64,000 nt of DNA from Candidatus Oxydemutatoraceae bacterium (GTDB taxonomy: Bacteria; Pseudomonadota; Gammaproteobacteria; Poriferisulfidales; Oxydemutatoraceae), in NCBI GenBank assembly GCA_965219575.1, contig OZ244779.1:332769-396768 (forward strand). The letters run 5' to 3'. The notes under the pieces were generated by a model. That model saw nothing but the letters and a program-made list of their open reading frames with translations, made no database searches and was not told the origin of the DNA. Positions 1 through 64,000 of this stretch are shown one piece after another. The position numbers and the translations under genes were made by a program. Positions within the stretch are counted from its first letter, which is position 1. Each line of letters starts with the position of its first letter.

Positions 1-1
1 C

Positions 2-451
2 AAGCTCATAGCAGATAAGTACGATATTGTTTATATGGAAGGATTAAATACAGCAGAAATGACGAAGTCGGCGAAGGGGACGATAGACAGTCCGGGTAAG
101 CATGTGAAAGCAAAGTCAGGTTTGAATAGGGAGATACTAAAGAGTGGCTGGTATAAACTGGAGCAATGCTTAAGCTACAAAGCACAGGTAGAGAAAGTGC
201 CGGCACACTACACGAGTCAGACCTGTAATAAATGTAGCGCGATAGATAAAGCAAGCCGCAAAACACAATCAATTTTCAAGTGTCGGTATTGCGGACACGA
301 GGACAATGCGGACATCAATGCTGCATTAAACATTATGGCGGTTGGGAGTACCGCTACTGGGTGTGGAGATTGCAACATTGGTTGGTCTGTGAAGTGCCAA
401 AAAGATAGGGTGGCGAGGCGGTCTAACAAGTCTGTCAAGTTACCTATATAA
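2..451 (+). mobile_element. tnpB: TnpB-like RNA-guided endonuclease (IS200/IS605-type), 5'-truncated by the window edge
   Basis: Frame is open from base 2. RuvC-II-like YMEGLN..MTKSAKGT, GLNREIL..GW, YTSQTCNKC...FKCRYCGH Zn ribbon and RuvC-III NADINAALNI. Confidence 0.85.
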
Positions 452-483
452 TTCCCAAATCATAGGCTCGAAGCTCAGAGACG

Positions 484-1386
484 ATGACTTTTTCCACACT
501 ACAAATGGATGCGACACGGCTTCGCGTCGGAAATTATTTTGAGGTATGCAAACCCAGGGTGGTTGCGGTAATGCTGTTCACCGCACTGGTCGGCATGTTG
601 GTTGCCACACCGTTGACCTTGCCGTTTAGTACGATGCTTGCAGCGATGATCGGCATTGCGTTGGTGTCTGCTTCCGCCGCCGCCATCAATCATGTTGCCG
701 ATCATAGAATAGACGCACTGATGCAGCGCACCCGAAATCGTCCGCTACCCAGCGGCGCACTATCGGCACGCGAAGTATTGACTTTTGCCGGAGTAATCGG
801 CACCGTAGGCACACTGATATTGGTGCTTTTTGTTAATGTACTCACCGCGGCATTAACCCTACTATCGCTAGTCGGCTATGCGGTCGTCTATACGCGCTTC
901 TTAAAATACGCAACGCCGCAAAACATCGTTATCGGCGGTGCTGCCGGTGCGACACCACCGATGCTCGGTTGGACGGCTGCCACTGGGCAGTTGGATTTCG
1001 GCGCATTTTTATTATTTCTAATCGTTTTTGTCTGGACACCACCGCATTTTTGGGCACTGGCGATGTGCAGAAAAAAAGAGTACGCCGCAGCCGGGGTGCC
1101 GATGCTACCGGTCACGCACGGTGAAGATTTTACCCGCCTGCAGATACTGCTCTATATCATTCTGTTAACACTGGTTACGACGCTTCCCTATGTAACCGGT
1201 TTGTCGGGACCGGTATATTTATTCTCGGCAACACTGCTAAACGGGGTGTTTATATATTACGGCTTGGTTCTGAGGATAAATCGCACCCCGAATAAAGCGA
1301 TGGAAACATTCGGATTTTCCATCGTCTACATTATGTTGCTGTTCACGGCCTTGCTTGTTGATCGCTATATCGGTTTATTGATTTAA
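484..1386 (+). CDS. cyoE: Heme o synthase (protoheme IX farnesyltransferase)
   Basis: KPRVV, DALMQRTRNRPLPSG, NIVIGGAAGA, WTPPHFWALA motifs. Confidence 0.95.
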   Translation: MTFSTLQMDATRLRVGNYFEVCKPRVVAVMLFTALVGMLVATPLTLPFSTMLAAMIGIALVSASAAAINHVADHRIDALMQRTRNRPLPSGALSAREVLTFAGVIGTVGTLILVLFVNVLTAALTLLSLVGYAVVYTRFLKYATPQNIVIGGAAGATPPMLGWTAATGQLDFGAFLLFLIVFVWTPPHFWALAMCRKKEYAAAGVPMLPVTHGEDFTRLQILLYIILLTLVTTLPYVTGLSGPVYLFSATLLNGVFIYYGLVLRINRTPNKAMETFGFSIVYIMLLFTALLVDRYIGLLI

Positions 1387-1394
1387 GCACATTC

Positions 1395-1920
1395 GGGGCT
1401 GCTGAAAAAGTATTTTATGCACGTAGGGGCGGACTAACATGTCCGCCCGTAACGCGTTGGCCGGCACGATTTATACATTCATCCATTCAATTTATGGAAA
1501 CCAAAACCAAATGGCGCAAGCGGTTGGTGTCGTGCAGAACGGTACTTAAGAGCAGACACACAGGTCTGCCCCTACGGCTTGGTGGTTATTATAAATTCAC
1601 GGCGCAAGCGGTTACGGTTGCAAGCTGACGATACTTTTTCAACAGCCCCAAAAGTATCTGCAATATTTATACATTCATCCATTCAATTTATGGAAACCAA
1701 AACCAAATGGCGCAAGCGGTTGGTGTCGTGCAGAACGGTACTTAAGGGTAGACACACAGGTCTGCCCCTACGGTTTGGTGGTTATTATAAATTCATGGCG
1801 CAAACGGTTACGGTTGCACGCTGACGATACTTTTTCAACAGCCCCGTCGTGTCTGCAACATTAATACAATTTATGGAAACCAAAACCCGATGGCGCGTAG
1901 CGCGTGGGTTTGTGCAGAAG
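1395..1920. repeat. Composite MITE/REP-like repeat cluster: a full unit at 1395-1649 plus partial tandem units
   Basis: Inverted ends GGGGCTGCTGAAAAAGTA...TACTTTTTCAACAGCCCC, internal GTAGGGGCGGAC-N-GTCCGCCC and GCAGAC-N-GTCTGCCCCTAC palindromes, and TTTATGGAAACCAAAACC module x3. Confidence 0.85.
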
Positions 1921-1925
1921 TGAGG

Positions 1926-2939
1926 TTATTCGCCGCGAAAATGCTCTTGATTATCCAAAAACCACTGGTAAAACGACGGCAACCCTTCGGCAAGGCTGAT
2001 ACTATGGTGCCAACCTAAACGGTGTATCAAAGAAACATCCATCAGCTTGCGCGGTGTGCCGTCCGGTTTTGAGGTGTCGTAGACAATCTTGCCCTCGAAG
2101 CCGACTATCTGTGCAATTAAAGCGGCGCAATCGGCAATCGTAATTTCCTCGCCCGAACCGATATTGATGTGCGATTGTTGGGGGGAGATATGCTTGTCAT
2201 AGCTTGCTTTGTCTACTTGCATAATATACAGACATGCAGAGGCTAAATCATCAACATGCAAGAATTCACGCTTCACCTTGCCGGTCCCCCAAATCTCAAT
2301 TTTATCCGAGTTGCTTGCCGTCGCCTCGTGAAAGCGGCGCACCAACGCTGCCAAGACATGGCTGTTTTTTAGGTGAAAATTATCACCCGGACCATATAAA
2401 TTAGGCGGCATCAGAGAGCGATAATCGGTTCCGTATTGGCGGTTGTACGACTCGCATAGTTTGATACCGGTGATTTTTGCAACCGCATAAGGCTCGTTGG
2501 TCGCTTCCAAATGCCCCGACAGCAATGCCACCTCGGGCATCGGTTGTGCGGTTTGGCGTGGGTAGATACATGAACTTCCCAGAAAAATCAGGTTCTGTAT
2601 ACCGGCTTGCCATGCTTCGTGAATAAGATTTATCTCGATCATCAGATTCTGATGTATAAACTCGGCAGGATAGGTATTGTTTGCGTAGATTCCACCGACG
2701 CGGGCTGCCGCAACGACGAGACAATCGAGCGGGTTTGATTGAAAGAATTGACGCACCGCCGAGGAATCGCACAGATCCAGTTGTTTGTGCGGGATGGTAA
2801 TCGGTTGCTTAAAGCCTTGTGTTTGCAATGCTCTGACGATTGCCGAACCGACCATGCCGGTATGCCCGGCAACATAAACGGTGCTATTTTTGTTAATCAT
2901 CGGCGATATTACAGGGTTATTGTTGGGAGAGTTTTTCAA
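1926..2939 (-). CDS. fcl: GDP-L-fucose synthase
   Basis: [43 protein letters not shown]; true start may be ~13 codons downstream. Confidence 0.95.
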
Positions 2940-3975
2940 ACTTTGCGAGCTTCAGATCTTCTTCTACCATTTCGTCTACGAGTTCGTCAAAAGTAATTTT
3001 GGGTTGCCAGCCCAGCTCGGTGCGCGCACGGGCGGCATCACCTTTTAAGGCTTCCAGTTCAAAGGGTCGAAAGTATCGAGGATCTACTTTGACAACGAGC
3101 CTCCCAGTTTTAGTGTCTATACCCTGCTCGTCAACGCCGGAACCTTGCCATTCTATTTGCATATCCATGCGTCCGGCGACGACTTCGACAAATTCCCGTA
3201 CCGAGCGTTGCTCACCCAGCGCAATCACATAATCTTTGGGCTTGTCTTGTTGGAGCATGAGCCATTGTGCTTCGACATAATCGCGGGCGTGTCCCCAGTC
3301 GCGCAGTGCGTCTAGGTTGCCTAAAGCAAGATAGTCTTGCAGGTTATTTTTGATACGGGCAAGTGCTCGGGTTATTTTACGGGTGACGAAAGTCTCACCG
3401 CGTTTTTTAGATTCGTGATTAAACAAAATGCCGTTGACCGCATAAATCCCGTAGGCTTCTCTGTAAATAACCGAAATCCAGTAAGCGTATAATTTGGCGG
3501 CAGCGTAGGGCGAGCAGGGGCGAAATGGTGTATCCTCGTTTTGAGGGCTTTCCGGCGATTGACCGTACATTTCCGATGTGGAGGCTTGGTAATAACGCAC
3601 CGTTTTATTCATGTGTAGGGTGCGGATTGCCTCGAGCATTCGCAGCGGACCCAAAGCATCCGAGTTTGCGGTGTATTCGGGCTCTTCAAACGAGACGGCA
3701 ACATGAGATTGCGCAGCGATATTGTATATTTCGTCGGGTTTTGTCTTTTCTATGATATGAACCAAGCTACTGGAGTCGGTCATATCGCCGTGGTGCATGT
3801 TGAATCCTTTACCGTGCTCGTGGAACTTGTTGTATAAATGGTCTACTCGGTCGGTATTGAATAGCGAGGTTCGCCGTTTAATGCCGTGAACGGTATACCC
3901 TTTTTCCAGCAGGAACTCGGAAAGGTAGGCACCGTCTTGCCCCGTGACACCGGTGATTAATGCGCATTTACTCAT
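2917..3975 (-). CDS. gmd: GDP-mannose 4,6-dehydratase
   Basis: [47 protein letters not shown]. Confidence 0.96.
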
Positions 3976-4081
3976 TGTTGATTACTTGTTTTAGGAATAA
4001 AGGGAGGAATTATAGCATATAAACTTGTTCTGGTTATTTTCCTCCTGTGGCGGGGCGGCAAACGAGATAGAACCGCCGGTT

Positions 4082-5068
4082 CTATTGAAGCGGTCCTTCC
4101 AAGAAAACTTTGCTACGAATGTAAATAGCTAGCGGATCGCCAATAGTGACCGTGGTTTGACGGCATGATCGGTTATTCATTGCTTGAGTCTCGGTCAGGT
4201 TACTGGGCGGGTTACTTTCCCCTATCACTATGGAAAACTGCTCTTCACCCTCAATACGATTGTCTCTCACTATCAGGTTTTCCAATGTGAAGCTGTTTTC
4301 GCCTGCTTTGATGACCACCGGAGTTATGGGGTTATAGTCAACATTCTTGAACGCCGTTTCATCGGTATAGATGAGTGTTACCGTGGTATTCCTATTCAAG
4401 CCTATCGTGGTATCGGCATTCTCCCCTCTGCGCAGTTCAATTATCGGTAGGTTGGTATTATCGCCCTCTCGAACGGAATAACTCCGTTGCGAGAAGCAAA
4501 GTAAGTATTCATCGTCCAATACCCTGAAAGTGATAGAACTGTTGGTACCACTGCGTCTGATATTGCTGGAGATATTATTAGGTGTAGGCATTGAGCCTAG
4601 AGAAATTAATATATCATTATCGCCGCCGGGATTTAAAGCAGAGTTATCGTTGAGCTGCCATTCCAATGTTGCGGTTTGCGCGTTTGCACCGCTAAAGGTA
4701 ATACTTTGAGTAAAAAGTTCCTTATTAAAATTTAGGCTAACACCATCACCGGATACGAGTCTTAGAATCCCAGTTTGTTGAGGAATCCCAGGTTGTTGAG
4801 TTAGCTGCCCTTCTGTGGAGAAAGTTAGCTGTAGTGATTGACCGGTTCTAAGCGGTCGGCTTAAAGAGATGGAAAACCGTATCTTGGGTCCGACAAGCCT
4901 ATCGCCTTGAGGGATGCCTTCGTATATCGGTGAAGGAGACAATCGCTCTATGCTATATATCAAGTCTTGTGCGACGGCAGACTGTGTAAAGCAAAGAGCC
5001 AACAAAAACAAGCCGAATAGCAATACACGCCGACGATAGGTATTGTTGTTGTGGACATAAGTATTCAT
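4082..5068 (-). CDS. Secreted beta-rich protein with Calx-beta-like domain and C-terminal IRSKVFLEGPLQ tag
   Basis: Signal peptide ending AVA-Q; FSQRSYSVREGD...TA..NVDY...DNRIEGEEQF is Calx-beta-like; C-terminus shared with 60476-60985. Confidence 0.75.
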   Translation of the reverse strand: MNTYVHNNNTYRRRVLLFGLFLLALCFTQSAVAQDLIYSIERLSPSPIYEGIPQGDRLVGPKIRFSISLSRPLRTGQSLQLTFSTEGQLTQQPGIPQQTGILRLVSGDGVSLNFNKELFTQSITFSGANAQTATLEWQLNDNSALNPGGDNDILISLGSMPTPNNISSNIRRSGTNSSITFRVLDDEYLLCFSQRSYSVREGDNTNLPIIELRRGENADTTIGLNRNTTVTLIYTDETAFKNVDYNPITPVVIKAGENSFTLENLIVRDNRIEGEEQFSIVIGESNPPSNLTETQAMNNRSCRQTTVTIGDPLAIYIRSKVFLEGPLQ

Positions 5069-5215
5069 AGCGGTATTTTACCCGAAATGTAACCGACATG
5101 TGTAGGGGTGAACATCGTTGAATTGCCTATTGACCTACCGGCTCAACCGGCGGCTCTATATTTATAATTGTAATTATTATAATTTATGTTATAATTCGTT
5201 CCTTTGATAAATTAA

Positions 5216-6857
<1,642 letters not shown>

Positions 6858-6948
6858 TAGCATAACTTTTTATGGTGAGATGATAGAGGAACTACAAGGA
6901 TGTAGTTTCTCTATCGTTTTTTTGAAGCGTAGGTATCTGCAATATCTT

Positions 6949-8019
6949 TCAAAGAGGTCTAGAAAGCCTATTGAATAAATCCTTTCTAGGGATAGGCGCA
7001 TTATTTTTACCTTGTCCTATTTTTCTTTGGTCTAGCGATATAATTTTAATGTGTGGATTGAAATATCGCGTAGCGTCTACAAATCCGGAACCGGTAGTAT
7101 AGATAAGTTTGCTTTTTGCTAAAATCAGAAAATCTATCAGCGCATCTTTCTCTTGATTAAAATTATCAATTTCGTTTCGCGGATGTCCAATAATATTGTG
7201 TTTATGTAGGGGAAGTTCATTATAAGAGCGTTCAATATCTCTTGAAAACACTCTTCCCGGAAAGGCCATATACATTTTATCAATAAACTGCGCTTGATCC
7301 GAACATGCGAATATACTGTATTCGTCACCTATTACCCTTTTTAGGTAAATAATATAAGGATCAAGATCTATCCTATATCTGTATTTGAACAGAGAATCTT
7401 TTTTTGCAGCTATGTCTGTGCCACGGTAATGGACGGCAACCCAATTCCCTTTAATATTATTGGCAATCCATTGATCAGCACATCTTTTAAGATGCCGGTT
7501 TATCGCAAGTTTCGATAGTATTTTATGTCCGTATACCGAAGAAATGCAAAAAATCCCAAACCACGCAATGTCATTTTCGATTTTTTTTTGCGTAGAAAAT
7601 TGCAATTTATGCTTTGATTCATTTGTCATATTGATTAAATTATCGCTTTCAAAATGTCTCCATATCATGTTGGTAGGTTTTTTGATCTTTACATTAATTT
7701 TCATTTTTTCACAGATCCATGCAAAAGCAACGAACCCATCTAAAGACGTACCTATAGGGCGATAATCTTCATAATTCACTACTACACATTTACTATCAAG
7801 ATAATCTCTGTGTAAGAATTGACGACGGAATAGACAAGTAAACCATAAACATCTATCCAGAATACGCGCTACTGTTGTTTTGTTGACTTTAACTTTAATC
7901 ATAGGTTTTTGTATTTCAAATTTTAGAGTGGCAACTAAAATCATCCATATGGCTAGAACACGTAACTTGATAAAACGCCACCATAGCATGATCTGCCTGC
8001 CAAGCGCAGATAATTTCAT
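6949..8019 (-). CDS. Putative NodZ/O-fucosyltransferase-like glycosyltransferase (AT-rich)
   Basis: VAVHYRGTD, IFACSDQ and ALIDFLILAKS..I.TT.SGF motifs typical of GDP-fucose-using GT-B enzymes. Confidence 0.6.
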   Translation of the reverse strand: MKLSALGRQIMLWWRFIKLRVLAIWMILVATLKFEIQKPMIKVKVNKTTVARILDRCLWFTCLFRRQFLHRDYLDSKCVVVNYEDYRPIGTSLDGFVAFAWICEKMKINVKIKKPTNMIWRHFESDNLINMTNESKHKLQFSTQKKIENDIAWFGIFCISSVYGHKILSKLAINRHLKRCADQWIANNIKGNWVAVHYRGTDIAAKKDSLFKYRYRIDLDPYIIYLKRVIGDEYSIFACSDQAQFIDKMYMAFPGRVFSRDIERSYNELPLHKHNIIGHPRNEIDNFNQEKDALIDFLILAKSKLIYTTGSGFVDATRYFNPHIKIISLDQRKIGQGKNNAPIPRKDLFNRLSRPL

Positions 8020-8032
8020 TTACATGTCTCGA

Positions 8033-9013
8033 TCAGACCACTTTGTCGGGTAAAGGTTCTCCTGCCAGATAGGCTTTTAGGTTTTGTAGTACTCGACGAC
8101 CCATTGCGATGCGAGTCTCCAGAGAAGCACTTCCCAGATGCGGAAGCAACACGATATTCTCCAAGCCGAGAAATCCGGGGTCTAGTTCGGGTTCGCCTTC
8201 GTAGACATCTAATCCTGCACCGGCAATGATTTTTTCCTTCAACGCTGTGATTAGTGCTTGATTATCTATCACATCGCCTCGTGCGGTGTTGATAATAAAA
8301 GCCGATGGTTTCATCAGAGAAAGTCGCTCGATGTTTATTAAATGATAGGTTGCTTTACCGCCCGGACAATGTAACGAGATAAAGTCTGCGCTGGACATCA
8401 ATTCTTCCAAGGAATCGCACGGAGTTGCCGAGACGGCATCGATGGCTTCCTGTGGAATGTGATCCATAGCCGGGTCGCTGAAGGTTATATTCATCCCGAA
8501 GCCGTGATGTGATCTTTTAGCGACTGCTTGGGCGATGCGCCCGAAGCCGACCAATCCTAGAGTTTTGCCGGTCACCTTCGTCCCCATCATGTGGGTTGGA
8601 CGCCACCCGCTCCACGCGCCGGCACGCAGATGTCGTTCGCCCTCTCCGGTACGGCGGGCAACCATCAACATCAAAACCATTGCGATATCGGCGGTACAAT
8701 CGGTCAGCACTTCGGGGGTATTGCTAACCGCAACATTCGCTTTTTTAGCAGCTTCTAAATCTATGTGATTGAAGCCGACACCGAAATTGCCGAGAAAACG
8801 GCACGCCATATCGTCAATGCCGAGTATTTCGGCATCGATAGGGTCGGTCACCGTCGGCAACACGCACTCGGCACTTGCCAGTGCCGCTTTGAGTTCGTCT
8901 TTGGACATGGGGCGGTCATCTTCGTTTAGACACACATCGTCGCACATCGTTTTAAGTTCTTGTTCCACAACTTCCGGCCAACGTCGGGTTACGACTACGG
9001 TTTTACTCATCAA
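8033..9013 (-). CDS. D-glycerate dehydrogenase / hydroxypyruvate reductase
   Basis: GVGFNHID, NTPEVLT, GFGRIA, INTARG, LDVYEGEP, PHLGSA; last gene of the serine-cycle cluster. Confidence 0.85.
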   Translation of the reverse strand: MMSKTVVVTRRWPEVVEQELKTMCDDVCLNEDDRPMSKDELKAALASAECVLPTVTDPIDAEILGIDDMACRFLGNFGVGFNHIDLEAAKKANVAVSNTPEVLTDCTADIAMVLMLMVARRTGEGERHLRAGAWSGWRPTHMMGTKVTGKTLGLVGFGRIAQAVAKRSHHGFGMNITFSDPAMDHIPQEAIDAVSATPCDSLEELMSSADFISLHCPGGKATYHLINIERLSLMKPSAFIINTARGDVIDNQALITALKEKIIAGAGLDVYEGEPELDPGFLGLENIVLLPHLGSASLETRIAMGRRVLQNLKAYLAGEPLPDKVV

Positions 9014-9025
9014 TCTTTCCTTTGC

Positions 9026-9913
9026 TTATAGCTTTTTCATGACCTCGGCCATCGTAGAGCCGAGTTCGGATGGATTCGGCGCAATTGCCACGCCGGCTTC
9101 TTGCAAGATTTCGACTTTCTCATCGGCACTTTCTCCTTTGCCGGAAACGATTGCACCGGCGTGTCCCATCCGTCGTCCTTTGGGCGCGGTCATTCCGGCG
9201 ATATAAGCGACCACCGGTTTGCTCATTTCCGATTTGATAAACTCCGCCGCTTCCGCTTCTTGGGGGCCGCCGATTTCACCGATCATCATCACCGCCTTGG
9301 TTTCGGGGTCGGCTTCGAACATTTCCAGTATGTCGCGATGCGAACTACCGTTAATCGGATCGCCGCCGATGCCTACGCTGGTCGTGATACCGATGTTTAA
9401 CGCTTTCATTTGCGAGGCGGCTTCATAGCCGAGTGTGCCCGAGCGTGCAACCACACCGACATCGCCGGTTATATAAATGTGTCCGGGCATGATCCCCATC
9501 ATTGCTTTGCCCGGGCTAATCGTGCCGGCACAGTTCGGGCCGGTGAGAATCATTTTTTTGGTTTCCTTATAACGGCGCATGAAACGTTTGACGCGCATCA
9601 TATCCAAAGCGGGTATGCCGTCGGTAATGGCAACGGCATATTTAATACCGCCGTCGGTTGCTTCCATCAGCGAATCGGCAGCGGCAGCAGCGGGGACGAA
9701 TAAAACACTCGCTTCGGCATCGGTTTCTTCTACCGCTTGTTTGACGGTATCGAAGACCGGCAGGTCGAGGTATGTTGTCCCGCCCTTGCCGGGAGTGACA
9801 CCGCCGACGACATTGGTGCCGTATTCAACCATCTCTTTAGTATGAAAACTACCGATCCTGCCGGTAATTCCCTGCACTATAACTTTGGTTTTTTCGTCTA
9901 GTAGTATTGCCAT
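9026..9913 (-). CDS. mtkB: Malate--CoA ligase alpha subunit (SucD family)
   Basis: VQGITG, GPNCAG, RSGTLGYE, RMGHAGA; context with mcl and sga. Confidence 0.8.
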   Translation of the reverse strand: MAILLDEKTKVIVQGITGRIGSFHTKEMVEYGTNVVGGVTPGKGGTTYLDLPVFDTVKQAVEETDAEASVLFVPAAAAADSLMEATDGGIKYAVAITDGIPALDMMRVKRFMRRYKETKKMILTGPNCAGTISPGKAMMGIMPGHIYITGDVGVVARSGTLGYEAASQMKALNIGITTSVGIGGDPINGSSHRDILEMFEADPETKAVMMIGEIGGPQEAEAAEFIKSEMSKPVVAYIAGMTAPKGRRMGHAGAIVSGKGESADEKVEILQEAGVAIAPNPSELGSTMAEVMKKL

Positions 9914-9922
9914 GATGTCTCC

Positions 9923-11089
9923 TTATGATTTTGTGGCAGCAACCGCTTTCTCTGCCGCCTCGCCCAGAGTATACGCAGAGATAACCGGCAAACCGCTCTC
10001 TTTGATCATTTGCTGACCTTGTTCGACATTAGTTCCCGACAAACGCACCACCAAAGGCACGTTGAGTTCTATGGATTTGATTGCTTTAATCAAGCCTTCG
10101 GCAATCCAATCGCAACGATTAATACCGGCGTAAATGTTAACCAGCATGGACTTGACGTTTTTATCTTCTAAAACCAACTCGAATGCTTTAGCAACTCGCT
10201 CCGGTGAGGCACCGCCGCCGATGTCTAAAAAGTTCGCCGGCTCGCCGCCGGCGTATTTAATCATATCCATCGTTGCCATCGCAAGTCCTGCACCATTGAT
10301 CATACAGCCGATGTTTCCTTCCAATCCGACATAGCTTAGGTCGTGTTCCGAGGCATTGGTTTCGCGGGGGTCTTCCTGCGATTTGTCGCGCATTTGAGAA
10401 ATTTCCGGGTGTTTGTATAAAGCATTGTCGTCGACTGCGAGTTTGGCATCGACCGGCACCAACTGGTCTTCAGATTGAGTGACGACCAACGGATTGATTT
10501 CCAACAGATTGGCATCGCTCTGAACGAAGGTTTTATAGCAGTTGATGAATAATTTAATCGCCTCTTTGAGTAGCGGCTTAGGGATATCGAGCGCAAATGC
10601 CAATTCACGCGCCTGAAAGGGTTCCATGCCGATTGCCGGATCGATAGGTGAGCGAATAATCGTCTCGGGTTGGCTTTCGGCAAGTTCTTCTATGTCCATG
10701 CCGCCGACTGCCGAAGCGATCGCAACGATACGCTCGGTTGCACGATCCAGCACAAATGCCAGATAAAGTTCGCGGCCGATAGCGGTTCCCGCCTCTATAT
10801 AGATTTTCTCGACGGTTTTCCCTTGCGAACCGGTCTGCCGGGTGACCAAAGAGGTTCCTAAGATGTTGTTGACGAACTTGCGTATTTCCTCTTCGCTGTA
10901 ACAGACTTTGATGCCCCCGGCTTTGCCGCGCGCGCCGGAATGGATTTGTGCTTTTACCGCACAAGTCGGGGTTCCGATTTCTCTATAGCCGGCAACCGCC
11001 TGAGCAGGGCTATAGGCGAGTCTTGCGGCAGCGATTTTAACACCGTTTTTTTGCAGAAGTGCTTTTGCCTGATATTCGTGAAGGTTCAT
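9923..11089 (-). CDS. mtkA: Malate--CoA ligase beta subunit (SucC family)
   Basis: KAQIHSGARGKAGG and NIYAGINRCDW variants typical of MtkA; NGAGLAMATMD. Confidence 0.82.
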   Translation of the reverse strand: MNLHEYQAKALLQKNGVKIAAARLAYSPAQAVAGYREIGTPTCAVKAQIHSGARGKAGGIKVCYSEEEIRKFVNNILGTSLVTRQTGSQGKTVEKIYIEAGTAIGRELYLAFVLDRATERIVAIASAVGGMDIEELAESQPETIIRSPIDPAIGMEPFQARELAFALDIPKPLLKEAIKLFINCYKTFVQSDANLLEINPLVVTQSEDQLVPVDAKLAVDDNALYKHPEISQMRDKSQEDPRETNASEHDLSYVGLEGNIGCMINGAGLAMATMDMIKYAGGEPANFLDIGGGASPERVAKAFELVLEDKNVKSMLVNIYAGINRCDWIAEGLIKAIKSIELNVPLVVRLSGTNVEQGQQMIKESGLPVISAYTLGEAAEKAVAATKS

Positions 11090-11111
11090 TGTGATCTCCT
11101 CCTATGGTTTT

Positions 11112-12071
11112 TTAGGATTTACTTTGTTTATTCGCAATCGCTTCCGCAATACCGACGATATTTTCCGCCATGCGTGCGGAGGCTGCGTCAATCATTTTTC
11201 CGTCTAGGGATGCCGCCCCACGCCCTTCGGCGGCAGCCTTGTCTAATTCTTCGAGTATACGCCGTGCTTTGTCTACTTCGGCATCGGGTGGCGAGAAGAC
11301 TTGATTTGCCAATTCTATTTGTGAGGGGTGTATCGCCCATTTGCCCTCTATACCCAGTGCCGCGGCGCGTTTTGCAGCCAAAATATAACCGTCGGGGTCT
11401 TTGAAATCTCCGAAAGGTCCGTCTATCGGGCGTAATCCGTATGCCCGGCAAGCAACCGTCATGCGCGTAATTGCGGCGTGCCATTGATCGCCCGGATAGT
11501 CCGGATTCAGCCCACCGATATTGACGGTGCGCGCTCTATTGCTCGCCGCATAATCGGCTACCCCGAAGTGCATCGCTTCGAGACGTTTGCTCGACGACGA
11601 TGCAATCTGCTCGACGCACGCCATCCCGAGTGCGGTTTCAATCAGGGCCTCCAGTCCGATGCGGTGTTTAATGCCTTTTGCCTCTTCCATCTGTGTTAAT
11701 AAAACATCTACCGTATAGAGGTCGCCGGGCACACCCACCTTGGGCACCAGTATCGTGTCCAGTTTGGAACCGGCTTGTTCTATCACATCGACGACATCGC
11801 GATACATATAATGTGTATCGAGTCCGTTGATGCGCACCGAGATGGTTTTGCCGGCACTTTTCCAATCCAGGCTGTTGAGGGCTTCTATAACATTCTTGCG
11901 CGCTTGCAATTTGTCGCCGGGAGCGACTGCGTCCTCTAAATCGAGGAATACATAATCGGCATCGCAGTGCAGGGCTTTCTCTATCATTTTAGGATTGGAG
12001 CCCGGCACCGCAAGCTCACTGCGCTGAACTCGCTGGCAGACCGGTTCAAAACGTGTATGACTCATAACCAA
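11112..12071 (-). CDS. mcl: Malyl-CoA lyase (CitE family)
   Basis: RSELAVPGSN, FLDLEDAVAP, RINGLDTHYMYRDV, HFGVADYAAS, GKWAIHPSQI. Confidence 0.9.
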   Translation of the reverse strand: MVMSHTRFEPVCQRVQRSELAVPGSNPKMIEKALHCDADYVFLDLEDAVAPGDKLQARKNVIEALNSLDWKSAGKTISVRINGLDTHYMYRDVVDVIEQAGSKLDTILVPKVGVPGDLYTVDVLLTQMEEAKGIKHRIGLEALIETALGMACVEQIASSSSKRLEAMHFGVADYAASNRARTVNIGGLNPDYPGDQWHAAITRMTVACRAYGLRPIDGPFGDFKDPDGYILAAKRAAALGIEGKWAIHPSQIELANQVFSPPDAEVDKARRILEELDKAAAEGRGAASLDGKMIDAASARMAENIVGIAEAIANKQSKS

Positions 12072-12074
12072 TTC

Positions 12075-13334
12075 TTAGCGACGGACGATACCCGAACCGC
12101 CTTTCTTCTTCTTGCTTTTTGCCGGGCTCTTTTTAAGTTTTGTGGTCGTTAATTTTATTTTGAGGGGCGGGGCGGTACGGCGGAAGTATTCAATTGCTGC
12201 GCCCACGCCTTTGCCTGCGGTAATCGGTACGCCGGCATCGCGCAATGCCATTTCAACTCCGGCAATTACGCCTAAAATAGAGGTTTCGTTGTGATCGCCC
12301 AAATGTCCGATACGGAAAGCCTTTCCGGCAAGTACCGATAACCCGGCACCTAAAGAAATGTTGTAGCGATAATAAGCAATCTCTATCACATCGCGAGCGT
12401 CGTAGTTCGGCGGTGTGTAGATTGCCGTCACGGTGTCCGAGTACCATTTAGGCAACTTGGCGACAGGTTTTAGACCCCACGCCTTGACCGCAGCGCGCAC
12501 TCCTTCGGCGAGCCGATGATGGCGCTTGAATATCTGGCTCAAGCCCTCCTCGGATATCAACCTCAACGATTCCGTCAATCCGTATAGCATCGGCACCGAT
12601 GGTGTATACGGGAAGAAACCGTCGCTATTTGCATTGATGTGGTCTTGTATATCTAAAAAGCAGCGGGGGCATTTTGCCGTGTTCCTTGCTCGCAACGCTT
12701 TTTTGCTGAAGCACACCAACGCCATGCCGGCCGGCAACATAAACCCTTTTTGCGAACCGCTTACGGCAACATCGACACCCCAATCGTCCATGCGAAAATC
12801 TATACTTGCGATAGAACTCACACCGTCGACGAACAGCATTGCCGGATGATCCACCTTATTCATCGCTTTACGCAAGCCGGCGATATCCGAGGTGACCCCG
12901 GTGGCAGTTTCGTTATGACACGTGAGTATCGCTTTGATTTCATGCCGGGTGTCCTTCTCCAGATGTCGTCGGAATTTCTCAATCGGCACACCTTCGCCCC
13001 ACGGCACATCTATGGTTTCTACGTCTAGACCGATACGCACCGCAAGATCCCACCATAGATGGCTAAATTGCCCGAAACGCGAAGTCAACACCTTGTCGCC
13101 CGGCGACAGCGTGTTGCTCAGTGCGATTTCCCAGCCCGCCGTGCCGGTAGCGGGGAAGATAAAAGAGCGTCCGGTTTTAGTTTTGAACACCTCGTTCAAA
13201 CCCTTGAACAGAGGTTTTGTTAATTGTGCGAAATCAGGTCGCCGATGATCCTGCTGTGCGATATTCATCGCGTTTTGTATAGATTGCGGGATGTTTGTCG
13301 GTCCTGGAACAAATAAAAAGTTACGTCCTGGCAT
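12075..13334 (-). CDS. sgaA: Serine--glyoxylate aminotransferase (class V PLP)
   Basis: LFVPGPTN, HNETATGV, VDGVSS, SGSQKG, FPYTP, FRIGHLG. Confidence 0.88.
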   Translation of the reverse strand: MPGRNFLFVPGPTNIPQSIQNAMNIAQQDHRRPDFAQLTKPLFKGLNEVFKTKTGRSFIFPATGTAGWEIALSNTLSPGDKVLTSRFGQFSHLWWDLAVRIGLDVETIDVPWGEGVPIEKFRRHLEKDTRHEIKAILTCHNETATGVTSDIAGLRKAMNKVDHPAMLFVDGVSSIASIDFRMDDWGVDVAVSGSQKGFMLPAGMALVCFSKKALRARNTAKCPRCFLDIQDHINANSDGFFPYTPSVPMLYGLTESLRLISEEGLSQIFKRHHRLAEGVRAAVKAWGLKPVAKLPKWYSDTVTAIYTPPNYDARDVIEIAYYRYNISLGAGLSVLAGKAFRIGHLGDHNETSILGVIAGVEMALRDAGVPITAGKGVGAAIEYFRRTAPPLKIKLTTTKLKKSPAKSKKKKGGSGIVRR

Positions 13335-13460
13335 GTTTTGATCCTTATAATGTAATGTTTTAATTAGTGAAGCGAAATGCCGCTAAAGAGGCTATTATGC
13401 CCTAAATAAATAATTCCGCAAGGAATTTTTATCTGTTGTGTAAGCCCCAAATAGTAATGT

Positions 13461-13488
13461 GGGGTTGCCGGAAAATACCGTTTTGCAC
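13461..13488. repeat. Degenerate terminal fragment of the composite MITE family
   Basis: GGGGTTGCCGGAAAATACCGTTTTGCAC resembles GGGGTTGTTGAAAAAATACTGTTTTGCA at 45159. Confidence 0.45.
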
Positions 13489-13565
13489 GGAGTCACGCCG
13501 ATTGACTTGCTAACTCAACCGACGGCTTTACTCATTGTTAATTTCTCGTTAAATGTTCTTAGATT

Positions 13566-14522
13566 CTATAATCTAAGCAGTCTTTGTTTTAACTTTCTTA
13601 GTTTATCGGGAAAGCTCATTTTAAGATGTTTATATTTTTTCCACCGCCAGAAAATTAACACTATATTCCACCAAGGGTGGTAATCGCTCCCTAGATAAAT
13701 TTTAAGCACATCGTAGGGTGAAGTATCGTCTATATTCATTTTCCATAAATCCTTTAAATCGAAAAATCTTCTAATAAAATTAGGATATTTTATTTTAGTG
13801 AAAGAAGCGTTGTCGTAGTCTATAAAATAAATTTTTGCATCCGCTAATTTGTCGGTGTCTTGAACCGACATTAGGATATTATGCGGTATCACATCTCCGT
13901 GTCGTATGCCTTGCCGATGAAAAGATTTAAGCGCATCGGTGATTTTTTGTGTTATCAAGTCGCTTTTTTGATTTGAGTCCACATTCCCTACCTTTCTTAA
14001 TTTCCTATATGTATTTAGCCACGGAAAATCCACATTTATATGTTGATATAAAAAATAACTCTTAAACTTTGTCGGGCTGTCGCTCTTTTTCCAATAAGCT
14101 AAAGGTTCGGGTACTGCCAAATTACGGGAATAGGCTTTCTCGCAGCAACGAAAAACCATTCGGTCGGTGCCTCGTAAATGATACTTTAATAGCAACGTAA
14201 ATCGGCTTTTCCATTCATAGTGTCTATTTATATGCACGACCTTCATAACAACCTGACGATCAATATCGCTAAGCATGAATTTATAAAGTTTATTCTTCGG
14301 CCGGCCTATTTCATAATTAAGTTCGTATTCGGTTGATTCGTATTTCTCAAACTTGCAGTTTTCTATCCAGCTTCTTAGTGCTTTTGATTGTTGCGGCGAG
14401 GCGATATTTGCCGCTATTAAGTGATTATATTTCGGCATATTAGATAATTTTGTCAGGTAAAAATAAGATTTGTCTATACTATTTATAATACACGAAATAG
14501 TATTTCTCAAAATAGTAAACAC
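13566..14522 (-). CDS. Lipopolysaccharide kinase (Kdo/WaaP/InaA-like) family protein, AT-rich
   Basis: VPEPLAY, HGDV..HNIL and YFIDYD kinase motifs; start codon uncertain. Confidence 0.7.
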   Translation of the reverse strand: MFTILRNTISCIINSIDKSYFYLTKLSNMPKYNHLIAANIASPQQSKALRSWIENCKFEKYESTEYELNYEIGRPKNKLYKFMLSDIDRQVVMKVVHINRHYEWKSRFTLLLKYHLRGTDRMVFRCCEKAYSRNLAVPEPLAYWKKSDSPTKFKSYFLYQHINVDFPWLNTYRKLRKVGNVDSNQKSDLITQKITDALKSFHRQGIRHGDVIPHNILMSVQDTDKLADAKIYFIDYDNASFTKIKYPNFIRRFFDLKDLWKMNIDDTSPYDVLKIYLGSDYHPWWNIVLIFWRWKKYKHLKMSFPDKLRKLKQRLLRL

Positions 14523-14665
14523 TTTTTTATGTCCACTTCGTGATAGATTTTTTATAATCTACATAGAATAAAGCGTAACAAAAGTTTAGCTCGGCATTCG
14601 TTATTGCATAGTATAGCTTTAGATTAGAACATGTAAATCGTGCAAGCTGATATAATACGCTTTCA

Positions 14666-15199
14666 ATGGAAATGTTTCACGGAACCACAATTTTATCGGT
14701 ACGCAAAGACGATTGCTTGGTCATGGGCGGCGACGGTCAGGTCACAATGGGTAATACAATCGTCAAACATCGTGCGCGCAAGGTGCGGCGTTTGAACAAC
14801 AATCAGGTCTTGGCAGGGTTTGCCGGCAGCACCGCCGATGCGTTTACCTTGTTTGAGCGTTTCGAAGGCAAATTGCAGGAGCACGGCGGTCAATTATTGC
14901 GCGCCGCCGTGGAATTAGCCAAAGACTGGCGTATGGATCGCAATCTAAGGCAATTACAAGCCCTGCTGGCAGTTGCCGACAAGCATACTTCGTTGTTGGT
15001 GTCGGGTACCGGAGATGTCATAGAACCCGAGCACGACTTGATTGCCATCGGTTCGGGAGGGGATTACGCGCGTGCTGCCGCACTGGCTCTGCTTGAACAT
15101 TCACCGCTCGATGCAAAAACTTTAGTCGAACAAGCCCTGACAATCGCCAGCAGGATTTGTGTGTTCACGAACCGAGAACTTGTTCTGGAAACCTTATAA
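14666..15199 (+). CDS. hslV: ATP-dependent protease peptidase subunit HslV
   Basis: [30 protein letters not shown]. Confidence 0.96.
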
Positions 15200-15230
15200 C
15201 ACAGATTTTATATACAACCGAGGAGATTTT

Positions 15231-16574
15231 ATGTCCGATATGACACCCCAAGAAATAGTCACCCAATTAGAAAAATTTATCATAGGGCAAGACGACGCAA
15301 AGCGCGCAGTTGCCATCGCCTTGCGCAATCGCTGGCGGCGGATGCAAGTTGCCGAACCGTTGCGTAGCGAGATCACGCCCAAGAATATCTTGATGATAGG
15401 TCCGACCGGGGTCGGCAAAACCGAAATTGCAAAACGTCTTTCGGATATAGAGGAAGCACCTTTTTTGAAAGTGGAGGCGACCAAGTTCACCGAAGTCGGA
15501 TATGTGGGACGCGATGTCGAATCAATCGTGCGCGATTTAGCTCAAATCGCTTTCAACAAGGTACGCGAACGAGAGTTTGCAAAGCACGATGACCTCGCTC
15601 AAAAATTAGCGGTAGATAAGGTTATAGATGGTTTGATGGACAACTTAAAGGAAACATACCACGAGCAGGCGGGGTTGGATGAAAACCAACTACGCGAAGA
15701 TATACGTAGATCAGTGGAACAAGGGAGCTTAGACGATCAAAAGATTAAAATTGCCGTCTCCAAACCTCAGGTCAATCTCGGCGTCATGTCGGTGCCGGGG
15801 CTGGAGAGCATCGGTGAGCAAATGCAAGACATGTTCAAAAATCTGGGTAATCTGGGCTTAGGTGCGCGCAAGGAACACAGAACGATGACCGTAAAACACG
15901 CGCTGAAAATGTTGAAACAGGAAGAATTGGAAAAAATGATAGATCAAGAAGGTCTGCATACGCTGGTCGTAGAAGAAACCGAGCAGCACGGCATCGTTTT
16001 TATAGATGAGATAGACAAGTTGGCGCGCCGTTCTCAAGGAACGACTCAGGGCGAAGTCTCTCGCGAAGGCGTGCAACGAGATTTGTTGCCTTTGATAGAA
16101 GGTTCTACGGTCAGCACCCGCTACGGGATGATCAAAACCAACCATATACTGTTCATCGCTGCCGGTGCTTTTCACTTCTCTAAGCCCTCGGAACTGATAC
16201 CCGAATTGCAGGGTCGCTTGCCGATACGGGTTGAACTTGAGCCGTTGGATATAGAGGCATTCATTAAAATTTTGAGAGATACCGGCAACTCTCTAATCAG
16301 ACAATATCAAGCACTGCTTGCCCAAGAGGGCTTGAGTGTAACATTCAGCGAAGGTGCCATTAAGCGCATCGCAACGATAGCCTTTGAGATCAATAAAAAC
16401 ACCGAGAATATAGGGGCTCGGCGGTTGCAGACGGTGATGGAGCGACTGTTGGAAGACATTTCTTTCACCGCACCCGAGTTGGGCAAAAAGAAAATAAGCA
16501 TCAGCGAAAAGGTCGTCAACAAGCAATTAGCCGATATCGCTAAAGATCAAGACCTCAGTTCGTATATTCTCTAA
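15231..16574 (+). CDS. hslU: ATP-dependent protease ATPase subunit HslU
   Basis: PKNILMIGPTGVGKTE, VEATKFTEVGYVG, DEIDK, ELQGRLP; ATG at 15231 after AGGAG. Confidence 0.96.
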   Translation: MSDMTPQEIVTQLEKFIIGQDDAKRAVAIALRNRWRRMQVAEPLRSEITPKNILMIGPTGVGKTEIAKRLSDIEEAPFLKVEATKFTEVGYVGRDVESIVRDLAQIAFNKVREREFAKHDDLAQKLAVDKVIDGLMDNLKETYHEQAGLDENQLREDIRRSVEQGSLDDQKIKIAVSKPQVNLGVMSVPGLESIGEQMQDMFKNLGNLGLGARKEHRTMTVKHALKMLKQEELEKMIDQEGLHTLVVEETEQHGIVFIDEIDKLARRSQGTTQGEVSREGVQRDLLPLIEGSTVSTRYGMIKTNHILFIAAGAFHFSKPSELIPELQGRLPIRVELEPLDIEAFIKILRDTGNSLIRQYQALLAQEGLSVTFSEGAIKRIATIAFEINKNTENIGARRLQTVMERLLEDISFTAPELGKKKISISEKVVNKQLADIAKDQDLSSYIL

Positions 16575-16577
16575 GCG

Positions 16578-16949
16578 ATGTCGAATACCCAACTCAATGA
16601 AATTCATCTGCACCAAAGCTCTAGAGTGCTAGAGCTGGTGTTCGACGACGGCAAGAAGTTCAACTTAAGCTGCGAATATTTGCGTGTCTATTCACCCTCG
16701 GCGGAAGTTGCCGGACACGGTCCCGGGCAGGAGGTACTGCAGGTCGGCAAAGAGGATGTCAATATCTCGGCACTCGAGCCGGTCGGCAACTACGCCATTA
16801 AAATAATATTCGACGACGGACATAGTACCGGTATTTACACTTGGGATTATTTATACGACTTGGGCGCGAATTACGAACCCAAATGGCGTAGCTATTTGCA
16901 AAGGCTCAAGGATGCCGGCTTTGAGCGCAAAGAAAATCGCCTAGGTTAA
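16578..16949 (+). CDS. DUF971 / gamma-butyrobetaine hydroxylase N-terminal-like protein
   Basis: EYLRVYSPSAEV.GH, VGNYA..I.FDDGH.TGIY; usual position between hslU and ubiE. Confidence 0.88.
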   Translation: MSNTQLNEIHLHQSSRVLELVFDDGKKFNLSCEYLRVYSPSAEVAGHGPGQEVLQVGKEDVNISALEPVGNYAIKIIFDDGHSTGIYTWDYLYDLGANYEPKWRSYLQRLKDAGFERKENRLG

Positions 16950-17017
16950 ATGTATGCTGAATGTATAGAGAAAACTGCGAATAATTTGCCACATCCTCAA
17001 TTTGATAAATTTAAGCT

Positions 17018-17758
17018 ATGAGAGACTCAAAGACGCATTTCGGTTTTCGCGAAGTCAACCTTGCCGATAAATCTAAACTGGTCGACGAAGTGTTCGGTTC
17101 GGTGGCCAATCGCTACGACTTGATGAACGACCTGATGTCCTTGGGGCTACATCGCTTATGGAAATGGATTGCCACGACGGCTTGCGGCATCAGACCCGAT
17201 ATGCGTGTTCTAGACCTCGCCGGCGGTACCGGCGATATGGCGATACGCATCAGACCTTTTATGCAAGCTCGAGGGTTGCTGACGGTTGCCGATATCAACC
17301 AGGCGATGTTATCGGAAGGACAAGACCGTCTGTTCGATCTCGGTTATGCCGATGTGCCCTTTGTTCGTTGTGATGCCGAAAACCTACCTTTCCCCGACCA
17401 TGCTTTCGACTGCGTCGTAGTTGCCTTCGGGTTGAGAAATATGAGCTCCAAACAAAGCGCATTGCGTTCTATGCTGCGGGTGCTCAAACCCGCCGGTCGG
17501 TTGGTGGTGCTGGAGTTTTCCGAACCACACAAATGGTTGCGGCGTCTGTATCGTTGGTATTCTTTTAATGTGATACCCAAACTGGGGGGGCGTGTGACAG
17601 GAGACGAGGACAGTTATCGTTATTTGGTCGAATCTATTCGTGTCCACCCGAATCAGCAAGCACTGCGCGAGATGATCATTCAAAGCGGGTTTGTGCGTTG
17701 CGAAATCTACAATCTATCGGGTGGTATCGTTGCCATACACCGTGCGTATAAACCATGA
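17018..17758 (+). CDS. ubiE: Ubiquinone/menaquinone C-methyltransferase
   Basis: THFGF, YDLMNDLMSLG.HRLWK, LDLAGGTGD, AFGLRN. Confidence 0.95.
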   Translation: MRDSKTHFGFREVNLADKSKLVDEVFGSVANRYDLMNDLMSLGLHRLWKWIATTACGIRPDMRVLDLAGGTGDMAIRIRPFMQARGLLTVADINQAMLSEGQDRLFDLGYADVPFVRCDAENLPFPDHAFDCVVVAFGLRNMSSKQSALRSMLRVLKPAGRLVVLEFSEPHKWLRRLYRWYSFNVIPKLGGRVTGDEDSYRYLVESIRVHPNQQALREMIIQSGFVRCEIYNLSGGIVAIHRAYKP

Positions 17759-18366
17759 CGATGAATGTGAGTTCTAAAAAACTAGCCCCGGTGCTCGATT
17801 ATGCAATCACTCGTTATCTGCAGGTGGACCCGCTACTCGTTGCATCGTCGCTAAAGAAAATGGCCGGCAAGACGGTCGGAATATCTCTCGAGGCTCCGAA
17901 GCTGGAATTCTTTTTGCTAATCAAGGAGGATACGATACGCATCGATGCCGATTTTTCGGGACAACCGGATACTTGGATACGCGGCGGTTTTTTTGACTTG
18001 GTAAAACTGGGTTTGGATAAAGACGGCTATACATCGGCGACGCATCTGGAAATCATAGGCGATGTGCAGTTGGGACAAAGGCTACAGCAGTTGTTCGCCG
18101 AGATAGAGTTTGATTGGGAAGAACTGCTGGTTCCGATAATCGGCGATATCGCAACAAATCAATTCGGTGAGGGCGTACGCGCGACGAACAAATTTATCGC
18201 TCGCTGTATAGACTCCTTGGCTTATAGCAGTGGCGAGTTTCTGCGCGAAGAATTGAAAATAACACCGACACAGCAAGAGATCACTTATTTTATAGACCAT
18301 GTAGAAAAGCTACGAGACACCGTGGAACGTTTGGATGCAAGGCTACATCGCATAATGCGCGCATAA
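17755..18366 (+). CDS. ubiJ: Ubiquinone biosynthesis accessory factor (SCP2 domain)
   Basis: Between ubiE and ubiB; DWEE.L...GD motif and C-terminal coiled coil. Confidence 0.85.
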
Positions 18367-19910
18367 TGTTTATCTTAAAATTGTGGCGCTTGCTCGCAAT
18401 CAATCTGGTGCTGGTTCGACACGGCTTGGACGAAATTGTATTGGCTATTCATTTGTTCAGACCGATCCACTTTATTTTTTATTTACTACCGTGGAATTGG
18501 TTGGGTAAAAAGAAAAAACCGCTTGCGGTCAGAATAAGATTGGCATTGGAAGACTTAGGTCCGATATTCGTTAAATTCGGGCAAGCCCTTTCTACCAGAC
18601 CGGATTTATTGTCGCCCGAGCTGATCACCGAATTGGAAAAACTGCAAGATAAGGTTCCGCCTTTTGCAGGTGATATCGCCCGAGCGAAAGTTGAGGAGGT
18701 CATGGCGGCACCGATAAACGAAGTGTTTGCATATTTTGATATCACACCATTGGCCTCGGCATCTATTGCGCAAGTACATGCGGCGCGGTTGGACAACGGT
18801 AGCGAGGTGGTCGTGAAGATCCTGCGTCCTAATGTTCAAAAGCGCATCAAACGCGACCTTGAATTGCTGCATACGATGGCGCGGCTCGCCGAACGTTATT
18901 GGTCCGAGGGCAAACGCTTACATGCGGTCGATGTGGTACACGAGTATGAAAAAACCATCACCGATGAACTCGATTTATTGCGCGAAGCGGCGAATGCCGG
19001 ACAACTACGGAGAAACTTCGAGGGTTCCGATTTGCTTTATGTGCCTAAAATCTATTGGGATTATTGCCGACGCGAAGTCATCGTGATGGAGCGCATATAC
19101 GGTGTGCCGATCAACGACATGGAGGAATTAAAACGTCATGATACCGATTTACGGAAGCTCGCACATCGCGGTGTGGAAATTTTCTTCACCCAAGTATTCG
19201 ACCATAACTTTTTTCATGCCGACATGCACCCCGGCAACATATTCGTATCGATAAAGAACCCGCTGGAACCCTATTATATGGGTGTCGACTTCGGCATTGT
19301 CGGTAGCTTGGACTTGAGCGATCAACGTTATCTTGCGGAAAATTTCTTGGCATTCTTCAATCGTGACTACCGGCGTGTTGCCGAACTTCATATAGAGTCC
19401 GGGTGGATACCGGCGGATGTGCGCATAGACGAGTTTGAATCGGCAATTCGGACGGTGTGCGAACCCATTTTTCAGCGACCTTTGAACGAAATATCCTTCG
19501 GTGCTTTGCTGTTGCGTCTATTTCAAACCGCCCGACGTTTTAATATGGAGGTTCAACCGCAACTGATTTTGTTGCAAAAAACCCTGCTAAACATAGAAGG
19601 TCTGGGACGGCAGCTATACCCGCAACTGGATTTGTGGGAAACCGCAAAACCTTTTTTGGAACGCTGGATGCGCCGGCGCAGACACCCGACGACGTTGTTG
19701 AAGCGATTGCTTAAACAACTACCGGCATTGATCGAGAAGGGTGCCGATATGATAGAGGCGAATGGTACCCCGCCGACCGCCGATACCGAGAGCGCGCAAC
19801 TGCGTGAAGAAATCTCCCGCTTGAGTGGCGAACTGAAACGATGGCGCATCGCCTTCGTTGCCATCTTGATTGCCGGCGCAGTGGCATTCGGTATCACATT
19901 GTGGACTTGA
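18366..19910 (+). CDS. ubiB: Ubiquinone biosynthesis kinase-like protein
   Basis: [35 protein letters not shown]. Confidence 0.95.
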
Positions 19911-19913
19911 GCA

Positions 19914-22118
19914 GTGTCCGATAGCACCGATATCAAAGCACGGATCTTAGCCGATTTGAACGACGAGCAACAATCGGCGGTTGCCGCACCACCGTGTTCG
20001 GCATTGGTATTGGCGGGTGCCGGTAGCGGCAAGACCCGAGTATTGGTTCATCGCATTGCCTGGTTATGCGCCGCAGAAGGCATTTCGGAATATGCGATCA
20101 TGGCGGTCACATTCACCAATAAAGCAGCGAACGAAATGCGCGCCCGCATCGCATCACTCAACGGTAGATCGCCGAGCAACATGTGGGTCGGCACCTTTCA
20201 CGGTCTGTGCCACCGATTTTTACGCCTTCACGGCGAGCAGATCGGCCTGCCTAAAACATTTCAGGTGATTGACGCAGCCGATCAGCTGAGGCTGGTTAAA
20301 CGGATTACTCGAAGCCTTGAAATCGACGAGGACCGATGCGCACCGAAGAACACCCGATACATGATAAACCAGTGCAAAGAAGAAGGTCTGAGAGCCGATG
20401 CCGTTCCGCCCGACTACAGCACACACCCCATGTTTAAGCACGCCTTGAGAGTTTATCGCAACTATGAAAACCTTTGTGCGGAAATGCATTTGGTTGACTT
20501 CAGTGAATTACTGCTCGCAACCCACGAACTGCTTCGCGACCACGATTCGTTGAGGCAACAATATCAAAGCCGTTTTAGGCATATTTTGGTCGATGAGTTT
20601 CAAGACACGAACCGATTGCAATACGCATGGCTGCGAGTATTGGCGGGCGAGCAAATCCCGGTGTTTGCGGTCGGCGACGACGATCAATCTATATACGGGT
20701 GGCGCGGTGCGCGTATCGCAAACCTCCACAGTTTTGAGAGAGATTTTAACGATGTACATATCTACCGTCTGGAGCGCAACTATCGCTCTACCGCAGTCAT
20801 ACTCGACGCCGCCAATGCCCTGATAAAAAACAACGACGGACGCATGGGCAAGCAGTTGTGGACAGCCGAAAAAGGTGGCAACAAAATAAAGCTATACACC
20901 GCATTCAATGAAGAAGAAGAAGCGAACTATGTCGTAGAAACCGTCAATCAATGGCAAACACAGCGGCGCGCATTATCCGAAATCGCAGTGTGCTATCGTG
21001 CGAACGCACAATCATTCATCATAGAAAGTGCTTTGGCAGGTGCCGGCATTCCTTATCGCGTCTACGGCGGGCTTAGATTTTTTGAACGAGCGATTATCAA
21101 GCATGCACTGGCGTATCTGAGATTAACTTCCAACCTTAACGACGACCCCTCTTTTGAACGCATCGTCAATTATCCGCCACGCGGCATCGGCACTCGCACC
21201 GTGGGCATAATCACCGAACACGCCGGCACTACAAATGCGAGCTTGTGGGAAACCGCACTAAAGCTGGTAAAAACCAAAACCTTGAGCGCGCGGGCGGGCA
21301 CGGCAATGCAGGCTTTCTTTGATTTGATTAAGCACCTCGGTGCCGATTTCAAAGTACAACCGCTTCCTAGAAAAGTGGAACAAGTGATACGGTTAATCAT
21401 CCCGTATCTTGAAAACCAACGTAGCGAAAGTGCCCAATCCGATATAGAAAATCTTGAGGAACTGGTTAAGGCTGCCGAGCAATTCGCCAACCGATGGCAG
21501 AGAACCGGGGATGCCGATATGGATGAACTCGATGCCTTTTTATCGCATGTCGCTCTGGAGGCGGGCGACAACGAAGCTGAAAGCGACGAAGACAGCGTAC
21601 AGCTGATGACTTTACATTCGTCCAAGGGACTGGAATTCCCGTTGGTTATTATCACCGGCATGGAAGAGGGTTTATTCCCGCACAGCCGTTCTTTGAGCGA
21701 CGAAAGTGGTTCGGAAGGTTTAGAGGAAGAACGCAGACTATGCTATGTCGGCATCACCCGCGCCCGCGAACAGTTGATTTTATGTCATGCGCGATTGCGC
21801 AACCTATCGTACGGCAAAACCACATACAACCAACCCTCTCGCTTTCTGGGCGAATTGCCTGCCGCCTTGATTGAGGAGGTGCGACCGCAAAGCAATGGCG
21901 CACCGTACTATCAATCGTCCAATTCGAATGATGCGACAAGACCTATGCCGGATATCGGCGGGCTTGTTGCAGGGCAACGCGTAACACATCCTATTTTCGG
22001 CGACGGTGTCGTGCTTGATTTTGAAGGCACCGACAAAAACACCCGCATCCAAGTCCGCTTCGACAAGGCAGGCACTAAATGGATGGTGTCGGAATATACC
22101 AACCTGCAGAAAATCTAG
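19914..22118 (+). CDS. uvrD: DNA helicase II
   Basis: AGAGSGKT, TFTNKAA, VDEFQDTN, VGDDDQSIY, TLHSSKGLEF, EERRLCYVGITRA, C-terminal Tudor-like domain. Confidence 0.93.
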   Translation: MSDSTDIKARILADLNDEQQSAVAAPPCSALVLAGAGSGKTRVLVHRIAWLCAAEGISEYAIMAVTFTNKAANEMRARIASLNGRSPSNMWVGTFHGLCHRFLRLHGEQIGLPKTFQVIDAADQLRLVKRITRSLEIDEDRCAPKNTRYMINQCKEEGLRADAVPPDYSTHPMFKHALRVYRNYENLCAEMHLVDFSELLLATHELLRDHDSLRQQYQSRFRHILVDEFQDTNRLQYAWLRVLAGEQIPVFAVGDDDQSIYGWRGARIANLHSFERDFNDVHIYRLERNYRSTAVILDAANALIKNNDGRMGKQLWTAEKGGNKIKLYTAFNEEEEANYVVETVNQWQTQRRALSEIAVCYRANAQSFIIESALAGAGIPYRVYGGLRFFERAIIKHALAYLRLTSNLNDDPSFERIVNYPPRGIGTRTVGIITEHAGTTNASLWETALKLVKTKTLSARAGTAMQAFFDLIKHLGADFKVQPLPRKVEQVIRLIIPYLENQRSESAQSDIENLEELVKAAEQFANRWQRTGDADMDELDAFLSHVALEAGDNEAESDEDSVQLMTLHSSKGLEFPLVIITGMEEGLFPHSRSLSDESGSEGLEEERRLCYVGITRAREQLILCHARLRNLSYGKTTYNQPSRFLGELPAALIEEVRPQSNGAPYYQSSNSNDATRPMPDIGGLVAGQRVTHPIFGDGVVLDFEGTDKNTRIQVRFDKAGTKWMVSEYTNLQKI

Positions 22119-22240
22119 GGGTCAATGGTCGTAGTGTAGAATATACAAATATTTATCTTGACCGGCTGCACACCTACCAACCCCACGGGCGCGCCCACAA
22201 AACATCATCGCAAAACATAAGGTAATAGACTAGGAAAATT

Positions 22241-23344
22241 ATGAAAAGAAGAGACTTTATCAATAAAGCAACAGGGGCACTTTTGACGGCACCGCTCGTC
22301 GGGTGTAGTCGAAGCGAGCAAGCAGCGGATAAGCAACCCGGCGACAACAAAACATATCGGTGGAAGATGGTGACTTGTTGGCCCAAAAACTATCCGGGGC
22401 TGGGAACTGGTGCCGAGCGTATCGCCGAGAACATCAATAGAATGTCGAACGGTCGCTTACAGATTACGGTCTACGGTGCCGGTGAATTGGTTTCGGCGTT
22501 TGAGGTCTTCGACACGGTGCGCAGCGGCGCAGTTGCAATGGGACACTCCGCCGCATATTACTGGCAAGGCAAAAATCGCGCGTTCAATTTCTTCGGCTCG
22601 GTGCCGTTCGGTATGAACATCGCTGAAATGACCGCATGGTTGAACCATGGTGGAGGTCAAGAATTATGGAACGAAGGTTACGGCGAGTTCGGTTTGATGC
22701 CGATTGCGGCCGGTGGCACCGGGGCACAGATGGGTGGCTGGTTCAGTCGCGAGATCAATGGTATCGAAGACCTAAAAGGAATAAAAATAAGAATACCGGG
22801 ACTTGCCGGTCAAATTTATGCACAGTTGGGAATGGTTCCGATCAATTTACCGGGCGGTGAATTGTTCACCGCACTACAGACCGGAACACTCGATGCGGTC
22901 GAGTGGGCTACACCGTATAACGATTTAACTTTCGGCTTCTATAAAATTGCCGAATACTATTATTATCCGGGCTGGCAAGAACCGGGGGTTATGATCGAGT
23001 GTATACTCAACAAGGAGATGTTCATGGAATTGCCGGAAGATTTACAAGCTATCGTGCGTAATGCCTGCGCAGCCGAAAACATGCGCTTGTATACCCAATA
23101 TATGGCACTAAACCCCGACTCGCTAAAGATATTGCGGGATAAGCACGGTGTGCAGATGCGCAAATTTCCCGATTCGGTGCTAGATCGAATACGCGAAATT
23201 TCCGACGATGTATTACAAAAATTAGCCGCCGAAAGTGATTACGCACAACGGGTATATCGATCGTACAACGATTTTCTGGAAAAAATGAGGGAGTGGTCGC
23301 AGTATTCCGAGAAAATGGTATATGATATACGCAACACGAAATAA
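22241..23344 (+). CDS. TRAP transporter substrate-binding protein (TakP-like)
   Basis: Tat-like MKRRDF plus LVGC; QMGGWF, KIRIPGL, YYYPGWQEP. Confidence 0.9.
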   Translation: MKRRDFINKATGALLTAPLVGCSRSEQAADKQPGDNKTYRWKMVTCWPKNYPGLGTGAERIAENINRMSNGRLQITVYGAGELVSAFEVFDTVRSGAVAMGHSAAYYWQGKNRAFNFFGSVPFGMNIAEMTAWLNHGGGQELWNEGYGEFGLMPIAAGGTGAQMGGWFSREINGIEDLKGIKIRIPGLAGQIYAQLGMVPINLPGGELFTALQTGTLDAVEWATPYNDLTFGFYKIAEYYYYPGWQEPGVMIECILNKEMFMELPEDLQAIVRNACAAENMRLYTQYMALNPDSLKILRDKHGVQMRKFPDSVLDRIREISDDVLQKLAAESDYAQRVYRSYNDFLEKMREWSQYSEKMVYDIRNTK

Positions 23345-23378
23345 TGAAATAGCACCAAACAAATTACACGAGAGAAAA

Positions 23379-23666
23379 ATGGAAGTATTCGGTTATGACA
23401 TAGGAACTTTTACCTTTTTTGCATTTAGCTTTTTGGCGGCACTTTTTATTTTTCTATCCGCCATATTCGGTTGCAAAGAAGAGACCAACATGCATCGCTG
23501 GGTGCGAGGTGCCTTGGGATTCGCCTACCTGTTTGTGACCTTCGTTGCCTTCGTACAACTGGAGACTGCAGATTTTCAATATCAACAACAACTGCTGCCG
23601 TTCATAATGATGCTTGCGAGCAAAAGCGCGACTATCGGAAAGTTCTCCGACCCGAAACTTTTATAG
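23379..23666 (+). CDS. Small hypothetical membrane protein
   Basis: Two hydrophobic segments; ATG at 23379 after GAGAG; no recognised family. Confidence 0.4.
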   Translation: MEVFGYDIGTFTFFAFSFLAALFIFLSAIFGCKEETNMHRWVRGALGFAYLFVTFVAFVQLETADFQYQQQLLPFIMMLASKSATIGKFSDPKLL

Positions 23667-23737
23667 CCTACAACATACCTCCTTTCTGGAGACGTGGCGA
23701 GTAAAGCATAACCGGATAGTGTTATTTTTGAGAAACT

Positions 23738-24721
23738 TTAAGCTGAGCCCTCTGGAGTATAGCGGCGGGCTGCGAATTTCAAATAAACCTTCGAAGCTAT
23801 AGCACAAGGTGGGGTAATAATTCGCAATTTAACACCGTGATATCTATATAATTTCCAGAAATCGTCTGCTATAAGTACTTGATTATTAGTAATTATTCTA
23901 GCAAAGGTTTGCTTATATGTGTTTGCCGTATCTGCGGTCAATAGGTAAGCCATGCCAGAAGTCGGTGCCTCGGCGGGAATAGCTATGTCGTAGTTCTCGT
24001 ATAAAGCCTGTTGGCTGGATCTAACGGGAAGACCTCCTACTTTGCAGTGCACATAGCTCGTTATTGGTAGTCCTGTTGTATTAATGAAGTCTCTGAACAA
24101 GTAATTAGCAATTTGCGACTGGCTTGAAAGCATCAGCCAATACCACTGTAATTTAGGAATAACAGTCCAATCTACAGAACAAGACGTGGGATTGGGTGGC
24201 AATAATTTTCTAAAGAATTTCATTTTTCTCAATTCGGGAAATAGAGAGCAATCTATTTCAGGAAATTCTTTAATTTTTTCCTGTATACTAAAATTCTTTT
24301 TCAGTATGGAACCCATAGCCGCAGATCGGCTGGACAACATGAGTATATCCCAAGATTTTTTTTGGGCTGCGCGTAATATCTCTGCAAAATCAGGTGATAT
24401 TTGAACATCGTCTTCTAACACACAAGCAGCAGAATGATTATGTTTCATCATTAATTTCTGAGCCTTTATATGGCTCAATGTGCACACAAATATTCCTATT
24501 TTGTTATTAATGTATTCACTATATTTAGTAATATATCCATCGATGTCCAACAAATCGAAAACTTCGGCTTGGTATTCTGGAGATTTCAAATCATAGCTGT
24601 CTATGGCATCTACGAATTGATAGTCCAAGTTCAACGCATCAAGTTGTCTTTGTACATGTAGTCTACGCTCGGGCGTGCGCTTGAGGCTTATTACATAAAT
24701 AGGATAAGGATTAATATGCAT
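23738..24721 (-). CDS. Glycosyltransferase family 25 protein, AT-rich
   Basis: YVISLKRTPERR, FVDAID, CTLSH, VLEDD. Confidence 0.8.
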   Translation of the reverse strand: MHINPYPIYVISLKRTPERRLHVQRQLDALNLDYQFVDAIDSYDLKSPEYQAEVFDLLDIDGYITKYSEYINNKIGIFVCTLSHIKAQKLMMKHNHSAACVLEDDVQISPDFAEILRAAQKKSWDILMLSSRSAAMGSILKKNFSIQEKIKEFPEIDCSLFPELRKMKFFRKLLPPNPTSCSVDWTVIPKLQWYWLMLSSQSQIANYLFRDFINTTGLPITSYVHCKVGGLPVRSSQQALYENYDIAIPAEAPTSGMAYLLTADTANTYKQTFARIITNNQVLIADDFWKLYRYHGVKLRIITPPCAIASKVYLKFAARRYTPEGSA

Positions 24722-24784
24722 GTCAGGGTTAACTTAAGCAGTAGTGGTCAAACTAAAATATAGCATGTGCCTTGCGTGCGCCTT

Positions 24785-26155
24785 TTAGTCTAGTAAAACC
24801 TTCGGTAGCCAAGTTGCCAATTCCGGCCACAGTGCCAGTATCGACAAGGCAAATAATTGTAATCCCACAAACGGAACGACCCCCTTATAAATTTGCTCGG
24901 TGCGTATTTCTCTTGTGATTACACCGCGTAAATAGAACAGTGAAAAGCCGAAAGGCGGGGTCATAAAGGAAGTCTGCAAATTGATTGCAATCATAATCGC
25001 AAGCCAGATAGGGTCTGCGCCCATAATAATTAAGGTGGGTGCCACCACCGGCACGACGACAAACATAATCTCTATGAAATCCAACACGAAACCCAGTATG
25101 AACATCGCCAACATGACGACGACCATCGTCACCAATAAATCGCCGGGGAGGGCAACCAGCATCTCGTGGATGAGGCGATCACCGTCCAGTCCTCTGAAAA
25201 CTAAAGAAAATATGGTGGCACCTATCAAGATCATAAAAACCATGCAACTGATTTTGATGGTCTCTCGGGTAATTTCTCTTAGCTTTGGTATAGAAAATTC
25301 GCGCCGTAGCACGGCGAGCAATACGGCACCAATTGCACCGACCGATGCCGCTTCGGTCGGTGTTGCCGCACCACTCAATATAGATCCCAAAACGACTAAA
25401 ATTAAAACCAACGGCAATAGCAATGTATAGAGTTGAGGTTTAGGTCGGCGTTGCGATCTTTCTTCGGTCGTGTCGACATCATAGTTCGGCATCGATTGCG
25501 GCCTTAAAAGACCTACCGCATAAATATAAATCACATAAAAAACCACGAGTAGTAATCCCGGCAACAAGGCACCGGCAAACAAATCACTCACCGAAACCGA
25601 ATCGGAGGCGAACAACCCTTGTTTATAATGCGCTTGCTGGTAGCTCGCCGAGATGACATCTCCCAGCATTACCAACATAATCGAGGGCGGAATAATCTGT
25701 CCGAGTGTTCCCGCTGCGCAAACCGTGCCACACGCCAAGCCGGGGTCGTATCTGCGCTTGAGCATGGCAGGCACCGATAGCAACCCCATCGTTGTTACGG
25801 TTGCGCCAACTATTCCGGTGCTCGCTGCCAACAGTGCGCCGACCAAGACGATGGAGACACCCAAGCCACTGCGCAACCGACGCATCGTATCGGCACTCGC
25901 CAGCAGTAATTCTTCGGCAAGTTTGGTCTTTTGTAAGGTTACACCCATAAAAACAAACATCGGAATTGCAATCAAGGTGCTATTCGTCAGAATACTAAAC
26001 AGCCTATTCGGCAATGCATGCAGGATGTTGACATCGAAAATACCCAAAGCGGTACAGATTGCGGCAAACAACAACGATACACCGGCAAGCGTAAAGGCAA
26101 CCGGATAACCTGCCAGTATCACTACGATAACGAGAAAAAATAATACTAATGCCAT
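24785..26155 (-). CDS. TRAP transporter large permease (DctM)
   Basis: AASTGIVGA, GTLGQIIPPS, ATPTEA, QTSFMTPPFG; start re-assigned to ATG near 26155 because the longer ORF overlaps dctQ. Confidence 0.9.
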   Translation of the reverse strand: MALVLFFLVIVVILAGYPVAFTLAGVSLLFAAICTALGIFDVNILHALPNRLFSILTNSTLIAIPMFVFMGVTLQKTKLAEELLLASADTMRRLRSGLGVSIVLVGALLAASTGIVGATVTTMGLLSVPAMLKRRYDPGLACGTVCAAGTLGQIIPPSIMLVMLGDVISASYQQAHYKQGLFASDSVSVSDLFAGALLPGLLLVVFYVIYIYAVGLLRPQSMPNYDVDTTEERSQRRPKPQLYTLLLPLVLILVVLGSILSGAATPTEAASVGAIGAVLLAVLRREFSIPKLREITRETIKISCMVFMILIGATIFSLVFRGLDGDRLIHEMLVALPGDLLVTMVVVMLAMFILGFVLDFIEIMFVVVPVVAPTLIIMGADPIWLAIMIAINLQTSFMTPPFGFSLFYLRGVITREIRTEQIYKGVVPFVGLQLFALSILALWPELATWLPKVLLD

Positions 26156-26172
26156 CGTCGCCCGATTGATGC

Positions 26173-26676
26173 TTAGTCGCTGCCTCGCAAAACCAAATAA
26201 GCCTGACGTATGACCCAAATCATCCCTTGCCAAAAAAGTAGTACCGCCATCACCGGGATTAATGTTTTCAGTATGAAGATTAACGGCAGTCCGTCGGCTT
26301 CTTGTGATCTTTCCAAAAAATGCCAGGAGGTCGCAACATAGTCGATGCTGTAAGCAATAATTGTTATACAAGTCGGCAGCAGAAATAAAAGATCGCCGAT
26401 CAGATTGATCTTCATTTTAGTCTTTTCCTGCATCTTGCCGTAGAAGACATCGACGCGCACATGCCCGTCGAGGCGCATCGTATAACCCATGCATAGACAT
26501 AATATAAAGACATGTAGATAAACGACACCCTCCTGCATATCTACTCGGCCGTAATTAAAACCGTAGCGCAATACGACGATTGCAAAGGCAAGGCAAATCA
26601 TCGGTGGTAACAACCACATCGCAGCTTGTCCGACCCGTTTATTAACTTGGTCGAGATGGGTTAATAGCTTAGGCAT
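26173..26676 (-). CDS. TRAP transporter small permease (DctQ)
   Basis: GHVRVDVFY, E.S.EADGLP; start re-assigned to MPKLL at 26676. Confidence 0.85.
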   Translation of the reverse strand: MPKLLTHLDQVNKRVGQAAMWLLPPMICLAFAIVVLRYGFNYGRVDMQEGVVYLHVFILCLCMGYTMRLDGHVRVDVFYGKMQEKTKMKINLIGDLLFLLPTCITIIAYSIDYVATSWHFLERSQEADGLPLIFILKTLIPVMAVLLFWQGMIWVIRQAYLVLRGSD

Positions 26677-26704
26677 TGCATAGATTATTCGGTGTATTGA
26701 GTGC

Positions 26705-27643
26705 CTAGCAGAGTTCGCAGTCCTCTTCCCTGCAAAGTAGCAGTATGTTCTTAAAAACATCCGGATCTTTGATGTGGGTGATAGCACCGTCTTTGGGAAA
26801 AAGTTTATCGCGCAGCCGCGACAACCAAAAACGTAGTGCCGCCCGACGCAGAATATTCTGCCATTCGTCTCTCTCGTGCGGCTCAAAAGGACGTCTCAGA
26901 TGATATGCGTTGATCAATGCCTCGTAGTGCGGGCGCAACAAATGTTGATCCGCCGAGCGGCACCAATCGTTAACCGCAACCGCAACATCGTACAAAAGTT
27001 TGGCATGACAGGCATAGTAAAAGTCTATCACGCCGCTTAATCGCTCGCCCTCGAACAATACATTGTCTTTGAATAGGTCGGCATGGACGGTGCCGGCAGG
27101 CAACGCATTCGATAACTGCTTGCTTTGATGTTTGATCTCATCGTTTAATAGCATTTTGTCCTCCTTATCCAATTTTGATTGTATTTTGTCGGATTGCATC
27201 TTGAACCAACCGATATCCCTAATGTTCTCGCTATGACCATCAAAGTTGTGCATTACCAAATGCATCTTTGCCAAAATATCACCGACCTGTTGACATTGTG
27301 CTACGCCGGGTGCTTTGATAGTGTGCCCCGGCAAGCGTGTAATCAGTGCCGCAGGTTTGCCCTTTAACTCGTGCAAAGTGCGACCTTGTCGGTCGGCAAT
27401 AGGGTGCGGACACGGCAAACCGGCATCCGCGACATGGCACATCAAATCGATAAAGTAAGGCAACTGATCTGCTTCCAACCACTCGAACAAGGTCAGCACA
27501 TAGTCTCCCCGCTTGGTGTCGACAAAATAATTGGTATTTTCTATGCCTTCGTCTATACCTCGGTATGAAAGCAGAGAACCTATTTCAAACCCCTGTATGA
27601 ACCGTCCCAACTCCTGTTCAGAAATAACCGTATAAACCGACAT
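26705..27643 (-). CDS. thrB: Homoserine kinase, type II
   Basis: MSVYT, GIENTNYF, HADLFKDN, IDFYYA, RFWLSRL, KDP. Confidence 0.92.
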   Translation of the reverse strand: MSVYTVISEQELGRFIQGFEIGSLLSYRGIDEGIENTNYFVDTKRGDYVLTLFEWLEADQLPYFIDLMCHVADAGLPCPHPIADRQGRTLHELKGKPAALITRLPGHTIKAPGVAQCQQVGDILAKMHLVMHNFDGHSENIRDIGWFKMQSDKIQSKLDKEDKMLLNDEIKHQSKQLSNALPAGTVHADLFKDNVLFEGERLSGVIDFYYACHAKLLYDVAVAVNDWCRSADQHLLRPHYEALINAYHLRRPFEPHERDEWQNILRRAALRFWLSRLRDKLFPKDGAITHIKDPDVFKNILLLCREEDCELC

Positions 27644-27900
27644 GCCGTATAGAAATCCAATATCAAAAAAGGATAATTATAAAGGATTATTATTCCTATA
27701 CATATAACTCGACTAAAAGCAAACTTTTATGATGAACCAAAGATACCTCTTTGAAGAAGAGGTTGATTTTCACAACAGAGATATGAATACTAAAAAAGAA
27801 TATGGTGGAATAGCATTAGAGTTTTGTAGATTGCCACCTGAATAATATCTACAGTGCTTAAAACTTTTGTCGTATGCGGCAACCTTTTGCCTATTGCCCT

Positions 27901-27967
27901 AAAAAGCAAAGGCCACTGCCGAAGCAGTGGCCTGCACCCGCCAAACCGAAGTCGGGCGGGGGGTTTA
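27901..27967 (-). ncRNA. Candidate small structured RNA, copy 1 (two C(UUCG)G hairpins plus U-tract)
   Basis: Minus strand reads CCCGCCCGAC-TTCG-GTTTGGCGGG, then GGCCACTGC-TTCG-GCAGTGGCC, then TTTGCTTTTT; promoter directly upstream. Confidence 0.6.
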
Positions 27968-27972
27968 CCTGT

Positions 27973-28000
27973 ATTATATGTATGACAAAAGAAAAATCAA
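27973..28000 (-). promoter_or_regulatory. Sigma70-like promoter for RNA copy 1
   Basis: TTGATT-16 nt-TATAAT on the minus strand. Confidence 0.6.
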
Positions 28001-28331
28001 TAGTCCTTGGAATATACAATCAAAATAGTAGTGTTATAAACTAAAATTCCGATATTAACGCCATTCTTTAGGGCAAAAAAACTCGCCTTGTTTATCTTTA
28101 AGTTTAAGAGGAAATTGAGCATTTTTAAGCCTTTCACTGGAAATTTTTCTTCTTAGAGAGGAATATTGGTGTAACTTTGACACCCAAAATTTGGCAGGTG
28201 TGATAAGTCCAATAGGTAATTTCAAAATCGTTTTTATATATTTTAACGGTTCGGTAAGATCCGAGTCGTTTGATAGAAGAATGGGAACATCGCATTCGTT
28301 CTTCAAACAATCTATCAACATAAAAGTTGAG

Positions 28332-29084
28332 GGTACTTGACTAGTTTAGGGAGTACGATTTGATAAAATAACTAGTAATGACAACACCTAACAGACATTT
28401 TAGAAGGGCACATATTTCAAACAGGAAAATAAGGCAAATTGTGAGGTATTTTGCCCTTGATCTGAGTGCAACCCAAATCGCACAAGCAGCCGGGGTCAAT
28501 AGAAATACCGCGAATAGATATGTCAATATAATCCGAGAAAGAATTGCACAACACTGCGAGCAGACGAGCCTATTCTCTGGCGAGGTAGAGTTCGATGAGT
28601 CCTACTTCGGTGGTCGCAAAAAGGGAGACAAAAGAGGTAGAGGTGCACCGAACAAAGTACCGGTATTCGGCATATTAAAAAGAGATGGGAAGGTCTATAC
28701 GCAGGTGATACGCAATGCTTCAAAGAGCGAGATACGACCTATTATCAAGCGTTTAGTGGGACACAGGAGTACTATATACACAGATAAATGGAGAGCTTAT
28801 GACGGGTTGGTGTTGAATGGATACAAACACTACCGCATCAATCATTCAAAGACACTGGGCAGTGGTACTAGACATATCAATGGCATTGAAAACTTCTGGG
28901 AATGGGCCAAAAGGAGATTAACAAAGTTCTGCGGCGTGTCGAGAAAACATTTCCACCTTCATCTAAAAGAATGCGAGTGGCGATTCAATCACAGACACCT
29001 TTCAGCCTCCCAAAAGTATGAGATGCTAATGAAGATGGTAAGGGATATTTGAGTGGGACTTTGTCCCTAAACTAGTCAAGTACC
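28332..29084 (+). mobile_element. IS1595-family (IS1016-like) insertion sequence, 753 bp
   Basis: Perfect 21-bp TIRs GGTACTTGACTAGTTTAGGGA / TCCCTAAACTAGTCAAGTACC; flanking 8-mers AAGTTGAG / TAGTTGAG. Confidence 0.92.
28378..29052 (+). CDS. IS1595-family DDE transposase
   Basis: EFDESYFGG, RGRG, IYTDKWRAY, HINGIENFW, LKECEWRFN. Confidence 0.92.
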   Translation: MTTPNRHFRRAHISNRKIRQIVRYFALDLSATQIAQAAGVNRNTANRYVNIIRERIAQHCEQTSLFSGEVEFDESYFGGRKKGDKRGRGAPNKVPVFGILKRDGKVYTQVIRNASKSEIRPIIKRLVGHRSTIYTDKWRAYDGLVLNGYKHYRINHSKTLGSGTRHINGIENFWEWAKRRLTKFCGVSRKHFHLHLKECEWRFNHRHLSASQKYEMLMKMVRDI

Positions 29085-29462
29085 TAGTTGAGATATTAAC
29101 ATCCGAACCTTTCTCTTCAAATTTAGAAACTTTTACTATCTTTCTATATGAGGGGTTACCTTTTTCTAAAAGTTCACCTTTGACGGATCGTCTCTTAAAT
29201 GATCCAAAATGAATTTCTATTTCAGGGATTGTTCGTAAAGCTCCTAGATAAACATCCTGTCTTTGTCTTACACCGGGGTTACTGTCGTTGGGAATCACCT
29301 TTGCCGTAAAATAGCGTATTTTTGAAATTTTACAATCCTTAAAACTGAAAGACTGAATAAGTGCCTTTAAGTCTAGCCACTTATATTTCGTCTTTTTTAT
29401 ACTGTGATAAAGATTGAAACCATCTACATAGATAATATAATTTTTCAAATTAAACCTACCTT

Positions 29463-29530
29463 AAAAAGCACAAGCCACCGCCGAAGCAGTGGCTCTGCAC
29501 CCGCCAAACCGAAGTCGGACGGGGGGATTG
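29463..29530 (-). ncRNA. Candidate small structured RNA, copy 2, directly upstream of the NYN gene
   Basis: Same two UUCG hairpins with pairing-preserving changes; U-tract followed by AAGGTAGG and the NYN TTG start at 29448. Confidence 0.65.
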
Positions 29531-29535
29531 CGTAT

Positions 29536-29563
29536 ATTATATGTAGGGTTGGAAAGAAATCAA
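29536..29563 (-). promoter_or_regulatory. Sigma70-like promoter for RNA copy 2 and the NYN gene
   Basis: TTGATT-16 nt-TATAAT; boxes identical to copy 1 while the spacer has diverged. Confidence 0.6.
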
Positions 29564-29624
29564 GAATTTAAGCAGACGAAATTTGGTGGTGCTTGGCGGC
29601 TGGGGCTGTACCCTGGCCTTGATT

Positions 29625-29855
29625 TTATAGTTTAACTATTAAAGCTACAATTATTCCGACGGATGCAATGACTATTCCACCAACGGCATACATCTGCTTC
29701 ACTAGCCTAACTTCTAAGTTAGCTAGTTCTGTTTCCAAGTCTGCCTTCGTAGCCACCTCTTTTGAATCGGCAATATTGGCTACCGCTTCCTTTGCTTCGG
29801 CATCGGTGACACCGTCTACCTTTCTTAAAATATTGTACAGGGCTATATCAGTCAT
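29625..29855 (-). CDS. Small coiled-coil membrane-anchored protein (DUF1640/CCDC90-like), paralog 1
   Basis: IALY..L....AEAKEAVA.....EVATKAD plus a C-terminal TM helix; four paralogs elsewhere in the window. Confidence 0.7.
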   Translation of the reverse strand: MTDIALYNILRKVDGVTDAEAKEAVANIADSKEVATKADLETELANLEVRLVKQMYAVGGIVIASVGIIVALIVKL

Positions 29856-29954
29856 ATCTTAATACCATTTGTTGCTTCAAAACCATACTATACATTAAAT
29901 GTATACGCAATTATCTACATAATTTATGTTCGCAGATACTCTGATACTTCCCCT

Positions 29955-30015
29955 AAAAAGCAAAGGCCACCGCCGAAGCAGTGGCCTGCACCCGCCAAAC
30001 CGAAGTCGGGCGGGG
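29955..30015 (-). repeat. Third copy of the double-UUCG-hairpin element (no recognisable promoter)
   Basis: Near-identical to 27901-27961. Confidence 0.75.
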
Positions 30016-30145
30016 ACATCTGCAGACCCTTAGCAACCACCCCGTGGAAAGGCTTTACATTTTGTACTACGTTAAAGTTATGCACAACGTTACGCCACTT
30101 GTGCTACTGCAACAAGTGGCGGTTCCACTCGGCGGTTCTGTTGCG

Positions 30146-30491
30146 CCTGCCACCCCTTCAGAGGAGGGGAATGTACTGACACTTTACTTGTGCAGATACG
30201 ACGTGGCTGTTGAAAAAGTATTTCATAGAGTGGTAGGGGCGGACTTATATGTCCGCCCGTAACGGGTTGCGCCTGCATGATTTATACATTCATTCATCCA
30301 ATTTATGGAAACCAAAACTAAATGGCGCAAGCGGTTACGGCTGTGCAGAACGGCACTTAAGGGCAGACACACAGGTCTGCCCCTACGGCTTGGTGGTTAT
30401 TACAAATTCACGGCGCAAGCGGTTACGGTTGCACGCTGACGATACTTTTTCAACAGCCCGACGACGCAACTACTCCGTCAGGCTGCGTCTG
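30146..30491. repeat. Composite MITE/REP-like repeat (core 30203-30460)
   Basis: GGCTGTTGAAAAAGTA...TACTTTTTCAACAGCCC ends, GTAGGGGCGGAC palindrome and CCCCTTCAGAGGAGGGG hairpin. Confidence 0.85.
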
Positions 30492-30499
30492 TGTGCGGG

Positions 30500-30919
30500 T
30501 TAGCGGCCGCGTTTGCGGAGGCGTTCTATCATGCGAAGTTGGGCAGCCACTTCGGCAAGTTCGGTCATCGCTTTGGCAGTTTCTATATCGGTGAGTTGGC
30601 TTTGTAGCAGTTCTTCGGCACGTTGTTTGGCTTCCAGTGCTCTGGCTTCGTCCAGATCCTCGCCACGCAGAGCGGTGTCGGTTAGGACGGTGACCATGTG
30701 CGGTTGCACTTCTATCACGCCGCCGGAGACATAGAAGTGGCGGTCATCTTGACCTTCCATGCGCACCCGCACTTCGCCGGGGCGTAGGGTCGATAGAAAG
30801 GGTGCATGTTGCGGATAGATGCCGACTTCGCCCAGTTCGGCTTCGGCAAAAACCGCATTGACTTCGCCGTTGAAGATTTCCTCTTCGGCACTAACAATAT
30901 AAGTACGTATGGTGTTCAT
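30500..30919 (-). CDS. atpC: ATP synthase epsilon
   Basis: IVSAE, GEVGIYPQHAP, VSGGVIEVQP. Confidence 0.95.
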   Translation of the reverse strand: MNTIRTYIVSAEEEIFNGEVNAVFAEAELGEVGIYPQHAPFLSTLRPGEVRVRMEGQDDRHFYVSGGVIEVQPHMVTVLTDTALRGEDLDEARALEAKQRAEELLQSQLTDIETAKAMTELAEVAAQLRMIERLRKRGR

Positions 30920-30940
30920 CTGTGGCGGCGTAGGGTTGGC

Positions 30941-32335
<1,395 letters not shown>

Positions 32336-32346
32336 CTATCTATGGG

Positions 32347-33207
32347 TTAAATTGCAGCAGCGCCTCCGACAATCTCGGAAAGCTCCTGTGTAATCGCTGC
32401 CTGACGCGCTTTGTTATAAGCGAGTTGCAGCTCGTCAATCAGTGAACCGGCGTTCTCCGATGCGCTTTTCATCGCAACCATGCGCGCCGCCATCTCGCAG
32501 GCGACATTCTCCACGACCGCCTGATAAACTTGTGATTCGATATAACGCTTAAGCACAAAATCAAGCACACCGTGCGAATCCGGTTCATAAATATAATCCC
32601 AATAATGCTTCATGCTCTCGTCCTCTATCGGCGGCACCGGCAACAACTGCAGGGCTTGCGGCTTTTGGGTCATTGTATTTATGAAACGGTTCTCTATTAA
32701 AAACACTCGGTCTATTTCCTCCTGCTCGTATGCGTCGAAGATCACCTTCATCGTGCCTAGTAATTGGGTGAGTTGCGGGGAGTCGCCCAGATGAGAGGTT
32801 TTGGAAATAATCTTCGTATAGCGTCTGAAAAAGCCTGCGCCTTTGCTACCGATCGTCGTCACCTTAATATCGACACCTTTATCTTTCCATTCGCGCATCG
32901 ATGCGAGTGCGGCCTTGAACAGATTGACATTGAGACCACCGCAGAGCCCGCGGTCGGTAGAGACGATGATGTAGCCGACATTTTTTACCTCTGCCCGTTT
33001 CGTCAAAAAGGGATGCTGATATTCAAAATGCGCTTGCGCAATATGCCCGAGTAGGGCGCGCATGCGATCGGCATAAGGACGGCTGGCAGCCATTTTATCT
33101 TGGGCACGACGCATTTTACTGGCAGCGACCATTTCCATCGCCTTAGTAATTTTCTGCGTATTTTTAACGCTCGCTATTTTGGTTCTTATTTCTTTGCCGA
33201 CTGCCAT
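32347..33207 (-). CDS. atpG: ATP synthase gamma
   Basis: [29 protein letters not shown]. Confidence 0.97.
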
Positions 33208-33235
33208 ATTCTTTGCTTAAATAATTGCTCGGTTG

Positions 33236-34774
33236 TTACCACGAACCGTTTGCTTTGAAGTCTTCAACCGCTTTTTTCAGTACACCTTCTATGTCTTCGT
33301 TGAAGTCGCCTTGGTTCATCTGCGTCATCAAGTCGGCATGCTCGGCGCGCATATGCGAGTGTATCGCCGCTTCGAATGCACGGGTTTTCTTAACCTCTAT
33401 ATCGTCGAGATAACCGCGGTCGGCAACGAATAGCGAGACTGCCATCTCGGCAACCGACAACGGCGAGTATTGGTTTTGTTTCATCAATTCCATCACCCGT
33501 TCGCCGCGCTCAAGCTGTTTTCTGGTCTGTTCGTCCAAGTCCGATGCAAACTGCGAGAAGGCAGCGAGTTCTCGGTATTGTGCAAGCGACAGACGCACAC
33601 CGCCGCCGAGCTTTTTGATAATCTTGGTTTGCGCAGACCCCCCGACTCTAGACACCGATAGCCCGGCGTTCATCGCCGGTCTAAAGCCGGCATTGAACAA
33701 ATCGGTCTCGAGAAAGATTTGCCCGTCGGTGATCGAAATCACGTTGGTCGGCACAAATGCCGAGACATCGCCGGCTTGCGTTTCAATAATCGGTAGTGCG
33801 GTCAAAGAACCGGTCTTGCCCTTAACCGCCCCTTGGGTTTTCTGTTCGACATAGTCGGGGTTCACCCGTGCGGCGCGCTCCAGCAGGCGCGAGTGCAGAT
33901 AAAAGACATCGCCCGGATAGGCTTCTCGCCCCGGCGGGCGGCGTAGCAACAGGGAGATCTGACGATACGCCCACGCCTGTTTGGTGAGGTCGTCGTAAAT
34001 AATCAGTGCATCTTCGCCACGGTCGCGATAATACTCGCCCATCGCACAGCCCGAAAAAGGTGCCAAGAACTGCATCGCTGCCGGGTCCGAAGCACTGGCG
34101 GCGACGACAATCGTATGTTCCATCGCACCGTGTTCTTCGAGTTTGCGCACCACGGCGGAAATCGACGACTGCTTCTGCCCGACGGCAACATAAATACACT
34201 TCAGATTGCCGCCTTTTTGGTTGATGATGGTGTCGACCGCAACCGCAGTTTTGCCGACTTGGCGGTCGCCGATAATCAATTCGCGCTGCCCGCGTCCGAT
34301 CGGCACCATAGAGTCGATTGCTTTCAGACCGGTTTGCACCGGTTGCGAAACCGATTGTCGGGTGATGACACCCGGGGCCACTTGTTCGATGGGCGCAGTC
34401 TGTTCGGTTGCAATCTCACCTTTGCCGTCTATGGGCTGGCCGAGTGCATCGACGACGCGTCCTTCCATAGCAGGACCTACCGGCACTTCCAAAATGCGGC
34501 CGGTGCATGTGCAGGTCTGCCCTTCACTAACACCCAAGTAGTCGCCCAGCACAACTGCGCCGACCGAGTCGCGCTCTAAGTTCAACGCCATTCCGAAGAT
34601 CCCGCCTTCAAACTGGATCATCTCTCCGTACATTACGTCTTGTAATCCATGGATACGCACGATGCCGTCGGTTACACTAACGACTACGCCTTCGTTGCGA
34701 ATCTCCGGCGATGTGCTGAATTCTTCTATTTTCTCTTTGATTAAACTACTAATCTCTGTTGGGTTGAGTTGCAT
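33236..34774 (-). CDS. atpA: ATP synthase alpha
   Basis: [23 protein letters not shown]. Confidence 0.98.
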
Positions 34775-34849
34775 TTCAAAATCCTCTGTTATTAAATATC
34801 GGTTAAACGAAGTGGTTCTCTATTCGGGGTGTGGTTTGTCCTAAAGCGA

Positions 34850-35383
34850 TTATGCGTTGAGTGTGTCGGATAGTTTTTGCAGGCGGGATTTAAGCGAACC
34901 GTCTATCGATAAACGACCGGCGTGGATCACTGCACCCGCCAGCAGGCTCTTATCCAAACTACAATTCAGTACTACTTTTGCATTCAATCGGCGGCTCAAT
35001 GTCTCGGTTAGCGATTTCTGCTGTGCTTCGTCCAACGGCATTGCCGAGACAACCTGCGCCTCGATACGCTGCTCGCTTTGCGCACGATATTCCTCGAACA
35101 ACGCGGTGATATGCGGGATCAACATCAGTCGGTGGTTCTCGGCAAGCAACGACACGAAATTCTGCACCTTGGCATCCAAGCCGTCTATCTTTGTGATTAT
35201 AAATCGAGCAACTCTATGCGCAGGGAGCAACGGATTGCCGGCGATGCGCCGCACGGCTTCGTCGGCAAGACAGGTCTTTATTGCTGCAAGTGCTTTAGAC
35301 CAAACCGCAACATTATCGTGCGCACACGCCACCTCAAAGGCAGCTTTGGCATAGGGTCGGGCAATGGTTGTCGGCTCGGACAT
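34850..35383 (-). CDS. atpH: ATP synthase delta
   Basis: TIARPYAKAAF, IDGSLKSRL. Confidence 0.95.
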   Translation of the reverse strand: MSEPTTIARPYAKAAFEVACAHDNVAVWSKALAAIKTCLADEAVRRIAGNPLLPAHRVARFIITKIDGLDAKVQNFVSLLAENHRLMLIPHITALFEEYRAQSEQRIEAQVVSAMPLDEAQQKSLTETLSRRLNAKVVLNCSLDKSLLAGAVIHAGRLSIDGSLKSRLQKLSDTLNA

Positions 35384-35388
35384 GAGTC

Positions 35389-35868
35389 TTATTCGCTTTG
35401 CATTTTAGTTTCAATCGCTTTGAGTGCTTCGTTGTGCGCAGCCGCATCGACCTCTCTGCCGAGTACCTGTGCGGCACCCAGCAATGCAAGCTGAGCGACT
35501 TCTTGGCGTAGTTGTTCGCGGGCTTCCTGGGTGCGCCGAGCGACATCGCTCTCTGCGGAACGCCGTATGTTGTCGGCTTCCTCGCGCGCTTTCACTTTGG
35601 CTTCCTCTTTAATCTCGGTTGCTCGCTTCTCGGCTTGTGCGATAATCTCACCGGCACGCGTCCGGCTTTGTGCGAGTTCTTCTTCCACCGTCTCTTGTGC
35701 TTGTTGAAGGTCTTGCTTGCCTTGTTCTGCTGCCGCCAACCCTTCGGCAATCCGCTTTCGCCTTGCCTCCAGTGCGTCTATCATCGGCTTCCACAACAGG
35801 CGGCTCACCATCCATATCAGGATTAGGAATGCCAAAACTTGAGCCAGCAGTGTTATATTGATATTCAC
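35389..35868 (-). CDS. atpF: ATP synthase b
   Basis: MNINITLLAQ TM segment, IAEGLAAAE coiled coil. Confidence 0.95.
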   Translation of the reverse strand: MNINITLLAQVLAFLILIWMVSRLLWKPMIDALEARRKRIAEGLAAAEQGKQDLQQAQETVEEELAQSRTRAGEIIAQAEKRATEIKEEAKVKAREEADNIRRSAESDVARRTQEAREQLRQEVAQLALLGAAQVLGREVDAAAHNEALKAIETKMQSE

Positions 35869-35907
35869 TTCAATCCTCGCCTGTGATACCCTAGGTGCGA
35901 CACTCGC

Positions 35908-36186
35908 TCAGAGTGCCGCTTGTAGCGCACCGACAAATGGATTGGCAAACAAAAACCACATCGCAAATGCCAAGATAATAAACGGAAAAGATTCCATCAG
36001 TCCGGCAAAGATGAACATATTGGTCATCAGTTGCGGACGCAATTCCGGTTGTCGGGCAATGCCTTCCAGGGTCTTTGCGCATATCAATCCCCAGCCTATC
36101 GCCGAACCTAAACCAGCAGCCGCTAGTATTACGCCGACGCCGACGGCGGTGTATGCATATATCATTGCAATCATATCAGGTGTCAT
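35908..36186 (-). CDS. atpE: ATP synthase c
   Basis: ARQPE loop and carboxylate in GLMESFP. Confidence 0.95.
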
Positions 36187-36330
36187 ATTATTTCTCCCAA
36201 TTTCTCCAAGTTAATCAATCTAATCATCCGTTAAGACGGTTACGCTTTCGTCAAAACAGAATGTCACTATTCGGCACACAAAGTTTCTTGAAAGAATTTT
36301 CACTCCGCATATCCGCTACTCTATCGATGT

Positions 36331-37553
<1,223 letters not shown>

Positions 37554-37590
37554 TTTATATCTGTTTGGATTTAGACTGATTGATACTTAA

Positions 37591-37800
37591 TTAACTAGCT
37601 AATAATTTGCAGACCCGAATTGCTGCGCCGACAAAACCAAGCCCTGCGAATAATAACATAAAAACAGGTCTGGTATCAAGCCAAGCATCGACCCAATACC
37701 CCAGTAAAAAGCCACTGAGCACCATAGAACTGAGTATCGTGCCTACCCCCAACAGGATAATACGCGGGGATTTTTTAGGAACTTGTGCGGGTTCTGACAT
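37591..37800 (-). CDS. AtpZ/AtpI-family small membrane protein
   Basis: G.LLGYWVD.WL.T.P motif; first gene of the atp operon. Confidence 0.75.
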   Translation of the reverse strand: MSEPAQVPKKSPRIILLGVGTILSSMVLSGFLLGYWVDAWLDTRPVFMLLFAGLGFVGAAIRVCKLLAS

Positions 37801-37937
37801 AACATGGCTTATTTTAGCGTATGCAAGGCATATCCGATAATAATGTTGGAGATTTCCACAAATTCGTAAACGAATACCTTGTTTGTACGATTAACGCGTG
37901 TTTGTTGGTCAAGCGATTAAGTTTGTACAGATACGAC

Positions 37938-38243
37938 GGGGCTGTTGAAAAAGTATTCCATAGAGTGGTAGGGGCGGACTTGCATGTCCGCCCGTAACGC
38001 TCTGGTTGGCAAGATTTATACATTCATTCACCCGATTTATGGAAACCAAAACCATACGGCGCAAGCGGTTACGGCTGTGCAGAACGGCACTTAAGGGCAG
38101 ACATATAAGTCTGCCCCTACAGGTGGGTTGGATAATTATGTGGCGCAAGCGGTTGGATTTATGCAGTGCCAATACTTTTTCAACAGCCCCACCACACAAC
38201 CACCCCGTCAGGCGAAGCCTGCCACCCCTCCGAAGGAGGGGAA
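37938..38243. repeat. Composite MITE/REP-like repeat (core 37938-38190) plus double hairpin
   Basis: GGGGCTGTTGAAAAAGTA...TACTTTTTCAACAGCCCC followed by CACCCCGTCAGGCGAAGCCTGCCACCCCTCCGAAGGAGGGG. Confidence 0.88.
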
Positions 38244-38322
38244 TGATCGGCGGTTCTATATGTATGCCTATCGGAATATAATAGGCTTTCGATCCCCCCG
38301 TATTTATTTGATGCAATCGTAG

Positions 38323-41247
38323 TTGAGGATGTTGGCAAAAGTTTTAGTGATATTGCTTTTAGCGGCAGGCACGCAGTCTGTCGTCGCCCAGCAACGAGAA
38401 CCGGGCGATCCGCTATATCCTCAGCAATGGCATCTGAACAATACCGGGCAAAGCGGTGGTATTGCCGACGAGGATATCAACGTAGAACCGGTTTGGAATA
38501 CAACGCTTACGAATGGGGTAAAAATAAGAGGACAAGGAGTATATATCTCCATAGTAGACGGAGATATGCAGCTCGATCACACCGATCTAAGAGAGAATGT
38601 ATCCACTACCCGCACGCACGATTACTATCCGGGTATTACCGATAATAGTTCTCATGCCACCAGTGTCGCCGGCATTGCCGCAGCACGCGGTTATAACAGC
38701 ATGGGTGTTCGGGGTGTGGCACCTTGGGCGACAATTTATAGTTTGAATCTTTTAGCAGATATACGACAAAGACCGGGCGGAGGCTCTTTTTCTTTTATAA
38801 CAAACGACGACCTCATGAATGCAATGCAACGTAATCACATAATAACCGCAGCTTCCAATAATAGCTGGGGTCCTGAGAATCCTTTTGCATCGGTATCAGG
38901 CTCGTGGGCGATGGCAATAAACACCGGGCTTGCGAACGGATTTTACGGGAAGGGAACCATTTATGTATGGGCCGCCGGAAACAATCACTGTCCCGTGGTA
39001 GCGATAGATGCAATGACCAGAAGGGAAGTTTGTGGTGGAGATAACGCAAATTACGACAATTATGCAAACTATCATGCCGTTGTTACCGTCTGTGCGGTGG
39101 ATCATAAAGGGGAACACAACGGTAGTTCGGAGTTCGGAGCCAATTTATGGGTTTGTGCACCGTCGAGGAGGAGTGGGAGTAGTGGTAGAGATGGGATTGT
39201 AACAACCCTTACACGCAATTTTTATACGACCGGATTTGGCGGAACTTCTGCGTCAACCCCGATGGTCAGTGGTGTGGTGGCATTGATGCGGCAAGCCAAT
39301 CCAAGTCTTAGTTGGCGCGATGTGAAACTTATTCTAGCTAATTCCGCAAGGCAAAACGATCCCGGAGACAGCGACTGGGCGCGAGGTGCCATAAAGCATG
39401 GTTCGTTCAACGATGGCTCCGGGGAGCGATACCATTTTAACCACAAATATGGATTCGGTGTCGTCGATGCCGACAAGGCGGTCGAAATGGCGCGCAGTTG
39501 GATTAATGTTCCCGGTAGGATAACAAGGACGGTGACGAACAACAGCCCTTTGGTTGACAACACGATTAGTAGAAATATATCGGTGCAATCCGATATTAAC
39601 TTTACGGAATATGTCGATGCTAGAATTCGATTAAGAACATCCAGATACTCCGATTTAAGTGTTAAGTTAATATCACCGTCTGGTGCGATCTCCGAACTTG
39701 CAATACCGGCTGCTTCGGATTTTAGCAGTGGCTTTTTCAGCAGTGCCTCGTTTAGACCGTGGCGTTTCGGTTCTGCCAAGCATTTAGGCGAGGATCCGTC
39801 GGGAGTATGGAGATTAGAGATTGATAATATTAGAGCAACCGAAGATATCGTATTATTCTCTTCGGAGCTTAGAATACGCGGCTATCAAATAAAAATGGAT
39901 GCCGTCCCCGTTGCAGAGTTATCAAACACAAACCTAGCCGAAACCCCGCTGATTTTATCTTTAATCGGTGCAAAGTGGGCAGAGGATTTGCAGCCCAGCG
40001 ATTTTAATTTGAAAAATTTGCGACCTAGCGATCCCCAATTCAAAAATACGCCGGCGGGATTGCGCATTGCGAGTGTCAACCGTACTTCCGATACGCAAGT
40101 CCGATTAGAGCTTGCCTTGACGGGCGACCTTTTAGAAAACTATCTCTTCCAAGTTGAAGCGACGACGGGCACCGTCTCAAGCCTCGGCGGTCCTCTTGCC
40201 GGCAACGACATACCGATCGTGTCAAATACGCGGATAACGGTGCGCAAAGATATAGTATTGAACGACGCTACCGTTAATCGAAATTATCGCTTTAGTTTGG
40301 ATGATATTTTTGCAAGCGCGCAAGCATTGACCTACACGGTGAGCGGTCTACCACCCGGTCTGGAAATAAACGGCTCCATCATCGGTGGCACGCCGAGTAT
40401 CGCCGGCGATTATCGTATTGAAGTGGTTGCGACTAGAGCAGACGGGGTTAGCAGAACGGAGTTTTTTGATTTACAGATCCCTCTTGCTTTTCAGGTGCAA
40501 CTGAGAGTCTTACTGGAAGGTGCGCTCGCAACCTTCATCGATGTATGCGACCGCACCGAACAAGTGCGAAATATCATCGTCTCTAGTATCGGAAGTAGCG
40601 ACTGTGCTGCTGTTCCTCAACATCTACTCCGCTCAGTTGCCGACATAGGCCTTAGCAATAGCGGAATTAGTTCTTTAGCGACGAATGATTTCGATGATTT
40701 TACGGGTTTGGAAACATTGAACCTAAGTGCCAACAGCCTGACCGACTTGCCGGAAGACGTTTTCAGAGACTTAACAAGTCTGAGAACACTGAACTTGAGC
40801 AACAACGATTTGACCACGCTAACAGCGGTTATTTTCAACGGTCTGCCGAGTTTGGAAACATTGAACTTAAGTGCCAACGAATTGACCGATCTGCCGGAAG
40901 ACGTTTTCAGAGGCTTAACAAACTTGAGAACACTGAACTTGAGTAACAACGATCTGACCCTCTTACCGACAACTATTTTCGGTAGCTTAACAAATTTGCG
41001 TACCTTAAACTTATCAAACAATAGGTTATCTGTAAGCCTATCAGATCCTCGGCTATCTGCCAATAACAACGAGCTATTCAATAGAACTTTCAACAGAAAA
41101 ACTTTCGGCATAGGAAGATATATAACAATGCTACACTTAAGTGGAAACGGCATTGCCTCTGCAGATTGCACCACACTTCGGGACTCATTTCCTACCTTTA
41201 CTCGCGCTGGTTTTATCATTTCCTCCGCCAATTTTAGTTGTTCTTAA
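38323..41247 (+). CDS. Secreted kexin/furin-like S8 protease: S8 + P-domain + Ig-like + LEGAL tag + LRR
   Basis: Signal VVA-Q; IVDG, HATSVAG, WAAGN, GGTSAS; NHKYGFG; L.SPSG..S.L and GE.PSG.W.L P-domain; GLPPGL Ig-like repeat; 24-aa LRRs. Confidence 0.9.
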   Translation: MRMLAKVLVILLLAAGTQSVVAQQREPGDPLYPQQWHLNNTGQSGGIADEDINVEPVWNTTLTNGVKIRGQGVYISIVDGDMQLDHTDLRENVSTTRTHDYYPGITDNSSHATSVAGIAAARGYNSMGVRGVAPWATIYSLNLLADIRQRPGGGSFSFITNDDLMNAMQRNHIITAASNNSWGPENPFASVSGSWAMAINTGLANGFYGKGTIYVWAAGNNHCPVVAIDAMTRREVCGGDNANYDNYANYHAVVTVCAVDHKGEHNGSSEFGANLWVCAPSRRSGSSGRDGIVTTLTRNFYTTGFGGTSASTPMVSGVVALMRQANPSLSWRDVKLILANSARQNDPGDSDWARGAIKHGSFNDGSGERYHFNHKYGFGVVDADKAVEMARSWINVPGRITRTVTNNSPLVDNTISRNISVQSDINFTEYVDARIRLRTSRYSDLSVKLISPSGAISELAIPAASDFSSGFFSSASFRPWRFGSAKHLGEDPSGVWRLEIDNIRATEDIVLFSSELRIRGYQIKMDAVPVAELSNTNLAETPLILSLIGAKWAEDLQPSDFNLKNLRPSDPQFKNTPAGLRIASVNRTSDTQVRLELALTGDLLENYLFQVEATTGTVSSLGGPLAGNDIPIVSNTRITVRKDIVLNDATVNRNYRFSLDDIFASAQALTYTVSGLPPGLEINGSIIGGTPSIAGDYRIEVVATRADGVSRTEFFDLQIPLAFQVQLRVLLEGALATFIDVCDRTEQVRNIIVSSIGSSDCAAVPQHLLRSVADIGLSNSGISSLATNDFDDFTGLETLNLSANSLTDLPEDVFRDLTSLRTLNLSNNDLTTLTAVIFNGLPSLETLNLSANELTDLPEDVFRGLTNLRTLNLSNNDLTLLPTTIFGSLTNLRTLNLSNNRLSVSLSDPRLSANNNELFNRTFNRKTFGIGRYITMLHLSGNGIASADCTTLRDSFPTFTRAGFIISSANFSCS
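40707..40994 (+). repeat. 144-nt tandem duplication inside the LRR-coding region
   Basis: TTTGGAAACATTGAAC.TAAGTGCCAAC at 40707 and 40851; each unit encodes two 24-aa LRRs. Confidence 0.85.
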
Positions 41248-41364
41248 ACCGCTTGTAGCCCGACATTCCAATGTCACCCGGCGCAATGCAAGGCGGGAAA
41301 TAATACTTATGGGAATATAATAGATGTTTTACATCCCCCCGCATTTATTTAACACAAGCCACAG

Positions 41365-43668
41365 TTGAGTATTTTTATTTTGAGAGCTTTAGTAAAAGTT
41401 CCGATGATATTGTTTCTAACGGCAGGTATGCAGTCTGTCGTCGCTCAGTCGGATTTTTTTTATGACCGGCAGTGGCACTTGAGCGGTCAGGAAACCTTCG
41501 GACCTGTAACTGCGTTTACCATAGATATTAATGTAGAACCGGTATGGGAAAGAACGCTCGAAGATGGACGGACGAGAATAAGAGGGCAAGGCACATACAT
41601 TGCCATAGTAGACGGAGATCTGCCGATTGCGCTTCAGTCTGCCACAACCCAGACATTGGCTCACCCGGATCTAATAGCAAACATATCAACCCAACATAGC
41701 GTTGATTATTATCCTTCCGTGATTGATCCCAGCGGGCATGCGACCGCCGTAGCGGGTATTGCTGCGGCGCGCGGTTATAACCGAATAGGCGTTAGAGGGG
41801 TGGCACCCTCGGCAAAAATTTATGGTTTGAATGCATTGGGAATACCCGATGGAAACAGGAATATTTCGCCAATTACTAGAGATATAGTTACCTTAGATGC
41901 CATGGTTCGCCATACCACGATAACTGCGGTTTCCAATAACAGTTGGGGGAGCGTGTTTCCCTTTCAACCGTCCGGTTCTCGTCTTAGGGCATGGGAAATG
42001 GCAATAGAAACCGGCATTGAGGATGGATTCCACGGCAAAGGGGTAGTTTACGTCTGGGCTGCCGGAAATGAACGTTGTATTAGCAGAAAAACATCGTCTA
42101 ACCGCTACGAACAAGTTTGCAACATAGATAATTCAAATTATGAGGCCAGGACAAATCATTATGCAACCGTTGCCGTATGTGCGGTGGATTATCGGGGAAG
42201 ACATGCTACCTATTCGGAACTGGGTGCCAATTTGTGGATTTGTGCGCCATCACGTGATGCTAATTTCAATCCCACATTCGGGATAAACCAATACCTACGA
42301 GGGATTACTACAACCTATAGAGGAATCTTTAGGGGAGGGGTCTACGACAATGACTTTTACATTCCTAGTTTCGGCGGAACCTCTGCGGCAACTCCGATGG
42401 TCAGCGGTGTGGTGGCATTGATGCGGCAGGTCAACCCGAGTCTTAGCTGGCGCGATGTGAAACTCATTCTGGCTAATTCCGCAAGGCAAAACGATCCTAG
42501 TGAAGACGGCTGGGCACAAGGTGCCGTAAAGTATGGTTCGTCCAGTGATGACTCCGAGGCACAATATAATTTTAACCACAAATATGGATTTGGTCTTGTT
42601 GATGCGGAAAAAGCGGTTGAAATGGCGGAGGGGTGGATTAATCTTCCCTCCGTAGCACCGTACACGGAAGCAAGCACCAGCAATCTAAGCCTGATGTTAA
42701 GTGCCGATAATCCGGTTATCAATAGCGATATATCCGTCCAGTCCGATATCAATTTTATAGAATATGTGGAGATCCCTATCAGATTAATACACCCCCTAGT
42801 TCAAGATTTAAGCGTTGAATTGATATCGCCTTCAGGTGCTATTTCAAACCTCTTTATACCCTCCACGCATCCCATTAGTAGTACCGGTTCATACGCAGTC
42901 CGTACTAGTAGTAGGGGTGCCTTTTGGCGTTTCGGTTCGGCTCGGCATTTAGGCGAAGATCCGTCGGGAGTTTGGCGATTAAGGTTTGAAGACATTAGAG
43001 CCACAACCGGCACTTTGATCGCGTGGGGAGTTGGAATACGCGGCTATCAAATAAAAATGGATGCTACCGCTACCGTCGGGTTATCGGATTACAATGTAGC
43101 CGAAACTCCGCTGATGTTGTCTTTGATCGGTGCAAGTTGGGAAAAAGATTTGCAGCCTAGAGATTTTAGTTTAAGGAATGCGCCGGCAGGGTTGCGTATT
43201 GCGAGTGTCAACCGTACCTCCGACACACAAGTTCGGCTGGATCTTGCGTTGGATAGAGGCTTTGCGCAGGACCACCTCTTTCAAGTCGAAGCAACGACCA
43301 GTACCGTCCCAAACATCAGAAACTCGCTTATTAGCAACGACATACCGATCCTATCCGACACGCGGATAACGATACGCACCGATGTCGCAATTCCCGACGG
43401 AGCTAGTGGTTCGGATTACTCGTTTGCATTGGATGATATCTTTGCAAGCTCGCAGCCATTGACCTACACGGTCAGCGGCCTACCACCCGGTTTGAGAATA
43501 GATGGTTCCATTATCATTGGCACACCGACTACCTCCGGGAATTATCGCCTTGAAGTCGTTGCGACCAGAACAGACGGGGTTAGCCGAGCCGAGTTTTTTG
43601 ATTTTCGCATCCTTTCGACTATTCAAATACAACTCAGAGTCTTGCTGGAAGGTGCGCTGACACGCTAA
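41365..43668 (+). CDS. Secreted kexin/furin-like S8 protease paralog ending at QLRVLLEGALTR
   Basis: Same catalytic motifs (IVDG, HATAVAG, WAAGN, GGTSAA), P-domain and Ig-like domain; no LRR. Confidence 0.9.
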   Translation: MSIFILRALVKVPMILFLTAGMQSVVAQSDFFYDRQWHLSGQETFGPVTAFTIDINVEPVWERTLEDGRTRIRGQGTYIAIVDGDLPIALQSATTQTLAHPDLIANISTQHSVDYYPSVIDPSGHATAVAGIAAARGYNRIGVRGVAPSAKIYGLNALGIPDGNRNISPITRDIVTLDAMVRHTTITAVSNNSWGSVFPFQPSGSRLRAWEMAIETGIEDGFHGKGVVYVWAAGNERCISRKTSSNRYEQVCNIDNSNYEARTNHYATVAVCAVDYRGRHATYSELGANLWICAPSRDANFNPTFGINQYLRGITTTYRGIFRGGVYDNDFYIPSFGGTSAATPMVSGVVALMRQVNPSLSWRDVKLILANSARQNDPSEDGWAQGAVKYGSSSDDSEAQYNFNHKYGFGLVDAEKAVEMAEGWINLPSVAPYTEASTSNLSLMLSADNPVINSDISVQSDINFIEYVEIPIRLIHPLVQDLSVELISPSGAISNLFIPSTHPISSTGSYAVRTSSRGAFWRFGSARHLGEDPSGVWRLRFEDIRATTGTLIAWGVGIRGYQIKMDATATVGLSDYNVAETPLMLSLIGASWEKDLQPRDFSLRNAPAGLRIASVNRTSDTQVRLDLALDRGFAQDHLFQVEATTSTVPNIRNSLISNDIPILSDTRITIRTDVAIPDGASGSDYSFALDDIFASSQPLTYTVSGLPPGLRIDGSIIIGTPTTSGNYRLEVVATRTDGVSRAEFFDFRILSTIQIQLRVLLEGALTR

Positions 43669-43693
43669 TAATAAAACCGCAATGTAGCAATGT

Positions 43694-44067
43694 AGGACTG
43701 TTGAAAAAGTACTGTTTTTGCACCACTGCAACCGCTTGCGCCGTATGGTTTTGGTTTCCATAAATTGGATGAATGAATAAATAGTGCAGATACGACGGAG
43801 CTGTTGGAAAAGTACCGTTCTGCACAAACCCAACCGCTATGCGCCGTATAATTATCCAACCCACCTGTAGGGGTGGGCGGACATACAAGTCCGCCCTACT
43901 ATGTCTGTCCTTAAGTACCGCTCTGCACGGCCGTAACCGCTTGCGCCATTTGGTTTTGGTTTCCATAAATTGGATGGATGAATGTATAAATCGTGTAGGC
44001 GCAACGCGTTACGGGCGGACATGCAAGTCCGCCCCTACATTGTATGAAATACTTTTTCAACAGCCCC
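43694..44067. repeat. Composite MITE/REP-like repeat, opposite orientation, about 1.4 units
   Basis: CTGTTGAAAAAGTA at 43698, CTGTTGGAAAAGTA at 43801, GGTTTTGGTTTCCATAAA x2, ends TACTTTTTCAACAGCCCC. Confidence 0.85.
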
Positions 44068-44135
44068 ACAACCTAAGCTGCTTGTATAGGCTGTCGGTTA
44101 TAATGTGCTTTTCAGTTCAAATAGACGGAGGAAAA

Positions 44136-45065
44136 ATGAAAGTGCTTATTTCAAAGAATGGTAACAGGGCAGTGAACGGCATCGTTGCCGTGTCGTTTTT
44201 ATTATTGCTATCCGCGCTAACATCTGTCAATGCATATCAGGTGGGAGAAACTTTTCGTGATTGTGCAACCTGTCCGGAGATGGTCGTGTTACCGGCAGGA
44301 AAGTTCACGATGGGATCGCCCGAAGGGGAAAGAGCAAGATACGATGATGAGGGACCGCAACGTCAGGTTACTATTCGCAAACCTTTTGCGGTGGGTAAAT
44401 ATGAAGTGACCGTAGGGCAATATGCAGAGTTTATCAGAGAGACAAACCACAAAACCGGGACTTGTGATTTGCCGGAAGATAAATTATCTTGGCGTGATCC
44501 AGGGTTTAAGCAAACCAATAATCATCCGGTAGTATGTGTTAATTGGGATGATGCTTCAACCTATGCGCATTGGTTATCGACGAAGACCGGGCATAAATAC
44601 AGATTATTGACCGAGGCGGAGTGGGAATATGCGGCGCGTGCCGGAACCACGACGGCGTACTATTTCGGCAGAATGATTTTGGCAAATCAGGCTCGATATA
44701 ACAGTGAAGGCACTGTAGCGGTAGGGAGTTTTCCTGCAAATGCATTCGGGCTACACGACATGCACGGCAATGTATGGGAATGGGTGGAGGATTGTTGGCA
44801 CGATGATTACACTGCTGCACCGACGGATGGTAGTGCGTGGTTTAGCGGATGCAGGAGAGGCAGCGAGAATGATTGTGCCGGGCGTAGTGGAGATAACTTG
44901 AGGCTATGCGAAGAGTTATTGATCGGAAAGGAATTACGCGTGTTGCGCGGTGGCTCTTGGTTTGATGACCCAGGGGTTCTGCGCTCTGCGTCCCGCTACT
45001 TGATCAGCGCAACCATTCGAATCAGCGACGACGGGATTCGTGTTGCCCGCGACCTTAGCCGATAA
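44136..45065 (+). CDS. Secreted FGE-sulfatase (SUMF1 / CLec-fold) domain protein
   Basis: FRDCATCPEMV, HPVVCVNW, RLLTEAEWEYAARAG, GLHDMHGNVWEW, RVLRGGSW; ATG at 44136 after GGAGG (the ORF-track extension lies in repeat DNA). Confidence 0.9.
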   Translation: MKVLISKNGNRAVNGIVAVSFLLLLSALTSVNAYQVGETFRDCATCPEMVVLPAGKFTMGSPEGERARYDDEGPQRQVTIRKPFAVGKYEVTVGQYAEFIRETNHKTGTCDLPEDKLSWRDPGFKQTNNHPVVCVNWDDASTYAHWLSTKTGHKYRLLTEAEWEYAARAGTTTAYYFGRMILANQARYNSEGTVAVGSFPANAFGLHDMHGNVWEWVEDCWHDDYTAAPTDGSAWFSGCRRGSENDCAGRSGDNLRLCEELLIGKELRVLRGGSWFDDPGVLRSASRYLISATIRISDDGIRVARDLSR

Positions 45066-45105
45066 ATCCTTAAAAGGGGTTGTCAACTAACTTCAGGGCA
45101 AACCA

Positions 45106-45340
45106 TTCCTCTTCTTTGGAGGGGTGGCAGGCGCAGCCTAACGGGGTGGTTGCCGCATGGGGTTGTTGAAAAAATACTGTTTTGCAAAACCGTAAACGCT
45201 TTGCGCCACATAATTTACGATAACCACCGAGCCGTAGGGGCGGACTGGCATGTCCGCCCTAAAGTGTCGTTCTGCACAGCTGTAATCGCTTGCGCCGTGT
45301 GGTTTTGGTTTCCATAAATCGGGTGAAAATTGTGCAGAAC
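45106..45340. repeat. Partial composite MITE/REP-like repeat
   Basis: Reverse double hairpin, GGGGTTGTTGAAAAAATA, GTAGGGGCGGACTGGCATGTCCGCCCT, GGTTTTGGTTTCCATAAA. Confidence 0.8.
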
Positions 45341-45414
45341 CCATAACATATATTACAAAATGTAAAGCCTTTCCATGGGATGGTTGTCAAATATGGAAAC
45401 CATAAAATTAGTGG

Positions 45415-46122
45415 CTAACGATGATCGAAAATTGTGCGGATTTGGGCTTGCATTTGTGCTGCCGCCTCGGCCGGTGATGCGGCTTCGCGTATCGGTCTGC
45501 CGACCACGACATAATCTGCGCCGTTCTCGAATGCTCGGGCTAAATCAACCGTGCGTTTTTGGTCGTCCACATTGGCAACCGGGCGTATGCCGGGGACGAT
45601 GATTAAGTGCTTGGAGCCGAGCACCTCTCTTAATGCCCGAGCTTCCAACCCGGATGCGATAACGCCGTCGCACCCTACGGCAAGCGAGCGTTGCGCACGC
45701 GACAACACCAACTCCCGCACACTGCACTTGAAACCGAGCACGTCTATGTCGCTTTGGTCTAAGCTGGTCAGTGCCGTCACCGAGAGTATCTTCAAATCAC
45801 CTTTCTCGGCGTTTGCCGCTTTCAGCATGTCGTCGTTGCCGTGAACGGTCACAAAACTATCCCCGAAATGTCGCAAGCCTTTAACCGTTGCGGCAACCGT
45901 GCGCGGCACATCGAATAGTTTTAGGTCTAGGAATATCTTTTTGCCTTGCGCCCGCAATTCCTCCGCCAATGCGAAGTATTCTCCGCATGCAAGTAACTCC
46001 AAACCCAGTTTGTAGAAACTCACTGTATCGCCTAAGATTGCAATCAGTTCTCTTGCCTGCTCCGCGGTTGTCACATCGAGGGCAAAAATTAGGCGGTCGG
46101 CAGTGGGGATTTCGTCGTTCAA
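45415..46122 (-). CDS. pyrF: Orotidine-5'-phosphate decarboxylase
   Basis: IFALD, FYKLGLE, FLDLKLFDVPRTV, VPGIRP, DQKR, VVGRPI. Confidence 0.93.
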   Translation of the reverse strand: MNDEIPTADRLIFALDVTTAEQARELIAILGDTVSFYKLGLELLACGEYFALAEELRAQGKKIFLDLKLFDVPRTVAATVKGLRHFGDSFVTVHGNDDMLKAANAEKGDLKILSVTALTSLDQSDIDVLGFKCSVRELVLSRAQRSLAVGCDGVIASGLEARALREVLGSKHLIIVPGIRPVANVDDQKRTVDLARAFENGADYVVVGRPIREAASPAEAAAQMQAQIRTIFDHR

Positions 46123-46133
46123 TTGCTTTAGGT

Positions 46134-46628
46134 TCAGCTATCGATAACCTCTATGCGGAGCGGCGCGGGACCTCTGAGTTTAATATGTTGTCCTTCGCGC
46201 AAATCTACCGTTGTGCCGATGATGTCGGCACAAATCGGCATCTCTCTTCCGCCTCTGTCTATCATGATTGCCAAGCTGACGGTTGCGGCGCGTCCGTAAT
46301 CGGCAATTTCGTTCAGCGCAGCGCAGATCGTACGCCCGCTGTGTATCACATCGTCGACCAAAATAATGTGCCGGTCGTCAAGGTTCGTATTGATTGCCGA
46401 AGGTTTAACCTGCGGGAAAGAGCTTATCCTACTAAAGTCGTCTCTATAAAAATTAATATCCAGCAGTCCCATAGGTTCGTTGATTTTCAGTTGCTTGTGG
46501 ATGCGTTCGGCAACCCAAACCCCGCCGCTGCGTATTCCCAAAATAATCGGGTCGTCTAATTGTCGGTGCGCTATCAAATGCCGTAATTGTTCCGACATCT
46601 CTGCTATCAGTTTTTCCGGTTCCTTCAT
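46134..46628 (-). CDS. pyrR: PyrR-like regulator / uracil phosphoribosyltransferase
   Basis: LDINFYRDD, ILVDDV..SGRT, DRGGREMPI. Confidence 0.9.
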   Translation of the reverse strand: MKEPEKLIAEMSEQLRHLIAHRQLDDPIILGIRSGGVWVAERIHKQLKINEPMGLLDINFYRDDFSRISSFPQVKPSAINTNLDDRHIILVDDVIHSGRTICAALNEIADYGRAATVSLAIMIDRGGREMPICADIIGTTVDLREGQHIKLRGPAPLRIEVIDS

Positions 46629-46636
46629 TCTGTCAT

Positions 46637-47104
46637 TTAACGGGTTGTCGTTTGCTGCGCCTCAAACCAGCTTTCCAATATCAAGGCGGCAGCAACTTTG
46701 TCAATGTCCGAGCGTGCTATTCTACCAATTTCTCCTGCCGATCTTTGTTTTTTTAGTCTATGGTATGCTTCTAACGAGCTCAGGTATTCGTTGCCCTTGT
46801 CTACCGGCAGGCTAAAGTGCCGACCTAATCGGTTTATAAATCGGTTCAACTGATTCAGCAGTTCGGGCGGTGAGTCGGAATCGGGATAACCGACTACGAA
46901 GCGGCACGGTTGCCAAATTTGACATATTTTGTCTATCGCTTGCCAGTCGGCTTGACCCGCCTTGCACGCAATAGTCTGCAAGGGTTGCGCGGTTGCCGTT
47001 TTGATATTGCCTACCGCACTACCGATATACTTCAGCCCGTAATCAAAAGCAATCACATGTTCCGACGATACCGCTGCATCCCGTTTTGTCTGTTTATCGT
47101 CCAT
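46637..47104 (-). CDS. ruvX: YqgF/RuvX nuclease
   Basis: AFDYG.K.IG.AVG, VVGYP, E.LSS.EA, D..AAALILE. Confidence 0.88.
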   Translation of the reverse strand: MDDKQTKRDAAVSSEHVIAFDYGLKYIGSAVGNIKTATAQPLQTIACKAGQADWQAIDKICQIWQPCRFVVGYPDSDSPPELLNQLNRFINRLGRHFSLPVDKGNEYLSSLEAYHRLKKQRSAGEIGRIARSDIDKVAAALILESWFEAQQTTTR

Positions 47105-48078
47105 TAAACTTGGGACACTAGACGTTTTTCAATCGCATCGATGACATCGCTGCCGATGTCCAATGCGTATGCTTGGTTGATTTCCCTAACACAGGTAGGG
47201 CTTGTGATGTTGATCTCGGTTAAATAACCGGCAACCAAATCGATACCCACAAACAATAAGTCCAATTCTCGCAGGCGCGGGGTGATGCGCTCGCAAACCG
47301 CATAGTCGTGGTCGTTCAATGCCACAGCAACACCCTTGCCTCCGGCAGCCAAATTAGCTCTGAACTCGCCTTGTTGAGGCAGCCGGTTGAGGCCGTACGG
47401 CACCGGCGTGCCGTCTATCAATAGTACACGCTTATCGCCCTCGCTATAATTCGGGATCAACCCTTGGATTAGGAGGGTTTTTTGTCCATCGCAAAGCATC
47501 GTTTTGAGCAACTCGGACACACCGTCGTCGTTTCGGTTGACTCTGCATACCGAAGCCCCGCCCATTTCGTTCAGCGGTTTGACGACCGCTTGAGGATGCA
47601 ACTCTAAAAAGTTTAGTAAATCGTCCAATGAATTGCCGACTAAGGTCGGCGGTCCTAAATCGGAGAATTCCTGAGCGAGTATTTTCTCGTTGACCGACAG
47701 CAGACTACGCGGCGGGTTATACACCAATGTGCCGGCACGCTCGGCAAACATCAATATGTGGCAGGTATATAGAAACTCGGTGTCCACCGGCGGGTCGGAG
47801 CGCATTAATATCACATCCAGTTCGGATAAATCGATGTCTTTGGATGCCGACACTTCAAACCAGTGCCTCTGGTCTAGAGAGACCTTTAGACCTCGCGCAT
47901 GCCCCCTTGCCCGACCTTGATACAAATGCAGGTCTTCGGATTCAAAATAATAGAGTTGCCAACCTTTTCTTTGCGCAGCCTCCAGCAAGCATAGGGTGGT
48001 GTCTTTGAGCGGATTTATCTCGGCAATCGGGTTCATTACGACCCCTAGAGAAACCGACCGATCGTTTGAGTGATTCAT
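47104..48078 (-). CDS. gshB: Glutathione synthetase
   Basis: KDTT, MRSDPP, NEK, GDKR, RANLAAGG, EINITSPT; start placed at ATG 48078 (uncertain). Confidence 0.93.
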   Translation of the reverse strand: MNHSNDRSVSLGVVMNPIAEINPLKDTTLCLLEAAQRKGWQLYYFESEDLHLYQGRARGHARGLKVSLDQRHWFEVSASKDIDLSELDVILMRSDPPVDTEFLYTCHILMFAERAGTLVYNPPRSLLSVNEKILAQEFSDLGPPTLVGNSLDDLLNFLELHPQAVVKPLNEMGGASVCRVNRNDDGVSELLKTMLCDGQKTLLIQGLIPNYSEGDKRVLLIDGTPVPYGLNRLPQQGEFRANLAAGGKGVAVALNDHDYAVCERITPRLRELDLLFVGIDLVAGYLTEINITSPTCVREINQAYALDIGSDVIDAIEKRLVSQV

Positions 48079-48244
48079 AAAGAAAATAAGGCAAATGTCA
48101 TGCGTGCTTTGAAATTCCAATCATATAACATCATATGCTCAACTACAAGCGATATAATGTCGGACACACATAGTACAATGACATATTTCTAAACAATATC
48201 GGGAGAAACTGCTACACCAAGCATGCGCAAGTACAAGGAGAACA

Positions 48245-48880
48245 ATGTATAGGGTTGATAGAAACAACTTTTATCGGCAACCGAAAAAGGCAACAATATA
48301 CACGCCTGCCGGTGTGAGTCAATTCATTTATGATATCGTCTCGGACAAAATAGATACAACGAAGCCGGTATTAGATCCGTGTGTGGGCAGTGGTTCACTG
48401 CTGAAACCTTTCCAACAAAACGGATTTGAGGTGATCGGTATTGATATTGAATATCAGGGTTTCCCGAAGACAGAAGTAAGAAACTACTTGAATATTCAAA
48501 AAGGCGAGATCGAAACGCCCGGTTTAGTAATAATGAATCCGCCTTTTAATATAGACAAAAAAACCAAGCAATATATAACGGCGCATTATGGTGGGCGACC
48601 CCTACTCCCCGAAGTGTGGCTACAAAAAGCCATAGAATTGTTCGGAAAAGATATACCGATTGTATTATTCACACCCTACGGATTGCGGCTTAATCAAATG
48701 GTGACAAGTCGCCGTTGGCAGAAGTTTGTATGCGGCGAATACCCGGAAATTAAATCTATCATCAGCCTACCGAAAGATATTTTTGATAGTATCCTATTTC
48801 ATAGCGAAATCCTAATATTCAACATCGAAGGATTGAAAGGACACTATTTTTATCACGACGGCAAGCCCCTGAAACATTAA
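48245..48880 (+). CDS. Small solitary amino (N6-adenine-type) DNA methyltransferase
   Basis: IYTP, LDPCVGSGSL (motif I) before MNPPFN (motif IV); AAGGAG RBS. Confidence 0.8.
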   Translation: MYRVDRNNFYRQPKKATIYTPAGVSQFIYDIVSDKIDTTKPVLDPCVGSGSLLKPFQQNGFEVIGIDIEYQGFPKTEVRNYLNIQKGEIETPGLVIMNPPFNIDKKTKQYITAHYGGRPLLPEVWLQKAIELFGKDIPIVLFTPYGLRLNQMVTSRRWQKFVCGEYPEIKSIISLPKDIFDSILFHSEILIFNIEGLKGHYFYHDGKPLKH

Positions 48881-49065
48881 AAAGGGTGTATAGTGTTTTG
48901 AGATTGTAAAGTAAGATAGTTTTTATTTTTGAGTGAACATGATGTCTGACATAGCCTTGATGTATCCCATGAATAATCATACTACTATTTGGATGGCCTG
49001 TATTGGTTTGGCAATCGCTAGAGCAGTTAAGTATTTGTTTAGCACTAAATTTAGGGAGAATGGAA

Positions 49066-52000
49066 ATGCCTGATGGAATAAATCCCGATGAAGTAAATAG
49101 GGTTGTCTACCTTATTCAATATCTGCAAAGGCTGGCAACTCTTCGCACGAGGCCGGTCCGGGATGTCCGCACATACGAAAGGAAAGGGAAAGTGCTTTGG
49201 TTATCGGACTGTCCGCATGAGCAGGGAGTCTTCACACAGGCATGGGGAAACGATGAGGCACACAGTCAAGACAAATGGCTGGAAGTGCAAAACCAATCGA
49301 AACCGGAATTGCCTGCCGTTCCGGATGAATGTGAGGACTGGGTGAACCCTGAAGCCCTTCTGGACAATAATAATCTACCGGAACAACCGGAATTGCCTAC
49401 CGTTCCGGTTCAATGTAAGAAATGGGTAAATCTTGAAGCTCTCTGGGACACAAATGAGCCGCCTAAACTTCAGACAAAGATTACCCGGCAAATCCCGAAT
49501 CCCGACTGGCACGAGGATTCAGATCAGCCGGAAACTATCCCGAAAACCGAACATCTTAAGGATTATCCCAAAGTTGAGCAGGAATGGGATCGCTATATCC
49601 AAGACGAATGGTTGCCATGGACGGAAGAATATAATGAGTGGAAGATAGACTACATGCCTAAACTTTTGCCGGAAATTACTCGACAAATCCCAAATCCTGA
49701 TTGGCACGAGGATTCAGATCAGCCGGAAACTATCCCGAAAACCGAACATCTTAACGACTATCCCGAAGTTGAGCAGGAATGGGATCGCTATATCCAAGAC
49801 GAATGGTTGCCGTGGACAACACAACATAATGCATGGAAGAAAGTCCACGAGGTTTATTCCAAGCTCTTTGCTATCCGTCAGATACAACTTCGGTCTGATG
49901 AAGAATACGAACTTGTGCTTGGCGTGGGCCTGCTGACCTGGCAAACACCTAATAATCAGCACGTCCGTCGTCATCTGGTTGTTGCCGATGCCTTCTTGGA
50001 GTTTGAAGCCCACTTAGGAAAATTTACCGTCCGCCCTTCCACATCAGGTGCTAGACTACGTCTTGAACTAGATATGTTGGAGGAACAACCGGCACTAGCG
50101 GAGGGAGAAGCAAGAGGATTACTGGAACAAGCCGAAGACAATCCATGGAAAGGAGACCATGTTGAAGCCGCACTTCAAGCTCTGAGAAATACAATTCACC
50201 CGCAAGGCGAAGTGGAATATACTCCTGCCCTGATCCTGCGCCAGCGTCATGTCATAGGCCTTACCGAGACCTTAAGCCGAATCGGAGAGCAAATTGAGAA
50301 CAACGGAGTCATTCCTAGCGAATTCGCAAGACTTGCAGAAATCCAACCACAGAATGAACCTGATCTAGGCAATGAGCAGGGAGAGGCAAACGCTGCTTTC
50401 GATAACGCTAATTTTGATAGTGAGGTTTTCTTCCCCTTGCCATCAAATGATGAACAGCGTCGCATAGTGGGCAAAATATGAGAGTCAAACGGCGTGCTTG
50501 TAAAGGGTCCCCCCGGCACCGGGAAATCCCATACTATTGCTAACTTGATCTGCCATCTGCTTGCTAAGGGAGAGCGAATACTCATCACTGCCAAAAAACC
50601 ACGAGCACTTCAGGTGCTTCAAGGGCTTCTGCCCGAAGAGTTACGGCCTCTCTGCATTAGTCTGCTGGGCAACGGACCTGAAGAACGCCGCGCGCTCGAG
50701 GCAAGCGTCAATGGTATTCTTAATCAGAGGGAAAATTGGGAAAGCGATCTTGCTGAGCAACAGCTTAACGACAGAGAACATAACTTGCGCACTCTTAAGG
50801 ATAAGAAAGCCGAAATCGACCTGCGGATCCGTGCCATCCGGGAGTCCGAAACGCATCCACATACTATTGCGGAAGGTGCCTATCGAGGAACGGCGGCGAG
50901 AATTGCTCAAGCGGTGAACCGGGATCGTGCCAAATACAATTGGTTCAAAGATGATGTTCGCTGGGACGAGAATTGGCCACGTTGGATTTCCACCAACCAT
51001 TTACAAAGCGTACTTGCGGCGTTGCGCCGATTCACGCTGGAGATGCGAGAAGAACTGAGGCTTGCATGGCTCCAAACTTTGCCATCTGCTGAGTACTTTG
51101 CCAATCTTGTGCAGAATGAGAGAAGCGCAATCCAAGAAGAGCAAAGTGTGGCGGATGGAGCCGATGAACAACTTGCCGATCTGTTGGGAACAGACGACCC
51201 TCCGGTCGTTAAGGCGATTCGCAACGCTTTCTCATCTCTGCGGGACGCTCGTAAAAGACTTTCCGCGTCACCGTTTTCGTGGATGAATAATGCTGTGCAT
51301 GATGTTCTGGGTGGCAACTTGCGTCTGTGGCATGAAATCCTGCGTGTCACAGGCGATGTCGTTAACTCAGTTGAAAACCTCGTTGCGACTGCCGACGAGA
51401 CCACTATTGAATTCCCTGATACCCGCAACATTATATTGTTGCGCGACGATGCCCGAACACTGAAAGAGCATATAGAAAATGGTGGGAAGCTGGGCTGGGG
51501 ACCATTTCGGCCCAAACCGGTGAGAGATCGGCTGTACGTCATCAAGGATGTAAAGATTAATGGACACCCATGCTCTACGGTTGAGCATTTCACAAGCCTT
51601 GCCTATGCGCTATATGTTCGTATTGAATGTGAAAAAGCATGGGACTCCTGGGAAGGGCAAATTGAAGGGGTTGAAAAGAAGTATGCTTTTCAGTTGGTTA
51701 AACTGAAAGACTTGCGTGATGCACTTGAAGATGCCTTGGCATTAGAAGAGCGCATTGCCGAGTGTAGTGAAGCGATAAACCAATGTGCCGGCATAGTCGA
51801 ACCTACATGGGCGGACAAAGACCAAATTGAAAAGATCATCTCCTCGTGCCGCCTGGCTTTAGCTCGTAATAACAAGCAGCGTGCCAGTGAGGAGATTAAT
51901 CGCATTGAGAATTCCATTGCTCAGGTAGTCTCCGAAGAAGGTGTTTATCAGGTGACAAACAATTTGCTGAATGCCATTCGCAGCCGCAACACGGACGAGT

Positions 52001-54156
52001 TTACTCGGTGCGCGAACATGATTCAGGATTTTCAGAAGATAGACGAATCCCTCTCACAACTACGAGATGTACTTCCTCAGTTCACAACATCTATGGAGCA
52101 AACCTGGAACGAGGCTCATTGGGAGGAGCGAATCGAACACATTGGTGATGCCTGGCACTGGAGACAGGCGCGACACTGGATAGAAGATTACATTTACAAG
52201 GGAGATGTCCCTGCACTCAACACGCGTGCCAAACAAATTGAGGATGATATAAAAAACACCATTGCCGAGCTTGCCTCCCTTAACGCTTGGTCACACTGTT
52301 TCTCTCTCCCTGACCCTCGGCTTCAAGAGCATCATTGTCAGCACATGGTAGCCTGGCAGCAAGCCATGGGGCTGTTCGGGGCAGGGCAAGGAATACATGC
52401 AGCCCACCATCTTCACGTGGCTCAAAGGCATCTGAATCAATGTCGTGAGGCAGTTCCGGCGTGGGTGATGCCACTGCATCGCGTTTGGGACACGGTGACA
52501 CCCGCTCCCGAAATATTTGATGTGGTTATTGTTGACGAGGCTTCGCAATGTGGCATTGAAGCACTTCCTTTGTTCTATCTTGCCAAAAAGATAGTGATTG
52601 TCGGTGACGACAAGCAGATCAGCCCGGATACCGTTGGCCTAGACCAGGGCGAGGTACATCATCTTATGGCAGAGTTCCTTCATGATGTCGAATTTGGGGA
52701 CATGTTCCATATTAGGACTAGCCTGTTCGATCACGGGAGACGCCTGTATGCAGGTCGTCAAATTACATTGCGTGAGCACTTCCGTTGTATGCCGGAGATT
52801 ATCCGTTTCAGCAACGAACTTTGCTATGCGGATACATGGTTGATTCCGTTGAGGCAATATGGTTCGGACCGGCTACCGCCACTTGAGCATGTTTTTGTAG
52901 GCAACGGGTATGCTGAGGAGATACACGTACAGAAGATTAACCGACCGGAAGCCGAGAGAGTCGTCGAAAAAATCGCTGAAATATGTGACAACGAGCAGTA
53001 CGATGGCAAGACGATGGGTGTGATAGTACTTCAAGGAATAGAGCAAGCGAAGTTGATCGAGAGGCAATTACTTGAACATCTGGGAGCCGAGGTAATGGAA
53101 GAGCGACGCTTAGTCTGTGGCAATCCGTCCAGTTTCCAGGGTGATGAGAGAGATATCATGTTCCTGTCGCTTGTCGTAGCAAATAACCTAAATTTCAATG
53201 CACTCAGATCGGATACATATATAAGGCGATTCAATGTCGCTGCCAGCCGTGCTCGCGACCAGATGATTCTTTTCCACTCGGTCACCTGTGACAATCTCCT
53301 AGACCCAGACGACCTTCGGAGGAAGTTGCTTGATTTCTTCCAAAATACACAACCACAGCAGATTGCTGGTATCCCTTTGAACGAGCTGGAGCAGCTGGCG
53401 GCACAAGGTAATCAAGTGCATGGAGAGCAGCCCTCACCCTTTGAGAGCTGGTTTGAGGTTGATGTTGCCCTAGAGCTCCTTCACGCAAATTTCAGGGTAT
53501 TACCCCAGTACGAAGTCGCGGGCTACCGAATCGATCTGGTAGTCGATGGCGGACAGGCGCGACTGGCTGTTGAATGTGATGGCGATCGTTGGCACGGACC
53601 AGACCGTTACGATGCCGATATGCGACGCCAACGTCAGTTGGAGCGATGCGGTTGGGAATTCTTCCGGGTTAGAGCGTCGACATTCTACTTCAACAAAAAG
53701 AACGCGCTTGCCGGACTTTGGCCGGCACTGAAAGCCCGAGGCATTTTTCCAGGGTAGCGGGGTGGTACCGAGCCTCATGAAAACGACTCGGATAGAGACG
53801 GTTTGAATGATCGCAAAGATGCTACCGAAAATAAGAATGAAGATTGCTCATCCGTCGACTCGGAAAATGAAGGCAGTCAATCAGGTCACCCATTAGAGAC
53901 AATTCCGGCAATAGAAATTCAAAATGCTATCATTTCTGCCTTATTAAAGTGCCCTAATCGGTCGTGTACGTTGCAATCCGTGACCTCACGCGTCCTTAGA
54001 GAAATGACTGTGCGAACTCGTGGAGGACCTCGAGCAAAATTCGAAAAGAGAGTGATGCAGAGCGTTGATTATCTTGAAGAATGCGGCCGCATCGAAAAAT
54101 ATACATCAAAGAATCAAAGGATCAAGCTCATAAATTCAATGACACCAAGCGGCTAA
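49066..54156 (+). pseudogene. Large SF1 (UPF1/DNA2-like) helicase plus DUF559/Vsr-like nuclease; one reading frame broken by two in-frame stops
   Basis: ORF-track pieces 49003-50481, 50494-53757 and 53803-54156 share one frame, with TGA at 50479 and TAG at 53755. Motifs GPPGTGKS, DEASQ, VGDDKQ, FQGDE, NVAASRAR, YRIDLV..LAVECDG..WH. Confidence 0.8.
49303..49817 (+). repeat. Intragenic in-frame duplications (84-nt and 195-nt periods)
   Basis: CCGGAATTGCCT at 49303 and 49387; ITRQIPNPDWHEDSDQPETIPKTEHL...EWLPWT encoded at 49480 and 49675. Confidence 0.85.
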
Positions 54157-54354
54157 GGTTATGCAAAATATCACGCCACTTGTTTTTGATATACGAGAGG
54201 CTTACACAGGTATGTACCTGTACTCGCAAATATATCTTTTATAGTACAATCGGGCGTACGAGTACAGAGGAAAGTTTTCATGTCAAGTCATGATCGGCAA
54301 AGTTTAACGGTGGGATTATAATAGTAATTTACAGACAACAAAGGGAGATTAAAG

Positions 54355-54591
54355 TTGTTAGGAATAGCACTTTACAACGCATTAACAAAGCTAGGATTAA
54401 ACCATGAAGAAGCAAAGGAAGCAGTTGCAGATGTTGCGAGTACAAAGGATGTGGCAACTAAGACGGATATAGTGCGAATGGAAGGGGTTTTCAACGCGAG
54501 ATTAGCAAAGGTAGAAATCGAACTGAAAAATTTGCGATGGTTGATAGTGATAGTGGTAGGTATTGCCGTTGGAATAATCAAATATCTATAA
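54355..54591 (+). CDS. Small coiled-coil membrane-anchored protein, paralog 2
   Basis: IALYNAL..EAKEAVADVASTKDVATKTD plus TM; TTG start after the conserved leader TATAATAGTAATTTACAGACAACAAAGGGAG. Confidence 0.7.
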   Translation: MLGIALYNALTKLGLNHEEAKEAVADVASTKDVATKTDIVRMEGVFNARLAKVEIELKNLRWLIVIVVGIAVGIIKYL

Positions 54592-54674
54592 GGAAGTGGC
54601 AACGAAGTTGGATCTAGCAAAGTTTATCGGTGGGATTATAATAGTAATTTACAGACAACAAAGGGAGATTAAAT

Positions 54675-54914
54675 ATGTCAGAAATAGCACTTTATAACGC
54701 ATTTACGAAGTTAGGGCTAAGCCATGACGAAGCAAAGGAAGCAGTTGCGGATGTTGCGAGTACAAAGGATGTGGCAACGAAGGCAGACCTAAAAGAAGGG
54801 TTAGCAGAACTAAAGGCAGACAACAAAGCAATAAAATGGTTGTTAGGTTTATTAGTAGCGATAAATGTTGCTTTTATTGTGTCTGCTGTTAGTTTGCTGG
54901 TTAGGTTTTTATGA
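54675..54914 (+). CDS. Small coiled-coil membrane-anchored protein, paralog 3
   Basis: MSEIALY...ATKAD...KW.LGLL.AINVAFIVSAVSLLVRF; same leader. Confidence 0.75.
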   Translation: MSEIALYNAFTKLGLSHDEAKEAVADVASTKDVATKADLKEGLAELKADNKAIKWLLGLLVAINVAFIVSAVSLLVRFL

Positions 54915-55069
54915 GTAGGATTGCCGGCAAAGAAAACCAAAAAATAAACTAATTAGCAATAATAAAAAACCTGTTTGTAAAAAGCGGGAGGCTGTAGCAG
55001 GGAAACCGACTTTGCAGGTGGTCCTGAATGGGGTAACGTCAGTACTAGTGCTATACTGGTGCAACTTTT

Positions 55070-55422
55070 GGGGACTGTTGAAAAAGTGTGGACATTGCAC
55101 AAATCCAACCGCTGTGCGCCGTGAATATTCGCAAACCACCGTAGGGGCGGACTGGCATGTCCGCCCGTAACGCGTTGGCCGGCATGATTTATACATTCAT
55201 TCATCCAATTTATGGAAACCAAACCAAATGGCGCAAGCGGTTGAGTTTGTACAGAACGGCACTTAAGGGCAGACATGTAAGTCTGCCCCTACAACTCAGT
55301 GGTTATCGTAAATTTAATGGCGCAAGCGGTTACGGTTGCACGCTGACGATACTTTTTCAGCAGCCCCACTTTTGCAACCACCCCGTCAGGCGAAGCCTGT
55401 CACCCCTCCGAAGGAGGGGAAT
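55070..55422. repeat. Composite MITE/REP-like repeat (core 55070-55367) plus double hairpin
   Basis: GGGGACTGTTGAAAAAGT...TACTTTTTCAGCAGCCCC, two GTAG-type palindromes and the CACCCCGTCAGGCGAAGCCTG hairpin. Confidence 0.88.
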
Positions 55423-55427
55423 GTTAG

Positions 55428-56783
55428 TCACTTGCCGACGCAGAAGCGGGAAAAAATATCACCCAATAGTTCTTCGGTGCTGTATGCGCCGGTGATGTAT
55501 GCCAGTGCTTGTTGTGCGATGCGCAAGTTCTCGGCAATGATTTCCAGTTTTTGATCTTGCGCTGTTCCATCCTCCATAACGATTTCGGACAACGCTTTTT
55601 CAGCCGTATCCAATGCATCCAGATGCCGTCGGTTGGCAAAAAAAGTGCTACGCTCGGCATCCAAAAAGTCGCCTTGCACGATACGCGCCTTGATTTTCTG
55701 TTGTAGTGTTTCTATACCTTCGCCGGTTTTAGCCGATATCTGCACCTCTATTTCCGGATCGTCGACGGGTGTCGTGAGCAGATCTATTTTGTTAGATACC
55801 ACAAGAACGGGCTGGTCTGTGAATTGCTTTAGCATCGCTCGCTCGGCATCGTCGATTCCACTATGCGCATCCACCAACAGCAAAAGTAAATCGGATGTTT
55901 GCATTGCCAAGTGGGTGCGGCGCATACCTTCTTGTTCTACGGGGTCTACGGTTTCCCTAATGCCTGCGGTATCCGATATCCGAATCGGGATGCCACCGAT
56001 GACAATCTCTCGGCGTACTATATCCCTCGTGGTGCCGGGCTGTTCGTTGACGATCGCTTCCGCTCGCATTGCCAGTCTATTCAATAAGCTGGACTTGCCG
56101 ACATTCGCTTGACCGACGATTGCAAGCTCCGCGCCTTCATATAAACAAAGGCTTTGCCGACCTGCCGTTTTAACCCGACCAATCGTTTGGACGAGGTCTT
56201 GCAGCTGTCGTCTAAGCACTTGCCGGTCAAAGGTTTCTATATCCTCATCGGAGAAATCCAACTCCGCCTCTACCGGGATGCGCAATGCTTTTATGCGCTC
56301 GGCTATTTCTTCAAACCGAGCGGACATTTCTCCTTGCAAGGCGCGTTGTGCGCCGCGTGCGGCTTGACGGCTGGCACTATTGACCAAATCGGCAATCGCT
56401 TCCAACTGCACCAAATCGTATTTGTTGTTGAGAAAGGCGCGTTGGCTGAACTCTCCCGGTTGCGCAAGACGTGCGCCGAGCTGCAACACTCGTTCTAGTA
56501 TCAAGTCCAGCACGATCGGACTGCCGTGCGATTGCAGTTCCAAGACATCTTCTCCGGTGAAACTGGCAGGGGCTTTATACAAAATAGCGATGCCCTCGTC
56601 GATGATTTGACCTTGCGCGTCCATAAAGCGGCTGTAGCACGCGTTGCGTGGTTTTAATGTTGTATGCGTAATCCGTGATGCAATCTCAACCGAGGCTTTG
56701 CCGCTAACCCGCACAACCCCTATGCCGGCCTTGCCCGAGGCGGTTGCGACTGCGGCTATGGTGTCGCCGTCTTTAAGGTTCAT
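55428..56783 (-). CDS. mnmE: tRNA modification GTPase MnmE
   Basis: DTIAAVAT, SFTGEDV.E, G.ANVGKSS, PGTTRD, DTAG, NKID, FCVGK. Confidence 0.96.
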   Translation of the reverse strand: MNLKDGDTIAAVATASGKAGIGVVRVSGKASVEIASRITHTTLKPRNACYSRFMDAQGQIIDEGIAILYKAPASFTGEDVLELQSHGSPIVLDLILERVLQLGARLAQPGEFSQRAFLNNKYDLVQLEAIADLVNSASRQAARGAQRALQGEMSARFEEIAERIKALRIPVEAELDFSDEDIETFDRQVLRRQLQDLVQTIGRVKTAGRQSLCLYEGAELAIVGQANVGKSSLLNRLAMRAEAIVNEQPGTTRDIVRREIVIGGIPIRISDTAGIRETVDPVEQEGMRRTHLAMQTSDLLLLLVDAHSGIDDAERAMLKQFTDQPVLVVSNKIDLLTTPVDDPEIEVQISAKTGEGIETLQQKIKARIVQGDFLDAERSTFFANRRHLDALDTAEKALSEIVMEDGTAQDQKLEIIAENLRIAQQALAYITGAYSTEELLGDIFSRFCVGK

Positions 56784-58477
56784 GATTGCTCTATGCGTTT
56801 ATTGATTACATATTGTTGTGCAATTGAAAGGACATTGTTGATAAGCCAATAGAGTACCAAGCCCGACGGGAAAAAGGCAAAGAAGACGGTAAAGATAATC
56901 GGTAGCAAGGTCATTATTTTGGCTTGTATCGGGTCGGGTGGTGTCGGATTGAGCTTAGTTTGGATTAGCATCGTGGCACCCATCAGCAACGGCAAAACAT
57001 AGTACGGGTCGCGGGTGGAGAGGTCTTGTATCCAAAACATAAACGGTGCTTGTCTGAGTTCGACACTCTCCAACAGCACCCAATAGAGGGCTATGAAAAC
57101 CGGGATCTGAACCAAAATCGGCAGACAACCGCCCAAAGGATTGATTTTTTCTTTTTTATAGAAGTCCATCATCTCCTTTTGCATGCGTGATTTATCGTCC
57201 TTGAAACGTTCGCGCAATGTCATCAAGCTGGGTTGAAATTTGCGCATTCTTGCCATTGATTTATAGCTCATCTCCGACAGCTTATAGAACACCAGCTTTA
57301 TCAGCAAGGTCAGCAAAATGATTGCAACTCCCCAATTTCCGACGCTACCGTAGATTAAATCCAGCAGCCAAAACAGCGGCTTGGATATGATCGAAAAAAT
57401 ACCGTAGTCGGTGGTCAGTTCAAGGCCTTCTTGTATTTCCTCTAGTTGGTTTTGTAGCTTAGGACCGACAAACAGCCGGGTAATAAATCGTCCTTCCTGC
57501 CCCGGTTCCACGACGATCGGTTGTGAGCGCATCCCTATAATGTATTCCGGGCGCACACCGCCTTGCGCAACCCGAGTGTAAAAATCATTGCTTTGCCCGG
57601 CTTCCGGCAACAGTGCCGAGAGAAAATAATGTTGTAGCATCGCAACCCAGCCTTCGACGACTTCTATTCCGAGTTGCTCTTGCGCAATGTCGTCAAACGA
57701 CAATTTGTTGTATTTACCGTCGTAATAGGCGGCGCCGGTAAAGGTATATAACAAGCGAAAGTCCTCTTCGTCAATATGCCCGCGGCGTAATTGCCGATAT
57801 TGCCTCCCCACCCATGCCGTATCGCTATTGTTTTTCACCAAATGCTCGATGTCTAGCAGATAACTGCCGCGCTTGAAGGTGTATATCTTGTTGACCTCTA
57901 TGCCGTCTCCGCTATTCCAATACAGTGCCGTTCGCAAGACCTCGTCGCCGTCGTCCATCACCGCCTCTTGCTGTTGCGCTTGATATTCTTGGTGATGCGA
58001 GGGGGCTTTTTTTCTGAGTGTGTCCCTGTCAATGCCGGCGATCTGATCATGTAATAACCCCGATTGCATCACATAAAAGTTTGCACCTTCTTTATTGTTC
58101 AATAAACGAAAGGGTCGCTCCGGCGTATCTATGCTTTGCGGTTGTTTCAGCAAGTCGGCACGGATGATGTCTCCGCCTCGGGTGCTGATTTCAAGATCCA
58201 ACACATCGGTTATCACCTTGATGCGACCGCTCAACCCACGCTGTGGCGAGTCTTGTATCACGGCATTGGCTTGACCGGGGTCGTGAACAACCGCCTCGGG
58301 CAGATCGTCTTGGGGTGGTGGTGTTGCGGTGTCTCCGTATCGGTTGATTTCGGCTTGCGATGCCGGGGGTTCGGTCAATGCCGCAAGCTGTTCCGATTGC
58401 CAAGTTTGCCACCTTTCCCATAATAGAAAAAGCACCAATGCCAACGATAAATATAATATGAGGCGCGAATTCTCCAT
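56780..58477 (-). CDS. yidC: Membrane protein insertase YidC
   Basis: GNWGVAII, KINPLGGCLP, ELRQAPF, GLVLYW..NN. Confidence 0.96.
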   Translation of the reverse strand: MENSRLILYLSLALVLFLLWERWQTWQSEQLAALTEPPASQAEINRYGDTATPPPQDDLPEAVVHDPGQANAVIQDSPQRGLSGRIKVITDVLDLEISTRGGDIIRADLLKQPQSIDTPERPFRLLNNKEGANFYVMQSGLLHDQIAGIDRDTLRKKAPSHHQEYQAQQQEAVMDDGDEVLRTALYWNSGDGIEVNKIYTFKRGSYLLDIEHLVKNNSDTAWVGRQYRQLRRGHIDEEDFRLLYTFTGAAYYDGKYNKLSFDDIAQEQLGIEVVEGWVAMLQHYFLSALLPEAGQSNDFYTRVAQGGVRPEYIIGMRSQPIVVEPGQEGRFITRLFVGPKLQNQLEEIQEGLELTTDYGIFSIISKPLFWLLDLIYGSVGNWGVAIILLTLLIKLVFYKLSEMSYKSMARMRKFQPSLMTLRERFKDDKSRMQKEMMDFYKKEKINPLGGCLPILVQIPVFIALYWVLLESVELRQAPFMFWIQDLSTRDPYYVLPLLMGATMLIQTKLNPTPPDPIQAKIMTLLPIIFTVFFAFFPSGLVLYWLINNVLSIAQQYVINKRIEQS

Positions 58478-58494
58478 CTCGTTTTAGCTCGCTG

Positions 58495-58869
58495 TTACTC
58501 GGGACAATGTACCGCTTGCTGCTGCCAAAAATGCGCAAGTTTTTTGTGGAGCATCGGTGCGTCTATTCGGTTTTGTTCGCCTCTATAACTGACTAGATAA
58601 TCCCGTCCGGGTAGTTTTAGTCGGTAGATGCGAAAAGTCTCTTTGATAATTCTTTTAATTCGGTTGCGCTTCACTGCGTGTTTAACTCTTTTCTTTGAAA
58701 TAGCCACTCCTAAACGCGCATGACCACAACGATTGCCTACATGGCGGATTAAAAGATCGCTATCCTTAAATATCTCTGTTCGCTTAGCCGGAAAAATAAA
58801 ATCCGAGGCTTTGCGAAGGCTGAATACTCCTTTTAGATTTTTAACCGCTTTTGCTTCGTCGCCATCCAA
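58495..58869 (-). CDS. rnpA: RNase P protein component
   Basis: RLGVAISKK..K.AVKRNRIKR..KE.FR; start uncertain. Confidence 0.88.
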   Translation of the reverse strand: MDGDEAKAVKNLKGVFSLRKASDFIFPAKRTEIFKDSDLLIRHVGNRCGHARLGVAISKKRVKHAVKRNRIKRIIKETFRIYRLKLPGRDYLVSYRGEQNRIDAPMLHKKLAHFWQQQAVHCPE

Positions 58870-58890
58870 AATAGTTCTATTGCCATTGTA

Positions 58891-59025
58891 TTAAGGGCAA
58901 AGCGCAGATCGACCGCGACGACGACGGGCATTAAGAATCGCACGGCCGCTACGCGTTTTCATGCGCGCACGAAAGCCATGCGTTCGTTTGCGTTTAAGAT
59001 TACTGGGCTGAAATGTCCGTTTCAT
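58891..59025 (-). CDS. rpmH: 50S ribosomal protein L34 (absent from the ORF track)
   Basis: Translated by hand: [44 protein letters not shown]. Confidence 0.97.
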
Positions 59026-59337
59026 TGTTTGGTCTCTAAAATACTCGGTTCAGGGTGCTTAATGTAACACTTTTGCGCTTTTTTTTCAACTTCGGAGGTT
59101 GACACTTCGGGGTTTGACAGATTAATGTGTTTGCCCATTAATTGAAAATTAATATCAATGCCGTGCTACAACATGGCGAGTTTTTGCGTCAAGTGCAAGA
59201 GCATCAAACCAAATCTTGGATAAATGCCGACATGGGCGACCGTAAGCCATCTCAAACTACCGCATTGGACGCCATTCTAGAAATTGCACAAAAATACAAA
59301 AAAAAGGTTCTAGCAGCGGCGGGAAAAAGTTGGGAGA

Positions 59338-59366
59338 TTGACGAAGTTATGCACCGGTTTTATAAT
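59338..59366 (+). promoter_or_regulatory. Near-consensus sigma70 promoter of paralog 4
   Basis: TTGACG-17 nt-TATAAT. Confidence 0.7.
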
Positions 59367-59398
59367 AGTAATTTACAGACAACAAAGAGAGATTAGAT

Positions 59399-59662
59399 AT
59401 GTCAGAAATAGCACTTTATGACACCTTAAGAAAAATACCGGAAGTGTCCGATGCCGAAGCAAAGGAAGCGGTTGCCGATGTTGCGAGTTCAAAGGAAATG
59501 GCAACGAAGGCAGATATAGCAGAAGTAAAGGGAGAGCTAAAGGCAGATATAGCAGAACTAAAGGCGGACAACAAGGCGGTAAAGTGGATGTTGGGTTTAT
59601 TGCTAGCGATAAATGTTGCCTTTATTGTGTCGGCTGTTAGCTTGCTAGTTAGGTTTGCATAA
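59399..59662 (+). CDS. Small coiled-coil membrane-anchored protein, paralog 4
   Basis: MSEIALYDTLRKI...MATKADIAEVK...LKAD..KWMLGLL TM. Confidence 0.78.
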   Translation: MSEIALYDTLRKIPEVSDAEAKEAVADVASSKEMATKADIAEVKGELKADIAELKADNKAVKWMLGLLLAINVAFIVSAVSLLVRFA

Positions 59663-59685
59663 CTAGATTTAGCTAAGTGTAGTAC

Positions 59686-59763
59686 GAGTGGGGCTGTTGA
59701 AAAAGTACCGTTCTGCACGAACCCAACCGCTATGCGCCGAATAATTATCCAACCCACCTGTAG
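59686..59763. repeat. MITE-family fragment present here but absent from the paralogous site at about 60387
   Basis: GGGGCTGTTGAAAAAGTACCGTTCTGCAC...CCCACCTGTAG, matching 43797-43870. Confidence 0.85.
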
Positions 59764-59851
59764 GGGTGATGTTCTACCTAAATTTAGTGCCAATGCTAAA
59801 GTTGGTTTTCCGATAAATTAGAGAAGTTAAAAACACTGGAGGCGAATAGAG

Positions 59852-59871
59852 CTATTGGAGCGGACCTTCTA
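59852..59871 (-). pseudogene. Orphan remnant encoding ...EGPLQ* (tail of a tag-bearing gene)
   Basis: Minus strand TA GAA GGT CCG CTC CAA TAG at the position equivalent to the stop of 60476-60985 in the duplicated block. Confidence 0.6.
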
Positions 59872-59949
59872 CTGCATTGGATACAATTCTAGAGATCACA
59901 TAAAAATACAAAAAAGAGGTTCTAGCAGCGGCGGAAAAAAGTTGGGAGA

Positions 59950-59978
59950 TTGACGAAGTTATGCACCGGTTTTATAAT
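59950..59978 (+). promoter_or_regulatory. Near-consensus sigma70 promoter of paralog 5
   Basis: TTGACG-17 nt-TATAAT, duplicate of 59338. Confidence 0.7.
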
Positions 59979-60010
59979 AATAATTCACAGACAACAAAGG
60001 GAGATTAGAT

Positions 60011-60364
60011 ATGTCAGAAATAGCACTTTACGACACATTAAGAAAAATAGACGGAGTATCCGATGCCGAAGCAAAGGAAGCTGTTGCCGATGTTGCGAGT
60101 AATAAAGATGTTGCGACAAAGGCAGATATAATAGAGCTAAAAGCGGAAACAAAAACAGATATCAAAGATATGGCGACCAAGTCCGATATAGCGGAGGTAA
60201 AGACCGATATAGCAGAGGTAAAGACTGATATAGCAGAGCTAAAGGCAGATGTAACAGAATTAAAGGCAGACGGCAGGGCTATGAAGTGGATGTTGGGTTT
60301 ATTGCTGGCGATAAATGTTGCCTTTATTGTGTCGGCTGTTAGCTTGCTAGTTAGGTTTGCATAA
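60011..60364 (+). CDS. Small coiled-coil membrane-anchored protein, paralog 5 (expanded heptads)
   Basis: Two ATK(A/S)D motifs and 21-nt K(T/S/A)DIAEV repeats. Confidence 0.78.
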   Translation: MSEIALYDTLRKIDGVSDAEAKEAVADVASNKDVATKADIIELKAETKTDIKDMATKSDIAEVKTDIAEVKTDIAELKADVTELKADGRAMKWMLGLLLAINVAFIVSAVSLLVRFA

Positions 60365-60475
60365 CTAGATTTAGCTAAGTGTAGTACAGGTGATGTTCTC
60401 CCTAAATTTAGCACCGATGCTAAAGTTAGTTTTTCCGATAAACTAGAGAAGTTAAAACATTGGAGGGGAATGGAA

Positions 60476-60985
60476 TTACTGGAGCGGACCCTCTAGAAAA
60501 ACTTTGCTGCGGATGAAAATAGCCGTGCCGGGGTAAAGTAAAGCAAAGTTATTAGGATCCCGTTGGAAACGATCATCAGCATCAAACAACTCAATTCTTA
60601 TAGTTTGACGCCTATCAAAAGGCCTATTCAATGTTAGTCTCAGGGTTATATCGTTTTCGCTAGCAGCAGCATCTATGCAGACGCGATACGTGAGTTGTCC
60701 TCTTAAGTTAGTGCGTGTGAGAGGATTTGTCTGTCCACAGGCAGTATAGCCCGGAGCATCTAAGATGTTTCCCTCTGCGAGAGAAACACCGAAAAATACA
60801 ATTGGATAATCTGCAAAGTTACTACCCGTAATTTGCTCGCTTAAGCTGATGCTGAAATTTATTGTGAAGGTCGTGGTTGATACCATTCCTAGGCTAGCCA
60901 TAACTTGCGCGGAAGCCCCATTTGCCGAGCAGATGAACAGTAAGCACAAACCGGCACGGATTAAGTAATATCGAAAGTATTTCAT
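60476..60985 (-). CDS. Small secreted beta-rich protein with C-terminal IRSKVFLEGPLQ tag
   Basis: Likely start MKYFRYY at 60985, signal peptide ending ASA-Q; last 12 aa identical to 4082-5068. Confidence 0.7.
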   Translation of the reverse strand: MKYFRYYLIRAGLCLLFICSANGASAQVMASLGMVSTTTFTINFSISLSEQITGSNFADYPIVFFGVSLAEGNILDAPGYTACGQTNPLTRTNLRGQLTYRVCIDAAASENDITLRLTLNRPFDRRQTIRIELFDADDRFQRDPNNFALLYPGTAIFIRSKVFLEGPLQ

Positions 60986-61088
60986 ATTGCGCAGTATTAT
61001 ATCAATGTTAGCTATTCCCCCTATGGAGTCCAATATGTATCCGGCATTGTACACCTCTTTCAATACAAAATGTTAAAATATAGATAAG

Positions 61089-62216
61089 ATGAGTATTTCT
61101 AGGGCGGCGCAAGCACGCTTAGATGCGATGCTAAAAGAATTTCAGACACTGGCGCAAAGTCAGGTCGGGTACCCTTGCAATCAGAAATTTGATTATTCGG
61201 AACTATCGTCTTTTATGCGCTATTGTCTGAACAATGTCGGCGACCCCTTTCACAAAAGCAATTTTCTCAGCAACACCCACCAAATAGAACGGGAAGTTGT
61301 CGCCGAGTTCGCCGACTTGATGCGTTTGCCGCAAGCACAGGCTTGGGGCTACGTTACCTCCGGTGGGACCGAAGGCAATATGTACGGTTTGTATTTGGGG
61401 CGCGAATTATATCCGAAGGGTGTCGTGTATTTTTCGCAGGATACGCACTACAGCATACTCAAGATTTTGCATGTGCTCAATGTGCGCAACATCATGATCA
61501 AAAGCCAAGATAACGGTGAAATAGATTACGACGATCTTTACGAGACCATACGCATACACCGAGATGTCCCGGTAATTTTCATGGCGAATATCGGAACGAC
61601 GATGAAGGGTGCGGTCGACGACTTAAGCAAAGTACGTAACATATTGAGTGATTTAACGGTCAACAATTTTTACATACATGCCGATGCTGCGTTAAGCGGC
61701 ATGATCTTGGCTTTCGTCGACGACCCGCAACCCTACGACTTTGATGCCGGCATAGACAGCATAGCAATCAGCGGTCATAAATTAATCGGTGCGCCGTTGC
61801 CGTGCGGCGTGGTGCTGACCCGCCGCGATTATGTCAACCGTATCGCCCGTGCGATTGAATATGTCGGTGTTTTAGATACTACTTTGCCGGGGTCGCGCAA
61901 CGCATTAACGCCGTTGATGTTGTGGTATGCGTTTGAGAAGTACGGTCGCGCCGGCTTTAAGAGCGTAGTGGCAGACATGCTTGCGGTTGCCGAGTATGCG
62001 GTGTTGCGTTTCAACAAATTCGGTGTCAAAGCGTGGCGCAACAAAAACTCGGTCACGGTCGTCATTCCTAAACCTTCGGACACATTTCTGCACAACTGGC
62101 AAGTTGCCTCGGAAGGAGACATTGCCCATATCATCACCATGCCCCATGTAGATCGGGTGCTGATAGACCGACTGGTGGATGAATATGTAAAAGATAGACA
62201 GACACAAGCGGCATAA
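61089..62216 (+). CDS. hdc: PLP-dependent histidine decarboxylase family enzyme
   Basis: GYP.N, NNVGDP, GYVTSGGTEGN, THYS, GTTMKGA.D, HADAALSG, SGHK, GSRN; substrate inferred from family only. Confidence 0.8.
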   Translation: MSISRAAQARLDAMLKEFQTLAQSQVGYPCNQKFDYSELSSFMRYCLNNVGDPFHKSNFLSNTHQIEREVVAEFADLMRLPQAQAWGYVTSGGTEGNMYGLYLGRELYPKGVVYFSQDTHYSILKILHVLNVRNIMIKSQDNGEIDYDDLYETIRIHRDVPVIFMANIGTTMKGAVDDLSKVRNILSDLTVNNFYIHADAALSGMILAFVDDPQPYDFDAGIDSIAISGHKLIGAPLPCGVVLTRRDYVNRIARAIEYVGVLDTTLPGSRNALTPLMLWYAFEKYGRAGFKSVVADMLAVAEYAVLRFNKFGVKAWRNKNSVTVVIPKPSDTFLHNWQVASEGDIAHIITMPHVDRVLIDRLVDEYVKDRQTQAA

Positions 62217-62230
62217 GGAGAACTCGTATT

Positions 62231-62623
62231 GTGAAAAGAATTATTATCATGGCCGAAAACAAGGTCGGGGTTATCGCCGATATCGGCAAAGCTCTAGCCG
62301 AGAACAAGATCAACATAGAGGCGTTGGATGCCGAAAGCACCGGAGACGACGGCATCGTTATATTGATGACCGATGACCCGGACGGTGCTTTACAAGCATT
62401 GACATACGCCGGGTTTAGGGCGGTGAGCGACGAGGCATTGATTCTCAAATTGAAGGACGAACCGGGGGCACTCGCTAAAATTGCCGAAAAATTCAAACAA
62501 TCCAATCTCAATATACGCAGTTTTCACATACTCGGTCGCAAAGCGGGCTATTCTATGGTTGCGTTGACTACCGACGATAGAGCAAAAGCACAAGCACTCA
62601 TAGACGACAGATACATCATATAA
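62231..62623 (+). CDS. Tandem ACT-domain protein
   Basis: ENKVGVIA.I...LA...INI and DEPGALA.IA......LNI. Confidence 0.82.
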   Translation: MKRIIIMAENKVGVIADIGKALAENKINIEALDAESTGDDGIVILMTDDPDGALQALTYAGFRAVSDEALILKLKDEPGALAKIAEKFKQSNLNIRSFHILGRKAGYSMVALTTDDRAKAQALIDDRYII

Positions 62624-62629
62624 ACACAT

Positions 62630-62827
62630 GGGGCTGTTGAAAAAGTGTGGATATCGTGCAAATTCAATCGCTTGCGTCGTTCGGGTTTGGTTTCCATAAA
62701 TTGGATGGATGAGTATATAAACATAGTACAGATGCGACACAACCACCCCGTCAGGCTTCGCCTGCCACCCCTCCAAAGGAGGGGAATGTACCGTCCTACA
62801 GTTCGTGGATACTTTTTCAACAGCCCC
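62630..62827. repeat. Short composite MITE with the double hairpin inside the inverted ends
   Basis: GGGGCTGTTGAAAAAGT...ACTTTTTCAACAGCCCC enclosing GGTTTCCATAAA and CACCCCGTCAGGCTTCGCCTGCCACCCCTCC. Confidence 0.85.
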
Positions 62828-62837
62828 ATATCATTAG

Positions 62838-63281
62838 ATGAAACAAACCAAAGAGTCGATTGACCCGTTTGCCGAAGTCAACCGCAACCGGTCTATTCTA
62901 GAGGTAAGTATGCAAATACAAAAAATCGCACAACACTATCGCTTTGATTGGCGCAATGCAAGGGGCGTGATTGCCAAACTCTACGAGGAACTGGAAGAAA
63001 TAATTGAAGCGGACACCGACACGCCCGAGCGGGAACAGCGCATTGAGGAAGAAATGGGAGACTTTTTATTTACCGCAGTAAGTCTGGCTCGGCACTATTC
63101 CATAAACCCCGAGATTGCCTTGGACAAGGCTAACCGAAAGTTTGAGCGTCGCTTTGAAAAAATGGTGGAGATTATAGAGGAGAACGGTTCAACGATCGGC
63201 TGTGCCACCAAAGAACAAATGGAAGACGCTTGGCACAAAGCAAAGGAACAGGAAAAAGCACCGGTCAAGGCGAACCCATAG
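62838..63281 (+). CDS. Single-domain MazG-family nucleotide pyrophosphohydrolase
   Basis: FDW, EELEE, EEEMGDFLF, ANRKFERRF, W.KAK. Confidence 0.85.
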   Translation: MKQTKESIDPFAEVNRNRSILEVSMQIQKIAQHYRFDWRNARGVIAKLYEELEEIIEADTDTPEREQRIEEEMGDFLFTAVSLARHYSINPEIALDKANRKFERRFEKMVEIIEENGSTIGCATKEQMEDAWHKAKEQEKAPVKANP

Positions 63282-63289
63282 GTTCGCCT
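63268..63289. terminator. Hairpin between convergent genes
   Basis: AGGCGAACC-CATA-GGTTCGCCT; no immediately adjacent U-tract. Confidence 0.4.
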
Positions 63290-63334
63290 CTGCGCAAACG
63301 ATTTTTGTTATGCTTACTTAACGCAAGTTTTGCC

Positions 63335-63859
63335 CTAAAAGGGCAGACCGTGTCCCGCGCCGCCGCCGATCATGCACAGTAGCATCGGTATAGAAAGCAA
63401 AGTGTTAGTACGAGATGCCATCAGTGCCTTCCGCTTGGCCGAGGCTTTCTCTTCGTCGCTAACCTGTATGCCGCCGATGCCCAATACCTTTTTTTGGTTC
63501 GGCCAAATAATGCCCCATACATTGAGCAACATAATGGTACCGAGCCATACACCTACGCCGATAACTTCATAGGGTGGATTGAGCAAAAACACTTTCGTGG
63601 TACTTCCGCCACCGTAGAGAATTTCTATTGCGGCAGCACCGGTGAGCCAGGTAAGCAAGGCACCGTAACGAAACCATGCAAGTGCTCGCGGCGCAACATA
63701 TTTATTGATTGCGGCCGGACCGGGACCGTCTTTGTCGCTCGTCGCCTCGGCAACCGCCGGCACTTGTACGAAATTAAAATAATAGAGCAAGCCTATCCAA
63801 ACAATTCCGACCAATACGTGTAGCCACACGATCAAAGAATTCATGTTCATCATTTCCAT
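63335..63859 (-). CDS. PuuD / urate-oxidase N-terminal family membrane protein
   Basis: WLHV..GI.WIGLLYYFNFVQ, WFR..A, NVWGIIWPNQKK, SRTNTLLSIPM. Confidence 0.8.
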   Translation of the reverse strand: MEMMNMNSLIVWLHVLVGIVWIGLLYYFNFVQVPAVAEATSDKDGPGPAAINKYVAPRALAWFRYGALLTWLTGAAAIEILYGGGSTTKVFLLNPPYEVIGVGVWLGTIMLLNVWGIIWPNQKKVLGIGGIQVSDEEKASAKRKALMASRTNTLLSIPMLLCMIGGGAGHGLPF

Positions 63860-63885
63860 AGTGATATCTCCTTATGTCCGAGACA

Positions 63886-63963
63886 TTAAAGAATTAAGCT
63901 AATTATCGCTGCCAAAATAAAGCCGGCGATAATTGTTCCGGTAATAGAGTCAAGTGGGTTCAT
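63886..63963 (-). CDS. 25-aa single-TM peptide MNPLDSITGTIIAGFILAAIISLIL
   Basis: Strong SD GAGGAGGT upstream of ATG, hydrophobic, directly upstream of the PuuD-like gene. Confidence 0.55.
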   Translation of the reverse strand: MNPLDSITGTIIAGFILAAIISLIL

Positions 63964-64000
63964 AACACCTCCTCTTCGTTAAGTGGGTTTAGCCGACGAT

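Follow-up and report, generated by a model that had tools for sequence, protein, structure and literature searches.

In the excerpted account of Blower et al. 2012 (PMC3401426), type III toxin–antitoxin (TA) loci consist of a constitutive promoter, an antitoxic RNA, a short palindromic terminator that sets the RNA:toxin ratio and the gene of an endoribonuclease; in one toxIN locus of the same account, the RNA lies downstream and has a promoter of its own. Further type III families were expected by these authors, whose search, as presented in those excerpts, combined ToxN homology with tandem repeats and therefore could not have found the association of an RNA with a NYN protein (RNA–NYN) described here. 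A precedent for widening the class is AvcID, which pairs an RNA antitoxin (AvcI) with a deoxycytidylate deaminase toxin (AvcD) and was termed type III although neither is its RNA a ToxI-like repeat nor its toxin ToxN-like (PMC10511110); in both RNA and protein family, AvcID is unrelated to RNA–NYN.

A similar arrangement is that of AbiF–RCd22 from Clostridioides difficile (abiF RNA motif), where a conserved structured non-coding RNA is located just upstream of a toxic Abi protein. This motif is said to have been first recognised through its conserved position beside a protein family. The protein of that system belongs to the HEPN-like Abi_2/AbiD/F type, as opposed to NYN, and the RNA is different too, with Rfam reporting no abiF match here. 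On the protein side, the pertinent family is HEC-09, a candidate defence gene embedded in the Hma (helicase–methylase–ATPase) system and described as a single gene in the available preprint text, which contains neither "non-coding" nor "ncRNA" and according to which HEC-09, cloned with its native promoter region, conferred protection against none of the phages tested (bioRxiv 10.1101/2024.01.29.577857). Among titles and abstracts, no literature was found on an RNA partner of NYN or on NYN as a type III toxin–antitoxin.

The 64-kb stretch of DNA analysed here (the window) contains three copies of a ~65–77-nt element, all on the minus strand and dispersed over 2.1 kb, each of which has two C(UUCG)G hairpins, the second being an intrinsic terminator. 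Copy 2 (29458..29535) is directly 5′ of the NYN gene and is made of a short C-rich 5′ tail, hairpin 1 and the hairpin 2 terminator (stem 29495–29472), whose U-tract ends at position 29463, 14 nt before the NYN TTG start at 29448; in addition to its fold and the terminator scan, it is supported by scores of 97.6 and 85.0 bits with covariance models R1 and R3, respectively. Copy 1 (27896..27972; terminator stem 27933–27910; R1 103 bits, R3 85.9 bits) is a stand-alone unit that begins ~90 nt past the NYN stop codon (28055–28057), and copy 3 (29950..30026; terminator stem 29987–29964; R1 95.3 bits, R3 74.4 bits) lies upstream of a 76-aa open reading frame (ORF). A 24-nt core occurs exactly three times (27932–27955, 29495–29518 and 29986–30009), as does a 20-nt core of hairpin 2 (27912–27931, 29474–29493 and 29966–29985), all on the minus strand and with none expected from shuffled sequences. 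The minimum free energies of the three copies are −39.0, −33.7 and −38.8 kcal/mol (z = −3.7, −2.6 and −3.3 against dinucleotide shuffles), and hairpin 2 plus U-tract was scored as terminator-like in 3/3 copies, in a setting of 12 terminator-like sites per 3 kb versus 2.4 expected.

Directly upstream of copies 1 and 2, at 27973..28000 and 29536..29563 on the minus strand, are sigma-70-like promoters of the form TTGATT-16-TATAAT (10/12 matches each), with one RNA unit per promoter. Their −35/−10 boxes are kept in 9/10 untruncated Porisulfidus-type copies, and the spacer of the copy 1 promoter is of the same type as in the post-NYN copies of loci L001, L002 and L003; copy 3 has no recognisable promoter by sigma-70 consensus scoring (best match 4/12). 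The preliminary description of this locus had claimed three such copies with two hairpins and a U-tract, these promoter sequences, a distance of ~15 nt between copy 2 and NYN and a position of copy 1 just downstream of the gene, all of which are borne out. It had also counted genome-wide scattering of the element against a connection with NYN; in the window the element is not scattered, since the covariance models detect only the three copies, at 74 bits or more, the next match reaching 11.7–13.9 bits. A tRNA/tmRNA scan of the window returned nothing.

An insertion sequence (IS) has disrupted NYN in this genome, and the RNA genes alone remain intact, so the system is probably inactive here. 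The N-terminal 121 codons (29086..29448, minus strand) encode D9, N12, E111, E112, K113, D116 and N118 and are 77% identical to the intact protein of L001, while the C-terminal 89 codons and stop (28055..28324, minus strand) encode D141 and D143 and are 74% identical to it (alignment A10); conserved acidic residues are thus present in both halves. Between them lies a 754-bp element of the IS1595 family (28332..29085, plus strand; transposase 28378–29052, Pfam DDE_Tnp_IS1595 6.6e-35), with inverted ends GGTACTTGACTAGTTTAGGG and flanked by a 7-bp target duplication, CTCAACT (29092–29086 and 28331–28325). Rejoining the 121-aa and 89-aa parts around it yields a protein of 210 aa, precisely the length that had been predicted for the repaired gene.

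Pfam assigns the intact L001 orthologue to NYN (PF01936; 1.9e-8, 35.4 bits, cut-off 24.2), and the two halves from the window, searched separately, have no match at E<0.01; NCBIfam has no match for NYN or the 76-aa ORF. The same orthologue aligns with PADLOC profile HEC-09 (PDLC04163) from residues 2 to 209 on profile positions 2–202 of 203 (E 1.3e-43, 147 bits). An AlphaFold2 model of NYN (pLDDT 94.5) has as its best PDB matches, found with Foldseek, entry 2qip and the NYN domains of MARF1; these structures were detected by fold search only, a sequence search of the PDB having no match at E<=1. Similarity of the predicted fold to MARF1-like NYN domains and conserved aspartates are shared with HEC-09 as presented in the available part of the preprint, the difference being that the NYN of the window is not inside an Hma system. 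Its neighbours are atpC and an APH-type kinase gene, between which it lies, and the 76-aa ORF (29625..29855, minus strand), which encodes a coiled-coil protein with a C-terminal membrane helix that belongs to no Pfam, NCBIfam or PADLOC family and follows an RNA copy in all four Porisulfidus-type genomes. This ORF is probably not part of the RNA–NYN pair, and a role for it as a system component or a type I toxin was rejected: it has two paralogues elsewhere in the window that lack the RNA element, and distant NYN loci lack the protein.

Set against type III TA loci, the order promoter–RNA–terminator–NYN, which leaves NYN no space for a promoter of its own, agrees with the locus organisation given in the excerpts of Blower et al. 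(PMC3401426). Hairpin 2 and its U-tract take the place of the type III terminator, both here and in 17 co-directional homologous loci; as to the −35/−10 promoter, preferred in type III loci although not strictly required, copies 1 and 2 have matches of 10/12, and rightly placed sigma-70 matches of at least 9/12 are present in 20 of 31 RNA units, compared to 1.6% of 3000 random positions. Both kinds of locus are found on plasmids, chromosomes and phages. The RNA, on the other hand, is a single two-hairpin unit in the window and in most homologues, rather than the tandem array of pseudoknot repeats that classical type III loci call for. An E. coli plasmid locus (L009) resembles type III arrays in having tandem ~33-nt units, with 2.6–3.1 copies of a 29–33-nt hairpin unit (about 3.6 by another estimate) followed by the terminator and NYN; no other fetched homologue showed such an array, TRF having been applied to L009 only. 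The protein departs from ToxIN, CptIN and TenpIN in that Pfam reports NYN only and its fold is NYN/PIN-like, not ToxN/AbiQ (Kid/MazF-like), so that RNA–NYN falls outside the known type III families. The type III-like locus proposed in the preliminary description therefore stands as far as its layout is concerned, but with a putative toxin that is not ToxN-like and, in the window, an RNA that is not a tandem array.

The association extends well beyond this genome. Twenty-two distant NYN homologues (26–43% identity; Proteobacteria, Spirochaetes, Acidobacteria, Actinobacteria and phages) were hand-picked for taxonomic spread, not at random, from 445 plasmid and 3 phage tblastn matches, and none was dropped. 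A promoter–hairpin–terminator RNA adjoins NYN in 20 of these 22 loci, with one weak case (L024, E 0.11) and one (L016) in which no recognisable element adjoins the gene; together with its presence in all four Porisulfidus-type genomes, this bears out the expectation that homologous NYN genes carry the element. In 13 loci, a covariance model from whose training they had been left out found the RNA beside NYN at E<0.01: L004, L010 and L023 with R1; L008, L009, L013, L019, L020, L021 and L025 with R2; and L007, L011 and L017 with R3, which also recovered L008 and L009. The RNAs of L012, L014, L015, L018 and L022 are alignable in sequence with those of hold-out loci, and L005 and L006 have R1 matches in the right place at E 0.03–0.06.

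These RNAs constitute a new structured family, with two sequence classes that share one architecture, which is absent from Rfam. From 5′ to 3′, the RNA comprises a short A/C-rich single-stranded end, a hairpin 1 closed at its base by pairing of a C-run with a G-run, and hairpin 2 with the U-tract; the alignments of both classes show the A/C-rich end as well as the C-run, which sits at the base of hairpin 1 or immediately before it. Rfam 15 gave no match at gathering score over the whole window, and searches at E<=1–10 of the island and of all distant loci but L008 (21 of 22) returned chance-level matches or ColE1 RNAI elsewhere on the plasmids, in keeping with the earlier impression that this is not a named RNA. 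The pair-preserving stem differences first noted between the window copies are all present (in hairpin 2, a change of G-C to A-U at the second pair and the states U-A, U-G and C-G at one inner pair; in hairpin 1, a change of C-G to U-G) but are too few to count as evidence alone: among nine Porisulfidus-type copies 98.9% of cells pair, but 288–361 of 500 column shuffles equal that value, and covariation is not significant. The covariation sought in homologous NYN loci is instead strong across phyla, with 97.1% of cells paired and both-side changes in 15/21 pairs in the cross-phylum alignment A13, and 97.4% and 10/20 pairs in the class A alignment A11 (0/500 shuffles as good in either case), both alignments being fitted to a covariance model and hence biased towards the structure. 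The class A RNA type corresponds to a single NYN protein clade (11/11 rows, support 98/96). Model-based realignment was used because MAFFT misregisters the variable inner part of hairpin 1 in class A leaders, from which RNAalifold recovered the outer stem and terminator only. A home-made "two hairpins plus U-tract" descriptor let too much through as first written and, when tightened, missed class A terminators, in which an A-run pairs with the U-tract; no count rests on it.

What this RNA does can be weighed from its position. In 17 of the 20 positive loci it is directly upstream of NYN, on the same strand and near the start codon: the NYN start comes 14 nt after the U-tract in the window, ~0–35 nt after the covariance-model match in 15 of these 17 loci (the match running ~6–10 nt past the U-tract), and in Leptospira the ATG abuts the RNA. 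With RNA and terminator directly before its start, NYN depends on read-through, and for these loci a purely cis-acting leader would look alike. The hairpins would then be a 5′ untranslated attenuator that, by termination and an occluded ribosome-binding site, keeps NYN low and has no function in trans, perhaps with autoregulation in which NYN cuts or binds its leader; RNase III and RNase E autoregulate through their own leaders in this way. We regard this explanation as unlikely, if worth serious consideration. In three loci from Actinobacteria and a mycobacterial prophage (L010, L011 and L023), the RNA gene is located downstream of NYN, on the opposite strand, and has a TTGACA-17/18 promoter of its own. 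Such an independent convergent gene speaks for a partner acting in trans more than for a simple leader; the arrangement resembles the toxIN locus with a downstream RNA in the excerpts of PMC3401426. Promoter–RNA units with no NYN behind them also exist (window copy 1 and copies c and d of L001), and it is hard to see what an attenuator would gain from the tandem multiplication of hairpin 1 seen in L009. Regulation by a type I antisense antitoxin was rejected, since the RNA is no better than shuffled RNA in its energy of pairing with the NYN mRNA (z +0.2 to +1.5 at five co-directional loci and −0.7 at L010, the strong values of L011 and L023 arising only from inclusion of the overlapping downstream region); this lack of excess complementarity favours protein binding over type I-style pairing.

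The independent RNA genes, the co-inheritance of RNA and protein and the A/C-rich single-stranded 5′ end with its C-run in both classes would also suit an RNA that gives NYN its specificity or activates it as a subunit, for example by pairing its C-rich 5′ end with G-rich targets such as Shine–Dalgarno sequences, or a regulatory small RNA of which NYN is the maturation enzyme. Such a cofactor or guide is very unlikely in our view: most of the C-run is taken up by pairing within hairpin 1 and is not free, there is no variable "spacer-like" segment and, to our knowledge, guided NYN or PIN nucleases are without precedent in bacteria. That the element is an unrelated repeat of the symbiont lineage, either a generic promoter/terminator or REP-like, and is beside NYN by chance is largely refuted and hardly credible. 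The island is rich in other repeats, copies of the RNA also precede the 76-aa ORF, and recombination at the RNA copies has given the genomes different cassette orders; against this, the other ~61 kb of the window and the 76-aa paralogues within it are devoid of the element, and the same architecture is found beside NYN in unrelated phyla, on plasmids of 3.4–4.6 kb and in a prophage. Integron attC-like sites were considered for the shuffling of cassettes and set aside, the same RNA accompanying NYN on these small plasmids and the prophage.

With about even confidence, we favour the interpretation that the element is the gene of a small RNA of ~65–75 nt, the conserved partner of a HEC-09-family NYN (PIN-like) ribonuclease, and that this RNA binds and inhibits NYN until it decays. 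The link between RNA and NYN is well supported, and a type III-like antitoxin mechanism is our best guess. Most transcripts would end at the terminator to give free small RNA, and NYN would be made only from the minority that read through; by binding NYN directly, as in type III TA and AbiF–RCd22, the RNA would hold the nuclease inactive in cis as well as in trans. Upon arrest of transcription at the locus, by phage takeover or because the plasmid or island is lost, the unstable RNA would decay and NYN would cut cellular or phage RNA. The extra copies 1 and 3 of the window and the tandem hairpin units of E. coli plasmids may raise the RNA dosage. A bolder reading, which we consider improbable, is that the whole NYN/HEC-09 family (2,435 representatives at 50% identity, E<=1e-10) is as a rule a two-component RNA–protein system, in which the overlooked RNA would be more than an antidote: as a gate or a guide, it would position the PIN-like active site by means of its conserved A/C-rich 5′ end and its C:G-clamped hairpin, so that its loss, cleavage or displacement by an invader would switch on or retarget the nuclease. 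If true, this would amount to a new family of nucleases under RNA control, present on plasmids, phages and chromosomes in at least five phyla and would explain why HEC-09 looks inert in a standard assay.

The RNA–NYN pair, previously undescribed, may work like an RNA-antidote toxin system and possibly represents a new type III-like class. Genes for HEC-09-type NYN are common on plasmids, with 445 PLSDB records that include small cryptic E. coli plasmids and large ones from Klebsiella, Xanthomonas and Leptospira, and the family figures among candidate defence genes; a small RNA that is conserved beside it and driven by a promoter offers a concrete and cheaply testable mechanism. Annotation would also gain from a structured RNA family presently absent from Rfam and, likely, from corrected NYN starts: in L006, L007 and L014, the annotated start codons of NYN fall inside the RNA and are probably wrong.

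The element lies in a 2.6-kb, AT-rich island of the minus strand (GC 0.34–0.44, against 0.45–0.60 in the flanks) that, read along that strand, is bounded by atpC (30919–30500) and an APH-type, homoserine-kinase-like gene (27643–26705). Within it follow RNA copy 3 (30026–29950), a 76-aa ORF (29855–29625), the promoter of copy 2 (29563–29536) and copy 2 itself (29535–29458), which directly precedes the split NYN gene (29448–28055), and finally the promoter of copy 1 (28000–27973) and copy 1 (27972–27896), all on the minus strand. Each of the element's two core strings is present three times in the window against none expected, and the predicted fold of every copy consists of two C(UUCG)G hairpins (−33.7 to −39.0 kcal/mol, z −2.6 to −3.7), the second of which forms an intrinsic-terminator-like site with the U-tract; string counts, folding and a terminator scan thus agree with the copies, folds and terminator of the preliminary description. 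The 76-aa protein, a coiled coil with a C-terminal membrane helix and no family match in Pfam, NCBIfam or PADLOC, is one member of a small family with several copies in the genome (29625–29855, −; 59372–59662, +; 59984–60364, +) and the common motif ...ALY..LRK....SDAEAKEAVA...; no RNA element accompanies its two distant paralogues. The 250 nt that separate copy 1 from the kinase gene contain, on the opposite strand, a 38-codon ORF (27729–27845, +) that may be a gene relic.

The NYN gene is interrupted after codon 121 by a 754-bp IS1595-family insertion sequence (29085–28332; transposase 28378–29052, +) whose inverted ends measure ~20 bp and whose 7-bp target, CTCAACT, is duplicated; no further damage is seen in the gene. 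Its halves (121 and 89 codons) share 77% and 74% identity with the intact 210-aa orthologue of the close-relative locus L001 and retain all conserved acidic or polar family residues (D9, N12, E111, E112, K113, D116, N118, D141 and D143). The intact orthologue scores 35.4 bits against Pfam NYN (cut-off 24.2), matches the PADLOC HEC-09 profile over its full length (E 1.3e-43) and yields an AlphaFold model (pLDDT 94.5) whose top PDB matches are 2qip and MARF1 NYN domains. The HEC-09 preprint (bioRxiv 10.1101/2024.01.29.577857) presents a candidate defence gene embedded in Hma systems, with MARF1-like aspartates, that gave no protection against any phage tested and is handled there as a single-protein system, a non-coding RNA never being mentioned in the text. 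At E ≤ 1e-10 the NYN family numbers 6,601 clusters when grouped at 90% identity and 2,435 representatives when grouped at 50%, labelled in the sources only as 'NYN domain-containing' or 'LabA/DUF88'. Decay of the gene, IS-disrupted in the window and annotated as two pieces in the Frondihabitans locus L011, is expected for a costly or toxic gene, without being proof of one.

A genome scan with an exact 22-mer returned three records, from two Candidatus Porisulfidus MAGs and a 3-kb contig binned as Aestuariivita. Across the window and these loci, covariance model R1, trained on Porisulfidus copies only and run unfiltered, picks out 11 copies that score 77.9 bits or more, the next-best match scoring 13.9 bits. 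In all four genomes NYN has a copy immediately on either side, one upstream and one downstream, and L001 adds two promoter–RNA units with no gene behind them. The TTGATTT...ACATATAAT promoter is found in 9 of the 10 untruncated copies, its spacer being of two types that follow position (pre-NYN or post-NYN). Since the NYN and 76-aa cassettes are ordered differently in the window and in the other three genomes, we infer that RNA copies served as recombination points. Both in the window (~30030–30400) and in L001 (3640–3900 and 5400–5920) the island is flanked by REP-like repeats, among them a recurrent GTACTTTTTCAACAG string and hairpins of the form GGGCGGAC...GTCCGCCC; in L001 a promoter–RNA–repeat block of ~290 bp is also duplicated in tandem. 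In one Porisulfidus MAG (L003), an atpG-3'/atpD-5' fragment is present on either side of the NYN island (1019–1576 and 4419–5003), which suggests an insertion-site duplication or an assembly artefact.

A tblastn search with the intact protein gave records from 445 plasmids and 3 phages, none of which reaches 60% identity; 22 distant loci, hand-picked for taxonomic spread, were fetched and none was dropped. Folding of the upstream 170 nt places a hairpin and, after it, a strong terminator immediately ahead of most NYN starts. The RNAs fall into two sequence classes with a common architecture, in which an A/C-rich tail at the 5' end leads into hairpin 1, closed by pairing between a C-run and a G-run, and a short linker connects this hairpin to the terminator. 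Class B resembles the window copies, and R1 detects it in Leptospira (L004; 25.6 bits, E 7.6e-6), Paenarthrobacter (L010; 31.2 bits, E 2.7e-7), a mycobacterial prophage (L023; E 0.0075) and, at E 0.03–0.06, Granulicella (L005) and Phaeobacter (L006). Model R3, rebuilt from these loci, recovers hold-outs from E. coli (L009), Streptomyces (L017), Thiothrix (L008), Frondihabitans (L011) and Serratia (L007) (E 4e-4 to 4e-3), each at the site previously marked by eye. Class A, whose sequences can be aligned across nine plasmids of gamma-, beta- and alphaproteobacteria and a degenerate tenth, has an ACAACUC box at its start, a hairpin 1 of ~38 nt, frequently with an AUUMAGUU loop, and a terminator of the form AAAAACCGSC...GSCGGUUUUUU. 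Model R2, built from five class A members, recovers the hold-outs L013, L025, L020, L008 and L021 at 41–51 bits, L009 (30 bits) and L019 (21.6 bits), against a background of 19–29 bits for bare terminators elsewhere. Altogether, 13 of the 22 loci are detected out-of-sample at E<0.01, these E-values being rough, five are class A training members, two have weak R1 matches at the right position and one is marginal (L024, E 0.11); no RNA was found in L016. Homologous NYN genes thus do carry the RNA, and the element is not scattered, R3 finding three copies and nothing else across the 64-kb window.

In the cross-phylum alignment A13, 15 of 21 pairs have both-sided changes and 97.1% of cells are paired, and in the class A alignment A11 the figures are 10 of 20 and 97.4%; 0 of 500 shuffles is as good in either, and shifting the partner by one column lowers pairing to 39–66%. 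As a caveat, A13 and A11 were each fitted to the structure of the model, which favours that structure. Among the close relatives 98.9% of cells are paired and 288–361 of 500 shuffles do equally well, variation there being too small to prove structure. RNA class also tracks the protein tree, computed without the frameshifted L011, with 11 of 11 class A loci in one clade (support 98/96). That the element is a small-RNA gene and a conserved partner of HEC-09-family NYN proteins is well supported, and a coincidental genomic repeat is a highly improbable reading.

Correctly placed sigma-70 matches of at least 9/12 accompany 20 of 31 RNA units (12 of the 21 distant ones), against 1.6% of random positions. 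The U-tract ends 14 nt before the NYN start codon in the window and abuts the ATG in Leptospira; of the 17 distant loci whose RNA is co-directional with NYN, 15 have roughly 0 to 35 nt between the point where the model match ends and the start codon, the exceptions being L017 (~95 nt) and the Thiothrix locus L008, where a 120-aa HTH-like ORF (1133–1495) intervenes. This leaves no room for an NYN promoter, so that NYN must be expressed by terminator read-through. Such a layout would suit a purely cis-acting leader of NYN, a reading we regard as rather unlikely and one weakened by stand-alone and convergent copies: in L010, L011 and L023 the RNA lies downstream of NYN on the opposite strand, convergent with it, behind TTGACA-17/18 promoters. 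A role as cofactor or guide of NYN seems more doubtful still. Antisense potential is not seen, RNA and NYN mRNA showing no excess complementarity in co-directional loci. The stand-alone Porisulfidus units may be dosage variants, as may the 2.6–3.1 tandem 29–33-nt hairpin units ahead of the terminator in L009, a 4.6-kb ColE1-type E. coli plasmid whose cassette occurs in 10 of 5,426 complete E. coli genomes, in every case on small plasmids.

From comparative sequence evidence, we give an about even chance to a predicted type III-like toxin–antitoxin or abortive-infection module, in which abundant terminated RNA would bind and silence the NYN RNase, itself made from rare read-through transcripts. 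Of the type III-like proposal in the preliminary description, the RNA–NYN partnership stands. The module does not belong to ToxIN, CptIN or TenpIN, because its toxin fold is a different one and its RNA, in the window and in most homologues, is no tandem repeat array. Rfam 15, a check suggested at the outset, holds no family matching the RNA of the window or of 21 of the 22 distant loci, a literature search found no paper combining NYN with 'type III toxin-antitoxin', and broader searches gave nothing relevant to the pairing among the titles and abstracts listed; the RNA is thus a putative new family, and RNA–NYN would fall within the RNA-antitoxin or RNA-controlled nuclease kind. The nearest functional analogues are AbiF-RCd22 and AvcID (PMC10511110), and an inverted toxIN locus described by Blower et al. 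(PMC3401426) is comparable to the convergent RNAs.

Several distant loci have further peculiarities. Annotated NYN starts in L006, L007 and L014 (1462, 1459 and 659) fall inside the predicted RNA or terminator and are probably mis-annotated, because tblastn-based starts lie 20–40 nt further downstream. In the Klebsiella plasmid locus L012, a weak R3 match (1329–1415, −; 14.4 bits, E 0.048) that closely follows the NYN gene on the opposite strand may be a second RNA or merely a bidirectional terminator. Finally, two class A NYN proteins (L020, 662–1618; L021, 680–1657) bear C-terminal extensions of ~100 aa, annotated as nicB and as an Xre/MbcA/ParS-type antitoxin-binding domain.
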